A stretch of DNA of 64,000 bases from sequence record PP993145.1; one strand, written 5' to 3'. This document shows, one piece after another, positions 1 through 64,000 of the stretch. The notes beneath the pieces are model-generated. The model had not been told where the DNA came from. It searched no databases and saw nothing but the letters and a program-made list of their open reading frames with translations. A program made the translations under genes and the position numbers. This DNA is from Escherichia phage phiP4. Numbering within the stretch: the first letter of the stretch is position 1; each line of letters opens with the position of its first letter.

Positions 1-22
1 AGCGGCTAAAAAAGCACCGTTC

Positions 23-256
23 ATGATCAAAGGTTATATCGATACGCCGATTGGTCGCGTAGTAATCGCTAACCTGCTGAGTGTAGCGGTTGACCAGTAC
101 GCCCCGAGTAACCAGAAAGCGAAAGCGGTAGCGGGGGCGGCTATGGAAGCGGCAATGTTGGAAATGGTGCAAAGTTTTAACATCGCTGAGATGATCGATG
201 AAATGGTAAAAGGTATCGATATTTCTACTTTTACCAATAACACCGAAAACGAGTAA
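23..256 (+). CDS. hypothetical protein (77 aa)
   Basis: ORF track; upstream end of window, no recognisable motif. Confidence 0.4.
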   Translation: MIKGYIDTPIGRVVIANLLSVAVDQYAPSNQKAKAVAGAAMEAAMLEMVQSFNIAEMIDEMVKGIDISTFTNNTENE

Positions 257-376
257 TAACTAGCCCATTGTAAAGTTTTGTAAAGGCCGCCTTTTATGGT
301 GGCCTTTTTTGTTATAATGCCTTTACACCGTTTGAGGACGGTTGAAAATTTTCCCAAAAAATTTTGGAGGCTTAAA

Positions 377-607
377 ATGGTTGCTTTTTCTTCTTCTGAC
401 GCTCTTTTCACTGGAAAAGGCTGGGTATCAAATCGCTGGATTATTCAGGAAATGGTGCAAGAGTACGGCATTGCTAAAACTTATACTACCATTCAGGCGC
501 TTTATGATAATGATCAAATCGATCAGCAAACGGCGGGCTTTTTACTGGATACCCTGAAGGCGGAACACTGTACCAAAAAACAAGCCGCTAAAATTGTTTT
601 AATGTAA
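377..607 (+). CDS. hypothetical protein (about 76 aa; internal start of track ORF 296..607)
   Basis: GGAGG-type RBS a few nt upstream of ATG at 377. Confidence 0.4.
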   Translation: MVAFSSSDALFTGKGWVSNRWIIQEMVQEYGIAKTYTTIQALYDNDQIDQQTAGFLLDTLKAEHCTKKQAAKIVLM

Positions 608-656
608 TTAATAACGGGGCGAAAGTATCGCCCCACTAACTAGGGGAGTATCACAA

Positions 657-839
657 ATGATTATTTTTCGAGCTTTTTTAGCGGGTATCTTGGGAGCTAT
701 TTTGACCCTTTTCGCCACCGCTTACGGTATTCAGGATTCCTATTGCGGTTTGGTAAACACAAAACCTATGGTTACTATAGGCGCTGGTATCGCTGTATTT
801 TCTTATCTGCTGGGCTGCATGAATAGTAAAGGAGAATAA
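657..839 (+). CDS. small hydrophobic membrane protein (60 aa)
   Basis: ORF track; hydrophobic composition. Confidence 0.4.
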   Translation: MIIFRAFLAGILGAILTLFATAYGIQDSYCGLVNTKPMVTIGAGIAVFSYLLGCMNSKGE

Positions 840-841
840 AA

Positions 842-1054
842 ATGATCCGCAACGTTTCTCTTGCACGTTCGAAAGGTTTTAAGCTGGTGGACGCTAACAC
901 GTTCGAGCGTCCAGATTGCAAGATCGAATATGTAGCACGTAATAAAAATGCCTTTCGTGTTACCGAGAAAAAATTTGATAAGCGCGGCAACGTGATCCTT
1001 GAAACGGTTAGGCACTTTGCCACCTTTTACGCTGCATTTCGTGGGGTACTATGA
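842..1054 (+). CDS. hypothetical protein (70 aa)
   Basis: ORF track; tightly packed after previous ORF. Confidence 0.4.
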   Translation: MIRNVSLARSKGFKLVDANTFERPDCKIEYVARNKNAFRVTEKKFDKRGNVILETVRHFATFYAAFRGVL

Positions 1055-1290
1055 AAAGCGTTATTGTTGTTATCCTTGCAATGGCTGGCGGTTTTATCGC
1101 CACCTTATTTAAGAATGATCCCACTTCGTTGGGTATCTTTATGCTTTTATCGGGCTATCTGATCGGGAGGTTGTCAAATGATAGCGCAAATTAAAACGGC
1201 TTTTCGTTTTTGGGGCGTCCTGCCTTCAATTGGTTTTATTCTGATAATCATTAGTCAGCTAATGATTATCGTTGGCGTTATCTGGGAGCT

Positions 1291-1641
1291 ATGCAAATGA
1301 TCATTTACGAGGGCAATCGCTTTGTTGCTAATTGCCGCCCGGCATTGTTAGCAAACTATTTAAACCAGCTTTCACCAGCTTATAAGGGCGTTATTAATAT
1401 TTACGAGGGCAAGGCGCATTATAAAATCAATGCGGTCGTTGCCCGTGAACTAGCGTTTCAATTTTTAACCTTTGCATCTTGCGACGTTCAGGTTATGGGT
1501 GAGGCGTTAATTGCAGAAAATGAAGACGATTTTATTAATATTTTCCGTAAGGTATGCACCGAGCGCCTGATAATCAAAGGCGCATATATTCAATCCACGG
1601 CTGATAGTATTGAAACAGCGTTTCGAAAGGTGGCGCAATGA
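1291..1641 (+). CDS. hypothetical protein (116 aa)
   Basis: ORF track. Confidence 0.45.
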   Translation: MQMIIYEGNRFVANCRPALLANYLNQLSPAYKGVINIYEGKAHYKINAVVARELAFQFLTFASCDVQVMGEALIAENEDDFINIFRKVCTERLIIKGAYIQSTADSIETAFRKVAQ

Positions 1642-2017
1642 AACGATGGTTTAATCACTGGTACAAGCGGTTTTTAGTACGCCGTCGCAAGTCTAGGCAT
1701 CAAGATGAGTGGCGGGAGTGGGCAAAGCGTAACGGTTGCCCACTAATATAATAATCACGGGGCGCAACTATCAGGGAGTGCCCCCAATTTTCAAATGATA
1801 ATCATTCTCATTTGACCGCGCCCGCGATGGTTAGCCTGCTAATGGTTCGGGTGTTACGTGTCGCCTTGTGTGATCGTTAGCTCGCTAACTAATTTTCAAG
1901 CCTCCTCCAATTTTGCCCTTGTTTTAGTATCCCCACCAAAATTAAACGCGTTAGAATGCGTTTGAGAGCGTTTTAACGCTATATTAGAATTATTCGCTGC
2001 GTAGGAATACTGTATAT

Positions 2018-2117
2018 TTATCCAGTAGGATAAGCTGTGGATAAGTCTGTTAATAACGCCTCAAAATGGCTAGGGTTTTGTCAAGTCAAATCGTGCTGTT
2101 AATAAGTCTGTGGATAA
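2018..2117. promoter_or_regulatory. DnaA-box cluster: two perfect TGTGGATAA boxes (2036..2044, 2109..2117) plus a near-box TTATCCAGT (2018..2026)
   Basis: Exact 9-mer matches to the DnaA box consensus TTATCCACA (reverse complement) read directly. Confidence 0.6.
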
Positions 2118-2149
2118 CTTAAATAACAGTGTTTCTCACTTCCGTTCTT

Positions 2150-2350
2150 AAATGAGAATCATTATCATTTGTATTTCACTATCTAACTAATAATCATTCC
2201 ACTATCTAACTAATAATCATTCCACTTTCTAAATGAGAATCATTCCGCTTTTTAAATGAGAATCATTTCACTTTTTAAATGAGATTGATTCTCATTTCAC
2301 TTTCTAAATGCGAATTATTATCATTCTCATTCCGCTTTTTAAATGAGAAT
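2150..2350. repeat. cluster of palindromic iterons (AAATGAGAATCATT-type units, about 5 direct copies, plus tandem 24-bp units 2176..2223)
   Basis: Repeated units read directly; a related palindrome also at 1791..1813. Confidence 0.6.
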
Positions 2351-2400
2351 GATTCTTATTATCATTCGTATTTAGCGCAGAGCAATTGCTCTGCGCTTTT

Positions 2401-3000
2401 GTGCAAATCCGACATTGCTCCACGGGTGTTACGTGCGGGCGTGTATGTGCGAATCCGACAATTTTTGGTAGTGTGCAAATCCGACCCGAAAAATTTTTAT
2501 AGTGTGCAAATCCGACAATGAATTTTCCTAAAAACTCCAGCAATCCGATGCTGCGCATCAATCCTGTGGAATTAGCTAGAGTATGTGCAAATCCGACATG
2601 GGTTTATTTGTGCGAATCCGACAAGATTTTTGTGACTTCGATTGGAGGGTGTGTGATTGTGTGGGTTTGGGGAGAAGTTGAGAGAGCGAGAGAAAATAAG
2701 AGGAGAAGCTAGAGGGGCAGCAGTGGTGGCGTGCAACGCCTGATTTGCTGCGTTTTTGGGGAGAGTTGAAAAGATTTGGGTTAATTTGAGATTAGTGGAG
2801 ATAAAGTAAAATTTTATTAGCAAAATGGGGCAAAATAGCTTGACAAGTGAAAATTTCTGTGGCTCTAAAAACTCAGGCAATCACGGGCCTTCGGCCCGAA
2901 ATAATGCTGCCATTTTCAGGAGATTATATGTTCCTAAAAACTTAGGCAATTGTGCAAATCCGACCATAAATTTCTAGAAACACAATGTGCAAATCCGACA
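2401..3000 (+). repeat. eight same-orientation copies of the 14-bp motif GTGC(A/G)AATCCGACA at about 2401, 2448, 2474, 2504, 2585, 2600, 2953, 2987
   Basis: Motif copies read directly; irregular spacing of 15..350 bp; no ORF support. Confidence 0.6.
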
Positions 3001-3473
3001 GTAATTTCTGGAAATGTGTTTTCAAAAAATGTCTCCTAGAAATAACCGCCCTCCCCATAACCGCCCTGTATTAAACCGCCTAGTATATGTTCCTAGAAAC
3101 TTGGGAGAACCGCCCACTAGAAGCGTGAGATCTCGTGAGTATTTCGTGAGAACTCTGGAGTTTCTAGGAAAGTGTTGTGCCATCCTAGCAGATGAGCGGC
3201 AACCGGTGTATCATCTTGAATGTAAATTATGTGGTCAAAAGTTTTACCTTTAATTTAAGTATAAGATCCCCCAAGATTGGAAGAGATGCTCCACCCCTGG
3301 GATACGAATTGCGTGAGATGGTACAAAACTTCTTAAGATTTCCCTAGTCCTTCGACAAGCTACGGGGGAAATAGAAGTTTCCCATCCACCATCCGTATCC
3401 GGGTGGATCTCTTTATTCTATGTTATTTCATAGAGTTATTATAACATGCAGAAATCATAACGTCAAGTAGAGT

Positions 3474-4364
3474 TTATTCATCGAACATGAGATTTCCTTT
3501 CATCCCCATCTCCGCATACTCCATGAGTTCTTTGATGGATCTCACGGGGTAATCTACTTTACTAAAGTTATCATAGATCTTACATGAACTCTCATACAAC
3601 TCGTTAGGTATCTGCAATTTGTTATCTGTTAGCTTCTCATAACGTGCAGAAGAATTTGTACCGTCAAACAGAACTGCGATAACTGCGGCGATTTGTTTAG
3701 TAAGATCATCTGCTCCTAGAATTATTCTATTAATAGCAATCGTTACTTCATGCTTAGGTTTAGCAGGTGGAAGGATAGGTTTGAGATCCTTAGGTAAAGG
3801 TTCTGTTCCTAGGAATCCTTCTTTTGTGCGGAACCAATAATTATCTAGATCAGATATCGTCTTAGACTTATTCCAAATAGTGAAGCAGGGTTTATTTCCT
3901 TCACGATCTCTGTATTCACGAATTGGAAGGTAATGATCAGGGAATGAATTGAGTGCATCATGCATCGGTGAGCCTGTCTTTTTGAATGACAAACCATACA
4001 ACTCATTATAATTCATAACTTCATCTTCGTAAACATGGAAATCTTTATATGCTGGAAGATTAAACCATTCCTGAAGTGAATGAACTGCAAAACGTTGTGC
4101 CCAAGCATGCATCACTAGAACTCTGTATTCTTTTACTTCATCTTTTGGAGAAGTACCTTTAGCTGTTCTAGCTGAACGAATACAGAACATCTCAACAACA
4201 CGTTTCTCATTTAAAGAGAGTTCAGAATAACAACGTTCATGGCAACCTTCTAGCATTTCTAGAAGTTCACGTAGTTTCTCTACATCGACCGGTGGAAAAG
4301 GTCTTTCTTCAACTGCGAATTTACCAGTTACACCTTTTGGTTTTCTATTACTATAAAATCCCAT
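3474..4364 (-). CDS. hypothetical protein (296 aa)
   Basis: ORF track; first gene of the minus-strand block. Confidence 0.55.
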   Translation of the reverse strand: MGFYSNRKPKGVTGKFAVEERPFPPVDVEKLRELLEMLEGCHERCYSELSLNEKRVVEMFCIRSARTAKGTSPKDEVKEYRVLVMHAWAQRFAVHSLQEWFNLPAYKDFHVYEDEVMNYNELYGLSFKKTGSPMHDALNSFPDHYLPIREYRDREGNKPCFTIWNKSKTISDLDNYWFRTKEGFLGTEPLPKDLKPILPPAKPKHEVTIAINRIILGADDLTKQIAAVIAVLFDGTNSSARYEKLTDNKLQIPNELYESSCKIYDNFSKVDYPVRSIKELMEYAEMGMKGNLMFDE

Positions 4365-4966
4365 TAATTACCTCTCTTATCTTCATTAATAGCAGCTCCC
4401 AACGCTTCAAGGATAGCATCACTCATACTCCCAGGCTTAAGATTATTAAAGTGAGTAACATAAATGGGACTTCTAAAACCCTTAGCATCCGCAGGTGCTA
4501 CGCTTCGCATATCAGATTCAAAAGCTTCTTGAGTGTGTTTCAACTGTACAGAAGGGCCGTAATCTTCCCCAAACTTATATGACTGCGTACTACTTACCAC
4601 ACTCCCACAAGGAACATTGTGCAAATCCGGTGATTTATTTAGCATTGAGATTGTCCCTGACTGCCACGGATCTCTAATAGTCACTGGAGTACTAGGGCGG
4701 TTCACCTCAGTCTTCACAAGTTTATATCCTGCATCGATTAATACGTTAATTAGATTATCAGCTGGGATGCGAGCCTTACCAAAAATCTTACGAGCATCTT
4801 CGAGCTTATCCTCAAGATCTTTACACGCTCTAAGGTCAGTGTGTGCAAATGTTAGCTTCATGGATTTGAATTGTACAGTAGCAGTTAGATCTTTAAAGCT
4901 ATAATCCCATGTGTTCAGTTCATGGTCTGGTACTACTTGAATAGATTGTTGTACATTAAAAGTCAT
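4364..4966 (-). CDS. hypothetical protein (200 aa)
   Basis: ORF track; stop/start junction with neighbours. Confidence 0.55.
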   Translation of the reverse strand: MTFNVQQSIQVVPDHELNTWDYSFKDLTATVQFKSMKLTFAHTDLRACKDLEDKLEDARKIFGKARIPADNLINVLIDAGYKLVKTEVNRPSTPVTIRDPWQSGTISMLNKSPDLHNVPCGSVVSSTQSYKFGEDYGPSVQLKHTQEAFESDMRSVAPADAKGFRSPIYVTHFNNLKPGSMSDAILEALGAAINEDKRGN

Positions 4967-5151
4967 TATTTATTCTCCAGTTTGTCTAATAGCTTATGAG
5001 CTGCTAGATTATATTGTTTGAGTTCACGATTAAGGATTTGATTCTCACACTTTAGCTCTAGATTCTTATTATTAAGAATATTGCAGATTAGTAGAAGTGC
5101 TAATATTAGTAACAGAGAACCTACGAGCATTAAAAGAAAAAGAGTTTCCAT
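4966..5151 (-). CDS. small membrane protein (61 aa)
   Basis: ORF track; hydrophobic N-terminus. Confidence 0.45.
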   Translation of the reverse strand: METLFLLMLVGSLLLILALLLICNILNNKNLELKCENQILNRELKQYNLAAHKLLDKLENK

Positions 5152-5591
5152 TATTTTATCTCCATTCTTAACTTTGAAAACTTATTATACCAAACTATAT
5201 GATTATCGTCAATTACAAATTTATGATAACATGCTGGTACGGTATAAGTTCCATAATCTGTGACACGCTGCACAACCTTGTGTGCACACAGTCGACAACC
5301 ATGCCCTTCTAAATGAGATCTAGCAGTTTGCCAGTAATAACCATCATGATCTGGACAATAGATCTCGACTTGCTGTTGCATTGTTTTGTAATTTACACGC
5401 TCATATCCAAAGAAAGCTCCATGAACTGCAACAGCTTTCTTGATAAATATAAGGTTTAGTGCTTCTTGTTGAAAGTCGGGATGTAGCTGCTTAATCTTAG
5501 TTCTATTAATAGATCCATCCGATTTGATGAACCTATTTATTGGAAAGTTGTTAGCTTCCTCGATTAGTAATTCATTTACTTTTTCTCTCAT
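5151..5591 (-). CDS. hypothetical Cys/His-containing protein (track ORF 5151..5693; start moved to ATG at 5591)
   Basis: Track ORF overlaps the upstream ORF by 100 nt; internal ATG at 5589..5591 removes the overlap. Confidence 0.45.
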   Translation of the reverse strand: MREKVNELLIEEANNFPINRFIKSDGSINRTKIKQLHPDFQQEALNLIFIKKAVAVHGAFFGYERVNYKTMQQQVEIYCPDHDGYYWQTARSHLEGHGCRLCAHKVVQRVTDYGTYTVPACYHKFVIDDNHIVWYNKFSKLRMEIK

Positions 5592-5592
5592 A

Positions 5593-5817
5593 TTATATAC
5601 TCTCACAGCTAAGGTAAAAACATTCGTAAGCATCACCAGTAAACTCTTTATCTTGTAGTATACATTTAGCCTGGTCTTCTGGTACTCCGGCATCTAATAA
5701 TTGTTGTTTACTTGGCTTTTCAGCGAATACTTTTACAAAATATTCACCATCCTGATTATACTCATTTATATCTCTAGTAAGGACATATAATTGCATCTGA
5801 AGTTCCTTGAAACACAA
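5593..5817 (-). CDS. hypothetical protein (74 aa)
   Basis: ORF track. Confidence 0.4.
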   Translation of the reverse strand: MCFKELQMQLYVLTRDINEYNQDGEYFVKVFAEKPSKQQLLDAGVPEDQAKCILQDKEFTGDAYECFYLSCESI

Positions 5818-5850
5818 AAGGCCAGAACAATTAAGTCCTGGCCTCTAGAA

Positions 5851-6222
5851 TTAATGAAGTTGTTTACCACTTCTTAAAATAGTGGCCGTTTCCATAAGAT
5901 TTAACGTTGTATCACGCTTTTTGATTTGTTTGTCGAGTTCATCGGTACGTTTGCCAATGTAAGCGTTAATAGCCATATTCATAGCGGAGGCGAGATCTTC
6001 TTTGGTTATCTCTTCGTCATCTAAGGCTAATTTAGCCAAAGAATCGAAAGTACTAGAAAGTCCTATAAGATCAGAAGCTTCCCCAGCCAAAATAGGGTTA
6101 ACATTATCTATTGTTACTTCTAGCATAGAGTTAACAATATCTTCTCCGTCTACTAGACCAGATTCAATATTACTCTCCCATTCCTTCATCTGCTCCAGCA
6201 ATGGATTTTTCTTTTCTGTCAT
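5851..6222 (-). CDS. hypothetical acidic protein (123 aa)
   Basis: ORF track. Confidence 0.5.
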   Translation of the reverse strand: MTEKKNPLLEQMKEWESNIESGLVDGEDIVNSMLEVTIDNVNPILAGEASDLIGLSSTFDSLAKLALDDEEITKEDLASAMNMAINAYIGKRTDELDKQIKKRDTTLNLMETATILRSGKQLH

Positions 6223-6631
6223 GGTAGAGGTTTCCTGTGTCAGTTGGTAAGAAGGACGATTGAGCTTTAGGCGGATGTTGTTTAGTAATCCAGTTAAGAA
6301 TCAGTACACGACTAGGAACAATATCAGTGTTGCACCAAAAATCATGAACCCATTGACGAGCATCCTCAAACTTACCAAATTTATATGCTTTCTTAAATAA
6401 TTCAAACCCAAAACAATCTGGTGTAAAGTCTACTTCACGATATTGAATTACTTTAGAACCAGTTAGGTCTTGGATCGCTGCATTAATTTCTGTATGCGAG
6501 AATTTTGTTTCGTGAAACTTATTAAAGAATCGGTAGTTGAAGCGTCCGTTCGTTTCGACAAACAACTGGATGAAGAGATCGTTAAATTGGTTATCAAACC
6601 AGTAATTCTGTAGTTGTTGTAGTGCTGTCAT
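6170..6631 (-). CDS. hypothetical protein (153 aa)
   Basis: ORF track. Confidence 0.5.
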   Translation of the reverse strand: MTALQQLQNYWFDNQFNDLFIQLFVETNGRFNYRFFNKFHETKFSHTEINAAIQDLTGSKVIQYREVDFTPDCFGFELFKKAYKFGKFEDARQWVHDFWCNTDIVPSRVLILNWITKQHPPKAQSSFLPTDTGNLYHDRKEKSIAGADEGMGE

Positions 6632-6828
6632 TTACGAACTCCGTTAATTGCCACGATGATGCCTTCGTACATAAAAGGAAGTAGCCCAGAAGTATAGAAG
6701 ATATTTTCCGTTATTCCTAGATGTCGAAAAAGTATATTAAATAACGCTGTTAGAAATACAATCTGAGGCAGTAATACAAAATATTCAGTTACAATCTTTG
6801 GTGCCTGATAAACAAGACGTTTTATCAT
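6628..6828 (-). CDS. small membrane protein (66 aa)
   Basis: ORF track; hydrophobic. Confidence 0.4.
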   Translation of the reverse strand: MIKRLVYQAPKIVTEYFVLLPQIVFLTALFNILFRHLGITENIFYTSGLLPFMYEGIIVAINGVRK

Positions 6829-6927
6829 TGTTTTTAAGTCTCCTTATTACTTTGGCCTGCTCCACAATAATAAAAACTGCAAGCACTAATAGTGCTATTA
6901 GCCCAGCAGTAACTGGTACTAAATCAA

Positions 6928-7254
6928 TCATGGGAGACGCCACACGTAATTAGCTGTCTGTAGGATCTTAGTGGTATCATCATGGTACATTACTACAGAC
7001 TTTGGTGAATAGCTATCAGCTAGTTCTTTACGAATCATTTCACACTCTTCACCAGTATCAATATTTTTAACTATCACTTTCATATTAAGTGGTGTTAATA
7101 CAGAAAGTGGTTTCCAAGAGTCCTCAATTTCAATCCCTACCTTTTTCTCGATTAACATGAGGACTTCTAATGTATCGTCCGGAATACTAATATTATTATT
7201 CACAAACTGTAATATCTCATGTAAGGTATTTAATTCATTAAAATTAAGCTTCAT
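6928..7254 (-). CDS. hypothetical protein (108 aa)
   Basis: ORF track. Confidence 0.5.
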   Translation of the reverse strand: MKLNFNELNTLHEILQFVNNNISIPDDTLEVLMLIEKKVGIEIEDSWKPLSVLTPLNMKVIVKNIDTGEECEMIRKELADSYSPKSVVMYHDDTTKILQTANYVWRLP

Positions 7255-7489
7255 CTTTAAGAATATCCTCTACCATATCACAAGACTGTTGCAATTCATC
7301 CGCAATTCGTTTAATATCGGTTTTTGTTACTTTACCAACTAACATCACCAGTAACATAGAAAAGATAATAAGTGGAACTGGAATAACAAATAAAGCTACC
7401 TTAACAACATTCTTTGGTGCCCATGTGTGGTACTTAGTAACCAGTACACCAACCACAATTAGATAAAACGCTAGAATAAACATCATCAT
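7244..7489 (-). CDS. membrane protein (81 aa)
   Basis: ORF track; two hydrophobic segments. Confidence 0.45.
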   Translation of the reverse strand: MMMFILAFYLIVVGVLVTKYHTWAPKNVVKVALFVIPVPLIIFSMLLVMLVGKVTKTDIKRIADELQQSCDMVEDILKDEA

Positions 7490-7767
7490 TTTTTAATCTC
7501 CGTAATTATCTGTGCACGCATTACTTTATTAGGTAATTTTGTATTCCCAGCTATTGCTTCAATATTGTTTAGTTTTTCTTTTAGAATATCTGAGCGTCTT
7601 TGCGCTAGTTCAATATCTTGTTCTTGTTCTATTAAGCGACAGTGGAGTCCACTATTAGTAATAAGCATACTCTCCATGTTTTTTCGTATGCTTACAATAC
7701 CAATAACCCCACCAATCGCTGCTAGTGTCATAAGCACTAGCAATCCAATGAGAATTTCAATTAACAT
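7486..7767 (-). CDS. membrane protein with N-terminal TM segment (93 aa)
   Basis: ORF track. Confidence 0.45.
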   Translation of the reverse strand: MLIEILIGLLVLMTLAAIGGVIGIVSIRKNMESMLITNSGLHCRLIEQEQDIELAQRRSDILKEKLNNIEAIAGNTKLPNKVMRAQIITEIKK

Positions 7768-7930
7768 TAAATACCCCTACATTTTTCGTTATCCGGGACT
7801 AATTTACACATTTCTACATTTAACTCATGGAGAGATTTGTCTACCTCAGTTAAGTGTACGTTAAGAGCAACTATATTATATATTAGTGTTCCTATAAGGA
7901 ATGACAGTATTGAAATTGATACCCTTTCCA

Positions 7931-8200
7931 TTATTTCTTACCTTTCAGTTGCTTAACTTCACGCTCAAAAGATGCTGCACGACGTTCGGCAGTTGCCTGA
8001 TGTTCTTTCGCAAAACGTGCTTCCTGTTTTGCTAGGTTGAACGCCATAGCATTCTTATTCAGGGAATCATACATCTTTTTCATTGCCGGGATAGACATCT
8101 TCATGAGCTGGCCTTCAAAACCCTGCATGTCGAGGAGAATTGCCAGAACGTTAGCCATTTCATTTTTAGTCATGTTTTCCATTAGAATTTCCTCTCTCAT
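7931..8200 (-). CDS. hypothetical protein (89 aa)
   Basis: ORF track; promoter 8215..8243 immediately upstream. Confidence 0.5.
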   Translation of the reverse strand: MREEILMENMTKNEMANVLAILLDMQGFEGQLMKMSIPAMKKMYDSLNKNAMAFNLAKQEARFAKEHQATAERRAASFEREVKQLKGKK

Positions 8201-8214
8201 TAACTTATGAACTT

Positions 8215-8243
8215 ATTATACAGAATTTTAAGGCTTAAAGCAA
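8215..8243 (-). promoter_or_regulatory. sigma70-type early promoter (TTGCTT-N17-TATAAT on minus strand)
   Basis: -10 complement ATTATA at 8215..8220, -35 complement AAGCAA at 8238..8243, 17-nt spacer. Confidence 0.6.
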
Positions 8244-8260
8244 CTGAATTTTTTAATTAC

Positions 8261-8689
8261 TTACCAATCGTTAACGAAACCTGAGAACTCAGAAGCCAAT
8301 ACTTGCTCAAATTTTTCTGCAATTTCAGGATGATTTTTGCAAATCAGTTCAATGCACGCTTCTGGCGTCATCCCATCATCTTCAGGATTACCATAGTATT
8401 TATCCCAAAGATCATCAGGAATGATGCGTTCAGCGAGGTCTTGGAAATAAACTGCCTGATACCGTGGAGCCTCTTCAGCAAAAAGTTCTTCGATCTCTTC
8501 GTCTGCCTCACCTCTGTAATCTGCCATTAATAGGGCATCAGTTGCGTAACATTCCCAGACCATCAAGCGTTCAGAGATAGGGTTAGACTTATCCTGAACG
8601 TAGGACTGGAACAAGGTTCGGAAAGTTGCCTTAACTTGTTCAAACTTATCTGCTGCTGCGAAAACTAGAGCTTTATCAACTTTGTTCAT
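8261..8689 (-). CDS. hypothetical acidic protein (142 aa)
   Basis: ORF track; promoter 8720..8748 upstream. Confidence 0.5.
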   Translation of the reverse strand: MNKVDKALVFAAADKFEQVKATFRTLFQSYVQDKSNPISERLMVWECYATDALLMADYRGEADEEIEELFAEEAPRYQAVYFQDLAERIIPDDLWDKYYGNPEDDGMTPEACIELICKNHPEIAEKFEQVLASEFSGFVNDW

Positions 8690-8719
8690 TTTGATTCCTT
8701 CTAATCAATTTATAAAGTA

Positions 8720-8748
8720 ATTATACAGAAACTTAAGCATTTTAGCAA
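8720..8748 (-). promoter_or_regulatory. sigma70-type early promoter (TTGCTA-N17-TATAAT)
   Basis: Hexamers and 17-nt spacer read directly. Confidence 0.6.
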
Positions 8749-8856
8749 ATAAAACTTTTAATTAAAATGCCTAATCCCGTGCCAATAGCAATACAAATGA
8801 TTATAAGTATTGCTATCGCTTGTATGACTCGTTTAATAATAGCCTCAGCTATATAC

Positions 8857-9378
8857 TTAGACATTTAACATCCAGCTAGTTTTATCATGTGAGGTATACT
8901 TACCACTCATGATGTCTTCCAGACGTACTGGTGATTTTGCATATTCGACACAAACGTTAATATAACGAGGATCCCCCATTAGCTCAAAGTGAGTATGCCC
9001 ATGTAAATTCTTCTTACCTCTCAGCTCCCCATGGTGTATTGGAGCATGGGAAAGCCAGAAGTTTTTATACTTAACTAGTGATTGTACGTTATCTACAACC
9101 CCTATTAAGTCTTTGAAAGATAATCCTTCTCGTTCTAAGTCGTGGTTTCCCAAAACTAACGTAGTTCTAACATTGCCAAAGAGTTTTTCGAACTTTTCCA
9201 AACCATTTCTAGATACAAATGCGTCTCCTAAAATATAGAATACTGTACGCTTATCTTTCACGGATGTAATAGTATCCATAATAAATTCGTCATGCTCTTC
9301 CATAGTAGAGAAGATTGGTCTGAATTTAGTAATATTTGCATGCCCCAAGTGGAGATCACTCCAAAAACAAACTTTCAT
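8857..9378 (-). CDS. calcineurin-like metallophosphoesterase (173 aa)
   Basis: Motifs GDAF..., GNHD, GHTH typical of the metallophosphatase fold. Confidence 0.65.
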   Translation of the reverse strand: MKVCFWSDLHLGHANITKFRPIFSTMEEHDEFIMDTITSVKDKRTVFYILGDAFVSRNGLEKFEKLFGNVRTTLVLGNHDLEREGLSFKDLIGVVDNVQSLVKYKNFWLSHAPIHHGELRGKKNLHGHTHFELMGDPRYINVCVEYAKSPVRLEDIMSGKYTSHDKTSWMLNV

Positions 9379-10253
9379 TAAAGAACCCTCTGTACACCAC
9401 AGCTATCTTCCCGGAGTGTAGTAAATGTGGTGATTTTGCCCGTTTCATCGTTAACTTGCGCAACCGTCAACTGCCCGTTGAAAACACCGCCAGTATCAAG
9501 ATAAACACGGTTTTTATAGAGAAGTGGATAAGGAACCCCAGTATGTCCGTGAAACACGAAATCTACCCCTTTAACTTCTGGTACTTCTACCGTGTATTTT
9601 TCTTTAAATCCTGCGTAACGCTGGAAATATGGGTGTTCTTCTCCATTTTTGGACAAGTGGAAGCCTATTTCTTGGATTACATCTCGATCCCATAAATATG
9701 GCTCAACATGGTATCCAGGATGGTCATGTGGGTCTTCCTTAGCTGCTTCTACTTGCGCAATAAGATTATCCCATACTGGGGTTTCTACCTCATTACCACA
9801 TTCTTTGTATGTAAAAGGTACACCACCGTGAACAACACCAAATTTCTTACCACGATGTCTAACAGTTAGGAATATTGGCATTTTTTCAGCCATATCTTCG
9901 GCAATATTTTTAATGGTGTCTGCATCCAGCTCATTCATAGCCCACATACCACCGTTATACATCCAATTAGCCCAATCTCCCACAATCATAAATTGATCAT
10001 GATTACCACGGACACTGATAAAACGTGGATTATACAGGAATTTGGCTAAAACTTGTAGGTTTTGTGTGCCTCGGTCTATTAAGTCTCCGACACATACTAC
10101 GCAATCTTTTTTGCTATTATACCCAGCTAATTTCAACGCATCTTCTAGCAAATCATTGCATCCATGAATATCACCAACGAAAAACAAGTTGGCCTCATCC
10201 GGCACTACTAGAGTTTTATGTACATTAAATTCTTTTTTCATAATTATTCCCAA
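9378..10253 (-). CDS. serine/threonine protein phosphatase (PPP family, 291 aa)
   Basis: Motifs GDIHG, GDLIDRG, RGNHD match the PPP signature GDxHG / GDxxDRG / GNHE. Confidence 0.7.
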   Translation of the reverse strand: MGIIMKKEFNVHKTLVVPDEANLFFVGDIHGCNDLLEDALKLAGYNSKKDCVVCVGDLIDRGTQNLQVLAKFLYNPRFISVRGNHDQFMIVGDWANWMYNGGMWAMNELDADTIKNIAEDMAEKMPIFLTVRHRGKKFGVVHGGVPFTYKECGNEVETPVWDNLIAQVEAAKEDPHDHPGYHVEPYLWDRDVIQEIGFHLSKNGEEHPYFQRYAGFKEKYTVEVPEVKGVDFVFHGHTGVPYPLLYKNRVYLDTGGVFNGQLTVAQVNDETGKITTFTTLREDSCGVQRVL

Positions 10254-10517
10254 ATAACAGTTAAAATAGTTGTGCCATAGTCATTAGATAGTTGGAGAGT
10301 ATAACCCTCTTTATAGAGGGCTTTTATAGCTTCATAACTAATTTCATCACGATTAAACTGCACAAAAGAACCCCCCAATCCCCACAGAAGAAACTATTCT
10401 CTTTTTAACATACTTATATGGTTTCTTTCTGCTATTAAGAAGTGCAGCTCTATTTATCCTGGCTAAACGTTTTGCTTGTTCCGCTAACATTTAATCCTCC
10501 AATCAATTTATATAACT

Positions 10518-10546
10518 ATTATACCAAAATTTTTAGCAAAAAGCAA
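10518..10546 (-). promoter_or_regulatory. sigma70-type early promoter (TTGCTT-N17-TATAAT)
   Basis: Hexamers and spacer read directly; conserved leader element follows. Confidence 0.55.
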
Positions 10547-10587
10547 GTAAAATAAAAGCCTGATCAGCTAAGATCAGGCTTTGTTTA

Positions 10588-10878
10588 TTAGTCCTCTGGA
10601 TTATCATCCAGGAAATTTTTAATAGCTTCGTGCATAGTTTCTTTACGAAGCTGACGTCCAATCAGAATATGATTAGCTTCTACTCGACCATTGGGTAAAC
10701 GATCCGCCAGAACTACTACAGGAACTTGGCGCACACCAAATTTCTGCATTAATTCTGTATTATCAGTCTCTTTATGGATTTCCAAATTATAGTCACTGAC
10801 TACTTTATCAAATACTGGCTCAAACATTTTGCAAGGGTTGCAAGTGGAACCTTTCAATAGATATACTAATTTACTCAT
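10588..10878 (-). CDS. thioredoxin-fold protein with C-N-P-C motif (96 aa)
   Basis: CxxC motif near N-terminus in a thioredoxin/glutaredoxin-like context. Confidence 0.5.
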   Translation of the reverse strand: MSKLVYLLKGSTCNPCKMFEPVFDKVVSDYNLEIHKETDNTELMQKFGVRQVPVVVLADRLPNGRVEANHILIGRQLRKETMHEAIKNFLDDNPED

Positions 10879-11302
10879 AGTTATTAATGGCCTCTAAGAA
10901 GTTTTTCATAGTTTTTACGGTTGCGGTGCTTAGATCAAGATTTACACCCAAACACTCGGTTAATGCTTCCTGATAAGGAGCCTTCAATCTGCCTTCTGGG
11001 ACTTCTACCTTTTTATACTCTTTATTTTTGACCTTTTTAATCATAGTCTCTAGTACAAGAAGCGGTAATTTAGCACCTTCAATATCAGTACCCAAAAGTT
11101 CAGTTAAAATTTTATTAAGATCAAGACGAGTTAACTTTTTGCCCTTAGACATAGATGCACCTACCTTTGTATCAATAGATTTTTCCGCTTTCTTTTCGAG
11201 CTTTTTGTACTCAGGAGAGTCATGATCACGGAGTGCAATGTTTAGCTCGTAATGTGGTATACGAAAATGTTCCGCCATTTGAGTATAGAAACGATCAGAC
11301 AT
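10871..11302 (-). CDS. hypothetical protein (143 aa)
   Basis: ORF track. Confidence 0.5.
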   Translation of the reverse strand: MSDRFYTQMAEHFRIPHYELNIALRDHDSPEYKKLEKKAEKSIDTKVGASMSKGKKLTRLDLNKILTELLGTDIEGAKLPLLVLETMIKKVKNKEYKKVEVPEGRLKAPYQEALTECLGVNLDLSTATVKTMKNFLEAINNYE

Positions 11303-11377
11303 AATATATACCTCTCTTAACTAATTTATGTATATATTATATAATAACTAGGGCTAAAAGTCAACTACTTTTTTATC

Positions 11378-11794
11378 TTAATCTACTACATGTATAAATC
11401 TTTTCCTAACTAGATACATAGTTATTGGGTAAATTGAGTACATAAGTATCGGGGAGAAAAGGGTGAAATACGCTGTAACTCCCCCAGCTAACATCAAAGG
11501 TATTAATGCTAGAGTAAGGGCCATAAGAATCATGCCGAATGAAACAGCCAAAGCTATGGATATAGGATTCTCTAGTTCCATCCATAACCAACAATATTTC
11601 GTATCTCTATGGCAATTGCATTTACAAACGCCGAATGAACCCATAATTATATACTCTAGTCCGTGAATAACCTTTATTAATAAGCTATTTCGGGTAGTTA
11701 ATGCAAGGATAGTAAAGACTATCATTAAAACGAATACTACTAGACTTATTTTCCAGATACCTAGCAGCATCATAGTGAATAGTTCTGCAAACAT
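11378..11794 (-). CDS. integral membrane protein (138 aa)
   Basis: ORF track; multiple hydrophobic segments. Confidence 0.5.
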   Translation of the reverse strand: MFAELFTMMLLGIWKISLVVFVLMIVFTILALTTRNSLLIKVIHGLEYIIMGSFGVCKCNCHRDTKYCWLWMELENPISIALAVSFGMILMALTLALIPLMLAGGVTAYFTLFSPILMYSIYPITMYLVRKRFIHVVD

Positions 11795-11871
11795 GGCTTT
11801 CTCCTATCTTTAAAAATTATTAAAGCCCCCTTTGCCTAAAAAGGCGGGAATATTCCCGCCTCAGTTATTAA

Positions 11872-12285
11872 TTAAACTAGTTCGACATGACCGCCATCAT
11901 AGGTACCACGTTTTATTTCATCGTGGTAATCTCCCGAAGCATTCCAATCAGCACCAAAACGAAGTTTAATGCCTAGTTCTTTACCAGCTTGTTCAAAAGC
12001 CTTTTTAACTGCCCAAAATGCTTCTAAATCATTCCAATCAATTTTGCCATTAATGTATGGAGCAAAATCAAGGGCATCCCCAGTAATATGCTTGCTTTTA
12101 CTAGGATCTTTTAAAAATGAAGTACCATTAGCAATATTCTGGGCACTTTGTGCTACTGTACGAATACCCTGTACGATTGTGAAATCATATGGAGATAATT
12201 CTAAAGCTCTACGAGCTACTTTTTGTAGCTCTGGCTTAACGGTAGCTAATTGTTTTTCGCTATTTTTACCAAATTTAAAACTCAT
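11872..12285 (-). CDS. endolysin, L-alanyl-D-glutamate peptidase (M15-type zinc peptidase, 137 aa)
   Basis: His/Asp zinc-ligand motifs (HITGDALDF ... DGGHVE); size and position next to a holin-like gene. Confidence 0.65.
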   Translation of the reverse strand: MSFKFGKNSEKQLATVKPELQKVARRALELSPYDFTIVQGIRTVAQSAQNIANGTSFLKDPSKSKHITGDALDFAPYINGKIDWNDLEAFWAVKKAFEQAGKELGIKLRFGADWNASGDYHDEIKRGTYDGGHVELV

Positions 12286-12938
12286 ATTGATCTACCTAAA
12301 GATCTCTGTTGTGGGGAACAGAGCTTTGTTAAATACTCGTTAAATTTCTCAGAATCGGCTGCATCTACAGGATTATCTTTCCAAGCAATACCAATATATC
12401 CAGCATAGATATTGTTTAGATTGAAATACGGACAAGTGTATATGTAATTAAAAGTAACGTTCTTAAACGCAGGTATATTTAACCCCATATATTTATTTAC
12501 TTTTACACTTAAATCCGATGCGTAGTTAAAGCCTTCCAAGTGACGTCTATATAGCTCAGACGTTTTATTTACCGCTTTATCGGCCAAGTCAGCCCTATCT
12601 AATTGCGCATTGCTTTCCCATGCAATAATGTTAGAATAATCATTAATGGCATCGGGTTTATACTTGACGACAAAAACAGCATCCGCACCCGTTTGAGAAA
12701 AGAGTACCATGCTCTTTTCTCTAGCTACATTAGGAAAGTTATCTATCCTTTGAGTTTGAACATCCTGTAGAACCGCAGACGTGGAGAAAGTCTTTAAGAA
12801 TGACATCACCTCGCTAGTATTACTAACAAATAAGAAAATAATGACAGCAACTAAGATAGTTAGCAGACGTTTAAGAAGCGATGCTGGATCTTTCGCTTCT
12901 TGGAGCAGTACCGTTAATAATTGTAAGAACTTTTCCAA
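12282..12938 (-). CDS. holin-like membrane protein (218 aa)
   Basis: N-terminal TM segment; immediately upstream of endolysin, 4-nt overlap. Confidence 0.45.
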   Translation of the reverse strand: MEKFLQLLTVLLQEAKDPASLLKRLLTILVAVIIFLFVSNTSEVMSFLKTFSTSAVLQDVQTQRIDNFPNVAREKSMVLFSQTGADAVFVVKYKPDAINDYSNIIAWESNAQLDRADLADKAVNKTSELYRRHLEGFNYASDLSVKVNKYMGLNIPAFKNVTFNYIYTCPYFNLNNIYAGYIGIAWKDNPVDAADSEKFNEYLTKLCSPQQRSLGRSI

Positions 12939-13094
12939 TTGTAACCTCCTCTAACCAGTACCATTATACTAATTTTGGAGGAAAATTACAATGTGTTTTT
13001 AAAGATCACTTCTGGAGCATAAAATTTTGTCGTTGTCAAGAAGAATTTTAGATAAAAGAAAAGCCAGGGTCGTTAAACCCTGGCTTAAAACTAC

Positions 13095-13694
13095 TTACTC
13101 TTCTTTATGCTCCTCTGATTGAGGTAACTGGGCTTTATTATATTGCTCAGATCGATATTTTGCCAAGATTTCAATACGCTTATGGATTTCTTTGCTATCT
13201 AGATAGATATTTTTGTTGTCTTTTACCATCTCGTCGATTTCGTCTATTGAGAAGAACGGATAGTAGACATCTAGCATCATATCTTCTACGAACTTGTTGT
13301 AAGATTCATAGGCTTTCTTGATTTCTTGACCCTTCTCACAGAATCCGCCAGAGAACGTGTGTCCCATTAGCGTAGCATGTGGATGTACTACCCACCCATG
13401 GCAGGATAAGAAAATTGTGCAGTAAGCAGAAGCACTAGGACCAACCAGATGTCCTATAACTGTTCCACGGCAATTAGCAATTAAGTTAGATAACTGTGCA
13501 GCAGTATCAACATAACCACCCGGGCCATTAATCATCAGATTAATTTCGTCGTCCTCATGTGCCTGCATAAGTACCATTGATAAATCACGGTATTCATCAG
13601 GTGGACCTAATTCTTCATCAAAGAAAAAGGTATACTCATTAGATTGGCGAATGGAGTGAAACAGGTTAGTCTTTTCTTCTTTTTTATTAGTCAT
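13095..13694 (-). CDS. ClpP-like serine protease (199 aa)
   Basis: INGPGGYV and GPSASA motifs resemble ClpP INSPGG / catalytic Ser region. Confidence 0.55.
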   Translation of the reverse strand: MTNKKEEKTNLFHSIRQSNEYTFFFDEELGPPDEYRDLSMVLMQAHEDDEINLMINGPGGYVDTAAQLSNLIANCRGTVIGHLVGPSASAYCTIFLSCHGWVVHPHATLMGHTFSGGFCEKGQEIKKAYESYNKFVEDMMLDVYYPFFSIDEIDEMVKDNKNIYLDSKEIHKRIEILAKYRSEQYNKAQLPQSEEHKEE

Positions 13695-13706
13695 AGCGAT
13701 CCTTGA

Positions 13707-14459
13707 TTATCCAACTAGTGGTTCTAGCTCTAAGTCACAGAAGTTATAAACTTCTAGTTTAAGGTTATTGATACCATCGAATTTATTAACTAATTCGTGA
13801 GTAATATATTTTGCAGGAATACCACTTTCAGATGGATGATCTGATTTAATAGTGAACTTCTGCTCAGCGGGCACTACATTTACTATCAAAGAATCCATAT
13901 CTAAATGGTTTGTTTCTCTGAGTAACTCTCCTTCATTGGGGAATCTAACATCTGTTATTACGGCGACATCTGGGTCGTCTTTAGCGATGGATTGCTCCAG
14001 AATTATGAGCCAAATGCGTTCATGCACCAGCTGCCTTCCTAGCTCTGTCCCTACGAGCTGTAACATTTTTCTCGGAGAAATAAATAAACTATAAAGTCCG
14101 TCTTCTTTATTCTCTGAGATAAGTTGTTGAGGATTAAGGTATTTTTCCTCAAAAATAGGCCAAACGTACGAGAAGTCTTCAAACTTATCGATACCGTACT
14201 TAAACCATACATCTCTGGCTCGCTCCAATTGAGATTGTGTGACCGTAAACCATTGGTCAATCTCTTTTCCTCTGCGCTCTCCTAGAAACTCTGGAGTTAC
14301 ACCGAGGATTACGGATGCAAGTTCATAAACTGGCTTAGCAAAACTATAACGACGAGAAAAACACGTTGGATACGTGTCATTACACCAATCGATAATTAAT
14401 TTTGCAACGGTATCTTTTCCCGAACCAGCTTCACCATGTAAACCGACTAATACTGACAT
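13707..14459 (-). CDS. deoxynucleoside monophosphate kinase (P-loop, 250 aa)
   Basis: Walker A GEAGSGKDT at N-terminus; T5-like dNMP kinase size. Confidence 0.6.
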   Translation of the reverse strand: MSVLVGLHGEAGSGKDTVAKLIIDWCNDTYPTCFSRRYSFAKPVYELASVILGVTPEFLGERRGKEIDQWFTVTQSQLERARDVWFKYGIDKFEDFSYVWPIFEEKYLNPQQLISENKEDGLYSLFISPRKMLQLVGTELGRQLVHERIWLIILEQSIAKDDPDVAVITDVRFPNEGELLRETNHLDMDSLIVNVVPAEQKFTIKSDHPSESGIPAKYITHELVNKFDGINNLKLEVYNFCDLELEPLVG

Positions 14460-14812
14460 TAATCTTTCCTATTGTTAATTGGTGGATAATATACTAAACA
14501 ACGTTTTTCTTGCAAATCTTGACGATAGAAGCAAACCATACTTGTCAGTCGTGAAATATATGAATATTCTGCCTCACGGCATTTTGCCAACATATTCCAA
14601 TCTTTATATGGTACAACAACTACTACGCCATCTTCTCCATTTGTAGCTAATTTCTTTTCAAACTTAAAGTCAAAGCTACAAGGTTGAAGTCCTTTAGGCC
14701 AATCTACATGAGCTGTTGGTAACTCATGTGAGGGTTCTGACTCTATTTCTTGTGCACAGCCTGTGATTGTGATTGCGGCTGCGAGCAGTATTCCAAGTTT
14801 CCAGTTAAACAT
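14459..14812 (-). CDS. putative lipoprotein (117 aa)
   Basis: Signal peptide with lipobox-like ITGC. Confidence 0.5.
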   Translation of the reverse strand: MFNWKLGILLAAAITITGCAQEIESEPSHELPTAHVDWPKGLQPCSFDFKFEKKLATNGEDGVVVVVPYKDWNMLAKCREAEYSYISRLTSMVCFYRQDLQEKRCLVYYPPINNRKD

Positions 14813-15192
14813 GCTAATCTTTCCTCGAACTCTTTACTCTGCTTTTTAGCAATTAATGTTACCAATCCAGGCTTTGCAGCTATAATGTCTTGACGACTAA
14901 GTGCTTTATCAAGCTGACTAATTTTCTTATCTAAGTCTGCTTGAGAAATATTATTCATCGTGAAATACTGATTCATTCTAGTCTCACGAAGTTCACTTTC
15001 AGCTTTCACCTTATTAAGGGAAGTCTCTAGAGAAGAAATCTTTTTAGTAGCTACTGCAAGATCTCCCGCTAAAGTCTCCACTTTATCTACTAAGTGATAA
15101 GCACCGAATCCGATGCCTATCGCTAGACCTGCTCCCAGGATATACCACTTACCGTGCCATATTCCTGAAAGAAGTTTTTGTATCAAATCCAT
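14743..15192 (-). CDS. membrane-anchored coiled-coil protein (149 aa)
   Basis: ORF track; N-terminal TM segment. Confidence 0.4.
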   Translation of the reverse strand: MDLIQKLLSGIWHGKWYILGAGLAIGIGFGAYHLVDKVETLAGDLAVATKKISSLETSLNKVKAESELRETRMNQYFTMNNISQADLDKKISQLDKALSRQDIIAAKPGLVTLIAKKQSKEFEERLACLTGNLEYCSQPQSQSQAVHKK

Positions 15193-15847
15193 GCGCTGCT
15201 AACCTGTCTTTATCTGATACTTTAATCATATCAGGCTCACCAGTTCCTAGTACACCGAAGATATACTGTTCGAGAACTTGGTGTAAACGGTATAAGTTAC
15301 TTTCAATTTCCTGCCACGGAATACCTGACTGATGGAAACGAATGTTAGTCTGAATTACGAAGTTACGAACATCATCGTTATCGTTCTTTTTAATACCTTT
15401 CACATATGCAATCGGTACGCGCAGTTCGGATAAGATACGTTCTGCTTTAGGTTTTGCTTCAGCTAGCAGATCACGCATTGTTTCACGAACATCTCCACGA
15501 CTCTTATCCATTAAGTAAGAGCGAGCATGCAATCCCATCTCTTCCATTTTATCGAACATAGTGTCGAGATTAAACGTTTTGAAGCTAAATGCTGGATGCC
15601 AGCAGTACAGCTCGTGTAACCAGTAAACTTCACCTGCAACAAACAGTGGATTTACGAAGTATTCGAAATCACCACGGAAAGATAGTGAACCATCACGAAA
15701 TACCTGGCGAGTATGCACAATGTTCTTTTCTGCATCATCGGTTACTTTAACCAGCAACTCCTCAGTTTTACGTTCCCACACACGATCTGGGTCGAACAAA
15801 CTGTTCTGCAAATCATACACATCGGCGAACTTAGAAATAATCCTCAT
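15149..15847 (-). CDS. hypothetical protein (232 aa)
   Basis: ORF track; promoter 15879..15907 upstream. Confidence 0.55.
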   Translation of the reverse strand: MRIISKFADVYDLQNSLFDPDRVWERKTEELLVKVTDDAEKNIVHTRQVFRDGSLSFRGDFEYFVNPLFVAGEVYWLHELYCWHPAFSFKTFNLDTMFDKMEEMGLHARSYLMDKSRGDVRETMRDLLAEAKPKAERILSELRVPIAYVKGIKKNDNDDVRNFVIQTNIRFHQSGIPWQEIESNLYRLHQVLEQYIFGVLGTGEPDMIKVSDKDRLAAHGFDTKTSFRNMAR

Positions 15848-15878
15848 ATTTAATCCTCTTGCCTCAATCTATAAACAT

Positions 15879-15907
15879 ATTATACAAAAGTTTGGGCATC
15901 TAAGCAA
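15879..15907 (-). promoter_or_regulatory. sigma70-type early promoter (TTGCTT-N17-TATAAT)
   Basis: Hexamers and spacer read directly. Confidence 0.6.
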
Positions 15908-16001
15908 CTAAAATTTTATTATAAAAATAGCCCAGTCGCAAAAGTGCAGGCTGGGCTTTGTCATTATTTGCTTTTGCTAGTAAGTTGATTTAGTATCAAT
16001 C

Positions 16002-16382
16002 TTATGTAATATTAGTTTCTCTAGCTTTGCGTAGTACCCCTGCGTTTCTCCACAATTTGATGTCAGCAACTGTTTCTTTATATGGAGCAATGGTAGAACC
16101 AATTGGGCCAGCAACTAATAACCCAAAGAACCCTACAATACGCATGTAGAACAAGCATTCTTTGGCTGTCATATTATTTACTGCTTTTTTCTGCTTTTCA
16201 TCTTTAAACTTCTGTTCTTGATCATCAATACGTAGATACTTAATAAACCATTCAGCAGAATATTCGTCCAAATGTCTAATAATAGCTATCGCATATACAG
16301 CACCGATTAAAAACCAAGTTGTAACAAGAATTAGTAATATAGTCATATTATCTCCAGTTATGGCTAGCAGCCACCTCACCAC
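16002..16382 (-). CDS. membrane protein (126 aa)
   Basis: ORF track. Confidence 0.5.
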   Translation of the reverse strand: MVRWLLAITGDNMTILLILVTTWFLIGAVYAIAIIRHLDEYSAEWFIKYLRIDDQEQKFKDEKQKKAVNNMTAKECLFYMRIVGFFGLLVAGPIGSTIAPYKETVADIKLWRNAGVLRKARETNIT

Positions 16383-16456
16383 TTACCGCACTAAGGGGCA
16401 CGACTCCCTTATCCGTAACAGTTGCAGGTGACGCAACTCGGTCCTACGCGAGTTCT

Positions 16457-16741
16457 TTAAGTATTCTGCATTTCAGCTTTAAATTTTTTCATATTACGAG
16501 TTTTTCTATAAAAGAAAAACACAGATGTTGGGCCTAGAAGAATATCTACAATAAATATCATAGATCTAGCACATCTGAGTAATGTTTTATCATCAAGAGG
16601 TGGCAGATCTAACGGTCGAGTTTTATGTATAACGTATAATATTACATCTTTATTCTTAGAAATATACAGATCATCAACCAAGCTGTAAATAGCAACCACA
16701 GATCCAATGACGAACCAAAGAGCAAATGGAGAGATAATCAT
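16457..16741 (-). CDS. membrane protein (94 aa)
   Basis: ORF track. Confidence 0.45.
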   Translation of the reverse strand: MIISPFALWFVIGSVVAIYSLVDDLYISKNKDVILYVIHKTRPLDLPPLDDKTLLRCARSMIFIVDILLGPTSVFFFYRKTRNMKKFKAEMQNT

Positions 16742-17034
16742 TTCAGATCCTTTTCATTAATTAGAATATTAGTAAACAGTGGAGTAAATCCTAGACTCAT
16801 AGTGGGTCCAAAGGTTTTCATAGCTACCCATAACTGCAGGGTAATCATCCCATCTTTAATCTCTGGATCTTTATATTCACCAATACGTTTTTTGGCAAAG
16901 GCAACTACATCTGGGTTATTTTTATTTTCCTGAATATAGTCATGCCAAAACTGAGTATTCTCACTACGTAGGAATGTTAAAACATCCTTAGTTGCTGGGA
17001 TCTGCACTGTGCTGTTGATGTTTAGTCTTTTCAC
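16738..17034 (-). CDS. hypothetical protein (98 aa)
   Basis: ORF track. Confidence 0.5.
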   Translation of the reverse strand: MKRLNINSTVQIPATKDVLTFLRSENTQFWHDYIQENKNNPDVVAFAKKRIGEYKDPEIKDGMITLQLWVAMKTFGPTMSLGFTPLFTNILINEKDLK

Positions 17035-17431
17035 GTTCTTCTCTCCGACGTTTACTTTCTTTCATCATATGAGCTGCTACAACTTCATGGTAGTAGTCAT
17101 TAATGTTACCTTCTGGCAAGAAATGCTTAATAGTCTCTAACTGACAAATAACTCGATGAAGATGGTTATTTGGTAGACACAATTTTATACCTGCAACAAA
17201 TCCTGAGAAGCCTGGAATACTGAACATGGGTTTGGCTTCTACTCTACCTTCAGAGTTGATGTTAAGCTCAATTGAAATACCCATTTTCATGCTATAAAGC
17301 TGGCAATATTCTCCATTACCAGACCTTGACCAAACAGTGAAGTCCTCATCAATTTGATCTTGGATTTCTGTAATTGCAAATTTAATTCTAGGGTCTAAAT
17401 TATTCATCTTCACCTTCAAAGTCGCAATCAT
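16988..17431 (-). CDS. hypothetical protein (147 aa)
   Basis: ORF track. Confidence 0.5.
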   Translation of the reverse strand: MIATLKVKMNNLDPRIKFAITEIQDQIDEDFTVWSRSGNGEYCQLYSMKMGISIELNINSEGRVEAKPMFSIPGFSGFVAGIKLCLPNNHLHRVICQLETIKHFLPEGNINDYYHEVVAAHMMKESKRRREEREKTKHQQHSADPSN

Positions 17432-17786
17432 AACGACAAGTAAAAGAATCAGAACTATTAGTACGTTGAGTGGTTATTTCACCGCGTTTGCTAATAGTAA
17501 CGGCTGGAGTAGAGAAGTTTTTATTAGTATATATTTCTACTTTACCATTACGTTCCTTAACATCACGAACTTTACCATACTCGGTAATAATGCCGTTCTG
17601 TTGGACTTTAACATTACCATTTTTCATAGAAACTTTGGTAGACGCCAGAGAACCGAAACTAACTGCGGAGATCATCAGTGCAATAATAAACTTATTCATC
17701 TTCATCCTCCCCACTACAATCACGACATACATCATAATCGTTGAAAGAACGTTCGTGGGCTTCACACCACCAAGAACAAGAATCAC
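17400..17786 (-). CDS. secreted protein with signal peptide (128 aa)
   Basis: ORF track; signal-peptide-like N-terminus. Confidence 0.45.
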   Translation of the reverse strand: MILVLGGVKPTNVLSTIMMYVVIVVGRMKMNKFIIALMISAVSFGSLASTKVSMKNGNVKVQQNGIITEYGKVRDVKERNGKVEIYTNKNFSTPAVTISKRGEITTQRTNSSDSFTCRYDCDFEGEDE

Positions 17787-17973
17787 AGAGAAACATTTCG
17801 GTTTTCTCCAGTGCTTGACCTAAAAGATCATCAGCTTCCTCAGCAGTAATCTTCAATCCGCACACATCTGCCACACGTTCTTTAATTAAACGACCTGCTT
17901 CGTGGTAAGACATACAGGTTCCCGCAACATCATGTTCAAGAACATGAACAGCACAGTCTAGACGAGTTTTCAT
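17692..17973 (-). CDS. Cys-rich hypothetical protein (93 aa)
   Basis: ORF track; promoter 18004..18032 upstream. Confidence 0.5.
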   Translation of the reverse strand: MKTRLDCAVHVLEHDVAGTCMSYHEAGRLIKERVADVCGLKITAEEADDLLGQALEKTEMFLCDSCSWWCEAHERSFNDYDVCRDCSGEDEDE

Positions 17974-18003
17974 TTCAAACCTCTCTCATCAATTTATAAA
18001 CAT

Positions 18004-18032
18004 ATTATAGCAAGAAAAGAGAGGTTTAGCAA
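18004..18032 (-). promoter_or_regulatory. sigma70-type early promoter (TTGCTA-N17-TATAAT)
   Basis: Hexamers and spacer read directly. Confidence 0.6.
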
Positions 18033-18049
18033 ATGAATTATTTCAGAAT

Positions 18050-18397
18050 TTAGTCATAGCACCACCATAACCCACGTTTACGCATGTCATGATCGCGATT
18101 ATAATCATAATTTTCTGGATCTTTCATCACGCGGTGGAGTTCTTGACGATTCCCTTGACGAACCATTTTATTAGAATGCCACTTAACATTCTTACTAATA
18201 GAATTCCAGTTATAACCATCCTTTTTCTCATTACGAATGGTTGCTTCCTTCATTTCTTTTTTGATGTCGTCCCAGGATTTGGCATAAATAACACGAATCC
18301 AGTAGCCATTTTCTTTGAGGAAAGAATATTCTTGAGAGAATTGTTCTTTAGACTTCCACCACTGATCACCAGATTGTCTACGATAAGTACGGCTCAT
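18050..18397 (-). CDS. hypothetical protein (115 aa)
   Basis: ORF track. Confidence 0.5.
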   Translation of the reverse strand: MSRTYRRQSGDQWWKSKEQFSQEYSFLKENGYWIRVIYAKSWDDIKKEMKEATIRNEKKDGYNWNSISKNVKWHSNKMVRQGNRQELHRVMKDPENYDYNRDHDMRKRGLWWCYD

Positions 18398-18518
18398 ATT
18401 ACCTCCATTAAGTCTTTTAAATTAACCTAATGTGGATGAATTTTATTATACATATATTATGTACCTTTATACAGAAAAACCCCAGACTACTTATTCAATA
18501 GCTGGGGTTTGTTATTAA

Positions 18519-18824
18519 TTACAGATCGGGGCGTTCATCTTCGAACGCTACGAAGCCATCAAATTCATCATTTGAAATACCACCAGTATAGGTGATGTCC
18601 GCAATCATCGCTTCCATTTTCCTGATCTCCGAGGTTTTCATACCTGCTTTACTATTCTTATAATATTTGCGAGGGTTCCCACACATCCAACAAGAACAGA
18701 TGCAAGGAGTAGTAGTGATAATACCTAACCGCTTAGGGCTTTCTTCATGTGGAAAGACTGTCCAATACTTCTTACGGTTGTTCTTCACACGTTGCCGGTG
18801 ATGGCGTCTTAATGCTCGATCCAC
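18519..18824 (-). CDS. Cys-rich hypothetical protein (101 aa)
   Basis: ORF track. Confidence 0.5.
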   Translation of the reverse strand: MDRALRRHHRQRVKNNRKKYWTVFPHEESPKRLGIITTTPCICSCWMCGNPRKYYKNSKAGMKTSEIRKMEAMIADITYTGGISNDEFDGFVAFEDERPDL

Positions 18825-18905
18825 ACATTTCTCCTAAAACTTGGGAGATAAACGGAGTTTGCTCGACTACCTTGCGTAGCTGGGAGAAATCGTATCCAAA
18901 CCCCA

Positions 18906-19274
18906 TTACATCGCCTGAGTAAATGTACGACTAATAACGTCGTTCTGTTGTTCACGAGTCAGTGCATTAAATCGAACAGCGTAGCCAGAGACACGGATGG
19001 TCAACTGAGGATATTTTTCAGGATGTTTCTGCGCATCCAAAAGCTGATCACGGCTTAACACATTGACATTTAGGTGCTGACCACCTTCGATTTGAGGGAC
19101 GACTTCCACCTTAACTTCACGGAAGGATTCAGGATCGAATTGCGGTGTGATACCTTCTAGATCTTCAACTAGAACTTTCTGTTTAAGTTCACCGTTGTCG
19201 GAGTATAGCTGAATAATCTGATTTTCATGAACAAGGTTAATTACGCCAGATTTAAGATTTTGATATGCTTTCAT
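18906..19274 (-). CDS. GrcA/YfiD-like autonomous glycyl radical cofactor protein (122 aa)
   Basis: C-terminal half closely matches E. coli GrcA as recalled, including the glycyl radical motif RVSGYAV. Confidence 0.75.
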
Positions 19275-19316
19275 TAGATCTCCCCGATGTTAGAATTTGG
19301 CTCAGCTTTTTATTCT

Positions 19317-19511
19317 TTATACTTTTCCATAGTATACGGAAACTGTCTTACCAGTTTGGTTCATGACATATGCTACTTCATCTTCTTTTAAAAAGATGGC
19401 TTGGTCTACTCCAACTATAGCCAATCTTTTATTTCTAGGATTAAAGCTTACACTTTTGCCTGTATGAATCTGTTCCCCATTCTTGGCTGACATTATTTTA
19501 ATTGTTAACAT
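19317..19511 (-). CDS. hypothetical protein (64 aa)
   Basis: ORF track. Confidence 0.4.
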   Translation of the reverse strand: MLTIKIMSAKNGEQIHTGKSVSFNPRNKRLAIVGVDQAIFLKEDEVAYVMNQTGKTVSVYYGKV

Positions 19512-19548
19512 AGCTGCTCCTAAATTTAGCTATCTCTAGCTATTTTAA

Positions 19549-19624
19549 TGGTAGTTAGTAGTGGATTTGAACCACTGTAATCGCTCCGTATGAAGGAGGT
19601 GCATAACCGCTCTGCCAACTAACT
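19549..19624 (-). tRNA. tRNA-Met (anticodon CAT)
   Basis: Hand fold: 7-bp acceptor, T-arm, anticodon loop TTCATAC, encoded CCA. Confidence 0.65.
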
Positions 19625-19720
19625 ATTATGTTTTACTAGACTAAGTAAGTATTCTTTATACTCTTTAGTCCAATTAGCTTTTTTAAACTTTCCTGGACGC
19701 ATAGTCTTAATTCCTAAATT

Positions 19721-19797
19721 TGGTACTCCGGGAGGGATTTAAACCCCCGATCTCTCGGTTATCAGCCGAGTGCTTTAGATCGCTAAGCTACCGAAGT
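19721..19797 (-). tRNA. tRNA-Ile (anticodon GAT)
   Basis: Hand fold: acceptor with one G-U, anticodon loop CTGATAA, encoded CCA. Confidence 0.65.
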
Positions 19798-19798
19798 A

Positions 19799-20026
19799 TT
19801 AACATTTTACAGCAGAACGTTTGCCATTTCTAGGCGCACCTGGAAGTCGTGCACGTTCTGCCATTATTCGCTTAATCTTTGAGATATTTTCTAGTGTTTG
19901 TTTTTCAGGCTTAATACCTGAAACACTACACCACTGACTACCATCCCATGCGGTAATGATCATAACACCATTACTCATGATCTTTTCTGTGAAAGTAATC
20001 CTCATTATAGCAACTCGTCTAAGCAA
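19799..20026 (-). CDS. hypothetical protein (75 aa)
   Basis: ORF track. Confidence 0.4.
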   Translation of the reverse strand: MLRRVAIMRITFTEKIMSNGVMIITAWDGSQWCSVSGIKPEKQTLENISKIKRIMAERARLPGAPRNGKRSAVKC

Positions 20027-20298
20027 GAGGTATATTTAAGTTTACCATCTTTATCTACTTTGATTTCGACTTCCGCTCGTGGTACTTGACGAACTACACC
20101 ATGAATCATCTTATAGCGAATGCCTTTAGCTGGTTCATGCTCTTTTGGAAATACTTGCTTAACCGTTACTACCTTGAAACCCTCACGCGGTGTTAACACT
20201 ACTACTTGATCACCTTTTTTGATCTTCCAAGAGCTAGGAAATTCATAGGTATAGCGTTGACCACCAGTTTGGAACACAACAGAAAGATAACGTTTCAT
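20005..20298 (-). CDS. hypothetical protein (97 aa)
   Basis: ORF track; promoter 20329..20357 upstream. Confidence 0.5.
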   Translation of the reverse strand: MKRYLSVVFQTGGQRYTYEFPSSWKIKKGDQVVVLTPREGFKVVTVKQVFPKEHEPAKGIRYKMIHGVVRQVPRAEVEIKVDKDGKLKYTSCLDELL

Positions 20299-20328
20299 TT
20301 GGTTTCCCTCTCATTAATTTATATAAAT

Positions 20329-20357
20329 ATTATAACAAGAAATAAGAGAGAAAGCAA
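20329..20357 (-). promoter_or_regulatory. sigma70-type early promoter (TTGCTT-N17-TATAAT)
   Basis: Hexamers and spacer read directly. Confidence 0.6.
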
Positions 20358-20365
20358 ATGAATTT

Positions 20366-20533
20366 TTAATAGAGTTTAGTCACTTCATAAACTATACTAC
20401 GAGATTCTTTATTACGTTCTATTAAATTAGCGTATGCTTTTTCAGCTTCGTTTTTAGTATTAAAGTCTATAACGTGGGAGGTATTAGCTCTGTTTGATTG
20501 ACTATACCAGATAACTACTAGGAGTTTAAACAT
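20366..20533 (-). CDS. hypothetical small protein (track ORF 20366..20560 trimmed to an internal ATG)
   Basis: Track start would overlap the tRNA at 20548..20634. Confidence 0.35.
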   Translation of the reverse strand: MFKLLVVIWYSQSNRANTSHVIDFNTKNEAEKAYANLIERNKESRSIVYEVTKLY

Positions 20534-20547
20534 ACTAGTCCTTAAAT

Positions 20548-20634
20548 TGGTGCTGGGCACAGGATTCGAACCTGCAGTGGGATTACTCCTCCTGATTACA
20601 AATCAGGTGCATTCAACCATTCTGCCAACCCAGC
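20548..20634 (-). tRNA. tRNA with long variable arm; anticodon loop TTTGTAA, formally anticodon TGT (Thr)
   Basis: Hand fold: 7-bp acceptor, CCA, 3-bp D-stem, 15-nt variable arm; identity ambiguous. Confidence 0.5.
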
Positions 20635-20642
20635 AGAACCCG

Positions 20643-20807
20643 TTATTTCAACGGGATTTCTTTTTCAATAACAGGAGACTTATCAGTCATAACTGTCATT
20701 GCCATTTGTTGTAGAAATTCAAAGGTGAAGGCTACACGTTCTTCACCAATCTCTACTTCTACACGTTTCTTTTGTTTATCGATCTTGACTTTTAGGTTAT
20801 CAGCCAT
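20643..20807 (-). CDS. small hypothetical protein (about 54 aa, below track threshold)
   Basis: Hand-translated ORF between two tRNAs, overlapping the stop of 20800..21021. Confidence 0.35.
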   Translation of the reverse strand: MADNLKVKIDKQKKRVEVEIGEERVAFTFEFLQQMAMTVMTDKSPVIEKEIPLK

Positions 20808-21021
20808 CTTCGGGTTCTCGTTGCTGTGCTACTTCTAGCCAGTCTGGTAGAAGAAACTTTGTACGAAATTCTTCGTAAGTTTCTTTGGGATAAAAGCTAA
20901 AACCTCCTTTCTCATCATTCAGGATAACAGAGCCGTCCGTTTGTTCGTATGCTCGGTATGTTTCTCCAATAACAATAACTCGTTTATCGGTACTTTTATT
21001 ACGAAACTCAAAAACGTGCAT
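20800..21021 (-). CDS. hypothetical protein (73 aa)
   Basis: ORF track. Confidence 0.45.
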   Translation of the reverse strand: MHVFEFRNKSTDKRVIVIGETYRAYEQTDGSVILNDEKGGFSFYPKETYEEFRTKFLLPDWLEVAQQREPEDG

Positions 21022-21037
21022 AACGTTTCCTTAAAGT

Positions 21038-21113
21038 TGGAGCGGCTAGAGGGAATCGAACCCTACTCAGCGAGGCTTGGAAGGCCTGCGACACAACCCG
21101 TGTGCTTAACCGC
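21038..21113 (-). tRNA. tRNA-Gly (anticodon TCC)
   Basis: Hand fold: acceptor GCGGTTA/TAGCCGC, anticodon loop CTTCCAA, CCA. Confidence 0.6.
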
Positions 21114-21121
21114 TTATTATT

Positions 21122-21197
21122 TGGCTGGAGAAGGAGGAATCGAACCTACCATTAACGGAGTCAAAGGCCGTTGTGCTAACCGTTACACTACTCTCCA
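21122..21197 (-). tRNA. tRNA-Gln (anticodon TTG)
   Basis: Hand fold: anticodon loop CTTTGAC, CCA. Confidence 0.6.
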
Positions 21198-21203
21198 ATT
21201 GTT

Positions 21204-21279
21204 TGGCTGGGATGCCACGGATCGAACGTGGAACCTTCGGAGTCAGAGGCCGACGATCTGCCAATTGATCTACATCCCA
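21204..21279 (-). tRNA. tRNA-Gln (anticodon CTG)
   Basis: Hand fold: paralogous to previous tRNA, anticodon loop CTCTGAC, CCA. Confidence 0.6.
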
Positions 21280-21288
21280 AGAATGCTA

Positions 21289-21525
21289 TTAGCTAGATGC
21301 TGTTTCTACTGGCTGAGAAACAGCAGGCTGTTCTAACGTATCTGGTGCTGATACAGAGAAAAGAGCTTGTAATGCTGCAATATCACGCTCGTAAGTATCA
21401 ATACGAGTAGTAAGAGTATCTACCATCTGTTTATGGTAGGATAAGTTATTCTGAGATTCATCTCGAAGAGTTTGCAGTTCTGCAAGACGTGTTAACATAA
21501 TTTCACTAATTAAAGCATTACTCAT
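21289..21525 (-). CDS. hypothetical protein (78 aa)
   Basis: ORF track. Confidence 0.5.
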   Translation of the reverse strand: MSNALISEIMLTRLAELQTLRDESQNNLSYHKQMVDTLTTRIDTYERDIAALQALFSVSAPDTLEQPAVSQPVETASS

Positions 21526-21715
21526 TTGTTTCTCCTAAGTTTTCCTGTTCTTCTAAACGTTTGCCTTCATGATCTACTCGAATAACTCCGCATCCTTCGC
21601 AAATCACAACTGCACCATAACCTTCTTTGACCTCAGCTTCTGTAATCAAACCAGAAAGATCACCAGTATCTCTGCCCCACATATCAATGGAGCATTGTTT
21701 GCAGAAATCAGCCAT
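21518..21715 (-). CDS. hypothetical Cys-containing protein (65 aa)
   Basis: ORF track. Confidence 0.5.
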   Translation of the reverse strand: MADFCKQCSIDMWGRDTGDLSGLITEAEVKEGYGAVVICEGCGVIRVDHEGKRLEEQENLGETNE

Positions 21716-21740
21716 ATTTTATTTCCTATTTAAGTTAATT

Positions 21741-21817
21741 TGGGGTGGCTAGTGGAATTCGAATCCACATAGGCCTGATTCACAATCAGGATCATTAACC
21801 AATTATGATATAGCCAC
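21741..21817 (-). tRNA. tRNA-His (anticodon GTG)
   Basis: Hand fold: perfect acceptor GTGGCTA/TAGCCAC, anticodon loop TTGTGAA, CCA. Confidence 0.7.
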
Positions 21818-22186
21818 AATTGAAAACTCGCAGGGTTAGCGAAACCTTCCTCAATTAGCATGTTCTAGAATACTAATCAAGTTATCTCCTATTGCACGCA
21901 GCTCAAGACGAGTACGAATTTTCAATTGTGGCGGCTCTCAGAAACTCTTCTACTCTAGCTTTAGCAGCTTACTCCCGAACGCATGTCGGGGAAGTCTTAC
22001 CAAGAGCATCAAATAGCACCGTTACACTTTGAGCCATAGATGTATCAAGAAGCAGAAGGATTTGAACCTTCACGAGATAGACCAGTTATCTCAGCCGCTT
22101 TATGAGGTATGTTGCAGGGAGTGGATGTTCCCTATAAACCTTTTAGGCAGCCCCGTCTACCGATTCCGGCATACTTCAAGAATTTT

Positions 22187-22360
22187 TTATAAACCAGCAG
22201 AAGCCTCATTTAAAGCATCAACAATAGCTTCACGTTGGGTCATTCCATACCCGGTGGAATCTAGGTGTGGCAAATAAGCCATCCATCCCTTATCTGTTTC
22301 ATGAAGACATGCTTTAAATTTTTTACCATCCTTCATTGTTACAGTAACTGTTTTGCTCAT
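22187..22360 (-). CDS. small protein (57 aa) with HicB-like antitoxin fold signature
   Basis: Hand-translated MSKTVTVTMKDGKKFKACLHETDKGWMAYLPHLDSTGYGMTQREAIVDALNEASAGL; AAGGAA-type RBS. Confidence 0.4.
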   Translation of the reverse strand: MSKTVTVTMKDGKKFKACLHETDKGWMAYLPHLDSTGYGMTQREAIVDALNEASAGL

Positions 22361-22380
22361 AAGATTTCCTTATAGTTAAT

Positions 22381-22470
22381 TGGCAGAAGATAATGGAGTC
22401 GAACCATCACCGTATCGCTACAGCGGGCTGGTTTTCAAGACCAGTTACGTACCACTACGTCCTATCTTCT
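22381..22470 (-). tRNA. tRNA-Ser (anticodon TGA)
   Basis: Hand fold: class II, long variable arm, anticodon loop CTTGAAA, CCA. Confidence 0.65.
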
Positions 22471-22483
22471 AGTATTTATTATA

Positions 22484-22831
22484 CTAATAGTCACTCGTAC
22501 TAGTGAAGTTTTCTACTTTTCCACAGATTTTACAAGTCCTACGATGATAGTAGGTAATTTTTACTTTAGACCAGCCATCGTGATCATTACCTAGGTTTTC
22601 TGTTACTCCCCAAGTATGAGAACACTCATTTTCAATTTGCTTAGTAAGAGCGTTATAGCGAGTATAAAACTCCTCCTGAGCAATAGCAAATTCTTTCTGT
22701 AGTTTATCACGAGCAATAATAGCACGTTCCAGATATGTTAAATCAGGCATTCCAGCTTTTTCAGCAACATCTATAATCTTATCTTCATCTAAAGATGCTA
22801 AAAACTCTAGAGCTTTATCTTTTGTTAGCAT
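22484..22831 (-). CDS. hypothetical protein (115 aa)
   Basis: ORF track. Confidence 0.5.
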   Translation of the reverse strand: MLTKDKALEFLASLDEDKIIDVAEKAGMPDLTYLERAIIARDKLQKEFAIAQEEFYTRYNALTKQIENECSHTWGVTENLGNDHDGWSKVKITYYHRRTCKICGKVENFTSTSDY

Positions 22832-22850
22832 TATTATTACCTCAAGTGTT

Positions 22851-22941
22851 TGGCGGAAGAGGAGAGATTTGAACTCTCAAGCCGTTTTACCAGTCAGCCA
22901 CTTTCCAAGCGGTTTTCGTCACCAATTCGATTTGCTCTTCC
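22851..22941 (-). tRNA. tRNA-Ser (anticodon GGA)
   Basis: Hand fold: class II, long variable arm, anticodon loop TTGGAAA, CCA. Confidence 0.6.
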
Positions 22942-22974
22942 AATAATAAGATGATGCCTCTATCACACCAGGCA

Positions 22975-23053
22975 GTTACGCCTCGCTGGGATTCGAACCC
23001 ATTAAAACAGCTCAACCGAGATAGTAGGTTTAATTTACTCTGACCATCAAATT
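22975..23053 (-). pseudogene. tRNA-like remnant: T-arm (GGGTTCGAATCCC) with 3-prime acceptor half but no pairing 5-prime half
   Basis: The 13-mer GGGATTCGAACCC is duplicated 79 nt apart; no complementary acceptor strand found. Confidence 0.3.
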
Positions 23054-23130
23054 TGGTGCGTGACAAGGGATTCGAACCCTCAAAACCCGACTTCTAAGGA
23101 CGGTATGTATGCCAATTCCATCAATCACGC
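23054..23130 (-). tRNA. tRNA with Leu-type anticodon TAG but class I (short variable loop) architecture
   Basis: Hand fold: 7-bp acceptor GCGTGAT/GTCACGC, discriminator A, CCA, anticodon loop CTTAGAA, 5-nt variable loop. Confidence 0.5.
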
Positions 23131-23135
23131 ATATT

Positions 23136-23214
23136 TGGTGGAGAATAACGGAATCGAACCGTTCTGATGTCCTCGGTGCAAGCGAGGTGTCCACTCCATG
23201 CAGACCCATTCCCC
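23136..23214 (-). tRNA. tRNA-Ala (anticodon TGC)
   Basis: Hand fold: acceptor with G3:U70 pair, anticodon loop CTTGCAC, CCA. Confidence 0.65.
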
Positions 23215-23452
23215 AAATTCTTTAGTTTACTAAGGCTATTAGCTCGGCGTAACTACAGCACCTTCGCTTCGAGCGGAAGGAACTGCGTCATCTCGCAAAC
23301 CCAATACACTATTCAGTTGCCGCTGAATCTAGTGGACCAATCTAGAACTTCTCCCGAATCAGGGGGATCGTGCTTTTTGGCAGCCAGTCCTAGGTCGAGC
23401 TAATACCTTAGTGAACTATGATGAGGATTTCTCCTCATCAATTTATATAAAT

Positions 23453-23481
23453 ATTATAACAAGAAATTAAGCATCAAGCAA
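23453..23481 (-). promoter_or_regulatory. sigma70-type early promoter (TTGCTT-N17-TATAAT) upstream of a tRNA sub-cluster
   Basis: Hexamers and spacer read directly. Confidence 0.6.
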
Positions 23482-23500
23482 CTGCGTTTTTTCTTGAAAT

Positions 23501-23579
23501 TGGTAGATCGCCTGGGACTCGAACCCAGAACCTTCCGATTAAAAGTCGGATGCTACTAAACCTATTGAGCTAGCGATCT
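23501..23579 (-). tRNA. tRNA-Lys (anticodon TTT)
   Basis: Hand fold: perfect acceptor AGATCGC/GCGATCT, anticodon loop CTTTTAA, CCA. Confidence 0.7.
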
Positions 23580-23580
23580 A

Positions 23581-23748
23581 TTAGTAACCATTATACACTT
23601 CTTTAATAGAGTGGACTTTTAAGTAAGGGTGATTAGTACTAAACTCTACCATTACTTCATCCCAATTTTTACCATAATGAGCAAGTAAGGATTTTGATGT
23701 ATTCTTACCTAATCGTTTATCACTTACTACTAATCGAAATACTTTCAT
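23581..23748 (-). CDS. small hypothetical protein (about 55 aa, below track threshold)
   Basis: Hand-translated ORF between tRNA-Lys and the next tRNA. Confidence 0.35.
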   Translation of the reverse strand: MKVFRLVVSDKRLGKNTSKSLLAHYGKNWDEVMVEFSTNHPYLKVHSIKEVYNGY

Positions 23749-23768
23749 TTCGAAATCCTCTATTAAAA

Positions 23769-23846
23769 TGGAAGCGGGTGCAGGAATCGAACCTACCTCT
23801 TTCTAGCTTATGAGACTAGCGATCTCTACCAGAGATCTAACCCGCG
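23769..23846 (-). tRNA. tRNA with anticodon CAT (Met, initiator-like or Ile2)
   Basis: Hand fold: anticodon loop CTCATAA; position 1:72 unpaired (C/U), as in initiator tRNAs; CCA. Confidence 0.55.
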
Positions 23847-23852
23847 ATTATT

Positions 23853-23929
23853 TGGTCAGTGCGGCAGGACTCGAACCTGCGACCCGAAGCATCCAAGGCT
23901 CCCACGCTACCAACTGCGCTACGCACTGT
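23853..23929 (-). tRNA. tRNA-Pro (anticodon TGG)
   Basis: Hand fold: perfect acceptor CAGTGCG/CGCACTG, anticodon loop CTTGGAT, CCA. Confidence 0.7.
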
Positions 23930-24138
23930 TAATTTTTGTTAACTCACTTTATAAGATATATTATACAGAGAATTAAGCAGAATAGCAAATGAATTTTTAA
24001 TAAATTTACTTATTGTGTAGGCCACCTAGAGGCTATGAACCCCACGGCTGACAAAGAAGTTTGCGAGACTTCTCTTAAATGCCAGAATAGACCCGCCGAT
24101 CTATCGGAACCTACATAATAAGTAAACTTTATAGTGTC

Positions 24139-24258
24139 ATTCTAGACAGGACTCGAACCTGTTATCACTTGTGCGGACTTACGAGAACCATTCTTTCACT
24201 CGAATCGAACGAGCTTCTGCCCTCGCCAAGCTGGTTTCCCCATCAACCACGCTAGAAT
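24139..24258 (-). other. composite tRNA-like element (120 nt) with two T-arm hairpins and a D-arm-like hairpin
   Basis: Outer 7-bp acceptor-like pairing ATTCTAG/CTAGAAT spans 120 nt; no canonical anticodon arm found by hand. Confidence 0.3.
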
Positions 24259-24380
24259 GTTTGATTGTTTTCAGTGCAAGAGTCCGAGTCTTGGACACGA
24301 CCGCTTCGCAAGTACATAGGCAGCTTATCATGAGTCAGCACTTCCGAATTGCTAGCTCCGTGTTCTGCACTGAAATTTTA

Positions 24381-24728
24381 TTAGTTTAACCGTAAAGTAT
24401 TATCTACTTCACCATTAATTGTTCGGCATTCTTCTGGGATTGCCGGGGTAGCCTTATATTCCCACCACTCAGCACCATCATATTCCCCACGTTCTAACCA
24501 AGTTCCATCGGCAAACCATACATTACCATAAAGTAATTGTCCACCGTATCCAGAATCATATTCAAAGTCTAGGTTATTAAGAAAATCCTCAATATCTTCT
24601 TCTGTATAACCTAAAGGTAATACCCAAACTTTTTTATCCCCATAATACCCGAATTCTATTTTAATACACTTAACTTCAGAATTAGTATTTTTTAAGGCAA
24701 GTAACAACTCTTCTTTAGCATTACGCAT
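24381..24728 (-). CDS. hypothetical protein (115 aa)
   Basis: ORF track. Confidence 0.5.
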   Translation of the reverse strand: MRNAKEELLLALKNTNSEVKCIKIEFGYYGDKKVWVLPLGYTEEDIEDFLNNLDFEYDSGYGGQLLYGNVWFADGTWLERGEYDGAEWWEYKATPAIPEECRTINGEVDNTLRLN

Positions 24729-24753
24729 AATATATTCTCATACTGAATTAATT

Positions 24754-24830
24754 TGGCGCGACCGATGGGATTCGAACCCACATTCTCTCCCGTGACAGGG
24801 GAGTACCATTACCAAGCCAGCCCCGGTCGC
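24754..24830 (-). tRNA. tRNA-Asp (anticodon GTC)
   Basis: Hand fold: perfect acceptor GCGACCG/CGGTCGC, anticodon loop CTGTCAC, CCA. Confidence 0.7.
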
Positions 24831-24839
24831 ATGATCTGT

Positions 24840-25025
24840 TTATTCAGCTTTGAGTTTTTCAATAGCTGCATTAAGTTCTTTAAGAAACTCTTTTCGTACA
24901 TTAAGACGATTGAGACTTACTAGTATATCATGTTTAAGTTCTTCGATGTATTTCTTCTCAACTTCAATATTGTTGATAGTGCTATCACGATGAACTTCTA
25001 ACTGTGCAATTACATTCTTGGACAT
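24840..25025 (-). CDS. hypothetical coiled-coil protein (61 aa)
   Basis: ORF track. Confidence 0.4.
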   Translation of the reverse strand: MSKNVIAQLEVHRDSTINNIEVEKKYIEELKHDILVSLNRLNVRKEFLKELNAAIEKLKAE

Positions 25026-25052
25026 GCTTATTTCCTCAGTTATTAATGAAAA

Positions 25053-25125
25053 TGGTATCTGTGGCTGAATTCGATGTCAGCAATGATAGCTGGTTGGCTA
25101 CCGGTTTACTTAACTCTACACAGAA
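25053..25125 (-). other. non-canonical tRNA-like element (no U33 in candidate anticodon loop, 8-nt T-loop)
   Basis: 6-bp acceptor with encoded CCA; anticodon loop CAACCAG lacks U33. Confidence 0.3.
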
Positions 25126-25127
25126 TT

Positions 25128-25210
25128 TGGCGGGCCGTGTAGGATTCGAACCTACGTTGTCTTTCGACATGGATTAACAGTCCACCGCCAAACCGCTTGG
25201 CTAACGACCC
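25128..25210 (-). tRNA. tRNA with 13-nt variable arm and anticodon GTT (Asn as read; Tyr-like architecture)
   Basis: Hand fold: acceptor GGGTCGT/ACGGCCC, 3-bp D-stem, anticodon loop CTGTTAA, CCA. Confidence 0.5.
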
Positions 25211-25362
25211 TAAATTTATATTGCTGACTAGGATTTTCACCTAGACGGAGTTAGCACCGTAGCGTGTAGCGGCATACCTCTCCAAACCGTGCCTCATCTT
25301 TCAATTACGGAGACAGTGTTCCTACGCGTGCCTGAATTGATTTAACAATTCTTTCAGCAAAT

Positions 25363-25438
25363 TGGACGACCGCATGAGATTTGAACTCACATAAAAAGGA
25401 TTTGCAATCCTTCGCCTAAGCCATTCAGCCAACGGTCG
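25363..25438 (-). tRNA. tRNA-Cys (anticodon GCA)
   Basis: Hand fold: perfect anticodon stem AAGGA/TCCTT, loop TTGCAAA, CCA. Confidence 0.7.
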
Positions 25439-25505
25439 ATTTATTATCTTTCATAACGTGCAGCTACATGGTCGGAACCACAACACTTAAATCTAACTAA
25501 TCGTT

Positions 25506-25748
25506 TCATTTAACACGCTCCGGTAGATCTTCTAGTTTATATTCAGTAGCCACATTAGCAGCATCTAAAAGTAATCCCATGTGTTTAAGGATTTTAGTGA
25601 TAGATTCGCCTTTGGCTTCTTCTACGAAAGAACGTAGATGAACAAAGTCAATTCCACCGTCCATACCAGAGAAAATATTTAGTAAGCGAAGCATTACCAG
25701 CTTACGTTCATTCAATTCTTGTTCTGTCATGTTGCTTCTCCAGTTCAA
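25506..25748 (-). CDS. hypothetical protein (80 aa)
   Basis: ORF track; promoter 25760..25788 upstream. Confidence 0.5.
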   Translation of the reverse strand: MNWRSNMTEQELNERKLVMLRLLNIFSGMDGGIDFVHLRSFVEEAKGESITKILKHMGLLLDAANVATEYKLEDLPERVK

Positions 25749-25759
25749 TTTATATAATT

Positions 25760-25788
25760 ATTATACAGAACTTTTGGAAACTAAGCAA
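25760..25788 (-). promoter_or_regulatory. sigma70-type early promoter (TTGCTT-N17-TATAAT)
   Basis: Hexamers and spacer read directly. Confidence 0.6.
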
Positions 25789-26068
25789 CTACATTTTTTA
25801 AGAATTTGATGCCTTTCTTTTTCTTCTTATATTTCCACGTTAAGGGATTCTGTCGATTATGAACGCTTGAGATCTTCGTCTCGTCAAAGTTCTTCAATAT
25901 CATGTAATCACAAGATAATTGTTCTAGTGGAATGTGATCACCGTCAAAAGCGTATACATAAGGCTGTTGACTAGCACGATAATGATAGACTTTGTTAATT
26001 CTACGTTTCAGCGACTTATCCGCGCAGTAAATAAAGAAGTTTTCAGGATGCATCAGCAGCTCCTTCAA
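25781..26068 (-). CDS. hypothetical protein (95 aa)
   Basis: ORF track. Confidence 0.45.
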   Translation of the reverse strand: MKELLMHPENFFIYCADKSLKRRINKVYHYRASQQPYVYAFDGDHIPLEQLSCDYMILKNFDETKISSVHNRQNPLTWKYKKKKKGIKFLKNVVA

Positions 26069-26070
26069 TT

Positions 26071-26145
26071 TGGTGCACCCTGTTCGTATCGAACGAACCT
26101 CTCAAGCTCTTCAGGCAAGCGCTAATCCATCTCAGCTAAAGGTGC
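26071..26145 (-). tRNA. tRNA-Phe (anticodon GAA), weakly paired anticodon stem
   Basis: Hand fold: good acceptor and perfect T-arm; anticodon stem has two U-U mismatches; CCA. Confidence 0.45.
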
Positions 26146-26152
26146 AAATTTT

Positions 26153-26197
26153 TGGCAAACCTACTAGGACTCGAACCTAGACCGTACGGTTTTGGAG
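26153..26197 (-). other. minihelix-like element: T-arm plus acceptor-like stem with encoded CCA, no D or anticodon arm
   Basis: T-arm CTAGG-TTCGAGT-CCTAG followed by TAGGTTT-G-CCA; only a 5-bp partner 45 nt upstream. Confidence 0.25.
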
Positions 26198-26237
26198 ACC
26201 GACATGCTGTCCAGTAACACTCTAGGAATGCAGGAAT

Positions 26238-26314
26238 TGGCGTCCTGTGAGGGGATCGAACCCGCAAATCCTACCTTGAAAGGGTAGTGACTTTACCAGT
26301 TTGTCTAACAGGAC
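26238..26314 (-). tRNA. tRNA-Glu (anticodon TTC)
   Basis: Hand fold: perfect acceptor GTCCTGT/ACAGGAC, anticodon loop CTTTCAA, CCA. Confidence 0.65.
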
Positions 26315-26320
26315 TTAAAT

Positions 26321-26408
26321 TGGTGGGGAAAGATGGAGTCGAACCACCCGAGTCGCAATGACAACTGATTTACAGTCAGCTCTGCTACCACTTACAGAAT
26401 ATTTCCCC
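26321..26408 (-). tRNA. tRNA-Tyr (anticodon GTA)
   Basis: Hand fold: class II, acceptor GGGGAAA/TTTCCCC, anticodon loop CTGTAAA, CCA. Confidence 0.7.
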
Positions 26409-26487
26409 ATATTTAGAAGTATTCAAAAAATTCTCATTTAAACACTTTTAAATATGTTTCCAAATTAGATAAATATTATATCAAGTT

Positions 26488-26526
26488 TTATAGCACTGAG
26501 CAAGTCAAATTTTAAAGAACTTGCTC
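26488..26526 (-). terminator. 13-bp perfect hairpin (GCACTGAGCAAGT ... ACTTGCTCAGTGC), terminator-like, downstream of 26540..26815
   Basis: Perfect inverted repeat followed by A/U-rich sequence; overlaps a promoter-like -35. Confidence 0.4.
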
Positions 26527-26539
26527 AGTGCTGTATTAG

Positions 26540-26815
26540 TTAGTCGAACTTAGGAGTGACAGTTAAGGAGAATGGAAGTTCGAAAACTTCTTCACCCTCA
26601 TCACTAACAGTAATTACACGACCTTTAAGTTCAGACATTGAAATATCAATATCAGCTTTTGCATCTGGAGCCATGCCAGCTTCAACACATTTAGCTTTAA
26701 TTTCCGGTAGAAGTTCTACATCGTAGAAATAAAGCCATTCAATCTCACCTTCCCAGCCTTCCCAGGATTTACAGATTGCACTTTCAATACCAGCTGCTAT
26801 AACACGATTTTGCAT
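26540..26815 (-). CDS. hypothetical acidic protein (91 aa)
   Basis: ORF track. Confidence 0.5.
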   Translation of the reverse strand: MQNRVIAAGIESAICKSWEGWEGEIEWLYFYDVELLPEIKAKCVEAGMAPDAKADIDISMSELKGRVITVSDEGEEVFELPFSLTVTPKFD

Positions 26816-26905
26816 TCGTTAACTCCTCCATCAATTTATATAACTATTATACCAGAAATTTAAAGCAAAAGGCAAGTACATTTTTAAAAATTCTGTTTGG
26901 AAGAG

Positions 26906-27112
26906 CTAAACTCCAGACTCTTCAGCCAAGTCTAGACTAATAAGAGATATAGCCATAATTGCTGCTCCATGTTCTTTTTCTCCAGTTTCTTTAGCTAGAG
27001 TTATAATATCAAGAAATTGCTTATGAAAATCTGCAACCTCTTGAGTTAAACCCGCCTCAGCAATCATACCTTTAAGCATGAAACGTTGTGCGGTAATTTC
27101 AGGATTAGCCAT
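26906..27112 (-). CDS. hypothetical protein (68 aa)
   Basis: ORF track. Confidence 0.45.
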   Translation of the reverse strand: MANPEITAQRFMLKGMIAEAGLTQEVADFHKQFLDIITLAKETGEKEHGAAIMAISLISLDLAEESGV

Positions 27113-27272
27113 GTTGTTTCTCCAGTTTCATCTTTAATAGTCTACAAATAAAATCAATGTCTTCATCCGTGCCTAGATCTCTATCTTCAAGAGTTGCCTT
27201 GAAGTTTTTAGTCAATTCCATGAGAATAACTTCTCTAGAACGACGTGTTGGCGGAGGTGGATGTCTATACAT
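27105..27272 (-). CDS. small hypothetical protein (about 55 aa, below track threshold)
   Basis: Hand-translated ORF with 8-nt overlap onto the start of 26906..27112. Confidence 0.35.
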   Translation of the reverse strand: MYRHPPPPTRRSREVILMELTKNFKATLEDRDLGTDEDIDFICRLLKMKLEKQHG

Positions 27273-27287
27273 CTTATTTCCTTAATT

Positions 27288-27364
27288 TGGTAGGGGTGGT
27301 GGGATTCGAACCCACAAAACCTGAATTTTAAGTCCAGTACCTATGCCAATTCGATTACACCCCC
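27288..27364 (-). tRNA. tRNA with Leu-type anticodon TAA but class I (short variable loop) architecture
   Basis: Hand fold: acceptor GGGGGTG/CACCCCT with G1-U72, discriminator A, CCA, anticodon loop CTTAAAA. Confidence 0.5.
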
Positions 27365-27465
27365 ATGTAATCAGTTTATTAGTTGATACATATTATAGCC
27401 TAGTGAAAATCCTACTACTAATCCCACAAACCAACCAATATAATAATCTTTTAGTTTCACAGGTA

Positions 27466-27651
27466 TTATCCTCGTTCAATATCTAGGGAAATACCGCAGT
27501 TAGGATTAATACCTGTACCATTGCAATTTGCGCAAACCCAGATATTGCAAAAAGTATCTCCTGCTTCTGCATCAGAACTTTCACCAATTCCCCTACACTC
27601 AGGGCAGGCACATTCCTCTAGCTCTTGCTTGAGTTCTTGAAACTTGGACAT
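27466..27651 (-). CDS. Cys-rich zinc-ribbon-like small protein (61 aa)
   Basis: Paired CxxC motifs (CPEC ... CANC). Confidence 0.45.
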   Translation of the reverse strand: MSKFQELKQELEECACPECRGIGESSDAEAGDTFCNIWVCANCNGTGINPNCGISLDIERG

Positions 27652-27659
27652 ATAGTCTC

Positions 27660-27848
27660 CTAGTTAATTACTTTTGAGGCTTCTAAAGCATTGACGTAGT
27701 AAACATCTTCTACATTATACATATAGTCTACTACTTTGTCCATAGCATGGAGTTCAGATGTAGCCTTTACTAGTCTGTACCCTTGCTTAAACTCGTCCGA
27801 ATGTTCTCTATCTTGTGCAAATTTAACAGAAACTATGAATAATTCCAT
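27660..27848 (-). CDS. hypothetical protein (62 aa)
   Basis: ORF track. Confidence 0.4.
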   Translation of the reverse strand: MELFIVSVKFAQDREHSDEFKQGYRLVKATSELHAMDKVVDYMYNVEDVYYVNALEASKVIN

Positions 27849-27867
27849 TAGTTGTCCTTATTTAATT

Positions 27868-27945
27868 TGGTGGCTCCCCGAGGATTCGAACCTACGTACC
27901 TTCCGGTTATGAGCCGGGTGCTCATACCATATGAGCTTGAGAACC
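27868..27945 (-). tRNA. tRNA with anticodon CAT (third CAT tRNA; Met or Ile2), imperfect T-stem
   Basis: Hand fold: acceptor GGTTCTC/GGGAGCC, D-arm GCTC/GAGC, anticodon loop CTCATAA, CCA. Confidence 0.5.
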
Positions 27946-27951
27946 AAAATC

Positions 27952-28040
27952 TGGCGGAAGAAGTGGGAATCGAACCCACAAGGCTATATTTCAAGCCGAC
28001 AGATTAGCAATCTGCTGCAATACCGTTATGCTATTCTTCC
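27952..28040 (-). tRNA. tRNA-Ser (anticodon GCT)
   Basis: Hand fold: class II, perfect acceptor GGAAGAA/TTCTTCC, anticodon loop TTGCTAA, CCA. Confidence 0.65.
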
Positions 28041-28061
28041 GAATTTATAAGATATATTATA

Positions 28062-28580
28062 TTAGAAATTTAGCTTCATAGCAAGAAAATTTTTCAAGTT
28101 TTCGGTAGACATCTCATCCACATCTACAGGAGAAACAAAGCCGTTTAATTTTCTAGCAAATTTTTCACCTGCAGGGTCATTATCCCCGACAGCTACCAAT
28201 TTAAAAGGTAATAATTTCAGTTGCTTTAATAACGCTTTTCCTGGAGAAGAACCCAACATTGCCAGGGCTGGATAACCAGCGTTATGTAACGCAACTGCCT
28301 TAAATACAGATTCAGCAATCAATACTACTTTTTCATCTCCATTGAGAGTTTCTAGTCCCCATACACACTGGATAGTAGAATAAGTAAAATATTTAGCTTC
28401 AAATGGGCACTTACCATGACCTTTTGGAGCAGAAGGATTATACGTCTGATAGCCTCTCAACATCCCAGAGAAGTCATACAACGGGACTGTTAGCCATCCT
28501 TCCGGACTTAACCAGCAATGATATTTATCTGTATCAAATCCTCTAGATAAGAGGTGCTGTGTTAGCTCATCAACATTCAT
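28062..28580 (-). CDS. hypothetical protein (track ORF 28062..28631; start moved to ATG at 28580)
   Basis: Promoter -10 at 28611..28616 lies inside the track ORF; ATG at 28580 has a GAGAGG RBS. Confidence 0.5.
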   Translation of the reverse strand: MNVDELTQHLLSRGFDTDKYHCWLSPEGWLTVPLYDFSGMLRGYQTYNPSAPKGHGKCPFEAKYFTYSTIQCVWGLETLNGDEKVVLIAESVFKAVALHNAGYPALAMLGSSPGKALLKQLKLLPFKLVAVGDNDPAGEKFARKLNGFVSPVDVDEMSTENLKNFLAMKLNF

Positions 28581-28610
28581 ATTTGGTTCCTCTCTCAAAT
28601 TTATAGATAT

Positions 28611-28639
28611 ATTATACAGAGAATTTAGCATTCAAGCAA
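28611..28639 (-). promoter_or_regulatory. sigma70-type early promoter (TTGCTT-N17-TATAAT)
   Basis: Hexamers and spacer read directly. Confidence 0.6.
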
Positions 28640-28755
28640 TCAAATTTTTTAACTTTTTAGAGGAAAATCATATGGCACTTAAGGGTAGCAGATAAGTGGT
28701 GAGGACCAAAATTTGTGACCCCACTAAAAATCCGGGGGTAATTTTTAAAGACCCC

Positions 28756-28784
28756 TTGACATTTTCTCGGGGGTAGTGTAAAGT
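28756..28784 (+). promoter_or_regulatory. promoter-like element (TTGACA-N17-TAAAGT) for the + strand island
   Basis: Perfect -35 TTGACA, 17-nt spacer, weaker -10. Confidence 0.4.
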
Positions 28785-28846
28785 ATACGTTATGGATGAG
28801 TGATCAAAGAGACACACATTTTCTATATACTAGGAGGTGTCAAAAA

Positions 28847-29833
28847 ATGACAGAAGAAGTAGCTAAGAGTCCTGAGACCGTCGCTAGCGTTGCAGCAGAA
28901 CTGCACCGTCACGAGGAATCGGATAAGAAAAAGTGGGAGAAGGTCAGAGCCTACGAAGAGAAACATCGCGAACACGACGATGAAGAAGATGACGATGATG
29001 AACATTGTCATAAATATGGAAAACATAAAATGCAAGAACCAGTAAACGTATTCACTAGTGGCTTCCCTGGCCTACTGGGTGGTTACCCAGCAAACGCAGG
29101 TGCTTTCGGTGGTGAAGGTATGGGACTATTCGGAGCTATCCTAATCGGTGCTCTATTAACAGGCGGATTCGGTGGTTTCGGTGGATTCGGTGGACGTGGT
29201 GTAGTTGGTGATGGTACCGCAGTTGATGCAGTACTTCAGAACCAAGATACCGCTAGTATTCTAGCAGCTATTAACACTACTCGTACAGAAGCTAACCAGG
29301 GTACTGGAGCTGTTTTAAGCGCAGTTAACAATGGTTTTAGCCAGACATCCCAAAACCAGAGCCGTGATACTCAGTCTGTACTAACTACGATCTATGGTAC
29401 AGGTGCTAATCTGTCTAATCAGATCTGCCAGGAAACTCGCAACGTTATTCAGGGTCAGTTCGATCTTTCTCGCCAGATTGATCAATCTTTCGCAGCTAAC
29501 CAGATAGCTCGTGCACAAGATAAGTTTGATTCTGCACAGATCGCTTTCCAGCAGACTTTACAAACTAATAACCAGTTTGCCGCTGTTCAGGCTCAGATGT
29601 GTGCTAACCAGAACTCTCTGGAACGTCAGATCGCTGAATGTTGCTGTGAACTTCAGACTGCGATCGCTGGTGTAACTACTGCGCGTATCCAGGATGAGTT
29701 AGACGCATGTCGCCTACGTGAAGCAATCGCTGCTGGTAGCGGTGCTAACGGTCAGGTAATTAATCAAATCGCTTTAAGTCTTGGTGCTATCACTCAGACT
29801 CTGGCTGGTCTGCAGGCTAAACTGCCGGCTTAA
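28847..29833 (+). CDS. low-complexity protein: acidic N-terminus, Gly-Phe repeat hydrophobic segment, Gln/Asn-rich body, Cys cluster (track ORF 28796..29833)
   Basis: AGGAGG RBS before ATG at 28847; GGFGGFGGFGG and ECCCE motifs read directly. Confidence 0.5.
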   Translation: MTEEVAKSPETVASVAAELHRHEESDKKKWEKVRAYEEKHREHDDEEDDDDEHCHKYGKHKMQEPVNVFTSGFPGLLGGYPANAGAFGGEGMGLFGAILIGALLTGGFGGFGGFGGRGVVGDGTAVDAVLQNQDTASILAAINTTRTEANQGTGAVLSAVNNGFSQTSQNQSRDTQSVLTTIYGTGANLSNQICQETRNVIQGQFDLSRQIDQSFAANQIARAQDKFDSAQIAFQQTLQTNNQFAAVQAQMCANQNSLERQIAECCCELQTAIAGVTTARIQDELDACRLREAIAAGSGANGQVINQIALSLGAITQTLAGLQAKLPA

Positions 29834-29854
29834 TATTAAGGGGAGGAGCCCATT

Positions 29855-30259
29855 ATGAGTAAATATGGTTTTGTAAATAACGGACTTAATCAAAGTATGG
29901 GCTCCCAGCAGCCCATGCCGGGTCTGGATAACCCCTACTTACAACAGTTGCAACAGCGTTTAGCAGAAGCGCAACAGATGCAGCAACAACTCCAGCAAAA
30001 CCCTGGAAGTGTGAGTCCTATGCAAATGATGCAGCAAATGAGCGGGCAGTCGCAAATGCCTCAACAAATGCAGCAACAGGTGCCGCAGCAGCAAACCCAA
30101 CAACCGCAGGTTTCTGCGGAAGGACAGGCAGTACTAGCCCTTTTCGAAGACTTCGCAAAGACAGAGGATGGGAAACAGCTTGTATCACTTATGGGTAAGT
30201 TTAATAGCTTCTGCCAAAGCCAAGTTGCAAAAGCTCAAAATGGTGGTAATAACTCCTAA
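29855..30259 (+). CDS. Gln/Met-rich low-complexity protein (134 aa)
   Basis: GGAGG RBS; polyQ-like composition. Confidence 0.5.
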   Translation: MSKYGFVNNGLNQSMGSQQPMPGLDNPYLQQLQQRLAEAQQMQQQLQQNPGSVSPMQMMQQMSGQSQMPQQMQQQVPQQQTQQPQVSAEGQAVLALFEDFAKTEDGKQLVSLMGKFNSFCQSQVAKAQNGGNNS

Positions 30260-30268
30260 GGAGGAATT

Positions 30269-30463
30269 ATGTGTTGCAGAAAATCTGTTTCGTGCTGCCC
30301 AATGCCTGTAACACGTTGTTGCTCTCCAGCAATGTTTACGCAAATACCGGCGTTCAATCCGTTTGCCTTTAAACCTATTCTTATCCTGCCCCCTAGAGTA
30401 GATTTTCAGTCAAGATTGGCCTCCCGTATGGGTGGTTGCTGTACACCGAGAGTGTGGTTCTAA
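30269..30463 (+). CDS. Cys-rich small protein (64 aa)
   Basis: AGGAGG RBS upstream; multiple CC pairs. Confidence 0.45.
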   Translation: MCCRKSVSCCPMPVTRCCSPAMFTQIPAFNPFAFKPILILPPRVDFQSRLASRMGGCCTPRVWF

Positions 30464-30477
30464 ACCAAAAAACAAAA

Positions 30478-30510
30478 GCCCCTGCCGAAAGGTAAGGGGC
30501 TTTTTCTTTT
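30478..30510 (+). terminator. rho-independent terminator (GCCCCT ... AGGGGC + T-run)
   Basis: GC stem followed by TTTTTCTTTT. Confidence 0.6.
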
Positions 30511-30518
30511 GCCTTAAA

Positions 30519-30554
30519 TACAGAAAAGCCCGCGCTCTCGGAGGAAACGCGGGC
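30519..30554 (-). terminator. rho-independent terminator for the minus-strand SPFH gene (GCCCGCG ... CGCGGGC + U-run)
   Basis: GC stem followed on minus strand by TTTTCTG. Confidence 0.6.
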
Positions 30555-30579
30555 TTGGTTCGAAGATTACGTGTAACTA

Positions 30580-31527
30580 TTACTTGTTACGCATATCCAT
30601 GATCATTTGACCATCGTAGCCAGTACCTACCACAGTCTGAGGCACACCACCTTGATACTTCTGAGCACGAATCATTTCAACTTCCAGTTGCTTCCAGCGA
30701 ATCATCTCAGGAGTAATGGTACGTTGCAATGCGGCGTTAGCTTCAGCTTCTTTTTTAGCTGCGTACAGTTTAGCATCTGCGTCACGTTCGTTAGCAATAG
30801 CCTGGTTATTACGGGCTTCACGGTCTGCTTCTGCCTGTTTAACTTTTTGCTGTGCTTCTTGTTCAACACGAGCCAACTCAGCTTTTGCAGCATTAACTTG
30901 CTCTTCACGAACTTTGGTATTCTGTACCTGTTCCATGATTACTGGTGGCAGAGTAATATCCTGAAGGAATACCTGCTTAACTGTGTAACCATATGGGCGT
31001 GCATACTCTTCAACTTCTTGTTGAATTGCAGTTTGCAATTGAGCCTGAATTTTAGCATCAAACAAATCTTGTGCTTTAGGTACAGACTTACCAAACTCAC
31101 GAATAGTAGACAGTAATTTTTCAGTTACATATTTGTCTAACGCTTGATCCTGAGTACCCGCATTAATACGGTTAATCGGTGCCTTAGAACCATCAAACTG
31201 CAACATAACAGTCAGGTCAACAGTGGATTTAAACTTATCCTGGCTAGGAACCTGAAGTTTATCTAATTTTACAGCAATATCTTTTGTACTAAAAGTATCG
31301 AAAGATGCAAATGGGTTTACAAGATGGAAACCCGGTAATACTGGGTTAGGATCTACTTTACCCAGAAATGTTTGGGTTTTAACCGTACCATCAGAAACAA
31401 TAGTATATGAATTAAAGGCTAGAATCAAGCCTGCTAAACCAACTACAGCACCAATACCCCAACGTTTAATAGTACGAATTACTTTCTGCTCAGAAGTCAG
31501 TTCTTTCATATTTTTAGTATTAAACAT
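30580..31527 (-). CDS. SPFH/band-7 (stomatin/prohibitin/HflK-C-like) membrane protein (315 aa)
   Basis: N-terminal TM segment, SPFH-like core, C-terminal Ala/Glu/Gln-rich coiled coil. Confidence 0.65.
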   Translation of the reverse strand: MFNTKNMKELTSEQKVIRTIKRWGIGAVVGLAGLILAFNSYTIVSDGTVKTQTFLGKVDPNPVLPGFHLVNPFASFDTFSTKDIAVKLDKLQVPSQDKFKSTVDLTVMLQFDGSKAPINRINAGTQDQALDKYVTEKLLSTIREFGKSVPKAQDLFDAKIQAQLQTAIQQEVEEYARPYGYTVKQVFLQDITLPPVIMEQVQNTKVREEQVNAAKAELARVEQEAQQKVKQAEADREARNNQAIANERDADAKLYAAKKEAEANAALQRTITPEMIRWKQLEVEMIRAQKYQGGVPQTVVGTGYDGQMIMDMRNK

Positions 31528-31561
31528 ATATTTCCTTTGTTTTAGTTACAGTTAATAAAAT

Positions 31562-31636
31562 TGGCCGAGGTGACAGGATTCGAACCTGCATAAAGGAATT
31601 TAGAAGACTCCTGCCTCTCCCTTAGACTACACCCCG
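31562..31636 (-). tRNA. tRNA-Arg (anticodon TCT)
   Basis: Hand fold: acceptor CGGGGTG/CACCTCG, anticodon loop CTTCTAA, CCA. Confidence 0.65.
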
Positions 31637-32138
31637 TTTAAGTATTTTTAAGAACTCTCGTAAAAACTCTTAAAAATACAGACGATACCGGGAGAGTCAT
31701 AAGTCTCACTCATTAAGTATTTCAAGACAAAATACAGTAACGTCTATTATTTTCCAGTTTAAGTCAAGGTGACTTAGTGGTTATGTCCTGCGGTATATTG
31801 AGGACTCGGTTAGGCTTGGGGTCATGACTTCCCGCCTTTTGCTGCTACTCAACAGGAGTTATCGCGAATTACCTGTGCTATTGTGCACCATTAGTGACAT
31901 CTCTCATGTCAGCATTTCCCACTTTGTGGATAGCTTGAAAAACTACTCCGATATGGAGAAAGAACTTCACTATCCTAGAATACCTTCTAAAGTTCTTCTT
32001 TAGCCTGGACATAGTTAAATCGTAATAAAACTATTCAGCAGACTGGTTGGTTAGTCTGGAACCAACTACCGCGTGGTTTAGGCAGTGCGCAACTAACCTC
32101 GGAAGCTTTTACGTTAAAAGCATCAGTTATCCAGTTCT

Positions 32139-32210
32139 TACCGACCGTAGGATTCGAACCTACATCTTCCACCAGTTACGGCTTGATAATACCAATTATA
32201 CTAGGACGGC
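32139..32210 (-). other. tRNA-like element with acceptor and perfect T-arm but no recognisable anticodon arm
   Basis: T-arm GTAGG-TTCGAAT-CCTAC; acceptor 6/7 paired; no CCA. Confidence 0.3.
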
Positions 32211-32470
32211 AGTGTTACTACATAAGTGATTTCCACACCCCACTATTTATAAATTAGAGAAGAGTTTAAGGGAGAGGTTTCAGACGCCTCATTTTACACG
32301 TTCTAGCCACTAACCGGGATTGCCGCCCCCTGTGTACTAGTTTTACAACTAACCCACCGACTCTATTCAATGCGCTCCGGTTGGGATTCTGCACTCAGCG
32401 TAATCGGCTCGCTGTTCCCTAATTTATGAATATATTATACATAATTTATAAGCATTTAGCAAATGAATTT

Positions 32471-32905
32471 TTAGAAAAATTCACTAGCAATCAAAGCAGT
32501 TGTTTTACCGTCATAACGTCCAGGAAATTCTGCCTTAATAGTTTTCATTAAAAGAGCTTTGGTAATTCCTGGATTTAATTTAACCAGTTCTGCAAAATAC
32601 TCACGAATTTCAGTTTCAGTCAGTTGACTTGGCTGATACTCTTGCAGCATGGAATAAAGCAGTTGCTCATAGTCTACATCAGTAGGAACTTTCATACCAA
32701 CTTTAATAGCGCGCTGTTTTGCATTTTCTAGAGCCTTAATCTGAGCTTTCAGATAGGCTACGAACTCGGTTCGAGTAACAATGTCTTTATCAATACGTTG
32801 CAGATCACCAATCATGGTCTGAAGATTAAGTGCCCGCTCTTTATCACCGTGAGTACGTGCTAGACTAAGCAGTCCACGAAGGGTCATTAGGATATTTTCA
32901 CCCAT
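32471..32905 (-). CDS. hypothetical protein (144 aa)
   Basis: ORF track. Confidence 0.5.
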   Translation of the reverse strand: MGENILMTLRGLLSLARTHGDKERALNLQTMIGDLQRIDKDIVTRTEFVAYLKAQIKALENAKQRAIKVGMKVPTDVDYEQLLYSMLQEYQPSQLTETEIREYFAELVKLNPGITKALLMKTIKAEFPGRYDGKTTALIASEFF

Positions 32906-33075
32906 TATTTCATCCCCAATGCTTGGTTAAAAGATTGTTCTGTCATAACTGCTGAGACTTTGGCGAAATCAAACTTTTTAGGGTTCGTAGTGATTTCAGC
33001 AACGTTAGAAGTTTTAACAGTTTTCGTAGTACGAATACCGCGAGTGTTAACACCAATAATTACAACTGATTTCAT
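32905..33075 (-). CDS. small hypothetical protein (about 56 aa, below track threshold)
   Basis: Hand-translated ORF with GAGAGG RBS, promoter at 33107 upstream, ATGA overlap with next gene. Confidence 0.4.
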   Translation of the reverse strand: MKSVVIIGVNTRGIRTTKTVKTSNVAEITTNPKKFDFAKVSAVMTEQSFNQALGMK

Positions 33076-33143
33076 ATTTCGCTTCCTCTCATTAATTTAT
33101 GAAAGTATTATACAGAAATTTAAGTAGTTAAGCAAGTAAATTT

Positions 33144-33611
33144 TTAAGTTTTAGTGACAACAGGTTTATAGAATGTATGTCCCTTAATCTTAGTTGTTTT
33201 CTTAAATTTCTTTGTCCAGTAAGGTTTATCTTTACCACTATGGAAGTATAGTGCTCCATGTGTAGGATCTTGTGGTAAATCAACGTAGTATATCACTCTA
33301 GCTAAATTCTTAGCTGTTTGCCAAGCCTCATCAGTTTTATCAACTTTTGGTCTCTTAGATACCCAAGAGAACTGGTTAGACTGATATACTACTTTACAGT
33401 AGGAATCTGGGAATTTACCGGAGTTTACACGGTTTTTAGTAACATGTGCAATCGCCGTCATTCCCTTTATGCCCTCACCACGACTTTCGAAATAGATATT
33501 TTTAGCAATGCAATCTATTTCTTTTGCATCGTGCGATGCCTGACTACTAAAGCTGAAGGTAAGGGCAGCTACTAAAAGCAAAGCTGCCTTCATTCTTTTT
33601 ACTCCTGCCAA
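33144..33611 (-). CDS. secreted cell-wall hydrolase (SleB/CwlJ-like Hydrolase_2 domain) (155 aa)
   Basis: Signal peptide plus conserved block NIYFESRGEG ... AIAHVTKNR. Confidence 0.55.
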   Translation of the reverse strand: MAGVKRMKAALLLVAALTFSFSSQASHDAKEIDCIAKNIYFESRGEGIKGMTAIAHVTKNRVNSGKFPDSYCKVVYQSNQFSWVSKRPKVDKTDEAWQTAKNLARVIYYVDLPQDPTHGALYFHSGKDKPYWTKKFKKTTKIKGHTFYKPVVTKT

Positions 33612-33916
33612 TCATATTCAACACGATTGGGATTTTCTTTATACCCTAAGTCAAGCAAATCATTACGCATATTTTGCTTAGCTACTGGGTTCGAGGTTAC
33701 TAGTACCACTTTCTTTGGTCTCTGCCCAAATTCTAAGAGTAAACGAAGAATTTGATAACCTTCCATACCATCTACAGCCAAGTCATTATCCATATAAACG
33801 AAATGGCCTGTGGTATCAGTTTTATTCAGAAACTCTACAGCGGCTTCTGGGGTTCGAATGATAATGTCCATTCCGTGAAGATTACGCACATCATCAATCA
33901 AAATATGAAAAGTCAT
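33599..33916 (-). CDS. hypothetical protein (105 aa), possible receiver-like fold
   Basis: ORF track; weak resemblance only. Confidence 0.4.
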   Translation of the reverse strand: MTFHILIDDVRNLHGMDIIIRTPEAAVEFLNKTDTTGHFVYMDNDLAVDGMEGYQILRLLLEFGQRPKKVVLVTSNPVAKQNMRNDLLDLGYKENPNRVEYDWQE

Positions 33917-34358
33917 AATAGCCTCGTTTCATCAATTTAAAAATATATTATACAGATAACTTAGTAAATTAGCAAATACATTTTTAAATTGTGAAACTAG
34001 TAAACCGATAAACAGCCTAGAGGCGCCACAGGCCATATCTTATGAGCCATGTACCTTTGATCTAGGGTTTGAATCATCAACGAATACTTTGCATCTTTTA
34101 GCTTTAGAAGTTTAGAAGTTTGAGTTCTTTAAACTTTTCAGCTTTCATACTTAAATGTTGATCTTTGAAGTTGTGTCGGTAATATCAACGACGCTTTGTT
34201 TTTACGTGTCAGATTAAATGTCTGATGTAATAAACATAATCTCCAATAGATTATACTTTATAGTATGGTCAGCGGTCTTATTTAACCTCGTATTTCAACC
34301 GCTGCTGCGAGGTAAGATGCTTGGGCTTTCGTCTACCGATTTACTAGCTTTTAAATTA

Positions 34359-34997
34359 TTACTCTACTTCAATGAAGGTAGAGGCGTTAGACTCGGACAG
34401 AACAAAGTCAACATTTGTTGCAAAGTCCTGGTATTCCTCGTCATGCTGCTTAATCAGCTTCTCCAGTTCCAGCGGATCAATCAAGAATGGAGTATTCTTG
34501 AGTTCCAGCAGATTGAGCTGCATTTTAACTTCATCTTCGGAAGTTTTCTTATCGCGGGTAGCCATGCTATCCTGCAAACGCTCATATTTAGCATCAAACT
34601 GTGCTTTCTGCGTATTAAACTTAACCGTAGCGGCATGGAACTGCTTACGCATGTTAGCCAGCAGTTGAGCTTTAAGCTCCATAGAACGCTTAGCTTCAAT
34701 TGCTTCCGCAACAGTCATTTTACGAGAACCGATCTCAACGATTGTTTCTGCATTGCTCTTAATCAGAGCAGACTTGATACGATCACGCTGAGACATCATA
34801 TCCAGCAGAGATTGGAAATCAGTCTTAATACGAGTAGACAGGTCATCTACTTCGATTGCAGCTCCAACTACAACCTGGTTTTTATCCTTACCTTCACCAA
34901 CAGCAATCAGAAGCTGCTGTTCAGTAGCTTTACGGATTTTAGCTTCCAGAGATTTGATAGTTGCCAGAGCGCGAGTTTTAGAGATACGAGTAGTCAT
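34359..34997 (-). CDS. coiled-coil protein (212 aa)
   Basis: ORF track; the overlapping + strand ORF 34218..35030 is rejected. Confidence 0.5.
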   Translation of the reverse strand: MTTRISKTRALATIKSLEAKIRKATEQQLLIAVGEGKDKNQVVVGAAIEVDDLSTRIKTDFQSLLDMMSQRDRIKSALIKSNAETIVEIGSRKMTVAEAIEAKRSMELKAQLLANMRKQFHAATVKFNTQKAQFDAKYERLQDSMATRDKKTSEDEVKMQLNLLELKNTPFLIDPLELEKLIKQHDEEYQDFATNVDFVLSESNASTFIEVE

Positions 34998-35050
34998 TAT
35001 TTGCTTCCTTATATGAAGTTTGAGATTTGAATTTATTTAAAGTTGGTCTA

Positions 35051-35245
35051 TTACAGACCAATTGCCAGCAGAGTGCGCAGAACAGTATCGTTACTGTTAT
35101 CAATTTTAGGATTAGCACGATTTAGCAGATCAAAGATTTTCTGGACACCTGATTGACGTTCAGCCATACGACGGATACCCAGATTACGAGTAGCTTTCTT
35201 ACCATTTTTACGAACATTTTTACGAACATTTTTAGATACTGGCAT
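35051..35245 (-). CDS. small basic protein (64 aa)
   Basis: ORF track. Confidence 0.4.
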   Translation of the reverse strand: MPVSKNVRKNVRKNGKKATRNLGIRRMAERQSGVQKIFDLLNRANPKIDNSNDTVLRTLLAIGL

Positions 35246-35315
35246 ATTTGTTTTCCTTTTATTGTTTTCTCAAATTTATGAATATATTATACAGAATTTT
35301 GGAGCCGGAAGCAAA

Positions 35316-36017
35316 TCAAATTTTCATTTTTTCGATCATAGCTGCAACACAATAGCTCTCAACTAAGGCATCGAATGCTGGATCATGCTTAACTGGATAG
35401 ATTCCATAACGAATAGTGTCCATTTTCTCCATTTTAGCGGTTGCCCAGCTAATACCTTCAGCCTCTAGCTCTTTGTAACTATATCCAGCTTGCATCCAGA
35501 GATTACGAAGAGATCGAACATTGCCCAAATTCCAGAATTTCCACGGAACTACCTCTTCATTGGTTCCAGCATGGAAAGTGTTTGCAGAGTAGATAGTCAT
35601 ATCAAACTCTGGGCCATTGCCATAATACAAAGCATTATCGCCTAGAGCCAACTCCATAATATTTTGAGCCATAGAGTAGGCAGCATAGTTAGAGCCGAGT
35701 TTATTAGTACAATGATGTTTACCGTTTTGGAATGCAATCAGCTTTGGATTACGCTCGTTCATAGCTTGCATAATGTGGATAGCAGACGGGCTGTCTTTAG
35801 CTTGATCCATCCAGAATGCTAGAGTAGATGCTGTAACTTTAGCACCAGAGTTAAGCTGATCTTGTACATCCAAAGTAACAAATACTAGATCAGGGTCTTT
35901 ATCAATTCCATGCATAGCCACAAAAGCGAAAGAAGGCATTGCGATATGAGTAGTACCACAATCTCCTGGAGTTCCTAGAGATTCAATATCTAGCATACCA
36001 AATGGTTTTACTTTCAT
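35316..36017 (-). CDS. DEDDh-type 3-prime to 5-prime exonuclease-like protein (233 aa)
   Basis: Motif I LDIESLG, motif II GPEFD, motif III HDPAFDA resemble DnaQ-like Exo I/II/III. Confidence 0.45.
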   Translation of the reverse strand: MKVKPFGMLDIESLGTPGDCGTTHIAMPSFAFVAMHGIDKDPDLVFVTLDVQDQLNSGAKVTASTLAFWMDQAKDSPSAIHIMQAMNERNPKLIAFQNGKHHCTNKLGSNYAAYSMAQNIMELALGDNALYYGNGPEFDMTIYSANTFHAGTNEEVVPWKFWNLGNVRSLRNLWMQAGYSYKELEAEGISWATAKMEKMDTIRYGIYPVKHDPAFDALVESYCVAAMIEKMKI

Positions 36018-36045
36018 AACTTATCCTTTATTGTGTAGAAAACTA

Positions 36046-36282
36046 TTAAAGAGCTGTCTCTTTAATAGACTCCCACTTCTTGGGGTCTTTAAAACCAGGA
36101 AGCATATCCTCACTGACATCCCAGTTCTCTTCCATAGAGAAGTCGGGCCATTCATTCCAGCTACCTTCCAGCTCTTCATAACAGGTGTCCATTACCTCAT
36201 GACTAGAAAGTCGTGTATAATCCCTAGCTGACTTATGGGTGCTAGCACGGTTAAAATCATTCTTTGCCACAAAATTACGCAT
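36046..36282 (-). CDS. hypothetical acidic protein (78 aa)
   Basis: ORF track. Confidence 0.4.
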   Translation of the reverse strand: MRNFVAKNDFNRASTHKSARDYTRLSSHEVMDTCYEELEGSWNEWPDFSMEENWDVSEDMLPGFKDPKKWESIKETAL

Positions 36283-36288
36283 AGTTTC

Positions 36289-36313
36289 TCCAAATAAGAG
36301 GGGCTTTCGCCCC
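36289..36313 (-). terminator. hairpin GGGGC-TTTC-GCCCC with U-rich tail on minus strand
   Basis: Read directly; lies downstream of 36324..36539. Confidence 0.45.
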
Positions 36314-36323
36314 CTGATTTAAA

Positions 36324-36539
36324 TCACTTGCCCAGCAGTTTAAAGATATTTTCCATAATAGTTTGGGCAGATTTTTCACTCTTGTTGGTTTCAGCCAACT
36401 TTAAAGCGAGTTCTTCCTGCTGTTTCTGAATATCAGCTGCGATTTTTTGATCAGCCTCAATACGAGCTTGAAGCTCATCAGTGATAGTGGTAAAGGAAGC
36501 AACGATTTCAGTAACGGAACGTGGTTTCTTAGAGAACAT
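36324..36539 (-). CDS. hypothetical protein (71 aa)
   Basis: ORF track. Confidence 0.4.
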   Translation of the reverse strand: MFSKKPRSVTEIVASFTTITDELQARIEADQKIAADIQKQQEELALKLAETNKSEKSAQTIMENIFKLLGK

Positions 36540-36602
36540 AAAAATATCCTTGATTAGTTAGAGAATTAGTAGATTGTAGGGGCTTCTGCCCCTATTTATC
36601 TA

Positions 36603-37118
36603 TTACTTCGCTTTACGCTTGCTAGCTGGTTTAGCAGATTTACGAGCAGAATCACCCGTGAACTTAATGCCTACACCGTAACACAGAGCGCGAACGTTAT
36701 CTTTACTATACTCTACGCCAAAGATATTTGGCTTAACAGAACCAAACTGTCCACGAGCATCACGTAGTACGTCTGCCGTTGGTTTACGCTTCTGGTTAAC
36801 TGCTTTCTCATAGTCTTTCATAGCCATACCATTACGAGAGAACAATTCAGCCCCAGCGTTGAAGCTCAGGGAAACTGGGGCAGATTTGTGGCCGTAATTT
36901 TCTACATACATAACCATTTTGTAGGATTTACGGGTGGCATTTTTAGCTTTAGGCTTCTGACGAATCGGAGCCGGATTATTCAGTGCTTGTGCAGCCTGAG
37001 CATCGGTAGGATGCTTACGCAGGTGGCGTTCCAGACGAGCTTTGCGATTAGCTTCGGTCTGCGGGAAAGTTTTAACTGCCGGAGCTGCTTGAGTTTTTGC
37101 GTTTTTCTGTTTAGCCAT
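36603..37118 (-). CDS. Lys/Ala-rich basic protein, possible DNA-binding (171 aa)
   Basis: Strongly basic termini (AKQKNAKTQAAPAVK ... KPASKRKAK). Confidence 0.5.
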   Translation of the reverse strand: MAKQKNAKTQAAPAVKTFPQTEANRKARLERHLRKHPTDAQAAQALNNPAPIRQKPKAKNATRKSYKMVMYVENYGHKSAPVSLSFNAGAELFSRNGMAMKDYEKAVNQKRKPTADVLRDARGQFGSVKPNIFGVEYSKDNVRALCYGVGIKFTGDSARKSAKPASKRKAK

Positions 37119-37193
37119 TATTTGTTTTCCTTTTTGTTTATCAATTTATGAAGTATATTATACGAGAATTTGAAGCGTTTAGCAAATGAATTT

Positions 37194-37643
37194 TTAATTT
37201 ATTAACTGTAAGCTTCTTTTAATTTCAGACCTTACCTGCATCAAAAGAACTCCTAAAGTATTATCCCCGATGCCTCGGCAAACACCCCAATATGTATCTC
37301 CCCAGGTATTTCCTTCGATCAAAGTTGCATTTTTTGTTGCTAACAGTTTGTCTCTCAAATCAGGGATTGCAAACTTTAACCGTAAAAGCTCTAGCATTAC
37401 ATCATCTTTTACCTTATCCCAGTCAGAGCGCAGAGTTAATTTACGTCCTCTACGTTTGGCAACACCTGCATTTAGGGAGCGCAGTACATGAGCTACATCA
37501 TCTTTTTGGTCGGATTTCATAGCCTGAAAAGCGTGTTCTACAGTATCAGCATGCCATATTTCATTTAGATATTCGAAAGTAATTGGTGATAAATAAAAGT
37601 TTGATAAGAAACTATAAGCACCTTTAAATTCAGTAATCTTCAT
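37194..37643 (-). CDS. NADAR (YbiA-like, DUF1768) domain protein (149 aa)
   Basis: Motif FLSNFY ... EHAFQAMK typical of the NADAR family. Confidence 0.55.
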   Translation of the reverse strand: MKITEFKGAYSFLSNFYLSPITFEYLNEIWHADTVEHAFQAMKSDQKDDVAHVLRSLNAGVAKRRGRKLTLRSDWDKVKDDVMLELLRLKFAIPDLRDKLLATKNATLIEGNTWGDTYWGVCRGIGDNTLGVLLMQVRSEIKRSLQLIN

Positions 37644-37924
37644 TTTTTACGCCCCGCATCTTTAGCCTCTTCGGCTGTATAGATATACTGATAAGCCCCT
37701 TTGGAGTAGGCTGGAGCAGTACACATTTTCTTACGCTCAATCTCTTCTTGAGCTTTTCTTTCGCGTTCAGCTAATTCTTCGTCCAGATAAACTAAACGTT
37801 GTTCTGGAGGGGGTGGAAGACGTGTTTCTGGCTCACCAATATTAGCCTTTCTTATTTGACGAGGTGATTGTGCACGTTTTCTCAATGGTTTAAATCCTAA
37901 TGAATTTGAGTTATAAATCCGCAT
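37640..37924 (-). CDS. hypothetical protein (94 aa)
   Basis: ORF track. Confidence 0.45.
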   Translation of the reverse strand: MRIYNSNSLGFKPLRKRAQSPRQIRKANIGEPETRLPPPPEQRLVYLDEELAERERKAQEEIERKKMCTAPAYSKGAYQYIYTAEEAKDAGRKK

Positions 37925-38001
37925 AAAGCCCTCCTCACTTTCAATACGAATATTATACTAAATTAGAGGGCTTTAAGCAAGAGAATTTTTTAATTTATTT
38001 A

Positions 38002-38490
38002 TCACATCTCAGCCATTTCAGCTTCAGTAATAACTGTATTACATAAGGCATCTACAGCTTCATTACCACTAATACCAGAATGTCCTTTAACCTTAATAAA
38101 GGTAGGGTTAGTATTATGAAAGTTGATATACTGCTGTGTTAATTTAAATGCTTCCTGCCAAAGTTCTAGATTAAGAGGAACTTCACCATCTGCTTTCTTC
38201 CAGCCTTTCCTTTGCCAAGAAAACATCCAACTTTCCATGCCATTTTTGCAATAAGCAGAGTCAGTATAGATAGCAATTGGTCTATTATCTTTTTTAACAG
38301 ACCAACGTAGAGCTTCTACAATAGCTGTGAGTTCCATCTCATTATTTGTAGTTTTAGGACTATAACCAGATTTAGAGCCTAAACGATCGTCGTTATCATC
38401 ATAGACAATAAAACCCCAAGCACCTGGACCCGGGTTAGCCTTACAAGCACCATCTGTGTAAATGTGGAAAACCGACATTATACCTCCCAA
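38002..38490 (-). CDS. ribonuclease H (RNase HI-like, 162 aa)
   Basis: Catalytic signature IYTDGAC ... YTDS ... GHSG..GNEAVDAL. Confidence 0.7.
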   Translation of the reverse strand: MGGIMSVFHIYTDGACKANPGPGAWGFIVYDDNDDRLGSKSGYSPKTTNNEMELTAIVEALRWSVKKDNRPIAIYTDSAYCKNGMESWMFSWQRKGWKKADGEVPLNLELWQEAFKLTQQYINFHNTNPTFIKVKGHSGISGNEAVDALCNTVITEAEMAEM

Positions 38491-38759
38491 CTAATTTTAA
38501 GACCCATGTCTACAAAGGCGGCTTCTCGGTAGTATTGTGAGAGATGATACCCCTTATCCGATAAGGTTTTTAGTACCGATTTAGCTGCTCCTGGCATTTC
38601 TCTAGGATTATATAGCCACCTAGCGTAAGGATTATCTCGAATAATTACTTCTGTATTTCCAGACTTAGCAGCTTCTACAATCTTTTCTTCTATAAACTTT
38701 AGAAGTGCGGGGACTTCTGTTAATCCTGCAAGTTCTTGAGCTTCTTTGGCTGAAATCAT
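38478..38759 (-). CDS. hypothetical protein (93 aa)
   Basis: ORF track. Confidence 0.45.
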   Translation of the reverse strand: MISAKEAQELAGLTEVPALLKFIEEKIVEAAKSGNTEVIIRDNPYARWLYNPREMPGAAKSVLKTLSDKGYHLSQYYREAAFVDMGLKISWEV

Positions 38760-38775
38760 GGCTTTTCACCTTCTG

Positions 38776-38958
38776 CTACACTTCTAGTTTTTGATGGAAT
38801 GGGGGGTTAGGTTTTATAGCCTCTAATTCTCTATCTAAGAATTCCTCTATTGCTCTATCTACAAAGTAGTCATAGGGTAAATGATAATATTCTGATAGAG
38901 TAAGAAGTTTGTGTTCTTGCCCTTCTGTTAAATAAACTTTCTTTCTAAAGAGTCCCAT
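38776..38958 (-). CDS. hypothetical protein (60 aa)
   Basis: ORF track. Confidence 0.4.
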   Translation of the reverse strand: MGLFRKKVYLTEGQEHKLLTLSEYYHLPYDYFVDRAIEEFLDRELEAIKPNPPFHQKLEV

Positions 38959-39052
38959 ATGTGTATCTCCAATTTATAAAATATATTATATTTAAATTTC
39001 ACTAAATAAGCAAATGAAATTTAAATATAATAGCCCCGAAGGGCTACTTAAG

Positions 39053-39892
39053 TTAAGAGGACATTTTAGCTTTAAGAGCTGGATGTGGGTCATATCCTTC
39101 AAGGTGGAAGGACCAAGCCGCAGTATTATTCTCTAATAAATCATAGAGATCTACAAATTCTGGCATTACTAGAGTTGGCAAAGGACGTGGTTTACGTTTC
39201 ATTTGCTCCTCTACTTGCTCTATATGATCACTGTAAATATGTGTATCTCCACCACTAAAGATGAGATAACGAGGTTTTAATCCAGTCAATTTTGCTAGGA
39301 TATGTGTTAATAAAGCATAACTAGCAATATTGAAAGGTAGGCCTAGAAAACAGTCTACAGAACGTTGTGTCCATTTAAGATCTAAGTATCCATCATTACT
39401 TACGTAACACTGGAAACCATAGTGACATGGTGGTAATGCCATCTTATCTAGTTCGGCAACGTTCCATGCAGATACTAGGTGTCTACGACCATGTGGATTA
39501 TTCTTGAGACCCTCAATGAGTTCTAGGATCTGATCTCGTCCACCAAAGTTGCGCCATTGTTTACCATATACTGGTCCTAGATTACCGTTGTCATAGCCCA
39601 TACTTATAGCTTGGTCTTCATAATTTGGAGTCCAGATAGTCCACTGTCCTTCGTCACGCCCAAATGTGAATACTCGCAGATCATGGAGATTTGTAGATCC
39701 AGATAAAAACCACAGGAGTTCTCCAACTACTGATTTCCAAGCTAGACGTTTAGTGGTTACGGCGGGGAATCCCTCACGTAGGTCGAACTTAGCATAGGAA
39801 TCAAAAATTGAAACTGTGCCTGTTCCTGTACGATCGTTACGTGGTTCACCCAGTAAAATTACATCTGTTAGAATTTTTAAATATTGTTGCAT
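39053..39892 (-). CDS. thyA: thymidylate synthase (279 aa)
   Basis: Conserved ThyA blocks including active-site region PPCH and RR...W motifs. Confidence 0.8.
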   Translation of the reverse strand: MQQYLKILTDVILLGEPRNDRTGTGTVSIFDSYAKFDLREGFPAVTTKRLAWKSVVGELLWFLSGSTNLHDLRVFTFGRDEGQWTIWTPNYEDQAISMGYDNGNLGPVYGKQWRNFGGRDQILELIEGLKNNPHGRRHLVSAWNVAELDKMALPPCHYGFQCYVSNDGYLDLKWTQRSVDCFLGLPFNIASYALLTHILAKLTGLKPRYLIFSGGDTHIYSDHIEQVEEQMKRKPRPLPTLVMPEFVDLYDLLENNTAAWSFHLEGYDPHPALKAKMSS

Positions 39893-40425
39893 TAATAAGT
39901 AACCAATTCCTGTACAAATCGCAGGCTGTTATCACTGTTTGCGCCAGTTGCGTAAACTAAACGAGTAGATTCATAGTTGTAATCTAGAATCGTATTATCT
40001 AGATGTACATCTGCCTCTAGTTTTTGATCACTAAAGATTGTGGATACAAAAGCACTTTCAATATGTCCATGAATATACATTTCGTACAGTAATGTTGCAC
40101 CACCTAAAACCACTGTCTGTTGATCTTTCAGAAATGTAGGTAAAGCATCCCCAATCTTAGAAATTGGAGTGTAAATATCATGTGTAATATCGTCTGGTAG
40201 TGGACGATCAGCACGAATAAATAGGTCAGAAGCTCCAATCATACGTTCCCTAACGGCGTATGGAAGAGCTAAATAAGTACCCGCACCAATGATGATGTTA
40301 TCTGGATTCAACACGTCCAGTTGAGAATAGAAAGCATCTAGTTCTTCTTTGAAGGAACCCCATGGAAGTTTACCGCGGAGGCCGAACTCCCCATTCGGCC
40401 CAACTGCATACATTGCTGTAATCAT
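39892..40425 (-). CDS. dihydrofolate reductase (177 aa)
   Basis: N-terminal DHFR signature (GPNGEFG..GKLPW); adjacent to thymidylate synthase. Confidence 0.75.
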   Translation of the reverse strand: MITAMYAVGPNGEFGLRGKLPWGSFKEELDAFYSQLDVLNPDNIIIGAGTYLALPYAVRERMIGASDLFIRADRPLPDDITHDIYTPISKIGDALPTFLKDQQTVVLGGATLLYEMYIHGHIESAFVSTIFSDQKLEADVHLDNTILDYNYESTRLVYATGANSDNSLRFVQELVTY

Positions 40426-41567
40426 AAGAAATCTCCAAATTCATTACCCAGATCTTTCAGAGTATCAGTAGAGGTCTCAGTTACCTGACCTACACGGTAA
40501 GCTGCACCAATCTGGATTTCTTGCGGAGCAGGCTGTAGAGAAGTAGTATCCAACCAGTTCATGATCCACGGAATAGGGTTTTTGGTGATTACTGGTAAGT
40601 GACTAGGCCATTCTACACCGATGTGCATAAATGCATTACGCCCCACAAAGTACAGATATTCTTCTAGAAGTTCTGCATTCAAGCCAATCAGACTACGACC
40701 TTTGAAAATGAAATGACCCCATTCAATTTCAGTTTTCAGAGTTTTCAGGAGCTGTGCTGGTGCTTTAGCCACTGCTTCATCTACCAGATCTTTGTCAAAC
40801 TGCTGGAACATAATCTGGATGATTGCTTTAGACATCTGAGTGTGTAGAGCTTCATCTTTAGCAATTAATTGTAGGTTTTTAGCAATACCTTGCAGAATAT
40901 CGTTCTCTGCTAATGCAAAGGTACATGCAAAGGATGCATAAAACTGCATTGCTTCCAGACCATAGATCGCAAAGTAAGCGTCTAATAGTTTAGCCTGAGT
41001 TTCACGTTTAACTTCAGGGAACTCAGTTTCTGGATATGTATTGTCGCCACGATGATCGCGTACTGCGATGAAATACTGACCTAACTGGTACAGTTCATCG
41101 AATAGTTCAACAGAATCAGCGATGCGTGCGAATGCTTCTTGGTTTTTGGTTACAGAATCAATAAATTCTGCTGGATCAGTTAGCACATTACGAATAATAT
41201 TGCTATAAGCACGACTATGCAGATCTTCGAAGTAGCTCCACTGCTTGAGCATACCTTCCAATTCTGGACGACTTACAAGCGGCATAATAGCTGCTTCAGG
41301 AGCACGACTGATAAAGGAATCTGTTTGAGTTTGCCATGCTAAGTTCAGGAGTGTAATTTCCTGAATTTCCCGTGGGAGATTAGGCCATTGTTTCTTATCT
41401 GCTTCCAGACTGATTTCAGTTTCAGTCCAAAATTGAGAGCGTTGCAGAAGTGCCAGACGTTCTAGTTCTGGATGTGCTACACGTACATAATCTGCGATAC
41501 CGAGAGAATCGCCCAGGAAAAGATCAGCGTTAGTATGGTCCCAATTCAGGTTTAGTAAAGTAGTCAT
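40422..41567 (-). CDS. nrdB: ribonucleotide reductase class Ia small subunit (381 aa)
   Basis: Ferritin-like di-iron protein downstream of the large subunit; C-terminal FGDFL-type tail. Confidence 0.8.
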   Translation of the reverse strand: MTTLLNLNWDHTNADLFLGDSLGIADYVRVAHPELERLALLQRSQFWTETEISLEADKKQWPNLPREIQEITLLNLAWQTQTDSFISRAPEAAIMPLVSRPELEGMLKQWSYFEDLHSRAYSNIIRNVLTDPAEFIDSVTKNQEAFARIADSVELFDELYQLGQYFIAVRDHRGDNTYPETEFPEVKRETQAKLLDAYFAIYGLEAMQFYASFACTFALAENDILQGIAKNLQLIAKDEALHTQMSKAIIQIMFQQFDKDLVDEAVAKAPAQLLKTLKTEIEWGHFIFKGRSLIGLNAELLEEYLYFVGRNAFMHIGVEWPSHLPVITKNPIPWIMNWLDTTSLQPAPQEIQIGAAYRVGQVTETSTDTLKDLGNEFGDFL

Positions 41568-41673
41568 TGATTTTCCTCTTTCTCACTATTTCAGGAATAT
41601 TATAGCAAATCTGGTAGCGATTAGCAAGTAAAATTTCAAAGAAAAAGGAGACCCGAAGATCTCCTTGTTTTTA

Positions 41674-44003
41674 TTAAATAGTACAACCACCGGATGCACA
41701 ACCTGCTGCTTCTTCTCCAGCACCTCCACCATTTGCAGTATTGAAGTTAGCATAGTAGAAAGTTTTCCACCCATACTTAACAGCAGTCATGAAATCACGA
41801 ACTACTACTGGGCCAGGAATGATTTCATTCTCAAACTTGGTGTAGTCATAGTACATATTCGTACTGATAGACTGGCTGAAGAATTTCTGCATAGTTGCTA
41901 CCCACTTGATCCACTCGATACGATCTACATCATAAGCCAGTTTATAGCTCATTAACGTTTCCCAATCGGTTGCACCTGGAGCAATTGCAATTACTTTATT
42001 CACTGCACTACCCTTGATAGATACAATCTTACGAGGCGGTTCAATAGAGTTAGTAACACCTAACAGAACAGAAGAACTTTCTCCTGGCATCTGAGCAGTC
42101 AGAACAGAGTTACGCATACCATATTTCAGAATATCTGCACGCAGAGACTCCCAATCCATTTCTAGACCTACGGATACCAGTTCATCAACAGTTTTCTTGT
42201 AAGTGTCGATTACCAGAATTCCTTTAGATGGTTTAGTACGATCAAACCACTCACATGCACCCTGTTCTTTAGCTAGGCGTACAGAGGCTTTATGCAGAAA
42301 GTAAGACAGTTTTTCAGCCTCACGGTGAATCCAGTTACGGGCTTCAATACCTTCATAAGCCAGACCTTCTGCTGCCATTGCACCTGCTGCGTTCATCAGG
42401 CCAATACCAACATTACGACGTTTCTTAGCCGTATATTCCATAGTTGGGAACGGATAATCCTGAATTTCAATAATTGTATCAACGAATTTCAGGAGGATGT
42501 AGCAAGTTTTTTCCCACTCAGCCAGAGATTCCATGCGTCCAAGTACAACACCACCTAAGTTACACAGAGATACTTCACCAATATCCTCCGGCTTCATTTG
42601 ATCAAGCTGCTCTTTTGTCTTATACAGCTCTGTGATATGATGGAACGGGCGTGTAGGCTGAGTAATTTCAACACAAAGGTTTGTCATACGGATCGGATCA
42701 AGGAAGTTACCGTGACGGTTAGATTCCCCGATGTGATGAGCGTACATACGTCCTGTTTCCATTCGGATACGTAGCCAAGTATCTAGGATTTCTTTTGCAG
42801 AGACTTTAGGAGCTGCAGGAACTGTTTTTCCTTCGTGGTCGATCTTTGTAAGAGATGCCACACGTTTCTCCGCTGCCACGTAGATTTCTTCAAATTTAGC
42901 CTCGTCATCACTATAAAACGCTTCATGAACTTCTGGAGCATAGAAGTATGACATTAGCGTAATATCTTCGTTTTTAAGATAACGTTTTAACAAAAGATTG
43001 TTAAAGCTCAGAGAATAATCCATCTTATCGATTTTATTCTCATCTGTAGCACGTTGTTGCTTAACCTGCATCAATTGAATGATTTCAGGGTCGAAGTACG
43101 GATAAGACACTGTGGCAGAACCACCACGAGTTTGCTGAGTATTGGCCTTTACTGAGCGGTCAATGTGTCGATAATATGGCAGTTTTCCGGAATGCGGGAA
43201 TGCCCCATTTCGCACCGGATCAGCAATTGATCGGCTTTCAAGATGATACCCGATTCCCGCTCTGGCTGCGACCATTTTGAAGACGATGTGCTCGGCGGTG
43301 TCGATTGAATCCAACGTGTCAGTGGAATCCACGAGGCAGCAACTAGCAAATCCACGGTCACTAGAGCGCAGACCAACCAGTGGCGGCGTAGGAACGTTGA
43401 TTTTGTGGAGTGACATTGCATTGTAGAGGTCGATTGCATCTAGAATTGTCCAGTTAGGTTGAGATAACATCGCCATTGCCATACCCATGTAGGCAAACTG
43501 CGGGGTTTCATAAATTTCACCAGTGGCTATGTTACGACGGGAATACTTATCAAAGAACTGTTTCAGCCCACCACTAGTAAAAAGACGGTCACGATCGTGG
43601 TCTATAACCTGATTCAGAGCTTCAAATTGCTCATCGGTAATCCATGCACTCATGTCTTCCCATGCACCTACGCTAACCATATGGTCATGGAAGAAGCGTA
43701 GAGAGGGTGGTTCGAAAGAATCATAAAGGCGTTTACGCATTTGCGCAAGACGTAATTCCTTTGCTGGCACATCGTATGCTGGATTATCTTTGATAAGACT
43801 TTCAGCAGCTTTAATTAATGCATCCATCAGAGTGTCGGAATCTACAACCCCTTTAGGCAGAGTTTTTTGAGCAGCCATAGTAATGGCTGACCAACTTACA
43901 TCAACTGTTTTGCAACCATACTCTGCCCAACCATTGAGTTTTTCAGGAGCAAAGTCTTCTACAGTACCGTCACGTTTAATTACTTTTTCAATGCGATGGC
44001 TCA
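41674..44003 (-). CDS. nrdA: ribonucleotide reductase class Ia large subunit (track ORF 41674..44109; start moved to ATG at 44003)
   Basis: ATP-cone start (MSHRIEKVIKRDGT) preceded by AAAGGAA RBS; catalytic core; C-terminal Cys pair. Confidence 0.8.
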
Positions 44004-44146
44004 TTTGGCTTTCCTTTTTATAGTTATCAGGATTTAAGGAATATTCTACTTTATTATCGGTCATTAGGCAAATAAAATTTTCTGATAGAAAAGGCCCGAG
44101 TATTTTCATACCCAGGCCCTGTATATTACCAGTCTAGCTTTTTAGC

Positions 44147-44368
44147 TTATTCAATTACTTTAGCTCTAGCTACTTCTTTTAATAGAATATCTATGGAGGT
44201 GCTCAGCTCGTTATAGTTGAATGGTTTATTTGGATTTGAGGTTACAATTTTCCACGCTAGGGTTGTCTTAGGACTTTCTTCCCCTTCCTTACGTGTAATC
44301 ATATTAGCAGCACTCAGTGAAGTACGATGTATTTTAGTTTTACGGCTCAGATGAACGACGTTTCCCAT
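44147..44368 (-). CDS. hypothetical protein (track ORF 44147..44437 trimmed to an internal ATG)
   Basis: Trim removes overlap with the PhoH gene. Confidence 0.4.
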   Translation of the reverse strand: MGNVVHLSRKTKIHRTSLSAANMITRKEGEESPKTTLAWKIVTSNPNKPFNYNELSTSIDILLKEVARAKVIE

Positions 44369-44369
44369 A

Positions 44370-45131
44370 TTACACCTTCCCCATGTCTTTAAAAATATCA
44401 TAGAATGCTTTAGACTCAACAGAACGAACGTTATCAATCAATTCGATCATTGAGAATGGGGCATTTTCGTATTTTTCATAGACTTCCATAAGGAGTGCTA
44501 GACCTGAGTCACCTTTAATGTCTTTCTGAGCTATATCTCCGCAGATAATTAAACGGCAGTCTTGTCCTACACGAGTTAGGAGACAAATCATTGCCTCAAC
44601 GGAAATATTCTGAGCTTCATCGACAATTACATAGGAGTTGTTGAAAGTTCTGCCACGAGCATGTTCGATAGCCAAAAATTTAATTTTCTGACGTTCGACA
44701 TATCCTTTATATGCATGATCGCCGATGGCCCATTTCATACCATCAGCTATTGGCTCCAACCAAGGCTCTAGCTTTTCCGCTAGATCACCAGGAAGCATAC
44801 CAAGAGACTTACCTAGAGGTTCATTAGGACGTACGAGAATCACTTGCTCAATATCTGAGTGAATGTCTACGAGTTCCTGAGCTGCAAGAACGGACGGAAT
44901 AAAGGTTTTACCAGTACCTGGCTCGCCGATACCCACAGTCACTGTGTTGTTCTTGATCATATTGATATATGATTTTTGCTCGCGGTTTTTACCTACTAGG
45001 GATTTAGCAACTGGGTTAGCGTAATCATTAGAAAAATCAGCCTGAATTACGTTGTTCTCATATTTGTTGCCACGCTTTCTTGAACCATTGCGGTTCTCTC
45101 TTTTTTGACGTGCTTTTCCCATAAATAACAC
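44370..45131 (-). CDS. phoH: PhoH-like ATPase (253 aa)
   Basis: Walker A GEPGTGKTF and Walker B-like ICGD, characteristic PhoH layout. Confidence 0.75.
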   Translation of the reverse strand: MLFMGKARQKRENRNGSRKRGNKYENNVIQADFSNDYANPVAKSLVGKNREQKSYINMIKNNTVTVGIGEPGTGKTFIPSVLAAQELVDIHSDIEQVILVRPNEPLGKSLGMLPGDLAEKLEPWLEPIADGMKWAIGDHAYKGYVERQKIKFLAIEHARGRTFNNSYVIVDEAQNISVEAMICLLTRVGQDCRLIICGDIAQKDIKGDSGLALLMEVYEKYENAPFSMIELIDNVRSVESKAFYDIFKDMGKV

Positions 45132-45416
45132 TCCTATAGTGTACTTCGCTAACAGAGGATCAACAAAAAGATCTTGTTTATCAACTTACAAATATATTAT
45201 ACCAATATATACAGTAAAAAGCAACTACAATTTTAAATAAGCCTATGATATTGCATTTAAATAAAAAATTTGCTTGCTTTTAACGTGAGATGTGTGATAC
45301 TAGATAATCATTTTATATCGCGTGCACGAGTGCGTGATTATACAATTTTTAATAGAGATTGGCAAATAAAATTTTTTGACTCAGATCATGTTACAGAACT
45401 TTATAGTAAAATATTG

Positions 45417-45445
45417 TTGACATCCGCCCTCGAATGAGTTATAAT
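45417..45445 (+). promoter_or_regulatory. sigma70 promoter TTGACA-N17-TATAAT upstream of nrdD
   Basis: Perfect consensus hexamers with 17-nt spacer. Confidence 0.65.
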
Positions 45446-45474
45446 AGTAGTCTTAGTTAGAGAAGGAGAGTATA

Positions 45475-47349
45475 ATGAATCGCAATGAAGAACTAAAGTA
45501 TAAAGAAATGCAGGCGTTAATTAGAAACTGCAAAGAGATTATCGAAGGGTCAGCAGATGAAGAGCTGCTGTTTAATAATGCTAATAAACCCTCAGAACGT
45601 TTCCCTACACAAAGGGATATGCTTGCAGGTGAGTTGAGTAAGTATCTGATTCTAGAAGAAATGCCAATTCAGATTCGAAATGCTCATATGATTGGGGATA
45701 TTCATTTCCATGATGCTGATTATGCTGCATTAGGCATGACTAACTGTTGCCTGGTAGCTCTGGAAGATATGTTAAAGAATGGTATGAAGGTTGGTAATGC
45801 TGAAATTAGCACTCCAAACTCTATCACTACTGCGGCGGCTATCACTGCTCAGATTATCACTCAAGTTAGCTCCCATCAGTATGGTGGTACTTCTGTAGAT
45901 CGCCTTGATGAAGTATTAGCCCCTTATGTTCGTAAATCCTATGACAAAAATCATGCGTTTGCAAAACGTTGGACTAAGGATGAAGCCAAAGCATCTGTAA
46001 TGGCTACGGAGATGACTGAAAAAGAAGTCTATGACGCTTGTCAGGGTTTAGAATATGAAATCAATACCATGTTTAACTCTAATGGTCAGAGTCCATTTAT
46101 TACCTTTGGTTTTGGTCTAGGAACTTCCTGGGAAGCACGTCTAGTACAGAAAGCAATACTGAAAGTACGCATGGATGGTTTAGGTATCAATAAACGTACA
46201 GCTATCTTCCCAAAACTGGTATTTGTACTTCGTGATGGCGTAAATATGAAACCAGGAGATGTTAATTATGACATCAAGAAGTTAGCTATGAAATGTACTG
46301 CTGAACGTATGTATCCAGATTATATCAGCTATGACAAAGTTGTAGAAGTTACTGGAGACTACAAAGTTTCTATGGGCTGCCGTTCATTCCTAGCTGCTAC
46401 AGAAGATGGTGAAACTGCCGGTCGTAATAACTTAGGTGTTGTTTCTGTAAACTTGCCTAGAATTGCTATCGAAGCTGAAGGAAATATTGACCTATTCTTT
46501 GATTTGCTTGAGCTACGTGTGGATACAGCATTAAAAGCGTTGGAGTGGAGAGTTGATCGCTTAAAATATATCCAAGCTAAAGCTGCACCCATCCTCTATA
46601 TGTCAGGAGCTTTTGGGTTACGCTTGGAGCCTGATGAATATGTATTCGATCATTTCTATAACCGTGCTTCTGTATCCCTAGGGTATATTGGTTGCCATGA
46701 AATGCTACAGTTCATGTTTGGCAAAGATGTAGACACAATGTCCGAGACCTGCATCAAGTTTGTTCAGCGTGTATTGCAGTACATGCGAGATAGGGTAGAT
46801 CAGAAGAAGGAAGAAACTAAGTTAGGTTATAGCCTATATGCTACACCATCGGAATCCCTATGCGATCGTTTTTGTCGTCTAGACCGTGAGTATTTCCCGG
46901 AGCATGAAGATATTCTGTCCAAAGGATACTACACTAACTCGCACCACCTTGATGTAGAACGTAAAGTTGCTCCTAACGTCAAATTTGATTATGAATCTAA
47001 CTTTACTCCGATTGCTTCTGGTGGGTGCATTTCCTATGTAGAACTACCAGATATGAAACGATTCCCAGATGCACTGGAATGGGTTATTAATTATGCCGCT
47101 AGTAAAGTTCATTACTTCGGTATCAATACTCCAGTGGATTCTTGTGGTAAATGTGGATTCTTAGGTGAAACAATAGCATCCGAGGATGGATTTAAGTGCC
47201 CTATCTGTGGTAATCATGACCCCGAAACTCTTGAAGTAACTCGTCGAGTTTGTGGGTATCTTGGAAATCCGGGTGCTCGTCCCTTTAACCCCGGCAAACA
47301 GCACGAGGTGATGGGCAGAGTGAAACATCAGGATATTCGAGCTAAATAA
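45475..47349 (+). CDS. nrdD: anaerobic ribonucleoside-triphosphate reductase (class III RNR, 624 aa)
   Basis: C-terminal glycyl radical motif RVCGYLG and Cys-rich zinc site (CGKCG ... CPICG). Confidence 0.8.
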   Translation: MNRNEELKYKEMQALIRNCKEIIEGSADEELLFNNANKPSERFPTQRDMLAGELSKYLILEEMPIQIRNAHMIGDIHFHDADYAALGMTNCCLVALEDMLKNGMKVGNAEISTPNSITTAAAITAQIITQVSSHQYGGTSVDRLDEVLAPYVRKSYDKNHAFAKRWTKDEAKASVMATEMTEKEVYDACQGLEYEINTMFNSNGQSPFITFGFGLGTSWEARLVQKAILKVRMDGLGINKRTAIFPKLVFVLRDGVNMKPGDVNYDIKKLAMKCTAERMYPDYISYDKVVEVTGDYKVSMGCRSFLAATEDGETAGRNNLGVVSVNLPRIAIEAEGNIDLFFDLLELRVDTALKALEWRVDRLKYIQAKAAPILYMSGAFGLRLEPDEYVFDHFYNRASVSLGYIGCHEMLQFMFGKDVDTMSETCIKFVQRVLQYMRDRVDQKKEETKLGYSLYATPSESLCDRFCRLDREYFPEHEDILSKGYYTNSHHLDVERKVAPNVKFDYESNFTPIASGGCISYVELPDMKRFPDALEWVINYAASKVHYFGINTPVDSCGKCGFLGETIASEDGFKCPICGNHDPETLEVTRRVCGYLGNPGARPFNPGKQHEVMGRVKHQDIRAK

Positions 47350-47354
47350 GCTAA

Positions 47355-47400
47355 TCAGCCGGGTTGCTAGTCGACCTGGCTTTTATTTTATTTGCTTTCA
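47355..47400 (+). terminator. rho-independent terminator after nrdD (imperfect GC hairpin + TTTTATTTTATTT)
   Basis: Hairpin followed by T-run; overlaps the next promoter. Confidence 0.5.
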
Positions 47401-47420
47401 GCCAAAAATTTATATATAAT
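47392..47420 (+). promoter_or_regulatory. sigma70-type early promoter (TTGCTT-N17-TATAAT)
   Basis: Hexamers and spacer read directly; conserved leader follows. Confidence 0.6.
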
Positions 47421-47448
47421 AGATTTATAAATTTGATGAGAGAAAGAT

Positions 47449-47661
47449 ATGAGAGTTCACAAGGTAGATAAAGAACGTATCTATTTTATTATGGATTCTG
47501 GGGCGTATGGTTCCATTCTCCGTGGGGATATAACTAAATTATGTTTAGTAAATACTTGGATGAACGAAGGGAAGATTGATCCTAGGGTGGGATTGTGCTT
47601 ATCCGAACCCGCCCTTTCTATTGCTAATGCAGAAATTGAAATGTTTGAGGAACAAGAATGA
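47449..47661 (+). CDS. hypothetical protein (70 aa)
   Basis: ORF track. Confidence 0.5.
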   Translation: MRVHKVDKERIYFIMDSGAYGSILRGDITKLCLVNTWMNEGKIDPRVGLCLSEPALSIANAEIEMFEEQE

Positions 47662-47861
47662 AAAACGTAAAACATCTTAAATATCGCTTAATTTACAACG
47701 GACGTATGGAAACAGAAGATCTGGCCCAGTTAGCTATTAATTCTAATGAGGTTACAGTGCGTGCGCTGGCAATTGAAAAGTTGCGTGCCTCTTATGAAAA
47801 TCGTGTTATGGAACTAGAGGAGAAACTTTATGGCATTCTCGAAGCTGATGCTACCAGATAA
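47658..47861 (+). CDS. hypothetical protein (67 aa)
   Basis: ORF track; ATGA overlap with previous. Confidence 0.5.
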   Translation: MKNVKHLKYRLIYNGRMETEDLAQLAINSNEVTVRALAIEKLRASYENRVMELEEKLYGILEADATR

Positions 47862-48051
47862 GGGTTTAAACGACGCTTTGGAAAACGCATTAATGCAGCA
47901 GTGGGAAACTGGCTATAAGGATGGTGTTGAATCCTGTGCTACTATGCTAGAAGTTATTGCTAATACCTTAATGGAGAAAGGCAATAAAGAATTAGCTGAG
48001 CTATTAGACAGTATTGGGCAAAACTTCAGAGAACAGGTGAAAAATGCGTAG
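47830..48051 (+). CDS. hypothetical protein (73 aa)
   Basis: ORF track. Confidence 0.45.
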   Translation: MAFSKLMLPDKGLNDALENALMQQWETGYKDGVESCATMLEVIANTLMEKGNKELAELLDSIGQNFREQVKNA

Positions 48052-48859
48052 ATTAATTATTATTAGTGGTGCAGGTTTGAGTGTTGAAAGTGGTGTACGA
48101 GCTTTTCGTACTGATACTGCTAGTGGTAAAGCATTGTGGGATGATTATGATCTAGAAGAGGTATGTAATATTCATGCCTTTCGTGGTAATTTTTATCATA
48201 AAACCCATATGTTTTACAACAAGCGTCGTGAAGAGCTAAAAACTGTTGAACCCAATCTTGCGCATTTGCGTATTGGTGAATGGTATAAACAATATCCAGG
48301 CCAAGTAGTAAACTTGACTACCAACGTTGATGACCTTATTGAGCGTGCTGGCGTTCCACATAGTGACATTCTGCACATTCACGGATATTTAAAAGAGGTT
48401 GTTGTAGCTGATAGCTACAATAGTAGCAATAAACGGATTATTGATGTAGGGTACAATTCTATTGATCCAGACGATTATAAATGGGTTAAACCTAATGTAA
48501 TCTTTTTTGGGGAGCATGCTCCAGCGTACGCAGAAATGTACAATGTTTTTGATGGTATTACCAGTCAAGATATGATCGTTGTGGTTGGTTGCTCTAACCA
48601 AGTAATTAACTTCTACTGGGAATTATTTCCTGTTCTTAATTTGACTGCTGCCAAGCTAATGGTTGTTAACTACTATGATAGTGCCCTAGCGGCGGAACCG
48701 AGCTATCAAGGTATGACTCGTAGTGAGATGTACCAGCTGGAAGAACGCGGTATCCCTTACTGGAGTAAAGGTGCGGTAGATGCTTTCAGTGATCCTGATT
48801 TTATTGCTCGTGTAGAAGCTCATTTAGAGGGTAGACCTTATGTGTCAGGAAATAAGTAA
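48044..48859 (+). CDS. Sir2-family (sirtuin-like) NAD-dependent protein (271 aa)
   Basis: N-terminal GAGLSVESGVRAFR resembles the sirtuin NAD-binding motif GAGIS.ESGI..FR. Confidence 0.6.
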   Translation: MRRLIIISGAGLSVESGVRAFRTDTASGKALWDDYDLEEVCNIHAFRGNFYHKTHMFYNKRREELKTVEPNLAHLRIGEWYKQYPGQVVNLTTNVDDLIERAGVPHSDILHIHGYLKEVVVADSYNSSNKRIIDVGYNSIDPDDYKWVKPNVIFFGEHAPAYAEMYNVFDGITSQDMIVVVGCSNQVINFYWELFPVLNLTAAKLMVVNYYDSALAAEPSYQGMTRSEMYQLEERGIPYWSKGAVDAFSDPDFIARVEAHLEGRPYVSGNK

Positions 48860-49352
48860 TACTCCAATTATTTTTCTAGACATTGATGGGGTGCTCAATT
48901 CGAGCATCTCCCAATATCATGCGCCTGATGATGAAAAGATTTTCTTTGGAAGTGATTGGGTTTTCAAACCGCTTCTCAAGGCTTTTCAGGACTTTATTCG
49001 TCCTTCTCCAATAATGATTGTTGGAGTATCATCTTGGTTCTCTGTCAGAAATGAGATGGAGAACGTTCAGATTATGACCGGATTAGGTCTTATCGATCGT
49101 TTTCTTGGTACAACGGATTTTACTGGGGGTGGATTATCTAGGGGTAATTCTGTTCTTCGCTTCGTTGAAAAGCATAAGCTCAAACATTGGTGTGTGCTTG
49201 ATGATGCGGGTGCTATGATGTATCAGTATCCAACGGTTATAGTCAACGGTAGGACTGGAATAAATCTTCAAGATTTAAGAGCTGTTAGCTATATGTTAGA
49301 ATTTAGTCCGGATCTTGAAATGTGTAAATCCTTACAACAATTTAAGGTGTAA
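48840..49352 (+). CDS. HAD-superfamily phosphatase-like protein (170 aa)
   Basis: Motif I FLDIDGVLN near the N-terminus. Confidence 0.5.
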   Translation: MCQEISNTPIIFLDIDGVLNSSISQYHAPDDEKIFFGSDWVFKPLLKAFQDFIRPSPIMIVGVSSWFSVRNEMENVQIMTGLGLIDRFLGTTDFTGGGLSRGNSVLRFVEKHKLKHWCVLDDAGAMMYQYPTVIVNGRTGINLQDLRAVSYMLEFSPDLEMCKSLQQFKV

Positions 49353-49354
49353 AT

Positions 49355-49783
49355 ATGTTCAACAATGTATTCTCTAAAGAAGCTAACCCAATTTTGGTTA
49401 ACTTTTGGCGTACTCTCCCAGCTAGCCTGTATAATGAGACTATTAACTCTTTGAAAATATGGTGTGAGAATAACGAAATCTCCTTTGCTTTTAAAGATGA
49501 TATTGATGAGGCTCCCTGTATTGGTTTAATTGTTCAGGTAGAGGAGGGTCTTGAAGAGATTGTCGGCTGGAAAGAGTTAGATGAAATGGGCTTAGTTTTT
49601 GCATTAAACTATAAGCTGTTTATGCCTGCTAAGCATCGCCTCGTTGTTAACTATAAAACTAGTGAATCTCCTGGTTTTCAGGTTAATGAACGTTATGGTT
49701 GGTCTTACTCACCGGAAGAAGTAAATGAGGGGATTCAGAAACTTCGACGTTTCGGGTATATGATCCCAGGTTTAACTGCTTAA
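49355..49783 (+). CDS. hypothetical protein, tandem paralog A (142 aa)
   Basis: Shares blocks with the next ORF (DEAPCIG/DDPCVG, MGLVFALN/MGLIVALN, PGL C-terminus). Confidence 0.5.
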   Translation: MFNNVFSKEANPILVNFWRTLPASLYNETINSLKIWCENNEISFAFKDDIDEAPCIGLIVQVEEGLEEIVGWKELDEMGLVFALNYKLFMPAKHRLVVNYKTSESPGFQVNERYGWSYSPEEVNEGIQKLRRFGYMIPGLTA

Positions 49784-49792
49784 GGAGGCAGA

Positions 49793-50185
49793 ATGGAACA
49801 AGTATATTGGCGTCAGATTGATCCTAGTTTGGTGAAACGTGCGGAGAAGCTGCTACAACGTTGGTTGGGGGTAAGACAAGCCTCCTTCACTTTTCCGGAG
49901 CAGCAAATAGATGATCCCTGTGTTGGTGTTTTCCTATCCGGCTACGCGGGGGGATGGGAGTTGGATTGGAATGAATTGTCTGCTATGGGCTTGATTGTTG
50001 CCCTAAACTTCTCTTTGTTCCATCCACGTGGTTTGGCCATATGTCGTGTGCCGGATGATGGTTGTTCGCCATATCTTTTACAGGTGGAAGATGATATTTG
50101 GGAGTACACTCCAGATATTCTCGCAGAAGCTAAAGAACAATTAAATCGTGTTGGGATTTATGTTCCGGGCCTAAATGATGAATGA
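49793..50185 (+). CDS. hypothetical protein, tandem paralog B (130 aa)
   Basis: Paralogous to the previous ORF. Confidence 0.5.
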   Translation: MEQVYWRQIDPSLVKRAEKLLQRWLGVRQASFTFPEQQIDDPCVGVFLSGYAGGWELDWNELSAMGLIVALNFSLFHPRGLAICRVPDDGCSPYLLQVEDDIWEYTPDILAEAKEQLNRVGIYVPGLNDE

Positions 50186-50276
50186 TTTTTATTAGCTCAA
50201 CTCTGATTACCGAGTCATTTTGGCTCGGTTTTATCCGTACTCAAGACCAATGATAGCACCATCCGGAAAATTTTAC

Positions 50277-50305
50277 TTGCAGGATGCCCAAAATCTTGAT
50301 ATAAT
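50277..50305 (+). promoter_or_regulatory. sigma70-type promoter (TTGCAG-N17-TATAAT) about 500 nt upstream of the large ATPase gene
   Basis: Hexamers and spacer read directly. Confidence 0.5.
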
Positions 50306-50804
50306 ATTTATATTGAATTGAGAGACATTAGTAAAAATTGATTTTGCTAATTTTTCTTGTTTACAATCCGCGATACGGAACAGTTAGGCTGCCCCATTAA
50401 GGGTTGTTTTAACTGTTACGTGTTAGTTTTTAAACAAATAGTTAATAGAATACTTAGCGATCTACATCCCGTAGGAACCCTGGTAAGGCCTCGAAGCAAC
50501 CTAGTGTGAGGTGGTTGTGAAGTGAGACGGGAGGAGTGAAAAACTCCGAGAAGTGATGACGTAAGGTATACTGCATCTAGTATGAGCTAGTACATGAAGC
50601 ATTAGGTGAGCAAATCTGGCTTAGCGGCCATCCTCAAGGATTTGTGCGGTATAGTGAAGCGGCAGTGTAGCGTGAAAGTGGAAGTTGCCACCCCACTTCA
50701 GTATTTGCAATTAATTTGTTGAGAAATTGACAGTAACAGTTGTTCTATTCTTTCTGAATAGTCCTAAAGAAAACTTATTTCATTTCCAACACAGGAGTAT
50801 TGTT

Positions 50805-53594
50805 GTGTTCTCAATCCTACAAGGTCATGCAGGATTTCATCGCGACTTAGCCACAGGCATTTGGCGAGAAGTTAAAGCAGAAGACTATCTTTTTGCTAAA
50901 AGATTTTCCTCAAAGCATCCTGAAGGTAAACCAGCTTCAATGCCCTTCAAGTTTGATGTAATTGATGAAGTTGATCCTCAAACCCTAGTAGAAATGCTCC
51001 CTCTTATGAGACGTTTAACGTCTGACCCTCATATCGTTGCGGTACGAGGTCGATGTCTTGCACCTAAAAATAATGTGCGACGTAAGAAGGGCAACTTTAA
51101 TGTATCTAATCCAAGTCATATAATTGCAATGGATGTGGATGGTATTGTAGATACAGGTGGTTGTAACAAGTTTGATCTTGTTGGCATGGCTCGACATATT
51201 ATTAGAATGTTAAATAGTATTAGTGAGGATATGTTTCCTCTTGATGCAGGGTTTATCGCTCATGCATCGTCTTCGGCTGGGCTAAAACCAGGTATCCGAA
51301 TGCACTTAATACTAGAATCTAATGTTAAGGTAACTCAGGGTCAAATCAAGTTCTTATTTACATCTATCAACGAAAGTAGTAGACAAAAGTATGGCTTTGA
51401 TATTGCCGACTTAGCTTATTACTCTTCCGTACAGCTCCATTATTTCGCAGATCCGTTATTTACTGATGGTATAGTAGATCCGTTTAAAGCGGAGGGTGCT
51501 TCACGTCTGGTATTTGTTAAGGGTTCTAAAGTAAATTTACCAAATAATCTGGTTGACTATGAAACAACTAGAGGTGAGTTTAAGGAGGAGTTTTACTCTT
51601 TACTCGATCAAATTAAAGGTAAAAAAGCTGCCTCTGATAAAGTAGAGGAAACTATCAGCGAACTAGAAGAAGCTGAGGATGGAGTGTATCTACGTATCAT
51701 ACCTAAACTCTATCACAGAGCTTTAGAGGATGGTGTTGATTTTGCATGGCTAGAAAAAGAAATCCGTCCAGCCTTATCAGAATATATTGCAACTAAAGAT
51801 AATAGTCGTAATATTCAAGATTACTTTAATAATGGTCGTAAACAGGCTCTGAAGGCGTTTGTTAATAATTCTAAACGCGATATACCTGATGTTTTAAAAG
51901 GTATTCCACTTAAAAAGCTAGAAACTAATTCTCTAGAAACTGATAACTTCTTGAAATTAAATACTGTACCACCAGAAGGTTATATGACTTTTGTAAAAGC
52001 AAGTCTAGGTACAGGTAAAACTACGGCGGTTGTGCGTTGGTTAGATTCAGGAGTTATTAAAGGTAATTTCTTAGCAATTACCAACACTCGAGCACTGGTA
52101 TCTTCAAATGCTAAGAAATTTAGTGCAGGACAATATGATAAGTCTGTAGATATGCTTAATTTTAAGCGTGGCGCTATTGACCGTATGTCCACAACTATTC
52201 ACTCTTTGCATAAGTTCAAGAGTTTTATTGGTCAAATTGATGCAATCTTTATCGATGAATGTGATGCTGTAATGAATGACCTATTATTCGCCCCGGTTGT
52301 TAAACAACGTCGTGAATGTATTCAGGTTCTTCGGGATATTCTTGCAACTGCAAAAATTATTATATTATCTGATGGGGATATTAGTGCAGAAACAATTGAA
52401 GCATATGGTTCTTTGATTGAGTTCGATAAACCGGTTGCATTTTATAATCATCACCGTAAAATGCTATCAAAAGCTCATGCTTATGAGTTCCCGGATGAAT
52501 CCAGTATTTGGGTTGCACTTCAGACTTCTCTAGAAATGGGTGAGAAATCTATTCTGGTATCTGATTGTGGTCCTGATGAACTGAATGAGAAGGGTATGGC
52601 ACTGCGTCGTAATACGGGTGCATTAGTTAAGGAAATCCACTCAAACTCTACGTCTGATGTAGATATTCGACGTATTCTGGATTACACAACTAATGAGCTA
52701 ATTGACCAACAAATTGATTGCTTATTATGTAGTCCATCCGTAACGAGTGGTGTTGACTTCAACTACTTTGATAACGTATTCGTTATTACTAGAACTAGTA
52801 ATCAAGCGCCAAACATGCGTTTCCAAGCAATCAGGCGCGACCGTGGCGCTCAGAACATTTATTATTTTATTGATAAATCTACTAGTGGATTCTCTGCAGG
52901 TTCTGAACAATATAACATTGATGAAGGTTGGCTGGAGTTAGCACAGCAATTATACGCACGTCGTAGGGAGCTGGAGTCTAGGAACTATACTAGTACTTTA
53001 CGTTATTACTTGCTTGATCAGGGTGCAACTATTGATATTTTCAGTGAAAGCTGGGGAACTATCGAAGGTGCAGGAAAAGAGTATACGGAAGAGCGAATCA
53101 AAGCTATTTTGTATTCAACTCCTGATTATTGTGCTCCACGCCATGCAGATGCGTATGAAGCTAAACTACTTCTTGTTCGCTATTATCATCTTGAGTCTAT
53201 TAAAGATGTAACAGTTGAGCACGTTGAACAATATATCAAGGATAAACCGAATGATCGAGCGGCATTCTTCCATAAAATGCACGAGATGTTCTGGGAAGAT
53301 ATTAAGAAGTGTTCAAATGTCACTATCAAACCATTCATAGAAGCTCTGAAAGGTAAGAAGAAAGATTTCTTCCTTAAAACAGGCCAGAGTGCTAACCCAA
53401 AATATGCAAGAATGTATCTTGGTATGATGGGTATTGGTAAGGATATGAACACGGAGAATATTGTAGACTGGTACAGAACCTATTGTAAAATCGAGTGTAT
53501 GCCAATCCCGTATAAGTTTATGACTGATGAGGAGAAACATATGCATGATGAAGCAATGGCAGAGCTAGGTGCTAGAAATGACAGTGAAGAATAA
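50805..53594 (+). CDS. large P-loop NTPase, putative replication helicase or origin-binding protein (track ORF 50727..53594; GTG start at 50805)
   Basis: Walker A SLGTGKTT, Walker B-like FIDECD; AGGAG RBS before GTG. Confidence 0.6.
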   Translation: MFSILQGHAGFHRDLATGIWREVKAEDYLFAKRFSSKHPEGKPASMPFKFDVIDEVDPQTLVEMLPLMRRLTSDPHIVAVRGRCLAPKNNVRRKKGNFNVSNPSHIIAMDVDGIVDTGGCNKFDLVGMARHIIRMLNSISEDMFPLDAGFIAHASSSAGLKPGIRMHLILESNVKVTQGQIKFLFTSINESSRQKYGFDIADLAYYSSVQLHYFADPLFTDGIVDPFKAEGASRLVFVKGSKVNLPNNLVDYETTRGEFKEEFYSLLDQIKGKKAASDKVEETISELEEAEDGVYLRIIPKLYHRALEDGVDFAWLEKEIRPALSEYIATKDNSRNIQDYFNNGRKQALKAFVNNSKRDIPDVLKGIPLKKLETNSLETDNFLKLNTVPPEGYMTFVKASLGTGKTTAVVRWLDSGVIKGNFLAITNTRALVSSNAKKFSAGQYDKSVDMLNFKRGAIDRMSTTIHSLHKFKSFIGQIDAIFIDECDAVMNDLLFAPVVKQRRECIQVLRDILATAKIIILSDGDISAETIEAYGSLIEFDKPVAFYNHHRKMLSKAHAYEFPDESSIWVALQTSLEMGEKSILVSDCGPDELNEKGMALRRNTGALVKEIHSNSTSDVDIRRILDYTTNELIDQQIDCLLCSPSVTSGVDFNYFDNVFVITRTSNQAPNMRFQAIRRDRGAQNIYYFIDKSTSGFSAGSEQYNIDEGWLELAQQLYARRRELESRNYTSTLRYYLLDQGATIDIFSESWGTIEGAGKEYTEERIKAILYSTPDYCAPRHADAYEAKLLLVRYYHLESIKDVTVEHVEQYIKDKPNDRAAFFHKMHEMFWEDIKKCSNVTIKPFIEALKGKKKDFFLKTGQSANPKYARMYLGMMGIGKDMNTENIVDWYRTYCKIECMPIPYKFMTDEEKHMHDEAMAELGARNDSEE

Positions 53595-53811
53595 AAAATG
53601 GGAAACAAGGAAGTTCCCAGTAAAAGAGCGTAAAGTTCCTGTTTACGACACTTCGGAAAAGCTATGTAGGGTGGTACCACATAGATTAGCTGGCATCCCT
53701 AACATATCCGAGTGGTTACTTAAACAACGGAAAACAAACGTGTCTCTTCGCATCGGCTTTGAGTTAGATAAAGTCTATGCTGAACTTGCTTCTTTGCTCA
53801 AGGAATCGTAA
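53569..53811 (+). CDS. hypothetical basic protein (80 aa)
   Basis: ORF track; overlaps the 3-prime end of the ATPase gene. Confidence 0.35.
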   Translation: MLEMTVKNKKWETRKFPVKERKVPVYDTSEKLCRVVPHRLAGIPNISEWLLKQRKTNVSLRIGFELDKVYAELASLLKES

Positions 53812-53819
53812 AAATTTAT

Positions 53820-53848
53820 TTGCTTTCAGGAAAATTTTTCTGTATAAT
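53820..53848 (+). promoter_or_regulatory. PN25-like strong early promoter (TTGCTT-N17-TATAAT) with leader ATTCATAAATTTGAGAGAGGAGTT
   Basis: Near-exact match to the phage T5 PN25 promoter and leader as recalled. Confidence 0.75.
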
Positions 53849-53879
53849 AGATTCATAAATTTGAGAGAGGAGTTTAAAT

Positions 53880-54584
53880 ATGGCTGGTTCTCGTAGAAAG
53901 AAACACATTCATGAAATCCCGGATGAGGTCTTTAAAAAGGTTATAGAGCATCTGGAGAACGGGGGCACTAAGAAAGCAGCATGTGAAATGCTCGGCGTAT
54001 CATCCAATCCAACTATGGAAAGGATGATTGAAGAATGGCAAGACCGCCAGATTCAAGTTGCCGAAATGAAGAAAAAGAAACGTGGCACACTTATTGAGGG
54101 CATCGAGTTAGCTAACGTTATTGAGCAGTATTTATCTGGTGATTCTTTCGAAGAAATTGCCGATCGTAATTACCGCTCTGTAGCAATGGTTAAATCTGTT
54201 CTGGAACGATATGGTGCTCTACTTCGTTTGAACGATATTGTAGATCCATTGAATCCCCCAATTATTCCTGATGATGCTGTAGCAGAAGAATTTGCAGTTG
54301 GTGAGCTTGTTTGGGTTCCTGGATACCAGTGTATCGGTGAAATCAAAAAAGCAATGGATAATCCTGTTGGTTGTTACCGTGTATGGCTTCTATCGGAAGG
54401 CAAACAACAGAACGTCCATTATATGAATTACGAGCTGGCCTCTGTTAAACATCTGGAAAAGCTAGGGGTTGACGTAAAGTCTCTGGGATATAAATGGACT
54501 CGTGAAGAAATTATTACGTTGATTAACGAAGCTGTTAAGGCTGCCCTGAAACTTGATAAAGAAAAAGGAAAACGCCGTGAGTAG
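53880..54584 (+). CDS. early protein (234 aa) expressed from the PN25-like promoter
   Basis: ORF track; strong RBS GAGAGG. Confidence 0.6.
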   Translation: MAGSRRKKHIHEIPDEVFKKVIEHLENGGTKKAACEMLGVSSNPTMERMIEEWQDRQIQVAEMKKKKRGTLIEGIELANVIEQYLSGDSFEEIADRNYRSVAMVKSVLERYGALLRLNDIVDPLNPPIIPDDAVAEEFAVGELVWVPGYQCIGEIKKAMDNPVGCYRVWLLSEGKQQNVHYMNYELASVKHLEKLGVDVKSLGYKWTREEIITLINEAVKAALKLDKEKGKRRE

Positions 54585-54828
54585 GCTAACTGATTTGCTT
54601 AAAGATGGGGAAGTAAAAACTCTCTATCGTAGAAGCTGGGATAATGATAATAATGGCTTAGTATTACTAACTCTAGATGCTGACTCAGATGTAGTTACCC
54701 AACATACCTGGGTAGCTGGTAATTATCCCTATAGTGAGGTTGTTACGTTAACAGTATGCGAAGCTATTGCCGACGATTGGGAGGTTGCCAGCATCGATGA
54801 TATGCTCGCTGTTGGCCTGGTGGAGTAA
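54553..54828 (+). CDS. hypothetical protein (91 aa)
   Basis: ORF track. Confidence 0.5.
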   Translation: MIKKKENAVSRLTDLLKDGEVKTLYRRSWDNDNNGLVLLTLDADSDVVTQHTWVAGNYPYSEVVTLTVCEAIADDWEVASIDDMLAVGLVE

Positions 54829-54845
54829 CTACAGAAAAATTTCAG

Positions 54846-54874
54846 TTGCTTAATCCTATAATTCTTGATATAAT
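54846..54874 (+). promoter_or_regulatory. sigma70-type early promoter (TTGCTT-N17-TATAAT)
   Basis: Hexamers and spacer read directly. Confidence 0.55.
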
Positions 54875-54931
54875 ATTCTCATAGTTTGAAAGAACTATTC
54901 TGTTTAATTCTTAATTAAGGAAATATAAAAT

Positions 54932-55342
54932 ATGACTACTCCAACTCAGTGGACTGATGAACTGTTCGAAAAAATGTCTTCCGAATACGTTGCTCGTATG
55001 GAGCAATTCCCCGAGGATGAACGTCCGGGTGTTAGCATGGAAATTGTTAGCGAAATTGCCCAGGAAAATGGTGTAACTCCGAACGGTTTTCGTATGAAGC
55101 TGACTAAAGCAGGTTTGTATATCAAGAAAGCTGCTGGCTCCGCTTCTAAATCTAGCGCATCTACTGGAGAAAAAGCTTCTGGTGGTTCTCGTACTTCCAA
55201 AGCTCAAGCTCATGCCGATCTTCGTTCAGCATTCTCTGATGCTGGCCTAGCACCAGATTTTCTGGATGATGCAATTATCGACAAACTGACCGGTAAAGCG
55301 GCCGCTCATCTGGCAGAAGCAATCCGAGCTATCACTAAGTAA
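54932..55342 (+). CDS. hypothetical protein (136 aa)
   Basis: ORF track. Confidence 0.55.
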   Translation: MTTPTQWTDELFEKMSSEYVARMEQFPEDERPGVSMEIVSEIAQENGVTPNGFRMKLTKAGLYIKKAAGSASKSSASTGEKASGGSRTSKAQAHADLRSAFSDAGLAPDFLDDAIIDKLTGKAAAHLAEAIRAITK

Positions 55343-55379
55343 TTTTTAGATAAATCCACCAACAAAAGGAACTACAGTT

Positions 55380-55676
55380 ATGACCAAAGCTGAAATTATC
55401 GCACAATGTGAAAAATTTGGTGAGTTTTATCTTCATTACGAGAAACTTCGTCAGAAAGGAACCACGTACCTTCAGGGTACGATGGAATTTGATCCAGCCC
55501 AAGATAAATATCTGGCTGAGCGTATTAAACGTGAACGTATTCGTAAAGCGAAAGATGATGAGATCCTTGTCTTCTCTCGTACTAATGATAGCTTCCGTTT
55601 TATTCCTGTCGAGAAAGTCCGTCGTGTGACTAGCCTCCAATCAGAGTTAGATCGTGCTTCTCCAGTAGGCCGATAA
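55380..55676 (+). CDS. hypothetical protein (98 aa)
   Basis: ORF track. Confidence 0.5.
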   Translation: MTKAEIIAQCEKFGEFYLHYEKLRQKGTTYLQGTMEFDPAQDKYLAERIKRERIRKAKDDEILVFSRTNDSFRFIPVEKVRRVTSLQSELDRASPVGR

Positions 55677-55726
55677 GAAACCAATTAGCCCCTATATGGG
55701 GCTTTTTGTGTATTTGGGATATGTAA

Positions 55727-56035
55727 ATGAGCGAACAGGTAAATCAAAACTATGAAGGACACGTTGATGACCAGTCCATCATACTTTGGGAGAAGGAGGG
55801 AGAACAAGTAAGATTAACAGTATCTGAATTTCGTGGGAATCTATACATGGGTATTCGTTACTGGCTTCTTGATATTAATGATGAATGGTTTCCAACGAAA
55901 TCTGGCTTCTCTTTTCCTTACACCCTAGAAACAACATCACAGCTTTTCTACGCGTTTACACAGATTCTTAGCGAATCTGAGGTTTTGCATGAAGTACAGA
56001 AACGAGCTGAAGAACTCAAAGCCAAGAATGCCTAG
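55727..56035 (+). CDS. hypothetical protein (102 aa)
   Basis: ORF track. Confidence 0.5.
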   Translation: MSEQVNQNYEGHVDDQSIILWEKEGEQVRLTVSEFRGNLYMGIRYWLLDINDEWFPTKSGFSFPYTLETTSQLFYAFTQILSESEVLHEVQKRAEELKAKNA

Positions 56036-56062
56036 TTCTTGGCTTTTTCTTTATAAATGTAT

Positions 56063-56091
56063 TTGCTTTCAACTCAGTTTTGTTATATAAT
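56063..56091 (+). promoter_or_regulatory. sigma70-type early promoter (TTGCTT-N17-TATAAT)
   Basis: Hexamers and spacer read directly. Confidence 0.6.
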
Positions 56092-56122
56092 ATTTATATA
56101 AATTAATGAGAGATATAAATAA

Positions 56123-57094
56123 ATGACTAATGTAAAAGAATTTATTAAACGCTGTCAAGAAGCATATTATCAAGGCATGTCTTTAATCTCTGATGAAGAA
56201 TATGATCGTCTTATTAAAAGATTCCCACTAGAGGAAGAGATTGGGCCTAAGGGTGATATTCCACATCTGTATCGTATGTATTCTTTACAGAAAGTTTATT
56301 ATAATCGTGGAGATAAACCTCCGTTTAACCCATTAGGTCAGGTAGAAACTGATAAGTTAGATGGTTGTGCGATTTCTCTGCTATATATTAATGGAGAATT
56401 TGTTCAAGCATTAACTCGTGGTAATGGTATTCTAGGGAATGATGTCACAAGCAACGTAAGATTGCTGAACATCCCTAAAAAGATCTCCCAAAAAGTACCT
56501 ACTCAAATCACTGGTGAAGTTCTAATTACAAAAGAAGTAGAAAATAAACGTAACTTTGCCTCTGGTGCTATTAACCTCAAAGATAGTGATGATTTCGTAC
56601 AACGTATCGGAGAAGGTGGTTTAATCTTCGTTGCATACGGTATCCAGTGTTCTGCTGAATCTGTAGGTATTACAGAAGCATATTTAAAAGATATGCTTTG
56701 GCTGGAGAATGAGAACTTCTTAACAGTTGTTAATGTGCGTTCCTTCTTTAAATGGATTCCGACGGACGGTAAAGTTGTTCGTATTAATGATAACAACAAA
56801 TTCTTTCGTGAAGGCTGGACTAATAAATTTCCTCGTGGCGCATTCGCTATTAAAGAAGATGAAGAAGGCGAAATTACAACTCTTACTAAAGTTGAATGGC
56901 AGGTAGGGGCTTCTGGTAAAGTAACTCCAGTTGGTTATTTCGAACCGGTAATTATTGATGATGCTACAATTGTTAAAGCGACTCTTAATAACGTTGATTA
57001 TATTAACTCTCTTGATCTAGAGATCGGTTGCCAGATTCGAGTAATTCGTGCTGGTGGTGTAATCCCGTGTATAGTAGAGCGAGTATACGATTAA
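56123..57094 (+). CDS. NAD-dependent DNA ligase, N-terminal adenylation/OB part of a split enzyme (323 aa)
   Basis: LigA-like Ia domain and KxDG adenylation motif (DKLDG). Confidence 0.75.
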   Translation: MTNVKEFIKRCQEAYYQGMSLISDEEYDRLIKRFPLEEEIGPKGDIPHLYRMYSLQKVYYNRGDKPPFNPLGQVETDKLDGCAISLLYINGEFVQALTRGNGILGNDVTSNVRLLNIPKKISQKVPTQITGEVLITKEVENKRNFASGAINLKDSDDFVQRIGEGGLIFVAYGIQCSAESVGITEAYLKDMLWLENENFLTVVNVRSFFKWIPTDGKVVRINDNNKFFREGWTNKFPRGAFAIKEDEEGEITTLTKVEWQVGASGKVTPVGYFEPVIIDDATIVKATLNNVDYINSLDLEIGCQIRVIRAGGVIPCIVERVYD

Positions 57095-57237
57095 TACATA
57101 ACCCTTTGCTACCCATCTACCATATCGGAATTATAAAGTGGTTATTGACATTTTCGCCGCTTAGGTATATACTATTATCATTCAGTTGAGGGATAGAAAG
57201 TTATGGCGAGGGTAAGCAAAGTTAGTTAAAATTGTAG

Positions 57238-57266
57238 TTGCTAAATGCTTAAATACTTGCTATAAT
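57238..57266 (+). promoter_or_regulatory. sigma70-type early promoter (TTGCTA-N17-TATAAT) between the two ligase halves
   Basis: Hexamers and spacer read directly. Confidence 0.6.
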
Positions 57267-57293
57267 ATTTATATAAATTGATAAGGAAGAAAT

Positions 57294-58067
57294 TTGATGA
57301 AAATCGAAATTCCAACACAATGTCCCTCTTGTGGTTCTAAGCTAGATCTTGTCAACGGACAATTATTCTGTCGGAATAAGTCCAACTGTCCAGCGCAATC
57401 AAGTAAGTTAATTGAGAACTTCTGTACAAAAATGAAGTTAAAGGGCTTTGGTCCGAAAACTATTGAGAAGCTGGAGCTGACGAAGATTTCAGAACTATTT
57501 TACCTAACCGAAGAAGATTTGGTTAGAGCCGTGGGTAGCAAGGTTGCCGCTAAGTTAATTAGCGAATTAAATACTAAAGTTCGCGGAGACATTGACTTTG
57601 GTTCAGTTCTCGGTTCTTTAGGAATCCCTCTAATCGGAGAGGTTGCAGCAAAGAAATTATCCCAAAATTGCACTAGCTTCCACGATGTGAAGGCTGACGG
57701 CAAGGCTGGAGAAAACTACAAAGCCTGGCTAAATTCCCCACAAGGCAAGGATGTTATCGAACTACCGTGGAAATTCTCAACTGGTGCTAAAGCTAAAACC
57801 GTCGTTACTGATGATTTAGTTGCCCAGCCAAATGGAATCGTGGTATGTATTACCGGATCTTTGCAAGATTTTGCAAATCGAACGGATGCAACAAACTATT
57901 TAGAAAGTCTAGGATATACGGTTAAGAAATCCGTTACCAAAGACGTCAAATACCTAATCTGTGAGGATGAATCAAAACGTTCCTCCTCATCTTATAAGAA
58001 AGCCGAAACGAATGGGATAGAAATCCTGTCGATTAAAGAACTATTGGAGAAAAATAATAATGTCTAA
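57294..58067 (+). CDS. NAD-dependent DNA ligase, C-terminal zinc-finger/HhH/BRCT part of a split enzyme (257 aa)
   Basis: Cys4 zinc finger CPSCGSKL ... CRNKSNCPAQ followed by HhH-like and BRCT-like regions. Confidence 0.7.
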   Translation: MMKIEIPTQCPSCGSKLDLVNGQLFCRNKSNCPAQSSKLIENFCTKMKLKGFGPKTIEKLELTKISELFYLTEEDLVRAVGSKVAAKLISELNTKVRGDIDFGSVLGSLGIPLIGEVAAKKLSQNCTSFHDVKADGKAGENYKAWLNSPQGKDVIELPWKFSTGAKAKTVVTDDLVAQPNGIVVCITGSLQDFANRTDATNYLESLGYTVKKSVTKDVKYLICEDESKRSSSSYKKAETNGIEILSIKELLEKNNNV

Positions 58068-58827
58068 ACTGAACTGGAACGTAGAAGGTGTAACCGAGTC
58101 TCTGAAAGCAAAAGCCACTGCTCTGGGTGTTGCTGTAATCTCTCAAGAACAAGTAGCTGCTATCGCTGCTGAACTGGCCGCTGAAACTGGCAAAGATGTT
58201 ACCGCTCGCTCTGTTGGCTCTAAACTGCGTAAAGAAGGTTTTGAAGTACAGAAAGCTAATGAAGTACAGAAATCTCCGTGGACTCCTGAGCAGGAAGCTG
58301 AACTGGTTGATTTCCTGAACGCTCATGCTGGTCAGTATACCTATGCTGAAATCGCTGCTGCTGTAGCTGGTGGTCAGTTCGGTGCTAAGCAGGTACAGGG
58401 TAAGATCCTGAGTCTGGAAATGACCGCTTCTGTTAAGCCAACCGAAAAAGCTGCTGCTGTTCGTTCCTTCACTCCGGATGAAGAAACTGATTTTGTTAAT
58501 CAGGTTGTTGCCGGTGCTACTATTGAAGCTATCGCTGCTCACTTCGGTCGCAATATTAAGCAGATCCGTGGTAAAGCTCTGAGCCTGCTTCGTGAAGGTC
58601 GTATCGCTGCTATGCCGGTACAGGAAACTTCAAGTGCTAAAACTCGTGAAGATCTGTTAGAAGGTCTGGATCTGGTTAACATGACTGTTGCTGAGATCGC
58701 TGAGAAAACTGGTAAGTCTGAGCGTGGTGTTAAATCTATGCTGTCTCGTCGTGGTCTGGTTGCTAAGGACTATGATGGTGCCGCTAAGCGTGCTAAACTG
58801 GATGCAAAAGCTGCGGCTGCTGAATAA
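58060..58827 (+). CDS. Ala-rich abundant early protein, possible DNA-binding protein (255 aa)
   Basis: Codon usage shifts to high-expression codons (GCT, CGT, CTG, GAA). Confidence 0.5.
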   Translation: MSKLNWNVEGVTESLKAKATALGVAVISQEQVAAIAAELAAETGKDVTARSVGSKLRKEGFEVQKANEVQKSPWTPEQEAELVDFLNAHAGQYTYAEIAAAVAGGQFGAKQVQGKILSLEMTASVKPTEKAAAVRSFTPDEETDFVNQVVAGATIEAIAAHFGRNIKQIRGKALSLLREGRIAAMPVQETSSAKTREDLLEGLDLVNMTVAEIAEKTGKSERGVKSMLSRRGLVAKDYDGAAKRAKLDAKAAAAE

Positions 58828-58858
58828 TCTGGTAAATTAAACCTAAGGGGAGGGGGCT

Positions 58859-60382
58859 ATGCTCCTTCCCCTTTTTGCATTTAGAAGGCACGAAAGCGTG
58901 CAAAGGAGAATGACCTTGTTTAACGTGCAAGCTGTAGTGTTGAAGATGCTTCTAGCTTCCGAACAGAAGCAAATAGCATTGGAAACATTCTCAAAACTGC
59001 ATAAAGATCATTTTAATGACGCTTTCTCCTCAATTTACCAAGCCGTCCAGAATTATTATAAAAAATATAACACAATGCCGTCCATTGACGCACTTATGCT
59101 TGAAGCTAATAGGAACGCCCGCCTTTCTCAAGCCCTAGTCGTCTTAGCTAACACTCAAATTCCAGAAGTGAGCATGGAACAGGCACTTGAAGTCCTAGAG
59201 GCCGAATATACACAGGATTTATTCCTGAAGCTTCTAGAAACAGACGTGCTTCAAGATTTAACAATGCTGGATCAGGGAGAAATTCTCAACCGAGTTGCCT
59301 CCCTTCACTTAAAATTAGAAGAGAAAGTAACGAATACTGGAAAAGTATTCAACGCAGATAACATGCGTATTTTCCAGAGAGAAGAAGATACCAAACTGAA
59401 CTTAATCGCTCTTGGTATTTGTAATGAGTTCGACGCTCAAATTGGTTTAGCTCGCACAGAAACGTTACTGCTTGGTGGTTGGCGTGGTACTGGTAAATCC
59501 ATTATCTGTTCAAACATACAGGTTCAGCAATATTTGAATGGGGATATTGCTCCATACTTCTCAATTGAGATGAAAGAACATGAAGTATTTAGACGTAATC
59601 TAGCCATGTTAGCTGGTGTATCAGCATTAGCAATGCGTAATAATACTCTAGAAGGTGCAGCTCTATTGAGATTAGCCAGAACTAGAGCTAGAATGTTTAA
59701 TGGGGGTGAAGAGCTTTTCGATAACTTCGTTAAACAGTATACAATGGCTAAGATGAGTGATTTCTACGATATGGAGAGTAAGCTAATAGAAGGGTATGAG
59801 CTACATACTCCTATGATTATTGTTTATGACCCTGAGCTGTCTATTACAACAGTTGACGTAGAATTAAATAAATTAGTTGCTAGATATGGAGATAAAGTTA
59901 CAGTAGCTTTACTGGACTATATTAACCAAACCCGACTTCCAGACTCTAAAACCATTGATATGTATGACTGGAAAGAACAGATGGTTGTTAGCTCGTCTTT
60001 CAAATCTATCTGCCAGAAACATAACGTGGCTGGTGTAGCTCCTTACCAGATCGATCAAGATGGTAGAACACGTATGTCAAAGGGGATTCTTGATTCCGCA
60101 GACATGGCTGCTAATCTTAATGCTGCAAAAGCTGATAATGGTCAAGGTGCCATTATGTTTGACTTCGTTAAGACTCGTTCTTCTGATAGCGTGAAGTTTA
60201 TGCCTAAAATGAACTGGGAAACTCTGCGAATGGATAACACTACCAACCTAGCAATGGAAGATATATCTCAAATGGAAGCTGAGTTCGTTATCCCTATTGA
60301 GAAGGATAAGCCGGCTCAACCTAAACGTGCTAAGAAAGACAAAACTGAAAATTCAACAGGTGAACAGGCCAGCGATATATGA
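58859..60382 (+). CDS. DnaB-like replicative helicase (507 aa)
   Basis: Walker A GWRGTGKS; GGAGG RBS; position upstream of primase. Confidence 0.6.
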   Translation: MLLPLFAFRRHESVQRRMTLFNVQAVVLKMLLASEQKQIALETFSKLHKDHFNDAFSSIYQAVQNYYKKYNTMPSIDALMLEANRNARLSQALVVLANTQIPEVSMEQALEVLEAEYTQDLFLKLLETDVLQDLTMLDQGEILNRVASLHLKLEEKVTNTGKVFNADNMRIFQREEDTKLNLIALGICNEFDAQIGLARTETLLLGGWRGTGKSIICSNIQVQQYLNGDIAPYFSIEMKEHEVFRRNLAMLAGVSALAMRNNTLEGAALLRLARTRARMFNGGEELFDNFVKQYTMAKMSDFYDMESKLIEGYELHTPMIIVYDPELSITTVDVELNKLVARYGDKVTVALLDYINQTRLPDSKTIDMYDWKEQMVVSSSFKSICQKHNVAGVAPYQIDQDGRTRMSKGILDSADMAANLNAAKADNGQGAIMFDFVKTRSSDSVKFMPKMNWETLRMDNTTNLAMEDISQMEAEFVIPIEKDKPAQPKRAKKDKTENSTGEQASDI

Positions 60383-61269
60383 GTAGAATAACAGAACTAC
60401 TTGATCTGAAAGGCATTGAATATAAAGACACAGGTGGGGACATCCTCATCTGTTGTCTCAATCCAGATCATGACGATAAACACCCAAGTTTGCGTATTGA
60501 TCCTGAAACAGGTATTATGCACTGCTTGAGTTGTGGCTTCGGTAAAGGTATACCGAGCATTTACCATTATTTTAATGAGACTCAGTACCGACAGTCTCCA
60601 AGACTATCGCAGGTACGTAAAAAGATTTCAGAGATTAGGAATGGATCTACGAATCTTGCAATTCCTGAATCTGCTTACCTTTTCGAAGGTGATTTCCGAG
60701 GTATAAGTTCTAAGACCTTGAAGAAATATTTTGCTTTCCAACATCAAGCAGACTGGGAAGGCAGAATTGTATTCCCAATCACAGATGCTGTTGGACGCAA
60801 TATCCTATTTTTGGGTCGTTCTATAAACAGTTCTGCCCCTCCTAAATACTTAGTAAAACCAAAACAAGTTTCACCACCGATTTTCCCTGTACGATATAAT
60901 ACTCCAGTTCTTATTCTAGTTGAAGGTATCTTTGATATGCTGAACCTAGAGGATAATGGTATAGACTATGCTTCTTGCTGCTTTGGTACACATCAGTTTA
61001 CTTCGGATAACATTGCAGATAAGTTCAGTCCTTATATTATTGCTGGTGTAAAAGTTGTTGTTATCTTACTAGATAATGATGCTTCTGGTAATAAAGCTGC
61101 ACAAGCATTGGCCAAGTTAATTCGTACAAAAACGCGTTTAACACCTGTAGTTGCTAACTTTCTTCTGCCCGAAGGCAAAGATCCTGGTGATTTAAACAAA
61201 GATGAAATTGATATGTTAGCAAAACGTATTGAAATTTTAGTTGCTGAATCGCTTAAAGATTTGGTATAA
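60379..61269 (+). CDS. DNA primase (zinc-binding + TOPRIM, 296 aa)
   Basis: Zinc motif CCLNPDHDDKHPS...CLSCG and TOPRIM-like LVEG ... LLDNDASG. Confidence 0.7.
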   Translation: MSRITELLDLKGIEYKDTGGDILICCLNPDHDDKHPSLRIDPETGIMHCLSCGFGKGIPSIYHYFNETQYRQSPRLSQVRKKISEIRNGSTNLAIPESAYLFEGDFRGISSKTLKKYFAFQHQADWEGRIVFPITDAVGRNILFLGRSINSSAPPKYLVKPKQVSPPIFPVRYNTPVLILVEGIFDMLNLEDNGIDYASCCFGTHQFTSDNIADKFSPYIIAGVKVVVILLDNDASGNKAAQALAKLIRTKTRLTPVVANFLLPEGKDPGDLNKDEIDMLAKRIEILVAESLKDLV

Positions 61270-61331
61270 TATATTGGTAAGTTAGAGAAGAAACACTGAA
61301 GTTATACTTACTTACCAAGAGGAGATTAAAT

Positions 61332-63899
61332 TTGAAAATCGCAGTAGTTGATAAAGCTCTAAATAACACTCGTTACGATAAACATTTCCAGCTATACGGC
61401 GAGGAAGTTGATGTATTCCATATGTGTAATGAGAAGTTATCCGGTCGTTTGCTCAAAAAGCATATTACTATCGGGACTCCGGAAAACCCATTTGATCCGA
61501 ATGATTATGATTTTGTTATACTGGTAGGTGCCGAACCTTTCCTGTACTTTGCTGGTAAGAAAGGCATTGGTGACTATACTGGTAAACGTGTAGAGTATAA
61601 TGGATATGCTAACTGGATTGCGAGCATCAGCCCAGCCCAGTTACACTTCAAACCTGAAATGAAACCAGTTTTCGATGCAACAGTAGAGAATATCCACGAT
61701 ATTATCAATGGTCGTGAGAAGATTGCAAAAGCTGGTGATTACCGTCCTATTACTGACCCTGACGAGGCGGAAGAATATATCAAGATGGTGTATAATATGG
61801 TTATCGGACCTGTAGCATTTGACTCCGAAACCTCAGCACTATACTGTCGAGATGGTTATCTGCTTGGTGTTTCTATGTCTCACCAAGAATATCAGGGTGT
61901 ATATATCGATTCTGATTGTCTCACAGAGGTTGCAGTATATTATCTCCAGAAAATTCTGGATAGTGAAAACCACACTATTGTTTTTCACAACCTGAAGTTT
62001 GATATGCACTTTTATAAGTACCATCTGGGACTTACTTTTGATAAAGCACATAAAGAACGCAGGCTCCATGATACAATGTTGCAGCATTATGTTCTAGATG
62101 AGCGTCGTGGTACTCATGGCTTGAAATCTCTAGCAATGAAGTATACCGATATGGGTGACTATGATTTTGAACTAGATAAGTTCAAGGAGGATTATTGCAA
62201 AGCACATAAAATCAAGAAAGAAGATTTCACCTATGATTTAATTCCGTTTGATATTATGTGGCCTTACGCTGCAAAAGATACCGATGCCACCATACGTTTG
62301 CACAACTTCTTCTTACCAAAAATTGAGAAGAATGAAAAACTTTGCAGTCTGTATTATGATGTTCTAATGCCTGGTTGCGTGTTCCTGCAACGTGTTGAGG
62401 ATCGTGGTGTACCTATTTCTATTGATCGTTTAAAAGAAGCTCAGTACCAGTTAACCCATAATCTGAATAAAGCTCGTGAGAAACTGTATACTTATCCAGA
62501 AGTCGTTCAGCTAGAGAAAGACCAGAACGAAGCGTTTAACCCAAACTCTGTTAAGCAGCTACGTGTTCTTCTGTTTGATTATGTTGGGTTAACTCCAACA
62601 GGTAAATTGACAGATACTGGAGCGGACTCTACAGATGCAGAAGCTCTGAACGAATTGTCTACGCAGCATCCAATTGCTAAGACCCTACTAGAGATTCGTA
62701 AGCTGACTAAGCTGATCTCTACTTACGTTGAGAAGATTCTTCTGAGCATTGATGCTGATGGTTGCATTCGTACTGGCTTCCATGAGCATATGACTACTTC
62801 TGGTCGTCTGAGTTCTTCTGGTAAACTGAACCTGCAACAGTTACCTCGTGATGAATCCATTATCAAGGGTTGTGTAGTAGCCCCTGTAGGATACCGTGTA
62901 ATTGCATGGGACTTAACAACTGCGGAAGTTTATTATGCTGCTGTTCTATCTGGTGATAGAAATATGCAACAGGTATTTATCAACATGAGAAATGAACCTG
63001 ATAAATACCCTGACTTCCACTCTAACATCGCACACATGGTGTTTAAACTCCAATGCGAGCCTCGTGATGTTAAAAAGTTATTCCCAGCTCTGCGTCAGGC
63101 TGCTAAGGCAATTACCTTCGGTATTTTGTATGGTTCTGGCCCGGCTAAAGTAGCTCATTCTGTTAATGAAGCTCTTCTGGAACAAGCTGCTAAGACAGGT
63201 GAACCGTTTGTAGAGTGTACTGTTGCAGATGCTAAAGAGTACATTGAAACTTACTTCGGTCAGTTCCCGCAGCTTAAGCGTTGGATTGATAAATGTCATG
63301 ACCAGATCAAGAATCATGGGTTTATCTATAGTCACTTTGGTCGTAAACGTCGTCTGCATAATATCCATTCCGAAGACCGTGGTGTTCAGGGTGAAGAAAT
63401 CCGTTCTGGATTTAACGCAATCATTCAGTCTGCTTCTTCTGACAGTCTCCTTTTAGGTGCTGTAGATGCAGATAATGAGATCATTTCTCTTGGCCTAGAA
63501 CAAGAGATGAAGATTGTTATGCTGGTTCATGACTCCGTAGTTGCTATTGTTCGTGAGGATTTGATCGACCAATACAATGAAATCCTGATTCGTAATATCC
63601 AAAAAGACCGTGGTATCAGTATTCCTGGCTGTCCGATTGGTATTGATTCAGATTCTGAAGCCGGAGGTTCTCGTGACTATTCTTGTGGTAAGATGAAGAA
63701 ACAGCACCCATCAATCGCTTGTATTGATGATGATGAATATACTCGTTATGTCAAGGGTGTATTACTTGATGCAGAGTTCGAGTATAAGAAACTAGCTGCA
63801 ATGGATAAAGAGCATCCAGATCATAGCAAATACAAGGATGATAAGTTTATTGCTGTATGTAAAGATTTGGATAACGTGAGAAGGATTCTCGGTGCTTGA
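61332..63899 (+). CDS. DNA polymerase, family A, with 3-prime to 5-prime exonuclease domain (855 aa)
   Basis: Exo motifs (FDSETSALY, YAAKD) and Pol A motifs (FGILYG, VHDS); length matches T5 DNA polymerase. Confidence 0.85.
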   Translation: MKIAVVDKALNNTRYDKHFQLYGEEVDVFHMCNEKLSGRLLKKHITIGTPENPFDPNDYDFVILVGAEPFLYFAGKKGIGDYTGKRVEYNGYANWIASISPAQLHFKPEMKPVFDATVENIHDIINGREKIAKAGDYRPITDPDEAEEYIKMVYNMVIGPVAFDSETSALYCRDGYLLGVSMSHQEYQGVYIDSDCLTEVAVYYLQKILDSENHTIVFHNLKFDMHFYKYHLGLTFDKAHKERRLHDTMLQHYVLDERRGTHGLKSLAMKYTDMGDYDFELDKFKEDYCKAHKIKKEDFTYDLIPFDIMWPYAAKDTDATIRLHNFFLPKIEKNEKLCSLYYDVLMPGCVFLQRVEDRGVPISIDRLKEAQYQLTHNLNKAREKLYTYPEVVQLEKDQNEAFNPNSVKQLRVLLFDYVGLTPTGKLTDTGADSTDAEALNELSTQHPIAKTLLEIRKLTKLISTYVEKILLSIDADGCIRTGFHEHMTTSGRLSSSGKLNLQQLPRDESIIKGCVVAPVGYRVIAWDLTTAEVYYAAVLSGDRNMQQVFINMRNEPDKYPDFHSNIAHMVFKLQCEPRDVKKLFPALRQAAKAITFGILYGSGPAKVAHSVNEALLEQAAKTGEPFVECTVADAKEYIETYFGQFPQLKRWIDKCHDQIKNHGFIYSHFGRKRRLHNIHSEDRGVQGEEIRSGFNAIIQSASSDSLLLGAVDADNEIISLGLEQEMKIVMLVHDSVVAIVREDLIDQYNEILIRNIQKDRGISIPGCPIGIDSDSEAGGSRDYSCGKMKKQHPSIACIDDDEYTRYVKGVLLDAEFEYKKLAAMDKEHPDHSKYKDDKFIAVCKDLDNVRRILGA

Positions 63900-64000
63900 T
63901 TTCAAATTGCCCGTATATGCTTTACGGGCGTTTGTATCAATTGAGCAAGAAGGTGATTATTCCGTAATTACAACAAGGTATAATAAATATGTGCTAGATA

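Follow-up and report, generated by a model that had tools for sequence, protein, structure and literature searches.

A tRNA-Leu(UAG) that has a short variable loop together with a predicted leucine-type core in the tRNA array of the T5-like Escherichia phage phiP4

Introduction

Leucine tRNAs are long-armed in textbook descriptions, with animal mitochondria as the only exemption. A 2023 review of tRNA identity gives the same rule, a long variable arm in tRNA-Leu everywhere but in animal mitochondria (Giegé and Eriani, PMC9976931), and the type I tRNA-Leu of Streptomyces is presented as a rare exception that requires a special LeuRS (PMC6614811). Armless (type I) tRNA-Leu is already known, from animal mitochondria, from Streptomyces and from engineered Escherichia coli constructs. 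In animal mitochondria, the tRNA-Leu species for UUR and CUN codons lack the long arm, have a degenerate core and are served by a dedicated mitochondrial LeuRS, and their identity rests on A73 and A14 (PMC9976931). In Actinomycetota, the type I tRNA-Leu, as described for the tRNA-Leu(CAA) of Streptomyces coelicolor, has a 5-nt variable loop and A73 and occurs alongside class II Leu tRNAs in the presence of a single LeuRS; its charging in Streptomyces has been credited to the special LSD of ScoLeuRS, and the E. coli LeuRS, described as type II-only, did not charge it (Fan et al., 2019, PMC6614811). As recounted in the identity review, engineered E. coli tRNA-Leu from which the arm was deleted is a LeuRS substrate provided that neither A73 nor the D/T tertiary pairs are disrupted (Larkin et al., 2002; Asahara et al., 1998, via PMC9976931).

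The identity elements read by the E. coli LeuRS are well described. A73 is crucial, and neither the long variable arm nor the anticodon is needed (Giegé and Eriani, PMC9976931). The determinants derived by SELEX are A15-U48, G18G19 and A20a, the D/T tertiary pairs G18:U55, G19:C56 and U54:A58 also count for Leu identity, and E. coli tRNA-Leu variants without both arms stay active (PMC9976931). In the literature searched, we found no paper describing the armless tRNA-Leu family of the T5 group or its E. coli-type core, and no experiment on the tRNA-Leu(UAG) treated here. We describe this gene in Escherichia phage phiP4 (PP993145.1), of which a stretch of 64,000 nucleotides, hereafter the window, was analysed.

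Results

The gene and its surroundings

The phage is T5-like (Demerecviridae), and positions 22000-24500 of the window match the Escherichia phages Stokescottia, BUCT632 and chee24, among others, at 95-98% identity. Its tRNA genes form an array on the minus strand, at about 19.5-32.2 kb, comprising 22 ARAGORN calls and some additional Rfam tRNA matches. Among the calls are tRNA-Leu(tag) and tRNA-Leu(taa) (Table 1), the first of which scores 47.5 bits (E = 1e-7) with Rfam RF00005, above the gathering threshold of 29. A blastn search with this tRNA-Leu(UAG) against 5,426 complete E. coli genomes gave no match.

Divided into its segments, the tRNA-Leu(UAG) RNA is GCGUGAU-UG-AUGG-AAUUGGCAU-ACAU-A-CCGUC-CUUAGAA-GUCGG-GUUUU-GAGGG-UUCGAAU-CCCUU-GUCACGC-A-CCA. 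The acceptor stem (GCGUGAU/GUCACGC) is made of six Watson-Crick pairs and U7·G66, the T arm is GAGGG-UUCGAAU-CCCUU, no universal tRNA position is altered, the CCA end is intact, and the loop CUUAGAA is unchanged across every enterobacterial-phage orthologue fetched. The initial annotation had recognized here a tRNA with the Leu-type anticodon UAG, and this is borne out by ARAGORN, by Rfam and by the sequence; its description of a clean acceptor stem, T arm and CCA, of the loop CUUAGAA, of a 5-nt variable loop and of a discriminator A, as in tRNA-Leu, agrees with the sequence in each point. Absent from it were two features of the stems, namely a D-stem of only 3 pairs, with G13·A22 unpaired, and a U30·U40 mismatch in the anticodon stem. 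A sigma-70-like site is present on the minus strand at 23988-23960, upstream of the Pro-Met-Lys-Ala-Leu run, in a promoter scan where site counts were no higher than in shuffles.

Table 1. Features of the two short-loop leucine tRNAs and of the E. coli tRNA-Leu used for comparison.
Feature	Position in the window	Strand	Basis or remark
tRNA-Leu(UAG), 77 nt including the encoded CCA, 5-nt variable loop	23054..23130	-	ARAGORN, Rfam RF00005, covariation in 128 relatives
Discriminator A73 (23057) and encoded CCA (23056-23054)	23054..23057	-	sequence
Variable loop GUUUU, last base U48 pairing with A15 (Levitt pair)	23082..23086	-	sequence
Anticodon UAG in the 7-nt loop CUUAGAA (23098-23092)	23094..23096	-	sequence
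D-arm, positions 8-26 (UGAUGGAAUUGGCAUACAU): U8, G9, 3-bp stem, G13·A22 unpaired, A14, A15, G18G19, A20a	23105..23123	-	same 20-nt architecture as leuW, leuZ and leuT
tRNA-Ala(UGC), 5 nt upstream of tRNA-Leu(UAG)	23136..23214	-	ARAGORN; Ala-Leu pair syntenic with T5 tRNA-Ala and tRNA-Leu
Twin armless tRNA-Leu(UAA) (copy 2 of 2)	27288..27364	-	ARAGORN; Rfam 57.4 bits, gathering threshold 29
Window Leu(UAG), positions 8-26			UGAUGGAAUUGGCAUACAUA
Window Leu(UAA), positions 8-26			UAAUCGAAUUGGCAUAGGUA
E. coli leuW, positions 8-26			UGGCGAAAUUGGUAGACGCA
E. coli leuZ, positions 8-26			UGGUGGAAUCGGUAGACACA
E. coli leuT, positions 8-26			UGGCGGAAUUGGUAGACGCG

Comparative evidence for the cloverleaf

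The single-sequence minimum free energy (MFE) structure of the tRNA-Leu(UAG) is not a cloverleaf (-22.3 vs. -18.4 kcal/mol for the cloverleaf); MFE folds lie 3.8-3.9 kcal/mol below the cloverleaf, and the z-scores are only -1.2 to -1.4. An MFE that misses the cloverleaf is common for unmodified tRNA sequences and, being uninformative for a tRNA, it was replaced by a comparative analysis. The relatives were orthologues from Epseptimavirus S124, Seunavirus NINP13076, five Felixounavirus and two Avunavirus records, to which the loci from an IMG/VR pattern scan (at least 120) and both window copies were added, for a total of 128 distinct sequences of 74 nt in the alignment. Since the pattern used for IMG/VR and for the genome search fixed AATTGG, the loop CTTARAA and a short spacing, and since ARAGORN selects cloverleaves, the frequencies obtained are biased; the compensatory changes are not caused by this selection.

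In the 128 relatives, the cloverleaf pairs 94.4% of the cells, as compared to 61% in shuffles, with 98-99% pairing per helix and double-sided (compensatory) changes at 20 of the 20 stem pairs, and the covariation score of 0.913 falls to at most 0.19 with slid partners. Independently, RNAalifold returned from the same relatives the same cloverleaf, with a 3-bp D-stem, a 7-nt anticodon loop and a 5-nt variable loop. Positions 13 and 22 are paired in just 1.6% of the relatives, A15:U48 is found in 127 of 128 (A15 being fixed by the search pattern, U48 being free), and A73, a position left free by the pattern, is found in all 128. The initial annotation had named an alternative fold with a different anticodon as the outcome that would speak against it; no such fold is supported, both RNAalifold and covariation returning the UAG cloverleaf.

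A leucine-type core without the long arm

The body of the tRNA was compared with those of 26 E. coli K-12 tRNAs covering 20 isotypes, fetched by coordinates and segmented. The variable loop GUUUU, of 5 nt, is shorter than the 10 nt or more of a class II hairpin arm, in place of the 13-15-nt hairpin arm of E. coli tRNA-Leu, and the D-stem has the class II form, of 3 bp with 13:22 not Watson-Crick (G13·A22). The E. coli leuW (UAG), leuZ (UAA) and leuT (CAG) and both window Leu tRNAs have in common a 20-nt architecture with a 3-bp stem, a purine-purine 13·22, A14 and A15, as well as the register of G18G19, with four loop nucleotides before it and three after it, including A20a. Along this segment and beyond it, the phage tRNAs agree with E. 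coli tRNA-Leu in U8, G9 (in the UAG copy), the unpaired R13·A22, the series A14, A15, U16, U17, G18, G19, N20 and A20a, U48, A73 and the Leu anticodons. The E. coli class I tRNAs instead follow the UAGCUCAGUUGGUAGAGCA pattern, in which the stem has 4 bp and the pair G15:C48 is present.

A signature that combines A73, A15:U48, an unpaired 13:22, alpha = 4 and beta = 3 is carried by 3/3 E. coli tRNA-Leu and by 0/23 of the remaining E. coli tRNAs; of the 22 tRNAs in the window, it is carried by the two armless Leu alone. In a ranking by raw identity, the D region of the UAG copy comes closest to E. coli Leu, though Arg(ACG) is level with two of these, and for the UAA copy the nearest E. coli tRNA is not a Leu one; the structural signature was used in place of this ranking. 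The class I body assigned by the initial annotation is therefore not borne out as a generic one, given the 3-bp D-stem, the unpaired 13:22, A15:U48, G18G19 in the Leu register and A20a, while its premise that bacterial tRNA-Leu is normally long-armed (class II) holds. Judged from its sequence, the tRNA-Leu(UAG) has a class II/Leu-type D-arm and core from which only the long arm is missing.

Other differences from the host tRNAs concern the T-loop, which is UUCGAAU in the phage and UUCAAGU in E. coli tRNA-Leu, and the anticodon loop, which is CUUAGAA in the phage and UUUAGGU in leuW (positions 32, 37 and 38 differ). Position 37 is A, while the host tRNA-Leu reading CUN codons have G37 (m1G); A37 for G37, the mismatch U30·U40 and a variable loop rich in U are features that may bear on the modification and decoding of the tRNA-Leu(UAG).

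The twin copy, the T5 locus and the distribution of the armless form

The twin tRNA-Leu(UAA) has the D-loop AAUUGGCAU, the variable loop GUUUU, a T-loop identical to that of the UAG copy and A73, and it recurs in 325 phage records at 95% identity or more.

In T5 (NC_005859), the gene order Lys, RNA2H, Ala, Leu, Ser(GGA), Ser(UGA) is as in the window, and the same slot, directly downstream of tRNA-Ala(UGC), is occupied by a tRNA-Leu with the same anticodon, T5t10 (31624-31708), which is class II, with 85 nt and a 13-nt variable arm, vs. 77 and 5 nt for the window gene. The two have alike D-arms (14/20 positions) and, in both, a CUUAGA anticodon loop with A37; the flanks of the Leu gene are 85-86% identical, and the alignment extends into the 5' half of this gene. 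At this T5 slot, the armless form and a class II tRNA-Leu(UAG) are shown to be interchangeable. According to the T5 record (NC_005859), an anticodon-swapped tRNA-Leu is an amber suppressor, which fits with charging that is independent of the anticodon. No tRNA-Leu(UAA) is present in the 24-42 kb tRNA region of T5. The armless UAG form occurs in about 163 phage records (at 90% identity or more) and the long-arm form of T5 in about 55, that is, at about 3:1. Lindwurm, fp01 and HK6 have a long-arm UAG gene together with a partial match of 81.8% (query positions 10-64), which is probably the armless UAA gene.

Armless Leu(UAG) is found in three unrelated groups of enterobacterial phages, the Demerecviridae, the Ounavirinae (Felix O1-like) and the Vequintavirinae (rV5-like). 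The IMG/VR matches listed include at least 167 armless Leu tRNAs, at least 153 of them distinct, with A73 in all complete genes and with the anticodons UAG, UAA, CAA, GAG and AAG. In these matches (at least 120 loci), and with the bias of the search pattern, the long arm is present in 106/106 Ser and 46/47 Tyr tRNAs, whereas Leu is short in 167 cases and long in 42; that only Leu loses the arm fits with a SerRS that needs it and a LeuRS that does not. Among the bacterial genome matches listed, many Actinomycetota (including Nocardia, Mycobacterium, Gordonia, Rhodococcus and Arthrobacter) have a single-copy armless tRNA-Leu(UAA), and armless Leu genes are also contained in large tRNA arrays of cyanobacteria, Acidobacteriota and others.

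As regards the systems described in the Introduction, the phage tRNAs share the 5-nt variable loop and A73 with the type I tRNA-Leu of Actinomycetota, from which they differ in the D region, this being UAGCCCAAUUGGCAGAGGCA (A9, C13) in Actinomycetota and the E. coli-like UGAUGGAAUUGGCAUACAUA (G9, G13) in the window. With the tRNA-Leu of animal mitochondria they have the lack of a long arm in common, but their elbow and T-loop are fully canonical. To the extent that the review recounts them, the arm-deleted E. coli tRNA-Leu are laboratory constructs of which the phage tRNA-Leu(UAG) resembles a natural counterpart (PMC9976931). The phage genes are annotated as tRNA-Leu in hundreds of GenBank records and as tRNA-OTHER by at least one pipeline.

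Codon use and codon meaning

In the 932 Leu codons of 34 window ORFs, the share of CUA is 20.2% and that of UUA 23.1%, as compared to 1.3 and 3.0%, respectively, in the E. coli genes nrdA, nrdB, thyA, nrdD and polA. CUA and UUA are therefore overused by the AT-rich phage and rare in the host, and it is for exactly these two Leu codons that the phage supplies tRNAs. The meaning of the codons was assessed from alignments of the E. coli orthologues with the phage NrdA, NrdB, ThyA, NrdD and DNA polymerase, by counting the codons that stand opposite Leu, which was the case for CUA in 27/50 (54%), UUA in 23/45 (51%), CUG in 34/68 (50%) and UUG in 13/20 (65%). CUA and UUA keep their standard Leu meaning in the phage, with no sign of reassignment. 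A nonsense suppressor tRNA was considered and rejected, UAG and UAA being here the anticodons, written 5' to 3', which pair with the Leu codons CUA and UUA and not with stop codons.

Discussion

In our reading, which we consider highly probable, the tRNA-Leu(UAG) is a functional phage Leu isoacceptor whose arm was cut to 5 nt while the rest of the Leu core was retained, and which is charged by the LeuRS of the host. We infer that it is expressed, and co-transcription of the Pro-Met-Lys-Ala-Leu run is weakly indicated. At the level of sequence, the full published set of LeuRS identity elements is found, that is, A73, U8:A14, A15:U48, the G18G19 register and A20a, and for the elbow pairs G18:U55, G19:C56 and U54:A58 the T-loop UUCGAAU supplies U54, U55, C56 and A58. 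Among the window ORFs, none is of LeuRS size besides those for NrdA, the DNA polymerase and a helicase-like protein, and the E. coli or Salmonella LeuRS is the enzyme that would leucylate the tRNA. This enzyme would put leucine on it by reading A73 and the geometry of elbow and core (U8:A14, A15:U48, the position of G18G19, A20a, G18:U55, G19:C56 and U54:A58), neither the arm nor the anticodon. The charged tRNA-Leu(UAG) would then decode CUA, and probably more CUN codons via U34 wobble, while its tRNA-Leu(UAA) twin would decode UUA and UUG. The initial annotation regarded both the identity and the charging enzyme as unclear; the identity is much less unclear than was stated, with the LeuRS identity elements present and with CUA and UUA behaving as Leu codons.

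The charging of a short-loop tRNA by an E. coli-type LeuRS has to be considered in the light of the Streptomyces work. The variable loop of the Streptomyces tRNA-Leu(CAA) ends in C48, and this tRNA therefore lacks the A15:U48 pair, so that the failure of the E. coli LeuRS to charge it is not directly transferable to the phage tRNA. In Aquifex, removal of the arm mainly lowered the affinity, from which it follows that LeuRS may use the phage tRNA-Leu(UAG) less well than a tRNA-Leu with the long arm.

Two other readings, both of which we judge very improbable, question that the gene yields a leucine tRNA at all. In one, a synthetase other than LeuRS charges the armless UAG and UAA tRNAs, and CUA and UUA are translated, in part or entirely, as an amino acid other than leucine. 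The missing arm, which was the source of the doubt in the initial annotation, and the tRNA-OTHER label are in its favour, and there are precedents in mitochondria, where CUN codes for Thr in yeast and CUU/CUA for Ala in Ashbya (PMC7609411). The yeast mitochondrial tRNA-Thr(UAG), however, has an anticodon loop of 8 nt and not of 7 as here, and the Ala-type G3:U70 is absent, 3:70 being G:C in this tRNA and G:U in 0 of 128 relatives. SerRS would not find its long arm, A35 and G36 are unfit for the synthetases that read the anticodon (identity rules, PMC9976931), CUA and UUA stand opposite E. coli Leu as often as CUG, and the same locus of T5 holds a class II tRNA-Leu(UAG) of the ordinary kind. 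In the other reading, the gene is decayed or non-functional, what is left of a class II tRNA-Leu after a deletion, which would agree with the U·U mismatch in the anticodon stem, with the tRNA-like remnants nearby (22960-23040 and a Ser(GGA)-like sequence at 22847-22941) and with the tRNA pseudogene and tRNA-like stable RNAs annotated in the T5 record. Against decay, 130 phage records are at least 99% identical to the tRNA-Leu(UAG), orthologues at 75-88% identity retain the fold via compensatory changes, the universal positions and CCA are intact, and the UAA twin is conserved in the 325 records mentioned above.

A third reading accepts leucine and looks elsewhere for the role of the tRNA, namely in defence. 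The arm would have been lost, and the anticodon loop changed (C32/A37/A38), in order to escape a factor of the host or of a rival phage, a tRNase, a toxin or a modification enzyme, that recognizes class II tRNAs or the host tRNA-Leu, and the tRNA would serve mainly as a substitute for damaged host tRNA-Leu, not as a codon supplement. The armless form has spread to three enterobacterial phage lineages that are unrelated, in T5-like phages it prevails over the long-arm form by about 3:1, and its anticodon loop is unlike that of leuW at positions 32, 37 and 38, all of which this reading would accommodate. On the other hand, we know of no bacterial nuclease that has been shown to target tRNA-Leu via the long arm, and the bias towards CUA and UUA already accounts for both anticodons. 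Phage tRNAs, including those of T5, have been proposed or shown to counter tRNA-targeting defences, according to passages in PMC10264068, PMC11464382 and PMC12673091; tRNAs of the host and of T5 are cut by a bacterial Schlafen nuclease, but its targets are Lys, Met, Ala, Val, Phe and Ile tRNAs, with no Leu and no type II preference (PMC13056530), and the human SLFN11 appears as a type II tRNA-specific cleaver in the reference list of the same paper. Armless tRNA-Leu being a normal chromosomal gene in Actinomycetota, the loss of the arm needs no defence rationale, and we consider the reading unlikely. Streamlining, host-range flexibility and evasion of tRNA-targeting factors are candidate reasons for the loss, the last of them speculative. 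We give a similarly low probability to the proposal that the loss is adaptive and not neutral streamlining, with the armless tRNA-Leu as a mobile phage cassette that passes between unrelated phages because the host LeuRS can charge it while it is invisible to the factors recognizing class II tRNAs or host tRNA-Leu. If this were true, the E. coli LeuRS, described as type II-only, would efficiently charge a natural type I tRNA-Leu.

The interpretation of the tRNA-Leu(UAG) as a phage Leu isoacceptor charged by the host indicates neither recoding nor a new mechanism, and a general rule given in textbooks is corrected by the finding. Leucine tRNAs without the arm are common: in T5-like phages most tRNA-Leu(UAG) are of this form, which is also found in Felix O1-like and rV5-like phages and on Actinomycetota chromosomes. 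For annotation pipelines and isotype classifiers, this means that such genes are not to be flagged as tRNA-OTHER or as recoding. T5 and phiP4 offer a natural swap between class I and class II at one locus, by which the role of the arm can be probed, and an armless tRNA-Leu in a coliphage, alongside the best-studied LeuRS, is a natural test of whether the arm is dispensable for Leu identity in bacteria.

A threonine anticodon on a class II body

The tRNA-Thr(UGU) gene of phiP4 carries a threonine anticodon on a class II body, and is the mirror image of the armless tRNA-Leu(UAG), whose variable loop is only 5 nt long. Its variable arm consists of a GGA/UCC stem closed by a GUAA loop, the D-stem is of 3 bp with G13·A22, and the D-loop register is Ser/Tyr-like, with three nucleotides before (alpha = 3) and four after (beta = 4) G18G19, while the acceptor end has G1-C72, C2-G71 and A73. 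The T5 tRNA-Thr(UGU) is of 75 nt, as compared to 87 nt in phiP4; the long-arm form is common to about 99 phage records (at least 90% identity).

tRNA genes and tRNA-like sequences of the phiP4 window
Feature	Position	Strand	Remark
tRNA-Thr(UGU), 87 nt	20548-20634	-	15-nt variable arm
tRNA-like match	21041-21114	-	Rfam only, 30.9 bits
tRNA-like match	22047-22178	-	Rfam only, 26.5 bits
tRNA-Ser(GGA)-like sequence	22847-22941	-	~70% identity to T5 tRNA-Ser(GGA)
tRNA 3'-half-like remnant	22960-23040	-	contains ..AUGGGUUCGAAUCCCAG..
tRNA-Ala(UGC), 79 nt	23136-23214	-	7-nt variable loop
tRNA-Asn(GUU), 83 nt	25128-25210	-	13-nt variable region GUCGAAAGACAAC
tRNA-like match	27871-27945	-	Rfam only, 40.3 bits
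tRNA-like match	32139-32210	-	Rfam only, 35.5 bits

Other tRNAs and remnants of the cluster

The tRNA-Asn(GUU) is also longer than that of T5 (83 vs. 78 nt). The tRNA-Ala(UGC) is odd: U8 is replaced, positions 8 and 9 being G8 and G9, and its best Rfam match is the tRNA-Sec model, with only 23.6 bits; G3:U70 is kept. In T5, tRNA-Ala(UGC) is reported to be a cleavage target of a bacterial Schlafen nuclease (PMC13056530). The four Rfam-only matches, judged by position, are probably the counterparts of tRNA-Ile2(CAU), tRNA-Gly and annotated tRNA-like stable RNAs of T5.

Downstream of tRNA-Leu(UAG), the tRNA-Ser(GGA)-like sequence received no call in the window by either ARAGORN or Rfam (E ≤ 1), its orthologue in the Epseptimavirus S124 gets a normal tRNA call, and it may be a decayed gene. 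The 3'-half-like remnant sits between this sequence and tRNA-Leu, at a site occupied in T5 by the HNH endonuclease gene hegC; in S124, an HNH endonuclease abuts the tRNA-Leu.

Anticodon arm in tRNA-Leu(UAG), and armless genes in bacteria

G37 is the m1G37 site in CUN-reading tRNAs and is present in the E. coli class II tRNA-Leu(UAG), leuW (loop UUUAGGU), whereas in the phage tRNA-Leu(UAG) G36 is followed by A37, both in the armless form (CUUAGAA, 23092-23098, minus strand) and in the long-arm form of T5 (CUUAGAU, locus L264, 7625-7709); positions 32 and 38 of the phage loops are also unlike leuW. The anticodon stem of the armless tRNA contains a U30·U40 mismatch (23101 and 23091, respectively, minus strand), found also in Seunavirus NINP13076 and Felixounavirus HY02. 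Among the 128 distinct aligned armless relatives, three have U·U at 30·40; G·U or a Watson-Crick pair is found in others.

Armless genes occur in bacterial genomes as well. Among the matches listed (loci L144-L263), many Actinomycetota have one chromosomal copy of an armless tRNA-Leu(UAA) gene, among them Nocardia, Mycobacterium, Gordonia, Rhodococcus, Arthrobacter and Rothia, and armless Leu genes are also contained in tRNA arrays of 10-31 genes in cyanobacteria, Acidobacteriota and Verrucomicrobiota.

What the first reader, a model, noticed from the sequence alone, without database searches (positions are those of the whole stretch)
23215..23452. Promoter-driven 230-nt non-coding leader upstream of tRNA-Ala
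A consensus promoter (23453..23481) fires toward tRNA-Ala, but the intervening sequence has no ORF longer than about 12 codons and contains GC-rich stretches. It may be a small stable RNA or a tRNA precursor leader.
Basis: seen in the sequence. Interest (0 to 1): 0.5.

Follow-up and report, generated by a model that had tools for sequence, protein, structure and literature searches.

The report
T5 stable RNA "RNA2H" gene
The "leader" is the window's copy of rna2H, a gene already annotated in phage T5 for an abundant small RNA of unknown function; here it proves to be a conserved, intricately folded, doubly pseudoknotted RNA found only in T5-like phages, next to their tRNA genes.

Summary
A T5-type early promoter (23453-23481, minus strand) drives about 230 nt of non-coding sequence ending 9 nt before tRNA-Ala. 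It is the orthologue (96% identity) of T5 rna2H, annotated in GenBank as a 172-nt "stable RNA with unknown functions" behind promoter P13b, so its existence is already known. New here: the RNA is a self-contained 194-nt module (23224-23417) found in about 500 T5-like phage genomes of three Demerecviridae lineages and in no bacterial genome. It matches no Rfam family, no host sequence and no paralogue. Covariation supports a 22-bp closing helix, four hairpins and two pseudoknots in which two hairpin loops dock on one junction strand: 68 pairs, 96.9% paired, 34 with compensatory changes. A very divergent copy in Pectobacterium phage My1, not used for the model, keeps every helix with new compensations. 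The ends annotated in T5 lie inside the closing helix with a 2-bp, 3'-overhang stagger, which suggests RNase III excision (inferred). Viable T5 deletions remove it, so it is accessory. Most likely it is a trans-acting, protein-binding or decoy RNA. Its function remains unknown.

The parts
23476..23481 (-). -35 hexamer TTGCTT of the T5-type early promoter (T5 P13b)
   Evidence: Sequence. T5 annotates the site as promoter P13b. The motif occurs 26 times in the window against 0.12 expected. A promoter of this type lies upstream of 47 of 58 copies.
23453..23461 (-). Extended -10 element TGT-TATAAT
   Evidence: Sequence. Conserved in relatives, including Sugarlandvirus, Eos and My1.
23419..23440 (-). 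5' leader hairpin UGAUGAGGA-GAAA-UCCUCAUCA between the start site and the module
   Evidence: MFE fold. Different but equivalent hairpins occur in KKP_3711 and My1. The hairpin is absent in Sugarlandvirus and Eos, where the -10 ends 8 nt before P1.
23224..23417 (-). RNA2H module, from the first to the last base of closing helix P1 (194 nt)
   Evidence: Covariance-model match of 221 bits against 33.7 bits on the opposite strand. The homology boundaries coincide with the ends of P1 while both flanks are mosaic.
23234..23405 (-). Predicted mature RNA (172 nt), by transfer of the T5 rna2H annotation
   Evidence: blastn of T5 RNA2H onto the window: 95.9% identity over 172 nt. T5 annotation.
23396..23417 (-). 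P1, 5' strand (AGUUCACUAAGGUAUUAGCUCG)
   Evidence: Pairs with 23224-23246. Six pairs are compensated across the family, with further compensations in My1.
23224..23246 (-). P1, 3' strand, with an invariant bulged G
23392..23395 (-). P2a, 5' strand (ACCU), pairing with GGGU at 23299-23302
   Evidence: Found by a covariation scan. 99.5% paired with 2 compensated pairs. CCUU/AAGG in My1.
23385..23390 (-). Pseudoknot PK1, junction strand (GGACUG), pairing with the H3 loop UGGUCC at 23334-23339
   Evidence: 100% paired, 4 of 6 pairs compensated. GAGUC/GGCUC in My1.
23379..23382 (-). Pseudoknot PK2, junction strand (UGCC), pairing with the H4 loop GGCA at 23318-23321
   Evidence: 97.6% paired, 3 of 4 pairs compensated. 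Variants: UACC/GGUA, AAUC/GAUU, and UUGC/GCAA in My1.
23370..23373 (-). P2, 5' strand (GCAC), pairing with GUGU at 23306-23309
   Evidence: 100% paired but with one-sided changes only, so support is weak.
23352..23367 (-). Variable hairpin V1
   Evidence: 3 compensated pairs. Relatives carry 22-25-nt insertions holding their own inner hairpins.
23328..23346 (-). Hairpin H3 (5 bp, 9-nt loop holding the PK1 partner)
   Evidence: UCUAG/CUAGA becomes UCUGA/UCAGA in the SE3 type, and CUGGA/UCCAG in My1. 95.5% paired after register correction.
23312..23327 (-). Hairpin H4 (5 bp, 6-nt loop holding the PK2 partner)
   Evidence: 98.1% paired after register correction, with 4 compensated pairs.
23247..23296 (-). 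Variable hairpin V2 (about 50 nt)
   Evidence: 8 compensated pairs. Two unrelated sequence versions occupy the same place.
23215..23223 (-). Spacer AAAGAAUUU between the module and tRNA-Ala
   Evidence: The spacer is 3-10 nt in all lineages.
23136..23214 (-). tRNA-Ala(UGC), the downstream cistron of the same unit
   Evidence: tRNA-Ala follows 48 of 58 copies.

Best explanation
The interval is the orthologue of phage T5 rna2H. It is a gene for an abundant, non-coding, compactly folded RNA, expressed from its own strong early promoter as the first cistron of a small RNA operon (RNA2H, tRNA-Ala, tRNA-Leu). Shown here: homology to rna2H; a covariation-supported fold in which a 22-bp helix P1 closes a junction carrying hairpins V1, H3, H4 and V2, and the loops of H3 and H4 both dock by base pairing on one junction strand (two pseudoknots); restriction to T5-like phages; and a modular, promoter-to-tRNA gene context. 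Inferred: the RNA is cut out of the primary transcript inside P1, most likely by host RNase III, because the T5-annotated ends lie 12 bp into the helix with a 2-bp stagger and 3' overhangs, and they sit in an invariant box next to an invariant bulged G. Also inferred: RNase P then frees the downstream tRNA. Also inferred: the released 172-nt RNA acts in trans and stoichiometrically, by binding or decoying a protein conserved across Enterobacterales hosts or across these phages. It would be an accessory factor for host takeover or counter-defence that is not needed on laboratory E. coli.
For: Identity: 96.2% over 238 nt to T5, where rna2H and promoter P13b are annotated. Structure: z = -6.18. 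68 pairs are 96.9% paired against 32-42% when partners are slid. 34 pairs have changes on both sides, against 24.0 +/- 2.2 in shuffles (0 of 500 reach it) and 4-11 when slid. The pseudoknots were not part of the covariance model, yet PK1 is 100% and PK2 97.6% paired, with 4 and 3 compensated pairs. The My1 copy, found only by the model and not used to build it, keeps all helices with new compensations. G-U pairs and the 221 versus 34 bit strand asymmetry place the RNA on the minus strand. Independent gene: module boundaries equal the P1 ends while the flanks are mosaic. About 100 nt of core is nearly invariant across genera while the peripheral hairpins are replaced. Distribution: about 426 Markadamsvirinae and 79 Sugarlandvirus records, plus My1, and 0 hits in 185,579 bacterial and archaeal genomes. 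Processing: mature ends at module nt 13 and 184. P1 length is constant at 21-22 bp although its sequence diverges. Accessory status: viable T5 deletions d30661-38625 and d29191-32442 remove it (PMC11464382), and phage FFH1 carries a natural 126-nt internal deletion. The neighbouring tRNAs of this island neutralise host defences (PMC11464382).
Against: No experiment or partner is known, and no paper on RNA2H was found. How the T5 record's RNA ends were determined could not be checked, so the RNase III inference rests on annotation. A trans role is argued only from conservation pattern, modularity and the label 'stable RNA'. The tight, conserved linkage to a downstream tRNA (88% of copies) would also fit a cis role. 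The covariation events come from roughly 8-10 lineages, so cell counts overstate the number of independent events. RNAalifold also proposes a competing helix (columns 126-133 with 142-151), so one region may switch conformation.
Confidence: 0.55

Rival explanations
1. It is a purely cis-acting processing cassette. The structured leader exists to protect the 5' end, provide an RNase III or RNase E entry site, and fold the precursor so that the downstream tRNA-Ala and tRNA-Leu mature efficiently. The excised RNA would be a by-product.
For: The promoter-module-tRNA order is conserved in three subfamilies, with a tRNA starting within 15 nt in 51 of 58 copies. P1 resembles rRNA-type processing stems. 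The RNA is dispensable, like the tRNAs themselves.
Against: A processing stem needs only P1. It does not explain about 100 nearly invariant core nucleotides and two covarying pseudoknots kept from T5 to My1. The module persists where an ORF separates it from the tRNA (7 copies) and where its own promoter is replaced (11 copies). Other tRNA groups in the same cluster lack such a leader.
Confidence: 0.2
2. It is an RNA with its own biochemical activity or assembly state. It could be a self-processing ribozyme. It could also be an RNA-only homo-oligomer in which PK1 and PK2 form between molecules, as in phi29 pRNA rings or ROOL/GOLLD cages.
For: The fold is complex and pseudoknotted with an invariant core, at about 170-195 nt. 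Covariation cannot tell intra- from inter-molecular pairing. The mature ends lie inside a helix. Like GOLLD and ROOL, it sits in a phage next to tRNA genes.
Against: No ribozyme or large-RNA family matches, even at E up to 10. The annotated ends fit a protein nuclease (RNase III) well. Both pseudoknots are sterically feasible within one molecule. There is no direct evidence for either activity.
Confidence: 0.1
3. It is a cis-acting transcription element, a promoter-proximal RNA that modifies RNA polymerase in the manner of HK022 put. It would carry transcription through the structured, untranslated tRNA cluster.
For: It lies immediately downstream of a strong promoter (8-42 nt) in 81% of copies and heads an untranslated operon.
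Against: The operon is short, and another promoter follows within about 0.9 kb. In 11 copies the promoter is not adjacent. The RNA is annotated as a stable excised species. At about 190 nt it is much larger than put RNAs (from memory).
Confidence: 0.07
4. It is not an RNA gene. It would instead be a small protein gene or a DNA-level site, for example a homing-endonuclease target or a recombination site.
For: Several GenBank records call hypothetical proteins across it. The window has a 78-codon antisense ORF. HNH endonuclease genes populate the cluster.
Against: The ORFs are not conserved (8-62 codons) and are broken by 22- and 25-nt indels. Compensatory changes that include G-U pairs, and loop-strand pseudoknots, are RNA- and strand-specific.
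Confidence: 0.02

Closest known systems
Phage T5 rna2H (misc_RNA in AY543070/NC_005859 and AY692264; 'stable RNA with unknown functions')
   Same: Orthologue: 96% identity, same promoter (P13b), same position upstream of tRNA-Ala and tRNA-Leu.
   Different: The window phage lacks the tRNA-Val that precedes P13b in T5, and a few point changes preserve pairing, e.g. A to G in the H3 loop giving a U-G pair. No structure, family or function has been published for T5 RNA2H in the literature searchable here.
RNase III processing stems that excise stable RNAs (16S/23S rRNA precursor stems, T7 early-transcript sites); from established knowledge
   Same: A long-range 5'/3' duplex of about two helical turns encloses the functional RNA. 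The annotated ends give 2-nt 3' overhangs on both products.
   Different: Cleavage was not tested here. The enclosed RNA is a 150-nt pseudoknotted domain of unknown function.
GOLLD and ROOL large structured RNAs of phages and prophages (Rfam families; from memory)
   Same: Encoded by phages, typically beside tRNA genes. Elaborate conserved folds with pseudoknots. Function unknown. No associated protein gene.
   Different: They are 3-4 times larger and occur in other bacterial lineages. There is no sequence or structure match. Oligomerisation of RNA2H is untested.
phi29 pRNA (from memory)
   Same: A phage RNA of about 170 nt whose 5' and 3' ends pair in a long helix, with short covarying loop complementarities.
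   Different: pRNA is part of the packaging motor, and its loop pairs are intermolecular. T5 packaging has no known RNA, RNA2H comes from an early promoter, and no Rfam match was found.
MALAT1-mascRNA type 3'-end formation by a downstream tRNA-like element (from memory)
   Same: A tRNA directly downstream (3-10 nt) can define the 3' end of the upstream RNA through RNase P cleavage.
   Different: That is a eukaryotic system. Here the annotated 3' end lies further upstream, inside P1.

Membership tests
T5 rna2H stable-RNA family | Sequence homology to the annotated T5 rna2H | tested here: met
   96.2% over 238 nt; 95.9% over the 172-nt annotated RNA.
T5 rna2H stable-RNA family | Synteny: between promoter P13b and tRNA-Ala in the tRNA cluster | tested here: met
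   The context is conserved in 47 and 51 of 58 copies respectively.
T5 rna2H stable-RNA family | Accumulates as a discrete stable RNA in infected cells | not testable with these tools
   Rests on the GenBank annotation of T5. No primary paper or RNA-seq data were available.
tRNA or tRNA-like RNA | Cloverleaf with T-loop and D-loop recognised by ARAGORN or Rfam RF00005 | tested here: not met
   No tRNA or tmRNA call over 23224-23417. No clan CL00001 match even at E up to 10.
tRNA or tRNA-like RNA | Acceptor-like end with 3' NCCA (for Ala identity, G3-U70) | tested here: not met
   The annotated mature end is ...AAUAGCC, and the terminal pairs are U-A, A-U, U-A.
RNase III-excised RNA | Uninterrupted duplex of about 20 bp or more formed by the flanks | tested here: met
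   P1 is 21-22 bp with one bulge in every lineage, and its length is kept while its sequence covaries.
RNase III-excised RNA | Mature ends staggered by 2 bp with 3' overhangs | tested here: inconclusive
   True for the T5-annotated ends, but how those ends were determined is unknown.
RNase III-excised RNA | Processing depends on rnc | not testable with these tools
   Needs end mapping in an rnc mutant.
GOLLD / ROOL / other curated large structured RNAs, ribozymes, 6S, Y RNA, pRNA (Rfam 15) | Match to the family covariance model | tested here: not met
   Nothing at gathering score. Only noise at E up to 10 in the window and E up to 5 in four divergent copies.
GOLLD / ROOL-like (what it works like) | Phage-encoded, adjacent to tRNA genes, complex pseudoknotted fold, no partner ORF | tested here: met
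Riboswitch or attenuator leader | An expression platform (terminator or sequestered RBS) between the aptamer and a regulated gene | tested here: not met
   No terminator-like site on the minus strand between P1 and the tRNA. The spacer is 3-10 nt, and the downstream gene is a tRNA.
Host RNA mimic or antisense RNA | Sequence similarity or extended complementarity to host DNA | tested here: not met
   No blastn match at E up to 10 in 5,426 complete E. coli genomes.

The most novel reading that the evidence does not exclude
RNA2H founds a new class of compact, doubly pseudoknotted phage RNA that does a biochemical job of its own. It might sequester or disarm a conserved host factor or immune nuclease, self-process, or assemble into an RNA-only oligomer through its loop-strand pairings. 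In rank it would compare with ROOL, GOLLD or raiA, but in the best-studied enterobacterial phage family.
Probability: 0.3. Interest if true: 0.8.

Novelty: already known. Interest (0 to 1): 0.5.

Why it matters
T5 has carried several "stable RNAs with unknown functions" in its annotation for two decades. Most T5-like genome records leave this one blank or call spurious proteins across it. The analysis shows that RNA2H is an ancient, phage-only RNA with a conserved tertiary architecture, and that it has no Rfam family. It also gives testable pairings, processing sites and coordinates, and viable deletion mutants already exist. It lies in the tRNA island whose tRNAs were recently shown to neutralise host defences (PARIS, retron Eco7). 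A role in host takeover or counter-defence is therefore a concrete, testable possibility in a model phage.

Tried and rejected
1. Nested helix P2 (CUAGGACU/AGUUCUAG), chosen by single-sequence folding and the first RNAalifold run. It loses a pair in the SE3 and SB13 copies and cannot form in KKP_3711, Sugarlandvirus, Eos or My1. It was replaced by hairpin H3 plus pseudoknot PK1.
2. Rfam, at gathering score and at permissive thresholds, on the window and on four divergent copies: nothing.
3. Host mimic or antisense target in E. coli: no match.
4. Paralogy with the other T5 stable RNAs, in case the 'H' means homologue of RNA2: no similarity by blastn, nhmmer or the covariance model.
5. Coding potential on either strand: not conserved.
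6. Short exact-pattern scans of viral contigs (a 14-mer and a 16-mer) gave mostly chance hits. L034-L152 and L154 were discarded.
7. tRNA 3'-end (NCCA) mimicry by the PK2 strand, and AlaRS-type G3-U70 identity: contradicted by the Eos variant (AAUC) and by the terminal pairs.
8. Mimicry of the P1 3' strand by the V2 loop GGCUAAU: it does not covary, and the Tequintavirus V2 lacks it.
9. Vibrio phage pVp-1, first 50 kb including its tRNA region: only a 13-bit hairpin-level hit.
10. Literature searches for RNA2H, T5 stable RNAs or T5 non-coding RNAs found no functional study.

Full report
**What the window is.** The window carries 22 tRNA genes on the minus strand. It is 95-98% identical to T5-like phages, so it comes from a member of the Demerecviridae close to Tequintavirus.

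**Observation check.**
- The promoter is as described, on the minus strand: TTGCTT at 23481-23476, a 17-nt spacer, TATAAT at 23458-23453, and an extended -10 TG.
- A generic sigma-70 scan missed it because its -35 matches TTGACA at only 3 of 6 positions.
- The phage's own promoter type, TTGCT-N18-TATAAT, occurs 26 times in the window against 0.12 expected, always co-oriented with local genes.
- One of those sites (53820-53848) matches, from memory, the classic T5 P_N25 promoter.
- Between the promoter and tRNA-Ala (23136-23214), the sense strand has no ORF above 21 codons. A 78-codon antisense ORF exists but is not conserved.
- The interval is the local GC maximum.
- It folds at -85.8 kcal/mol with z = -6.18.

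**Identity.** The interval is 96.2% identical to T5, where it is annotated as misc_RNA rna2H, 'RNA2H, stable RNA with unknown functions' (172 nt), preceded by 'promoter P13b'. A second T5 record annotates it identically, and a third leaves it blank. Transferred to the window, the mature RNA is 23234-23405. The window also holds orthologues of the six other T5 stable RNAs. No paper on RNA2H was found in the searchable library. Existence is therefore already known, but structure and function are not.

**A self-contained module.** In 58 distinct copies, homology starts and stops exactly at the ends of a long closing helix (window 23417 and 23224), while both flanks are mosaic.
- Upstream: 47 copies have a T5-type promoter. 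Its -10 ends either 8 nt before the helix or 35-42 nt before it, with a leader hairpin in between. The other 11 copies have unrelated sequence.
- Downstream: 51 copies have a tRNA starting within 15 nt (48 Ala, 3 Leu). The other 7 have an inserted ORF.

**Distribution.**
- blastn finds about 426 Markadamsvirinae records and, using divergent copies as queries, 79 Klebsiella Sugarlandvirus records plus a few others.
- A profile search first revealed the divergent copies in Enterobacter phage KKP_3711 and in the Sugarlandvirus GlastoCabaret.
- A gapped core pattern found 27 viral contigs, 13 metagenome contigs and no hit in 185,579 bacterial and archaeal species genomes.
- A covariance model built here then found a full-length copy (56 bits, E about 4e-18) in Pectobacterium phage My1, subfamily Mccorquodalevirinae. 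It lies in an unannotated gap of that phage's tRNA cluster.
- Nothing convincing was found in the tRNA region of Vibrio phage pVp-1.
- There is no paralogue in the window, no E. coli similarity and no Rfam match.

**Structure.** On a 57-sequence model-guided alignment (A6), the final model has 68 pairs in 10 helices.

| Element | Window coordinates | Note |
|---|---|---|
| P1 | 23396-23417 with 23224-23246 | 22 bp, invariant bulged G |
| P2a | 23392-23395 with 23299-23302 | found by a covariation scan |
| P2 | 23370-23373 with 23306-23309 | one-sided changes only |
| V1, H3, H4, V2 | 23352-23367, 23328-23346, 23312-23327, 23247-23296 | hairpins |
| PK1 | 23385-23390 with the H3 loop, 23334-23339 | pseudoknot |
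| PK2 | 23379-23382 with the H4 loop, 23318-23321 | pseudoknot |

- Overall, 96.9% of cells are paired, against 32-42% when partners are slid.
- 34 pairs change on both sides, against 24.0 +/- 2.2 in shuffles (0 of 500 reach it) and 4-11 when slid.
- PK1 reads GGACU/AGUCC, GAACC/GGUUC, GAGUC/GACUC and GAGCC/GGCUC in different lineages.
- PK2 reads UGCC/GGCA, UACC/GGUA and AAUC/GAUU.
- The pseudoknots were not part of the covariance model, so the alignment was not fitted to them.
- H3 and H4 needed a one-column register correction in the distant copies. After it they are 95.5% and 98.1% paired.
- The nested helix that single-sequence folding preferred fails in the distant copies.
- The My1 copy was not used to build the model and serves as an out-of-sample test. 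It keeps P1 with the bulged G and six newly compensated positions, P2a (CCUU/AAGG), H3 (CUGGA/UCCAG), PK1 (GAGUC/GGCUC), PK2 (UUGC/GCAA) and P2.

Caveats on the structure:
- The events come from roughly 8-10 lineages, so cell counts overstate independent events.
- P2 has only one-sided changes.
- RNAalifold proposes a competing, less well kept helix that could be an alternative conformer.

**Conservation pattern.** About 100 nt of core is nearly invariant from Tequintavirus to Epseptimavirus. This covers the junction strand GGACUGGCUGCCAAAAAGCAC, H3-H4, and AGUGUA...UUUG. V1 and V2 are replaced wholesale or expanded by 22-25 nt. GCAC, UAGUGUA and an A-run persist even in My1. This is the signature of a functional tertiary fold or a binding surface. 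A spacer or leader would not show it.

**Biogenesis (inferred).** The T5-annotated RNA begins at module nt 13 and ends at nt 184.
- In P1 this places the 5' cut after G12 and the 3' cut after C184, which pairs with G11.
- Both products therefore carry 2-nt 3' overhangs, the geometry of RNase III on a duplex of about two turns.
- The cuts fall in the only invariant stretch of P1 (UAAGG / G-CCUUA with the bulged G). P1 keeps 21-22 bp in all lineages while the rest of it covaries.
- RNAIV, 0.6 kb upstream, likewise has annotated ends inside a 21-bp closing stem.
- RNase P cleavage at the adjacent tRNA, followed by trimming, is an alternative route to the 3' end.
- How the T5 ends were determined could not be checked.

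**Function (inferred).** RNA2H is dispensable on laboratory E. coli. The viable mutants T5Mos (d30661-38625) and T5-123 (d29191-32442) delete it (PMC11464382). Phage FFH1 has lost 126 nt of it between GCTCGA direct repeats. It lies in the tRNA island whose tRNA-Lys and tRNA-Tyr neutralise PARIS and retron Eco7 (PMC11464382, PMC10644984). Five features favour a trans-acting, stoichiometric, protein-binding or decoy RNA serving host takeover or counter-defence: a strong early promoter, the 'stable' label, the modular gene, the invariant core, and restriction to phages. I put this at about 0.55 overall. Identity and fold are above 0.9, RNase III excision is about 0.5, and a trans accessory role is about 0.5.

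**Rivals.**
- A purely cis processing cassette for the tRNAs, at 0.2. It fits the conserved tRNA linkage but does not explain the conserved pseudoknotted core.
- A ribozyme or an RNA-only oligomer, at 0.1.
- A put-like antitermination element, at 0.07.
- A protein gene or a DNA-level site, at 0.02, essentially excluded.

**Verdict.** The element is a known, annotated T5 gene, so its novelty is 'already known'. The covariation-supported doubly pseudoknotted architecture, the family's extent, the absence of any Rfam family and the proposed processing are, within the literature I could search, not described. Together they turn an old loose end into a testable problem.

Noticed in passing
window 24014-24116 (-), with closing stem 24003-24129: Orthologue of T5 RNAIV ('stable RNA with unknown functions'). 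It folds with z = -6.6 into a multi-branch structure closed by a 13+8-bp stem. The annotated mature ends again lie inside the stem, at an A-C mismatch, which suggests the same excision route as RNA2H.
   Followed up: partly
window 25053-25125, 24135-24259, 22036-22180, 21929-22035, 21819-21924 (all -): Orthologues of the T5 stable RNAs RNA3, RNA2, RNA1, RNAI and RNAIII (84-100% identity). None has an Rfam family at gathering score. RNAI and RNA3 end in an encoded CCA after an acceptor-like stem.
   Followed up: partly
window 23482-23500 (-): The window phage lacks the tRNA-Val(UAC) gene that lies between tRNA-Lys and promoter P13b in T5. The flanks of the RNA2H module are mosaic among relatives.
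   Followed up: partly
window 27871-27945 and 32139-32210 (-): Two tRNA matches found by Rfam (40.3 and 35.5 bits) that ARAGORN did not call. Conversely, ARAGORN's tRNA-Ala (23136-23214) and tRNA-Ser (22381-22470) were absent from the gathering-threshold Rfam run on the whole window; tRNA-Ala reached 36.3 bits in the regional run.
   Followed up: no
window 53820-53848 (+), and 25 further sites: 26 T5-type promoters (TTGCT-N18-TATAAT) against 0.12 expected. They lie on the minus strand up to about 45.2 kb and on the plus strand from about 47.4 kb, which marks a divergent transcription switch. One site matches, from memory, the widely used P_N25 'T5 promoter'.
   Followed up: partly
L008 436-503 (Escherichia phage FFH1, NC_024139): A natural 126-nt internal deletion of RNA2H between two GCTCGA direct repeats. 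It leaves only a P1-like hairpin, so a viable phage lacks the RNA core.
   Followed up: yes
L165 11799-11948, L157 283-426 and 500-604, L170 365-463 and 482-628, L167 274-459: Many GenBank records call 'hypothetical protein' CDSs across RNA2H, often on the antisense strand. These are probably mis-annotations of a non-coding RNA gene.
   Followed up: partly
L187 29270-29362 (-) (Pectobacterium phage My1): An unannotated tRNA (ARAGORN: tRNA-Leu) begins 3 nt after the My1 RNA2H homologue. The 368-nt gap between My1_054 and My1_055 therefore holds a promoter, an RNA gene and a tRNA gene, none of them annotated.
   Followed up: partly
alignment A6 columns 126-133 with 142-151 (window about 23295-23320): RNAalifold proposes an alternative helix between the H4 3' half and the junction before V2. 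It is mutually exclusive with H4, PK2 and P2a and shows some covariation, so it may be a conformational switch or a by-product of coupled columns.
   Followed up: partly
L182 1822-2026 (metagenome contig JACCDR011339985.1): A further divergent RNA2H subtype with its own V1, a TTGTCA -35 and a downstream tRNA-Leu. No isolate in the phage collection matches it.
   Followed up: no

What the first reader, a model, noticed from the sequence alone, without database searches (positions are those of the whole stretch)
24139..24258. 120-nt composite tRNA-like element with two T-arm hairpins
A 7-bp acceptor-like pairing encloses a D-arm-like hairpin and two T-arm-like hairpins, but no canonical anticodon arm. 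It could be a tRNA with an insertion, two fused or degenerate tRNAs (possibly the missing Val/Trp), or a non-tRNA stable RNA.
Basis: seen in the sequence. Interest (0 to 1): 0.65.

Follow-up and report, generated by a model that had tools for sequence, protein, structure and literature searches.

The report
Phage T5 RNA2, a tRNA look-alike
This is the minus-strand gene for phage T5's "RNA2", a stable tRNA-shaped RNA of unknown function in which the anticodon loop is replaced by a conserved, knotted 55-base module with a second T-arm; the same design turns up in many unrelated large phages, so it very likely works as a tRNA mimic and not as a decoder.

Summary
The window is a T5-like phage. The element is 96.8% identical to the T5/BF23 gene annotated in GenBank as "RNA2: tRNA-like stable RNA with unknown functions". 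ARAGORN and Rfam 15 do not call it.

Comparing 36 homologues gives a covariation-supported fold: 92.7% of cells paired against 60.6% when shuffled. They come from T5-like, Klebsiella, Pectobacterium and Enterobacter phages, Acinetobacter T4-like phages, and 100-360 kb metagenomic phage contigs.

The fold has:
- a 7-bp acceptor stem, a D arm, a 5-bp anticodon stem and a T arm;
- in place of the 7-nt anticodon loop, a module made of helix GGGY/RUCC (invariant G·U), a 2-bp helix, a second canonical T-arm, a small hairpin with a UGG loop, and a 2-bp pseudoknot (CGUAA with GCA).

It is not two fused tRNAs and not the missing Val or Trp. An intron-bearing tRNA-Arg(CCG) is unlikely: position 37 would be a pyrimidine, the would-be anticodon is base-paired with covariation, and CGG is 0.8 per 1000 codons.

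Best reading: a non-decoding tRNA mimic matured by the tRNA pathway. Its target is unknown. The gene is already known; the family-wide architecture is absent from Rfam 15 and from the papers I could search.

The parts
24135..24259 (-). Whole RNA2 gene as annotated in T5 (125 nt). The structured core is 24139-24258, followed by discriminator G and ACA at 24135-24138.
   Evidence: 96.8% identical over 125 nt to T5 rna2. cmsearch scores 157.6 bits with R1 and 128.1 bits with R2.
24252..24258 (-). Acceptor stem, 5' strand AUUCUAG
   Evidence: Pairs with 24139-24145. All 7 pairs show compensatory changes across 36 homologues (helix 1).
24139..24145 (-). Acceptor stem, 3' strand CUAGAAU
   Evidence: helix 1. 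In the Enterobacter and Klebsiella phage homologues it is followed by an encoded GCCA or UCCA.
24232..24249 (-). D arm: 4-5 bp stem UGGU(U)/(A)ACCA with loop GAUGGGGA carrying the GG
   Evidence: 96.6% of cells paired; all 4 pairs have compensatory changes (helix 2).
24227..24231 (-). Anticodon-stem equivalent, 5' strand GCUUG
   Evidence: Pairs with 24167-24171. 95.5% of cells paired; all 5 pairs have compensatory changes (helix 3). First seen by eye.
24167..24171 (-). Anticodon-stem equivalent, 3' strand CAAGU
   Evidence: helix 3.
24172..24226 (-). Conserved 55-nt module that replaces the 7-nt anticodon loop
   Evidence: Present in all 36 homologues. Invariant single-stranded motifs: GG, CGUAA, UCC-GCA.
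24219..24222 (-). Helix 4, 5' strand GGGC
   Evidence: Pairs with GUCC at 24175-24178. G-C 36/36 and G·U 36/36 are invariant. The Y-R pair is UA in 19 and CG in 8 sequences (helix 4).
24175..24178 (-). Helix 4, 3' strand GUCC
   Evidence: helix 4.
24216..24217 (-). Helix 8, 5' strand GA
   Evidence: Pairs with UC at 24183-24184. G-C occurs in 35/36 sequences. The second pair is AU 10, UA 9, GC 7, CG 2, UG 2 (helix 5).
24183..24184 (-). Helix 8, 3' strand UC (the C is the first base of CGUAA)
   Evidence: helix 5.
24198..24214 (-). Internal T-arm (T1): GCUCG-UUCGAUU-CGAGU
   Evidence: 94.3% of cells paired; 4 of 5 pairs have compensatory changes. The loop UUCGAUU is nearly invariant (helix 6).
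24185..24193 (-). Mini-hairpin H7: GAA-UGG-UUC, whose GG is invariant
   Evidence: 80.6% of cells paired. The middle pair is AU 12, UA 10, CG 3, GC 3 (helix 7). This is the weakest helix.
24181..24182 (-). Pseudoknot, 5' strand GU of CGUAA
   Evidence: Pairs with GC at 24173-24174. G-C 29, A-U 4, G·U 3; U·G 27, U-A 8; 98.6% canonical (helix 8).
24173..24174 (-). Pseudoknot, 3' strand GC of the GCA that precedes the anticodon-stem 3' strand
   Evidence: helix 8.
24146..24162 (-). Canonical T arm (T2): ACAGG-UUCGAGU-CCUGU
   Evidence: 98.9% of cells paired; 4 of 5 pairs have compensatory changes (helix 9).

Best explanation
SHOWN. The stretch is the gene for phage T5 RNA2, transcribed from the minus strand inside the tRNA array. 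It belongs to a conserved family of phage tRNA-like RNAs.

SHOWN. The RNA has a complete tRNA body: 7-bp acceptor stem, D arm with GG, 5-bp anticodon stem, 4-nt variable loop and a T arm. The anticodon loop is replaced by a compact 55-nt module. In that module, helix GGGY/RUCC (invariant G·U) and a 2-bp helix stack towards a second canonical T-arm. A small hairpin offers an invariant GG. A 2-bp pseudoknot ties CGUAA to the GCA at the base.

INFERRED.
- It is cut out of the polycistronic tRNA precursor by RNase P at the 5' end. The 3' end is trimmed and CCA is added or kept, as for neighbouring phage tRNAs. It then accumulates as a stable L-shaped RNA of about 120-125 nt.
- It does not decode.
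- It acts as a tRNA mimic. The module is a 12-layer helix capped by a T-loop/GG 'second elbow', resembling an acceptor/T-arm minihelix. It is the recognition surface for a tRNA-binding host or phage factor, which the RNA titrates or recruits. A tRNA-targeting defence enzyme or a tRNA-processing or modification enzyme are examples.

My confidence by step: identity and fold about 0.95; non-decoding about 0.85; decoy or recruiter mechanism about 0.3.
For: Identity.
- The window is a Tequintavirus.
- The element is 96.8% identical to T5 rna2 and syntenic with it: 115-aa CDS, then RNA2, RNAIV, promoter P13a, tRNA-Pro.
- GenBank notes read 'tRNA-like stable RNA with unknown functions'.

Fold.
- A covariance model from my structure finds 36 distinct homologues at 46-128 bits, against at most 39 bits for true tRNAs.
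- 92.7% of cells are paired, against 60.6% when shuffled.
- 30 of 37 pairs carry compensatory changes.
- The covariation score is 0.763, against 0.175 for shuffles and at most 0.125 for slid registers.
- The pseudoknot pair moves G-C to G·U to A-U in at least three lineages.

Processing as a tRNA.
- In most loci the element lies on the same strand as, and often 2-6 nt from, flanking tRNAs. Examples are L115, L108, L103, L106, L131 and L150.
- Some members encode GCCA or UCCA after the acceptor stem.

Non-decoding.
- There is no 7-nt loop.
- If the module is removed, the loop is N-U-CCG-C-A with a pyrimidine at position 37 in all members. Its G36 and C37 are the covarying pseudoknot partners.
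- Discriminator and acceptor sequences vary freely.
- CGG makes up 7 of 8836 codons.

Phage-specific. Of 120 pattern matches in bacterial and archaeal species genomes, only one is a member. It lies on a 330-kb contig with scattered tRNAs.
Against: - 'Stable RNA' rests on a GenBank note.
- The partner factor is unknown, and gene neighbourhoods gave no consistent protein partner.
- The single-sequence folding energy is not exceptional (z = -0.94).
- H7 is only 80.6% paired, and the pseudoknot is 2 bp long.
- The alignments used for counting were fitted to the model, which leans towards the structure.
- The Acinetobacter T4-like members have a degenerate D arm and poor acceptor pairing. The tRNA body may therefore not be essential everywhere.
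- ARAGORN calls the module-deleted sequences tRNA-Arg(CCG) in 14 of 32 cases (18 of 32 as some tRNA), so a tRNA origin, or even a residual tRNA function, is not formally excluded.
Confidence: 0.7

Rival explanations
1. An intron-containing tRNA gene. The roughly 48-60-nt module would be a removable insertion between positions 32/33 and 34. Its excision would leave a functional tRNA-Arg(CCG), or tRNA-Trp(CCA) in a few members.
For: - ARAGORN at -ps90 with intron search calls the window element tRNA-Arg(ccg) with a 48-nt intron.
- After in-silico removal of the module, 18 of 32 members are called tRNAs at default settings, mostly Arg-CCG.
- U33 is invariant.
- An invariant G·U sits at the would-be 3' junction.
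- T5 RNA1 has an insertion at the same place.
Against: - Position 37 would be C or U in every member. It covaries with the R of CRUAA, so selection acts on the unspliced fold.
- A switch of anticodon from CCG to CCA tracks the pseudoknot, not any decoding need.
- CGG is 0.8 per 1000 codons in this phage.
- The discriminator base varies over G, A, U and C.
- Rfam gave no group I or other ribozyme hit at E up to 10.
- There is no bulge-helix-bulge motif.
- The GenBank annotation gives the stable species as 125 nt.
- The ARAGORN calls follow from my choice of columns, which gives a 7-nt loop. They show only that the tRNA body is intact.
Confidence: 0.07
2. An evolutionary relic. It would be a degenerate or fused tRNA pseudogene, or the scar of a tRNA duplication or mobile-element insertion, with no function of its own and merely tolerated in the dispensable tRNA region.
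For: - The window holds other degenerate tRNAs that are called only at lowered thresholds.
- 'GAGGGYAG + T-arm' resembles a tRNA variable loop plus T arm, which suggests a tRNA-derived origin (inference from the sequence).
- HNH homing endonuclease genes are annotated within the T5 tRNA array.
Against: - The fold is kept with compensatory changes across T5-like, Sugarlandvirus, Hongcheonvirus, Acinetobacter T4-like and jumbo-phage contigs.
- Unpaired motifs are invariant in 36 of 36 sequences.
- Within Tequintavirus it is 97-100% conserved.
- A neutral relic would not do this.
Confidence: 0.04
3. A cis-acting processing element. The tRNA-like fold would serve only as an RNase P/RNase III 'punctuation mark' that releases or stabilises flanking transcripts: the upstream 115-aa CDS mRNA, RNAIV, or neighbouring tRNAs.
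For: - It lies in a co-transcribed block between a CDS and RNAIV. The nearest consensus promoter is downstream of it.
- tRNA-like punctuation is an established principle in mitochondria and in tRNA-mRNA co-transcripts (general knowledge).
Against: - Punctuation needs only the acceptor and T-arm. It does not explain the invariant, pseudoknotted 55-nt module.
- The flanking genes differ completely between phages.
Confidence: 0.08
4. Protein-coding sequence. Some database records annotate a 'hypothetical protein' over this stretch.
For: - ORFs of 72 aa (+ strand) and 50 aa (- strand) overlap it.
- 'Hypothetical protein' is annotated here in several phage records.
Against: - Substitutions preserve base pairs, not reading frames.
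- Indels of 1-7 nt fall in loops.
- The ORFs are not conserved in the distant homologues.
Confidence: 0.01

Closest known systems
Bacteriophage T5 / BF23 RNA2 (GenBank misc_RNA 'rna2' in AY543070, AY692264, AJ604530)
   Same: It is the same gene: 96.8% identity over 125 nt, the same neighbours (115-aa CDS upstream, RNAIV and promoter P13a downstream) and the same strand.
   Different: Only a few substitutions. Three of them are the state changes A-U to G·U at the first anticodon-stem pair, G-U to A-U at a T2 pair, and G·U to A-U in the acceptor stem. The records give no structure, family or function.
Canonical tRNA (Rfam RF00005)
   Same: Acceptor stem, D arm with GG, 5-bp anticodon stem, short variable loop and a T arm with a GTTCGAGTC loop. 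It sits in a tRNA array at tRNA-like spacing.
   Different: There is no 7-nt anticodon loop; a 55-nt module takes its place. Position 8 is C. Rfam scores it 18 bits against a cut-off of 29, and ARAGORN does not call it.
tmRNA tRNA-like domain
   Same: It is a tRNA mimic in which the anticodon arm is replaced by a long helix leading to pseudoknotted structure. tmRNA is matured by RNase P (established knowledge; reviewed in PMC3985003, listed).
   Different: No tag reading frame and no G3·U70 in the acceptor stem (pair 3-70 is UA, GC, AU or CG). A full D stem is present, and the RNA is only about 124 nt. ARAGORN tmRNA search and Rfam both find nothing.
Phage T4 species 1 and 2 RNAs (rnaC, rnaD)
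   Same: Small stable RNAs of unknown role encoded at the end of a phage tRNA cluster (PMC3014915; PMC9697503). rnaC ends in a T-arm-like hairpin.
   Different: Not homologous by my model. The 3' part of rnaC scores 22 bits, in the range of ordinary tRNAs, and rnaD gives no hit. T4 lacks the module.
Bacterial YrlA (Y RNA-like) tRNA mimics
   Same: A non-coding RNA with T-arm, D-arm and acceptor-like elements that mimics tRNA without decoding (PMC4201824, listed).
   Different: In YrlA the tRNA-like module hangs on a Ro-binding stem formed by the RNA ends (from memory of that paper; not re-read here). Here the RNA ends form the acceptor stem, and the novel module is at the anticodon position. 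No Rfam hit.
Other T5 'tRNA-like' RNAs (RNA1, RNA3, RNA2H)
   Same: Same array, same GenBank label. RNA1 also has a tRNA body with an insertion at the anticodon loop and shows compensatory changes between T5 and this window.
   Different: Their inserted sequences are different. R2 scores RNA1 and RNA3 at about 15 bits.

Membership tests
T5 RNA2 (orthologue) | Sequence identity to the annotated T5/BF23 rna2 gene over its full length | tested here: met
   96.8% over 125/125 nt to T5 and over 124 nt to BF23.
T5 RNA2 (orthologue) | Same genomic position and strand in the tRNA array | tested here: met
   The order CDS(115 aa)-RNA2-RNAIV-P13a-tRNA-Pro on the minus strand is the same as in AY692264 and AY543070.
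T5 RNA2 (orthologue) | Accumulates as a stable RNA of about 125 nt in infected cells | not testable with these tools
   Only the GenBank note 'tRNA-like stable RNA' is available. No RNA data were accessible.
Canonical tRNA | 7-bp acceptor stem, D arm and T arm with a GTTCRANYC loop | tested here: met
   (helices 1, 2, 9).
Canonical tRNA | 5-bp anticodon stem closing a 7-nt loop with U33 and purine 37 | tested here: not met
   The stem is present (helix 3), but the loop is a 55-nt structured module. Even after deleting the module, position 37 is a pyrimidine.
Canonical tRNA | Passes tRNA detectors at their thresholds | tested here: not met
   ARAGORN finds nothing. Rfam RF00005 scores 18 bits against a gathering score of 29, and finds nothing at gathering threshold.
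Intron-containing tRNA (group I or bulge-helix-bulge type) | Recognisable intron core: a group I catalytic core, or a BHB motif at the splice sites | tested here: not met
   No Intron_gpI or other ribozyme hit at E up to 10. At 48-60 nt the module is far shorter than group I introns. The loops flanking helix 4 are 4x3 and 1x4, not two 3-nt bulges on opposite strands (structure).
Intron-containing tRNA (group I or bulge-helix-bulge type) | The spliced product is a functional tRNA | tested here: inconclusive
   The body is intact: 18 of 32 are called tRNA after removal of the module. However, position 37 is a pyrimidine, the discriminator varies, and the CGG codon is almost unused. Splicing itself cannot be tested here.
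tmRNA | tRNA-Ala-like acceptor stem (G3·U70), tag ORF and pseudoknot ring | tested here: not met
   ARAGORN -m finds none. There is no Rfam tmRNA hit. The acceptor 3-70 pair is not G·U.
T4 rnaC / rnaD | Homology to T4 species 1 or species 2 RNA | tested here: not met
   R2 with filters off scores rnaC (L009 1407-1501) at 22.2 bits, no better than ordinary tRNAs. rnaD is not hit.
New phage 'RNA2-like' family (defined here) | tRNA body plus module with GGGY/RUCC (G·U), internal T-arm UUCGAUU, GG hairpin and the CGUAA-N-UCC-GCA pseudoknot | tested here: met
   The window copy is the top hit of both models (157.6 and 128.1 bits) and has every element.

The most novel reading that the evidence does not exclude
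RNA2-like RNAs would be a widespread, so far unclassified class of phage trans-acting tRNA decoys. The invariant, pseudoknotted T-loop module would be a dedicated binding pocket. It would sequester either a host tRNA-targeting defence or tRNA-processing protein, or a small signalling molecule. That would make it an RNA 'sponge' encoded in tRNA arrays as a counter-defence. One specific variant: helix 4 (G-C, G-C, G·U) stacked on the internal T-arm mimics a tRNA-Ala-type acceptor/T minihelix.
Probability: 0.2. Interest if true: 0.8.

Novelty: already known. Interest (0 to 1): 0.5.

Why it matters
The gene itself is not new. T5 and BF23 records have carried it for about twenty years as a 'tRNA-like stable RNA with unknown functions'. 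Like T4's RNAC and RNAD, it belongs to a long-standing unexplained class of phage small RNAs.

This analysis adds four things:
- a base-pair-level, covariation-supported architecture, including a pseudoknot;
- evidence that the same design is conserved far beyond T5, in Klebsiella, Pectobacterium and Enterobacter phages, Acinetobacter T4-like phages and jumbo-phage contigs, and is essentially absent from cellular genomes;
- evidence that it is not a decoder;
- a covariance model that separates members from tRNAs.

The family is absent from Rfam 15, and tRNA finders miss it or mis-call it. One record annotates its first 70 nt as tRNA-Arg.

Phage tRNA arrays are now thought to counter tRNA-cleaving immunity. 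A conserved, anticodon-less tRNA mimic in those arrays is therefore an obvious candidate for a decoy. The invariant G·U, the pseudoknot and the GG hairpin give precise mutations to test that idea.

Tried and rejected
1. Single-sequence MFE fold. It paired GCUUG with UAAGU and CGAGGGC with GUUCUCG. Comparison with the Klebsiella and Acinetobacter homologues rejected this, because there is no covariation. The CAAGU anticodon stem replaced it.
2. Two overlapping 70-nt tRNAs (acceptor + D + T1 + 'GAAAGAAU'). Rejected: there is no anticodon stem, the region is 5 nt short, and the 70-nt 'tRNA-Arg' annotated in phage KKP_3711 is the 5' part of the same fold.
3. Homology with T4 species 1 RNA, prompted by shared UCGAUUCGAG and CGUAAG strings. 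Not supported by the covariance model.
4. J2 pairing with the spacer as a 4-bp helix. This was refined to a 2-bp helix (H8) plus the H7 hairpin after the column-pair scan.
5. Gene-neighbourhood clustering of ORFs around 25 loci. It found only tRNA-biology genes in subsets of related phages: a YqeY/GatB-tail-like protein, PTH2 and an RNA ligase. No universal partner emerged. The upstream 115-aa protein has no known domain.
6. Literature searches. No paper in the held library describes RNA2. The one 'RNA2' text match was spurious.
7. Rfam at gathering and at E up to 10. There was only a sub-threshold local tRNA hit plus noise (rli51, tRNA-Sec, sR48).
8. Bacterial origin.

Full report
**What is there**

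The window carries a dense minus-strand tRNA array at about 19.5-32.2 kb. ARAGORN tRNAs and Rfam makes 22 tRNA hits. Neither tool calls anything at 24139-24258.

Read as the reverse complement, the stretch is AUUCUAGCGUGGUUGAUGGGGAAACCAGCUUGGCGAGGGCAGAAGCUCGUUCGAUUCGAGUGAAAGAAUGGUUCUCGUAAGUCCGCACAAGUGAUAACAGGUUCGAGUCCUGUCUAGAAU. It has these parts:
- a perfect 7-bp terminal stem;
- a D-arm-like hairpin with GGGG in its loop;
- two hairpins with canonical T-loops, UUCGAUU and UUCGAGU.

The T-loop motif GTTCRANTC occurs 25 times in the window against 3.95 expected. All 25 are on the minus strand inside the array.

**Identity**

BLAST against phage genomes shows that the window is a T5-like phage (Tequintavirus). 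In the T5 st0 record the orthologous stretch is annotated misc_RNA 'rna2'. It is followed by 'RNAIV' and promoter P13a, and preceded by a 348-nt CDS. That order matches the window exactly.

The 125-nt T5 gene maps to window 24259-24135 at 96.8% identity. The T5 and BF23 records by the original sequencing laboratory describe it as a 'tRNA-like stable RNA with unknown functions' and a 'tRNA-like RNA with unknown functions'.

The element is therefore a known, named gene whose structure and role are not given. I found no paper about it in the searchable library.

**Structure from comparison**

A BLAST search with the 125 nt alone found 482 phage records. They included diverged copies (75-80% identity) in these phages:
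- Pectobacterium phage DU_PP_V;
- Enterobacter phage KKP_3711;
- Klebsiella Sugarland-like phages;
- Acinetobacter T4-like phages, where only the central part matches.

Aligning these showed that the thermodynamic fold of the middle of the molecule is wrong. The segment after the D arm (GCUUG) pairs with CAAGU, which lies immediately 5' of the variable loop and T arm. This pairing changes in a compensatory way:
- ACUUG/CAAGU in T5;
- CCUG/CAGG in Sugarland;
- CCAU/GUGG in DU_PP_V;
- CCCAU/AUGGG, CCCUA/UAGGG, CUCCG/CGGAG and GCGCUG/CAGUGC in others.

The RNA therefore has a complete tRNA body. Only the 7-nt anticodon loop is missing, and a conserved module of about 55 nt replaces it.

**Covariance models and statistics**

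Pattern scans of IMG/VR added many more copies, including copies on contigs of 100-363 kb. I built a covariance model from five T5-like sequences with this structure (R1). It found members at 34-158 bits.

A second model built from 32 members (R2) separates the classes cleanly:

| Class | R2 score |
|---|---|
| Family members | at least 45.8 bits |
| Genuine tRNAs | at most 39 bits |

A scan of all column pairs revealed three further elements inside the module:
- a 2-bp helix, with an invariant G-C and a freely covarying N-N pair;
- a 3-bp hairpin closing an invariant UGG loop;
- a 2-bp pseudoknot between the GU of the invariant CGUAA and the GC of the invariant GCA. It moves G-C to G·U to A-U independently in at least three lineages.

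On the 36-sequence alignment the full structure has 37 pairs:

| Measure | Observed | Shuffled columns | Slid registers |
|---|---|---|---|
| Cells paired | 92.7% | 60.6% | 33-45% |
| Covariation score | 0.763 | 0.175 | at most 0.125 |

Thirty of the 37 pairs have changes on both sides. Helix 4 contains a G-C and a G·U pair that are invariant in 36 of 36 sequences.

Two caveats apply. The alignment was fitted to the model. H7 is the weakest helix, at 80.6% paired.

**Context and distribution**

In most loci the element lies on the same strand as flanking tRNAs, often only 2-6 nt away. Some members encode GCCA or UCCA right after the acceptor stem. Together with the 7+5-bp acceptor/T stack, this makes maturation by RNase P and the 3'-end tRNA machinery the natural inference. 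I did not test it.

In bacterial and archaeal species genomes, 120 matches to a loose pattern yielded a single member. It lies on a 330-kb contig with scattered tRNAs and is probably phage. The family is thus phage-specific.

Clustering neighbouring ORFs gave no universal protein partner. The recurrent neighbours were tRNA-biology genes limited to related phages: a YqeY/GatB-tail-like protein, PTH2 and an RNA ligase.

**Is it a tRNA after all?**

ARAGORN with intron search finds nothing at its default threshold. At a lowered threshold it proposes tRNA-Arg(CCG) with a 48-nt intron. If I delete the module in silico, 18 of 32 members are called tRNAs, mostly Arg-CCG and some Trp-CCA. This shows that the body is intact and hints at a tRNA origin.

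Five points argue against decoding:
- Position 37 would be C or U in every member.
- The would-be nucleotides 36 and 37 are the pseudoknot partners and covary with the module.
- The discriminator base varies.
- CGG accounts for only 7 of 8836 codons in the window's long ORFs.
- No ribozyme or group I core is detectable.

I give the intron reading about 7%. A relic pseudogene is contradicted by the conservation pattern. tmRNA and T4 rnaC/rnaD membership were tested and not met.

**Mechanism**

What is shown is a tRNA-shaped RNA whose anticodon end is a compact junction. Helix 4 and the 2-bp helix stack towards an internal T-arm, giving 4+2+5 bp with two single-nucleotide interruptions. That is about the length of an acceptor/T minihelix.

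The adjacent UGG hairpin is placed to supply the GG that normally docks into a T-loop. That would form a second 'elbow'. The pseudoknot would clamp the base. The docking and the clamping are inferences from the secondary structure and from established tRNA T-loop/D-loop chemistry.

I therefore propose that RNA2 is a non-decoding tRNA mimic that is processed and stabilised like a tRNA. Its module would bind a tRNA-recognising factor, titrating or recruiting it. Which factor is unknown. A role as a decoy against tRNA-targeting immunity fits the genomic setting but is speculation, at about 0.3.

The G-C/G-C/G·U sequence of helix 4 matches the first three pairs of a tRNA-Ala acceptor stem. I note this only as a lead.

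**Verdict**

The finding is real and correctly described. It is already known as T5 RNA2, but it is unexplained. The family-wide architecture and the covariance model obtained here are absent from Rfam 15 and from the papers I could search. They make the old question of what these phage tRNA-like RNAs do directly testable.

Noticed in passing
window 24014-24116 (minus), within 24002-24130: Orthologue of T5 'RNAIV' (96% identity). It is enclosed by a closing stem of about 20 bp around a three-way junction. The fold energy is -49.4 kcal/mol with z = -5.8. The only Rfam match is a sub-threshold rli51 hit. The long stem looks like an RNase III site; its function is unknown.
   Followed up: partly
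window 24269-24375 (minus): A stretch of about 107 nt between the 115-aa CDS and RNA2 is closed by a 10-bp stem, UUUCAGUGCA/UGCACUGAAA. It is almost invariant between this phage, T5 and oldekolle, but is not annotated in the T5 records. In Epseptimavirus-like relatives a tRNA 3' end sits there instead.
   Followed up: partly
window 22036-22180 (minus): Orthologue of T5 'RNA1' (85% identity). It has a class-II tRNA-like body (acceptor, D arm, long variable arm, T arm) with an insertion of about 40 nt at the anticodon loop, the same place as in RNA2. There are compensatory changes against T5 in the acceptor stem, the anticodon stem and the inserted hairpin. The anticodon-like UAA of T5 is not conserved here.
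   Followed up: partly
window 21819-21924, 21929-22035, 23234-23405, 25053-25125 (minus): Orthologues of the other T5/BF23 small RNAs of unknown function are all present: RNAIII, RNAI, RNA2H and RNA3. None is in Rfam at gathering threshold.
   Followed up: no
L003 601-670 (Enterobacter phage KKP_3711, PP579741.1 1549-1618): The record annotates a 70-nt 'tRNA-Arg(ccg)'. It is actually the 5' part of the RNA2 homologue at L003 600-726 (103 bits with R1). This is a mis-annotation caused by the internal T-arm.
   Followed up: yes
window 21038-21113, 22851-22941, 27871-27945, 32139-32210 (minus): These are tRNA-like genes that one or both detectors miss. A tRNA-Gly(UCC)-like and a tRNA-Ser(GGA)-like sequence are found only at lowered ARAGORN thresholds. 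A CAU-anticodon tRNA and an odd 72-nt tRNA-like sequence are found by Rfam but not by default ARAGORN. No tRNA-Val was seen.
   Followed up: partly
L012 3068-3508 and L105 10551-11000: A YqeY-like protein (PF09424, PHROG 'tRNA amidotransferase') is encoded 200-470 nt upstream of the RNA2-like gene in two related metagenomic phages. The same protein cluster also has members in L125 and L130. From memory, YqeY resembles the tRNA-binding tail domain of GatB. It is a possible partner, but it was not found in the T5-like loci examined.
   Followed up: partly
L096 8798-8913; L012 8968-9097 and 9119-9232; L107 6645-6785: Other tRNA-like elements of 114-141 nt have intact acceptor and T arms and expanded anticodon or variable regions. 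They are unrelated in sequence to the RNA2 module. tRNA bodies carrying foreign modules may be common in phage tRNA arrays.
   Followed up: no
L103 8612-8733 and L108 2994-3114: In these two metagenomic phage contigs (363 kb and 101 kb) the terminal stem can extend to 10-11 bp, through pairing of the leader with the trailer beyond the 7-bp acceptor stem.
   Followed up: no
L007 561-675, L008 577-692, L016 7637-7745 (Acinetobacter T4-like phages): These members keep the module, the anticodon stem and the T arm. They lack a D stem (only UGG-AGGAA remains) and have poorly paired termini. The module may be the functional core, with the tRNA body partly dispensable.
   Followed up: no
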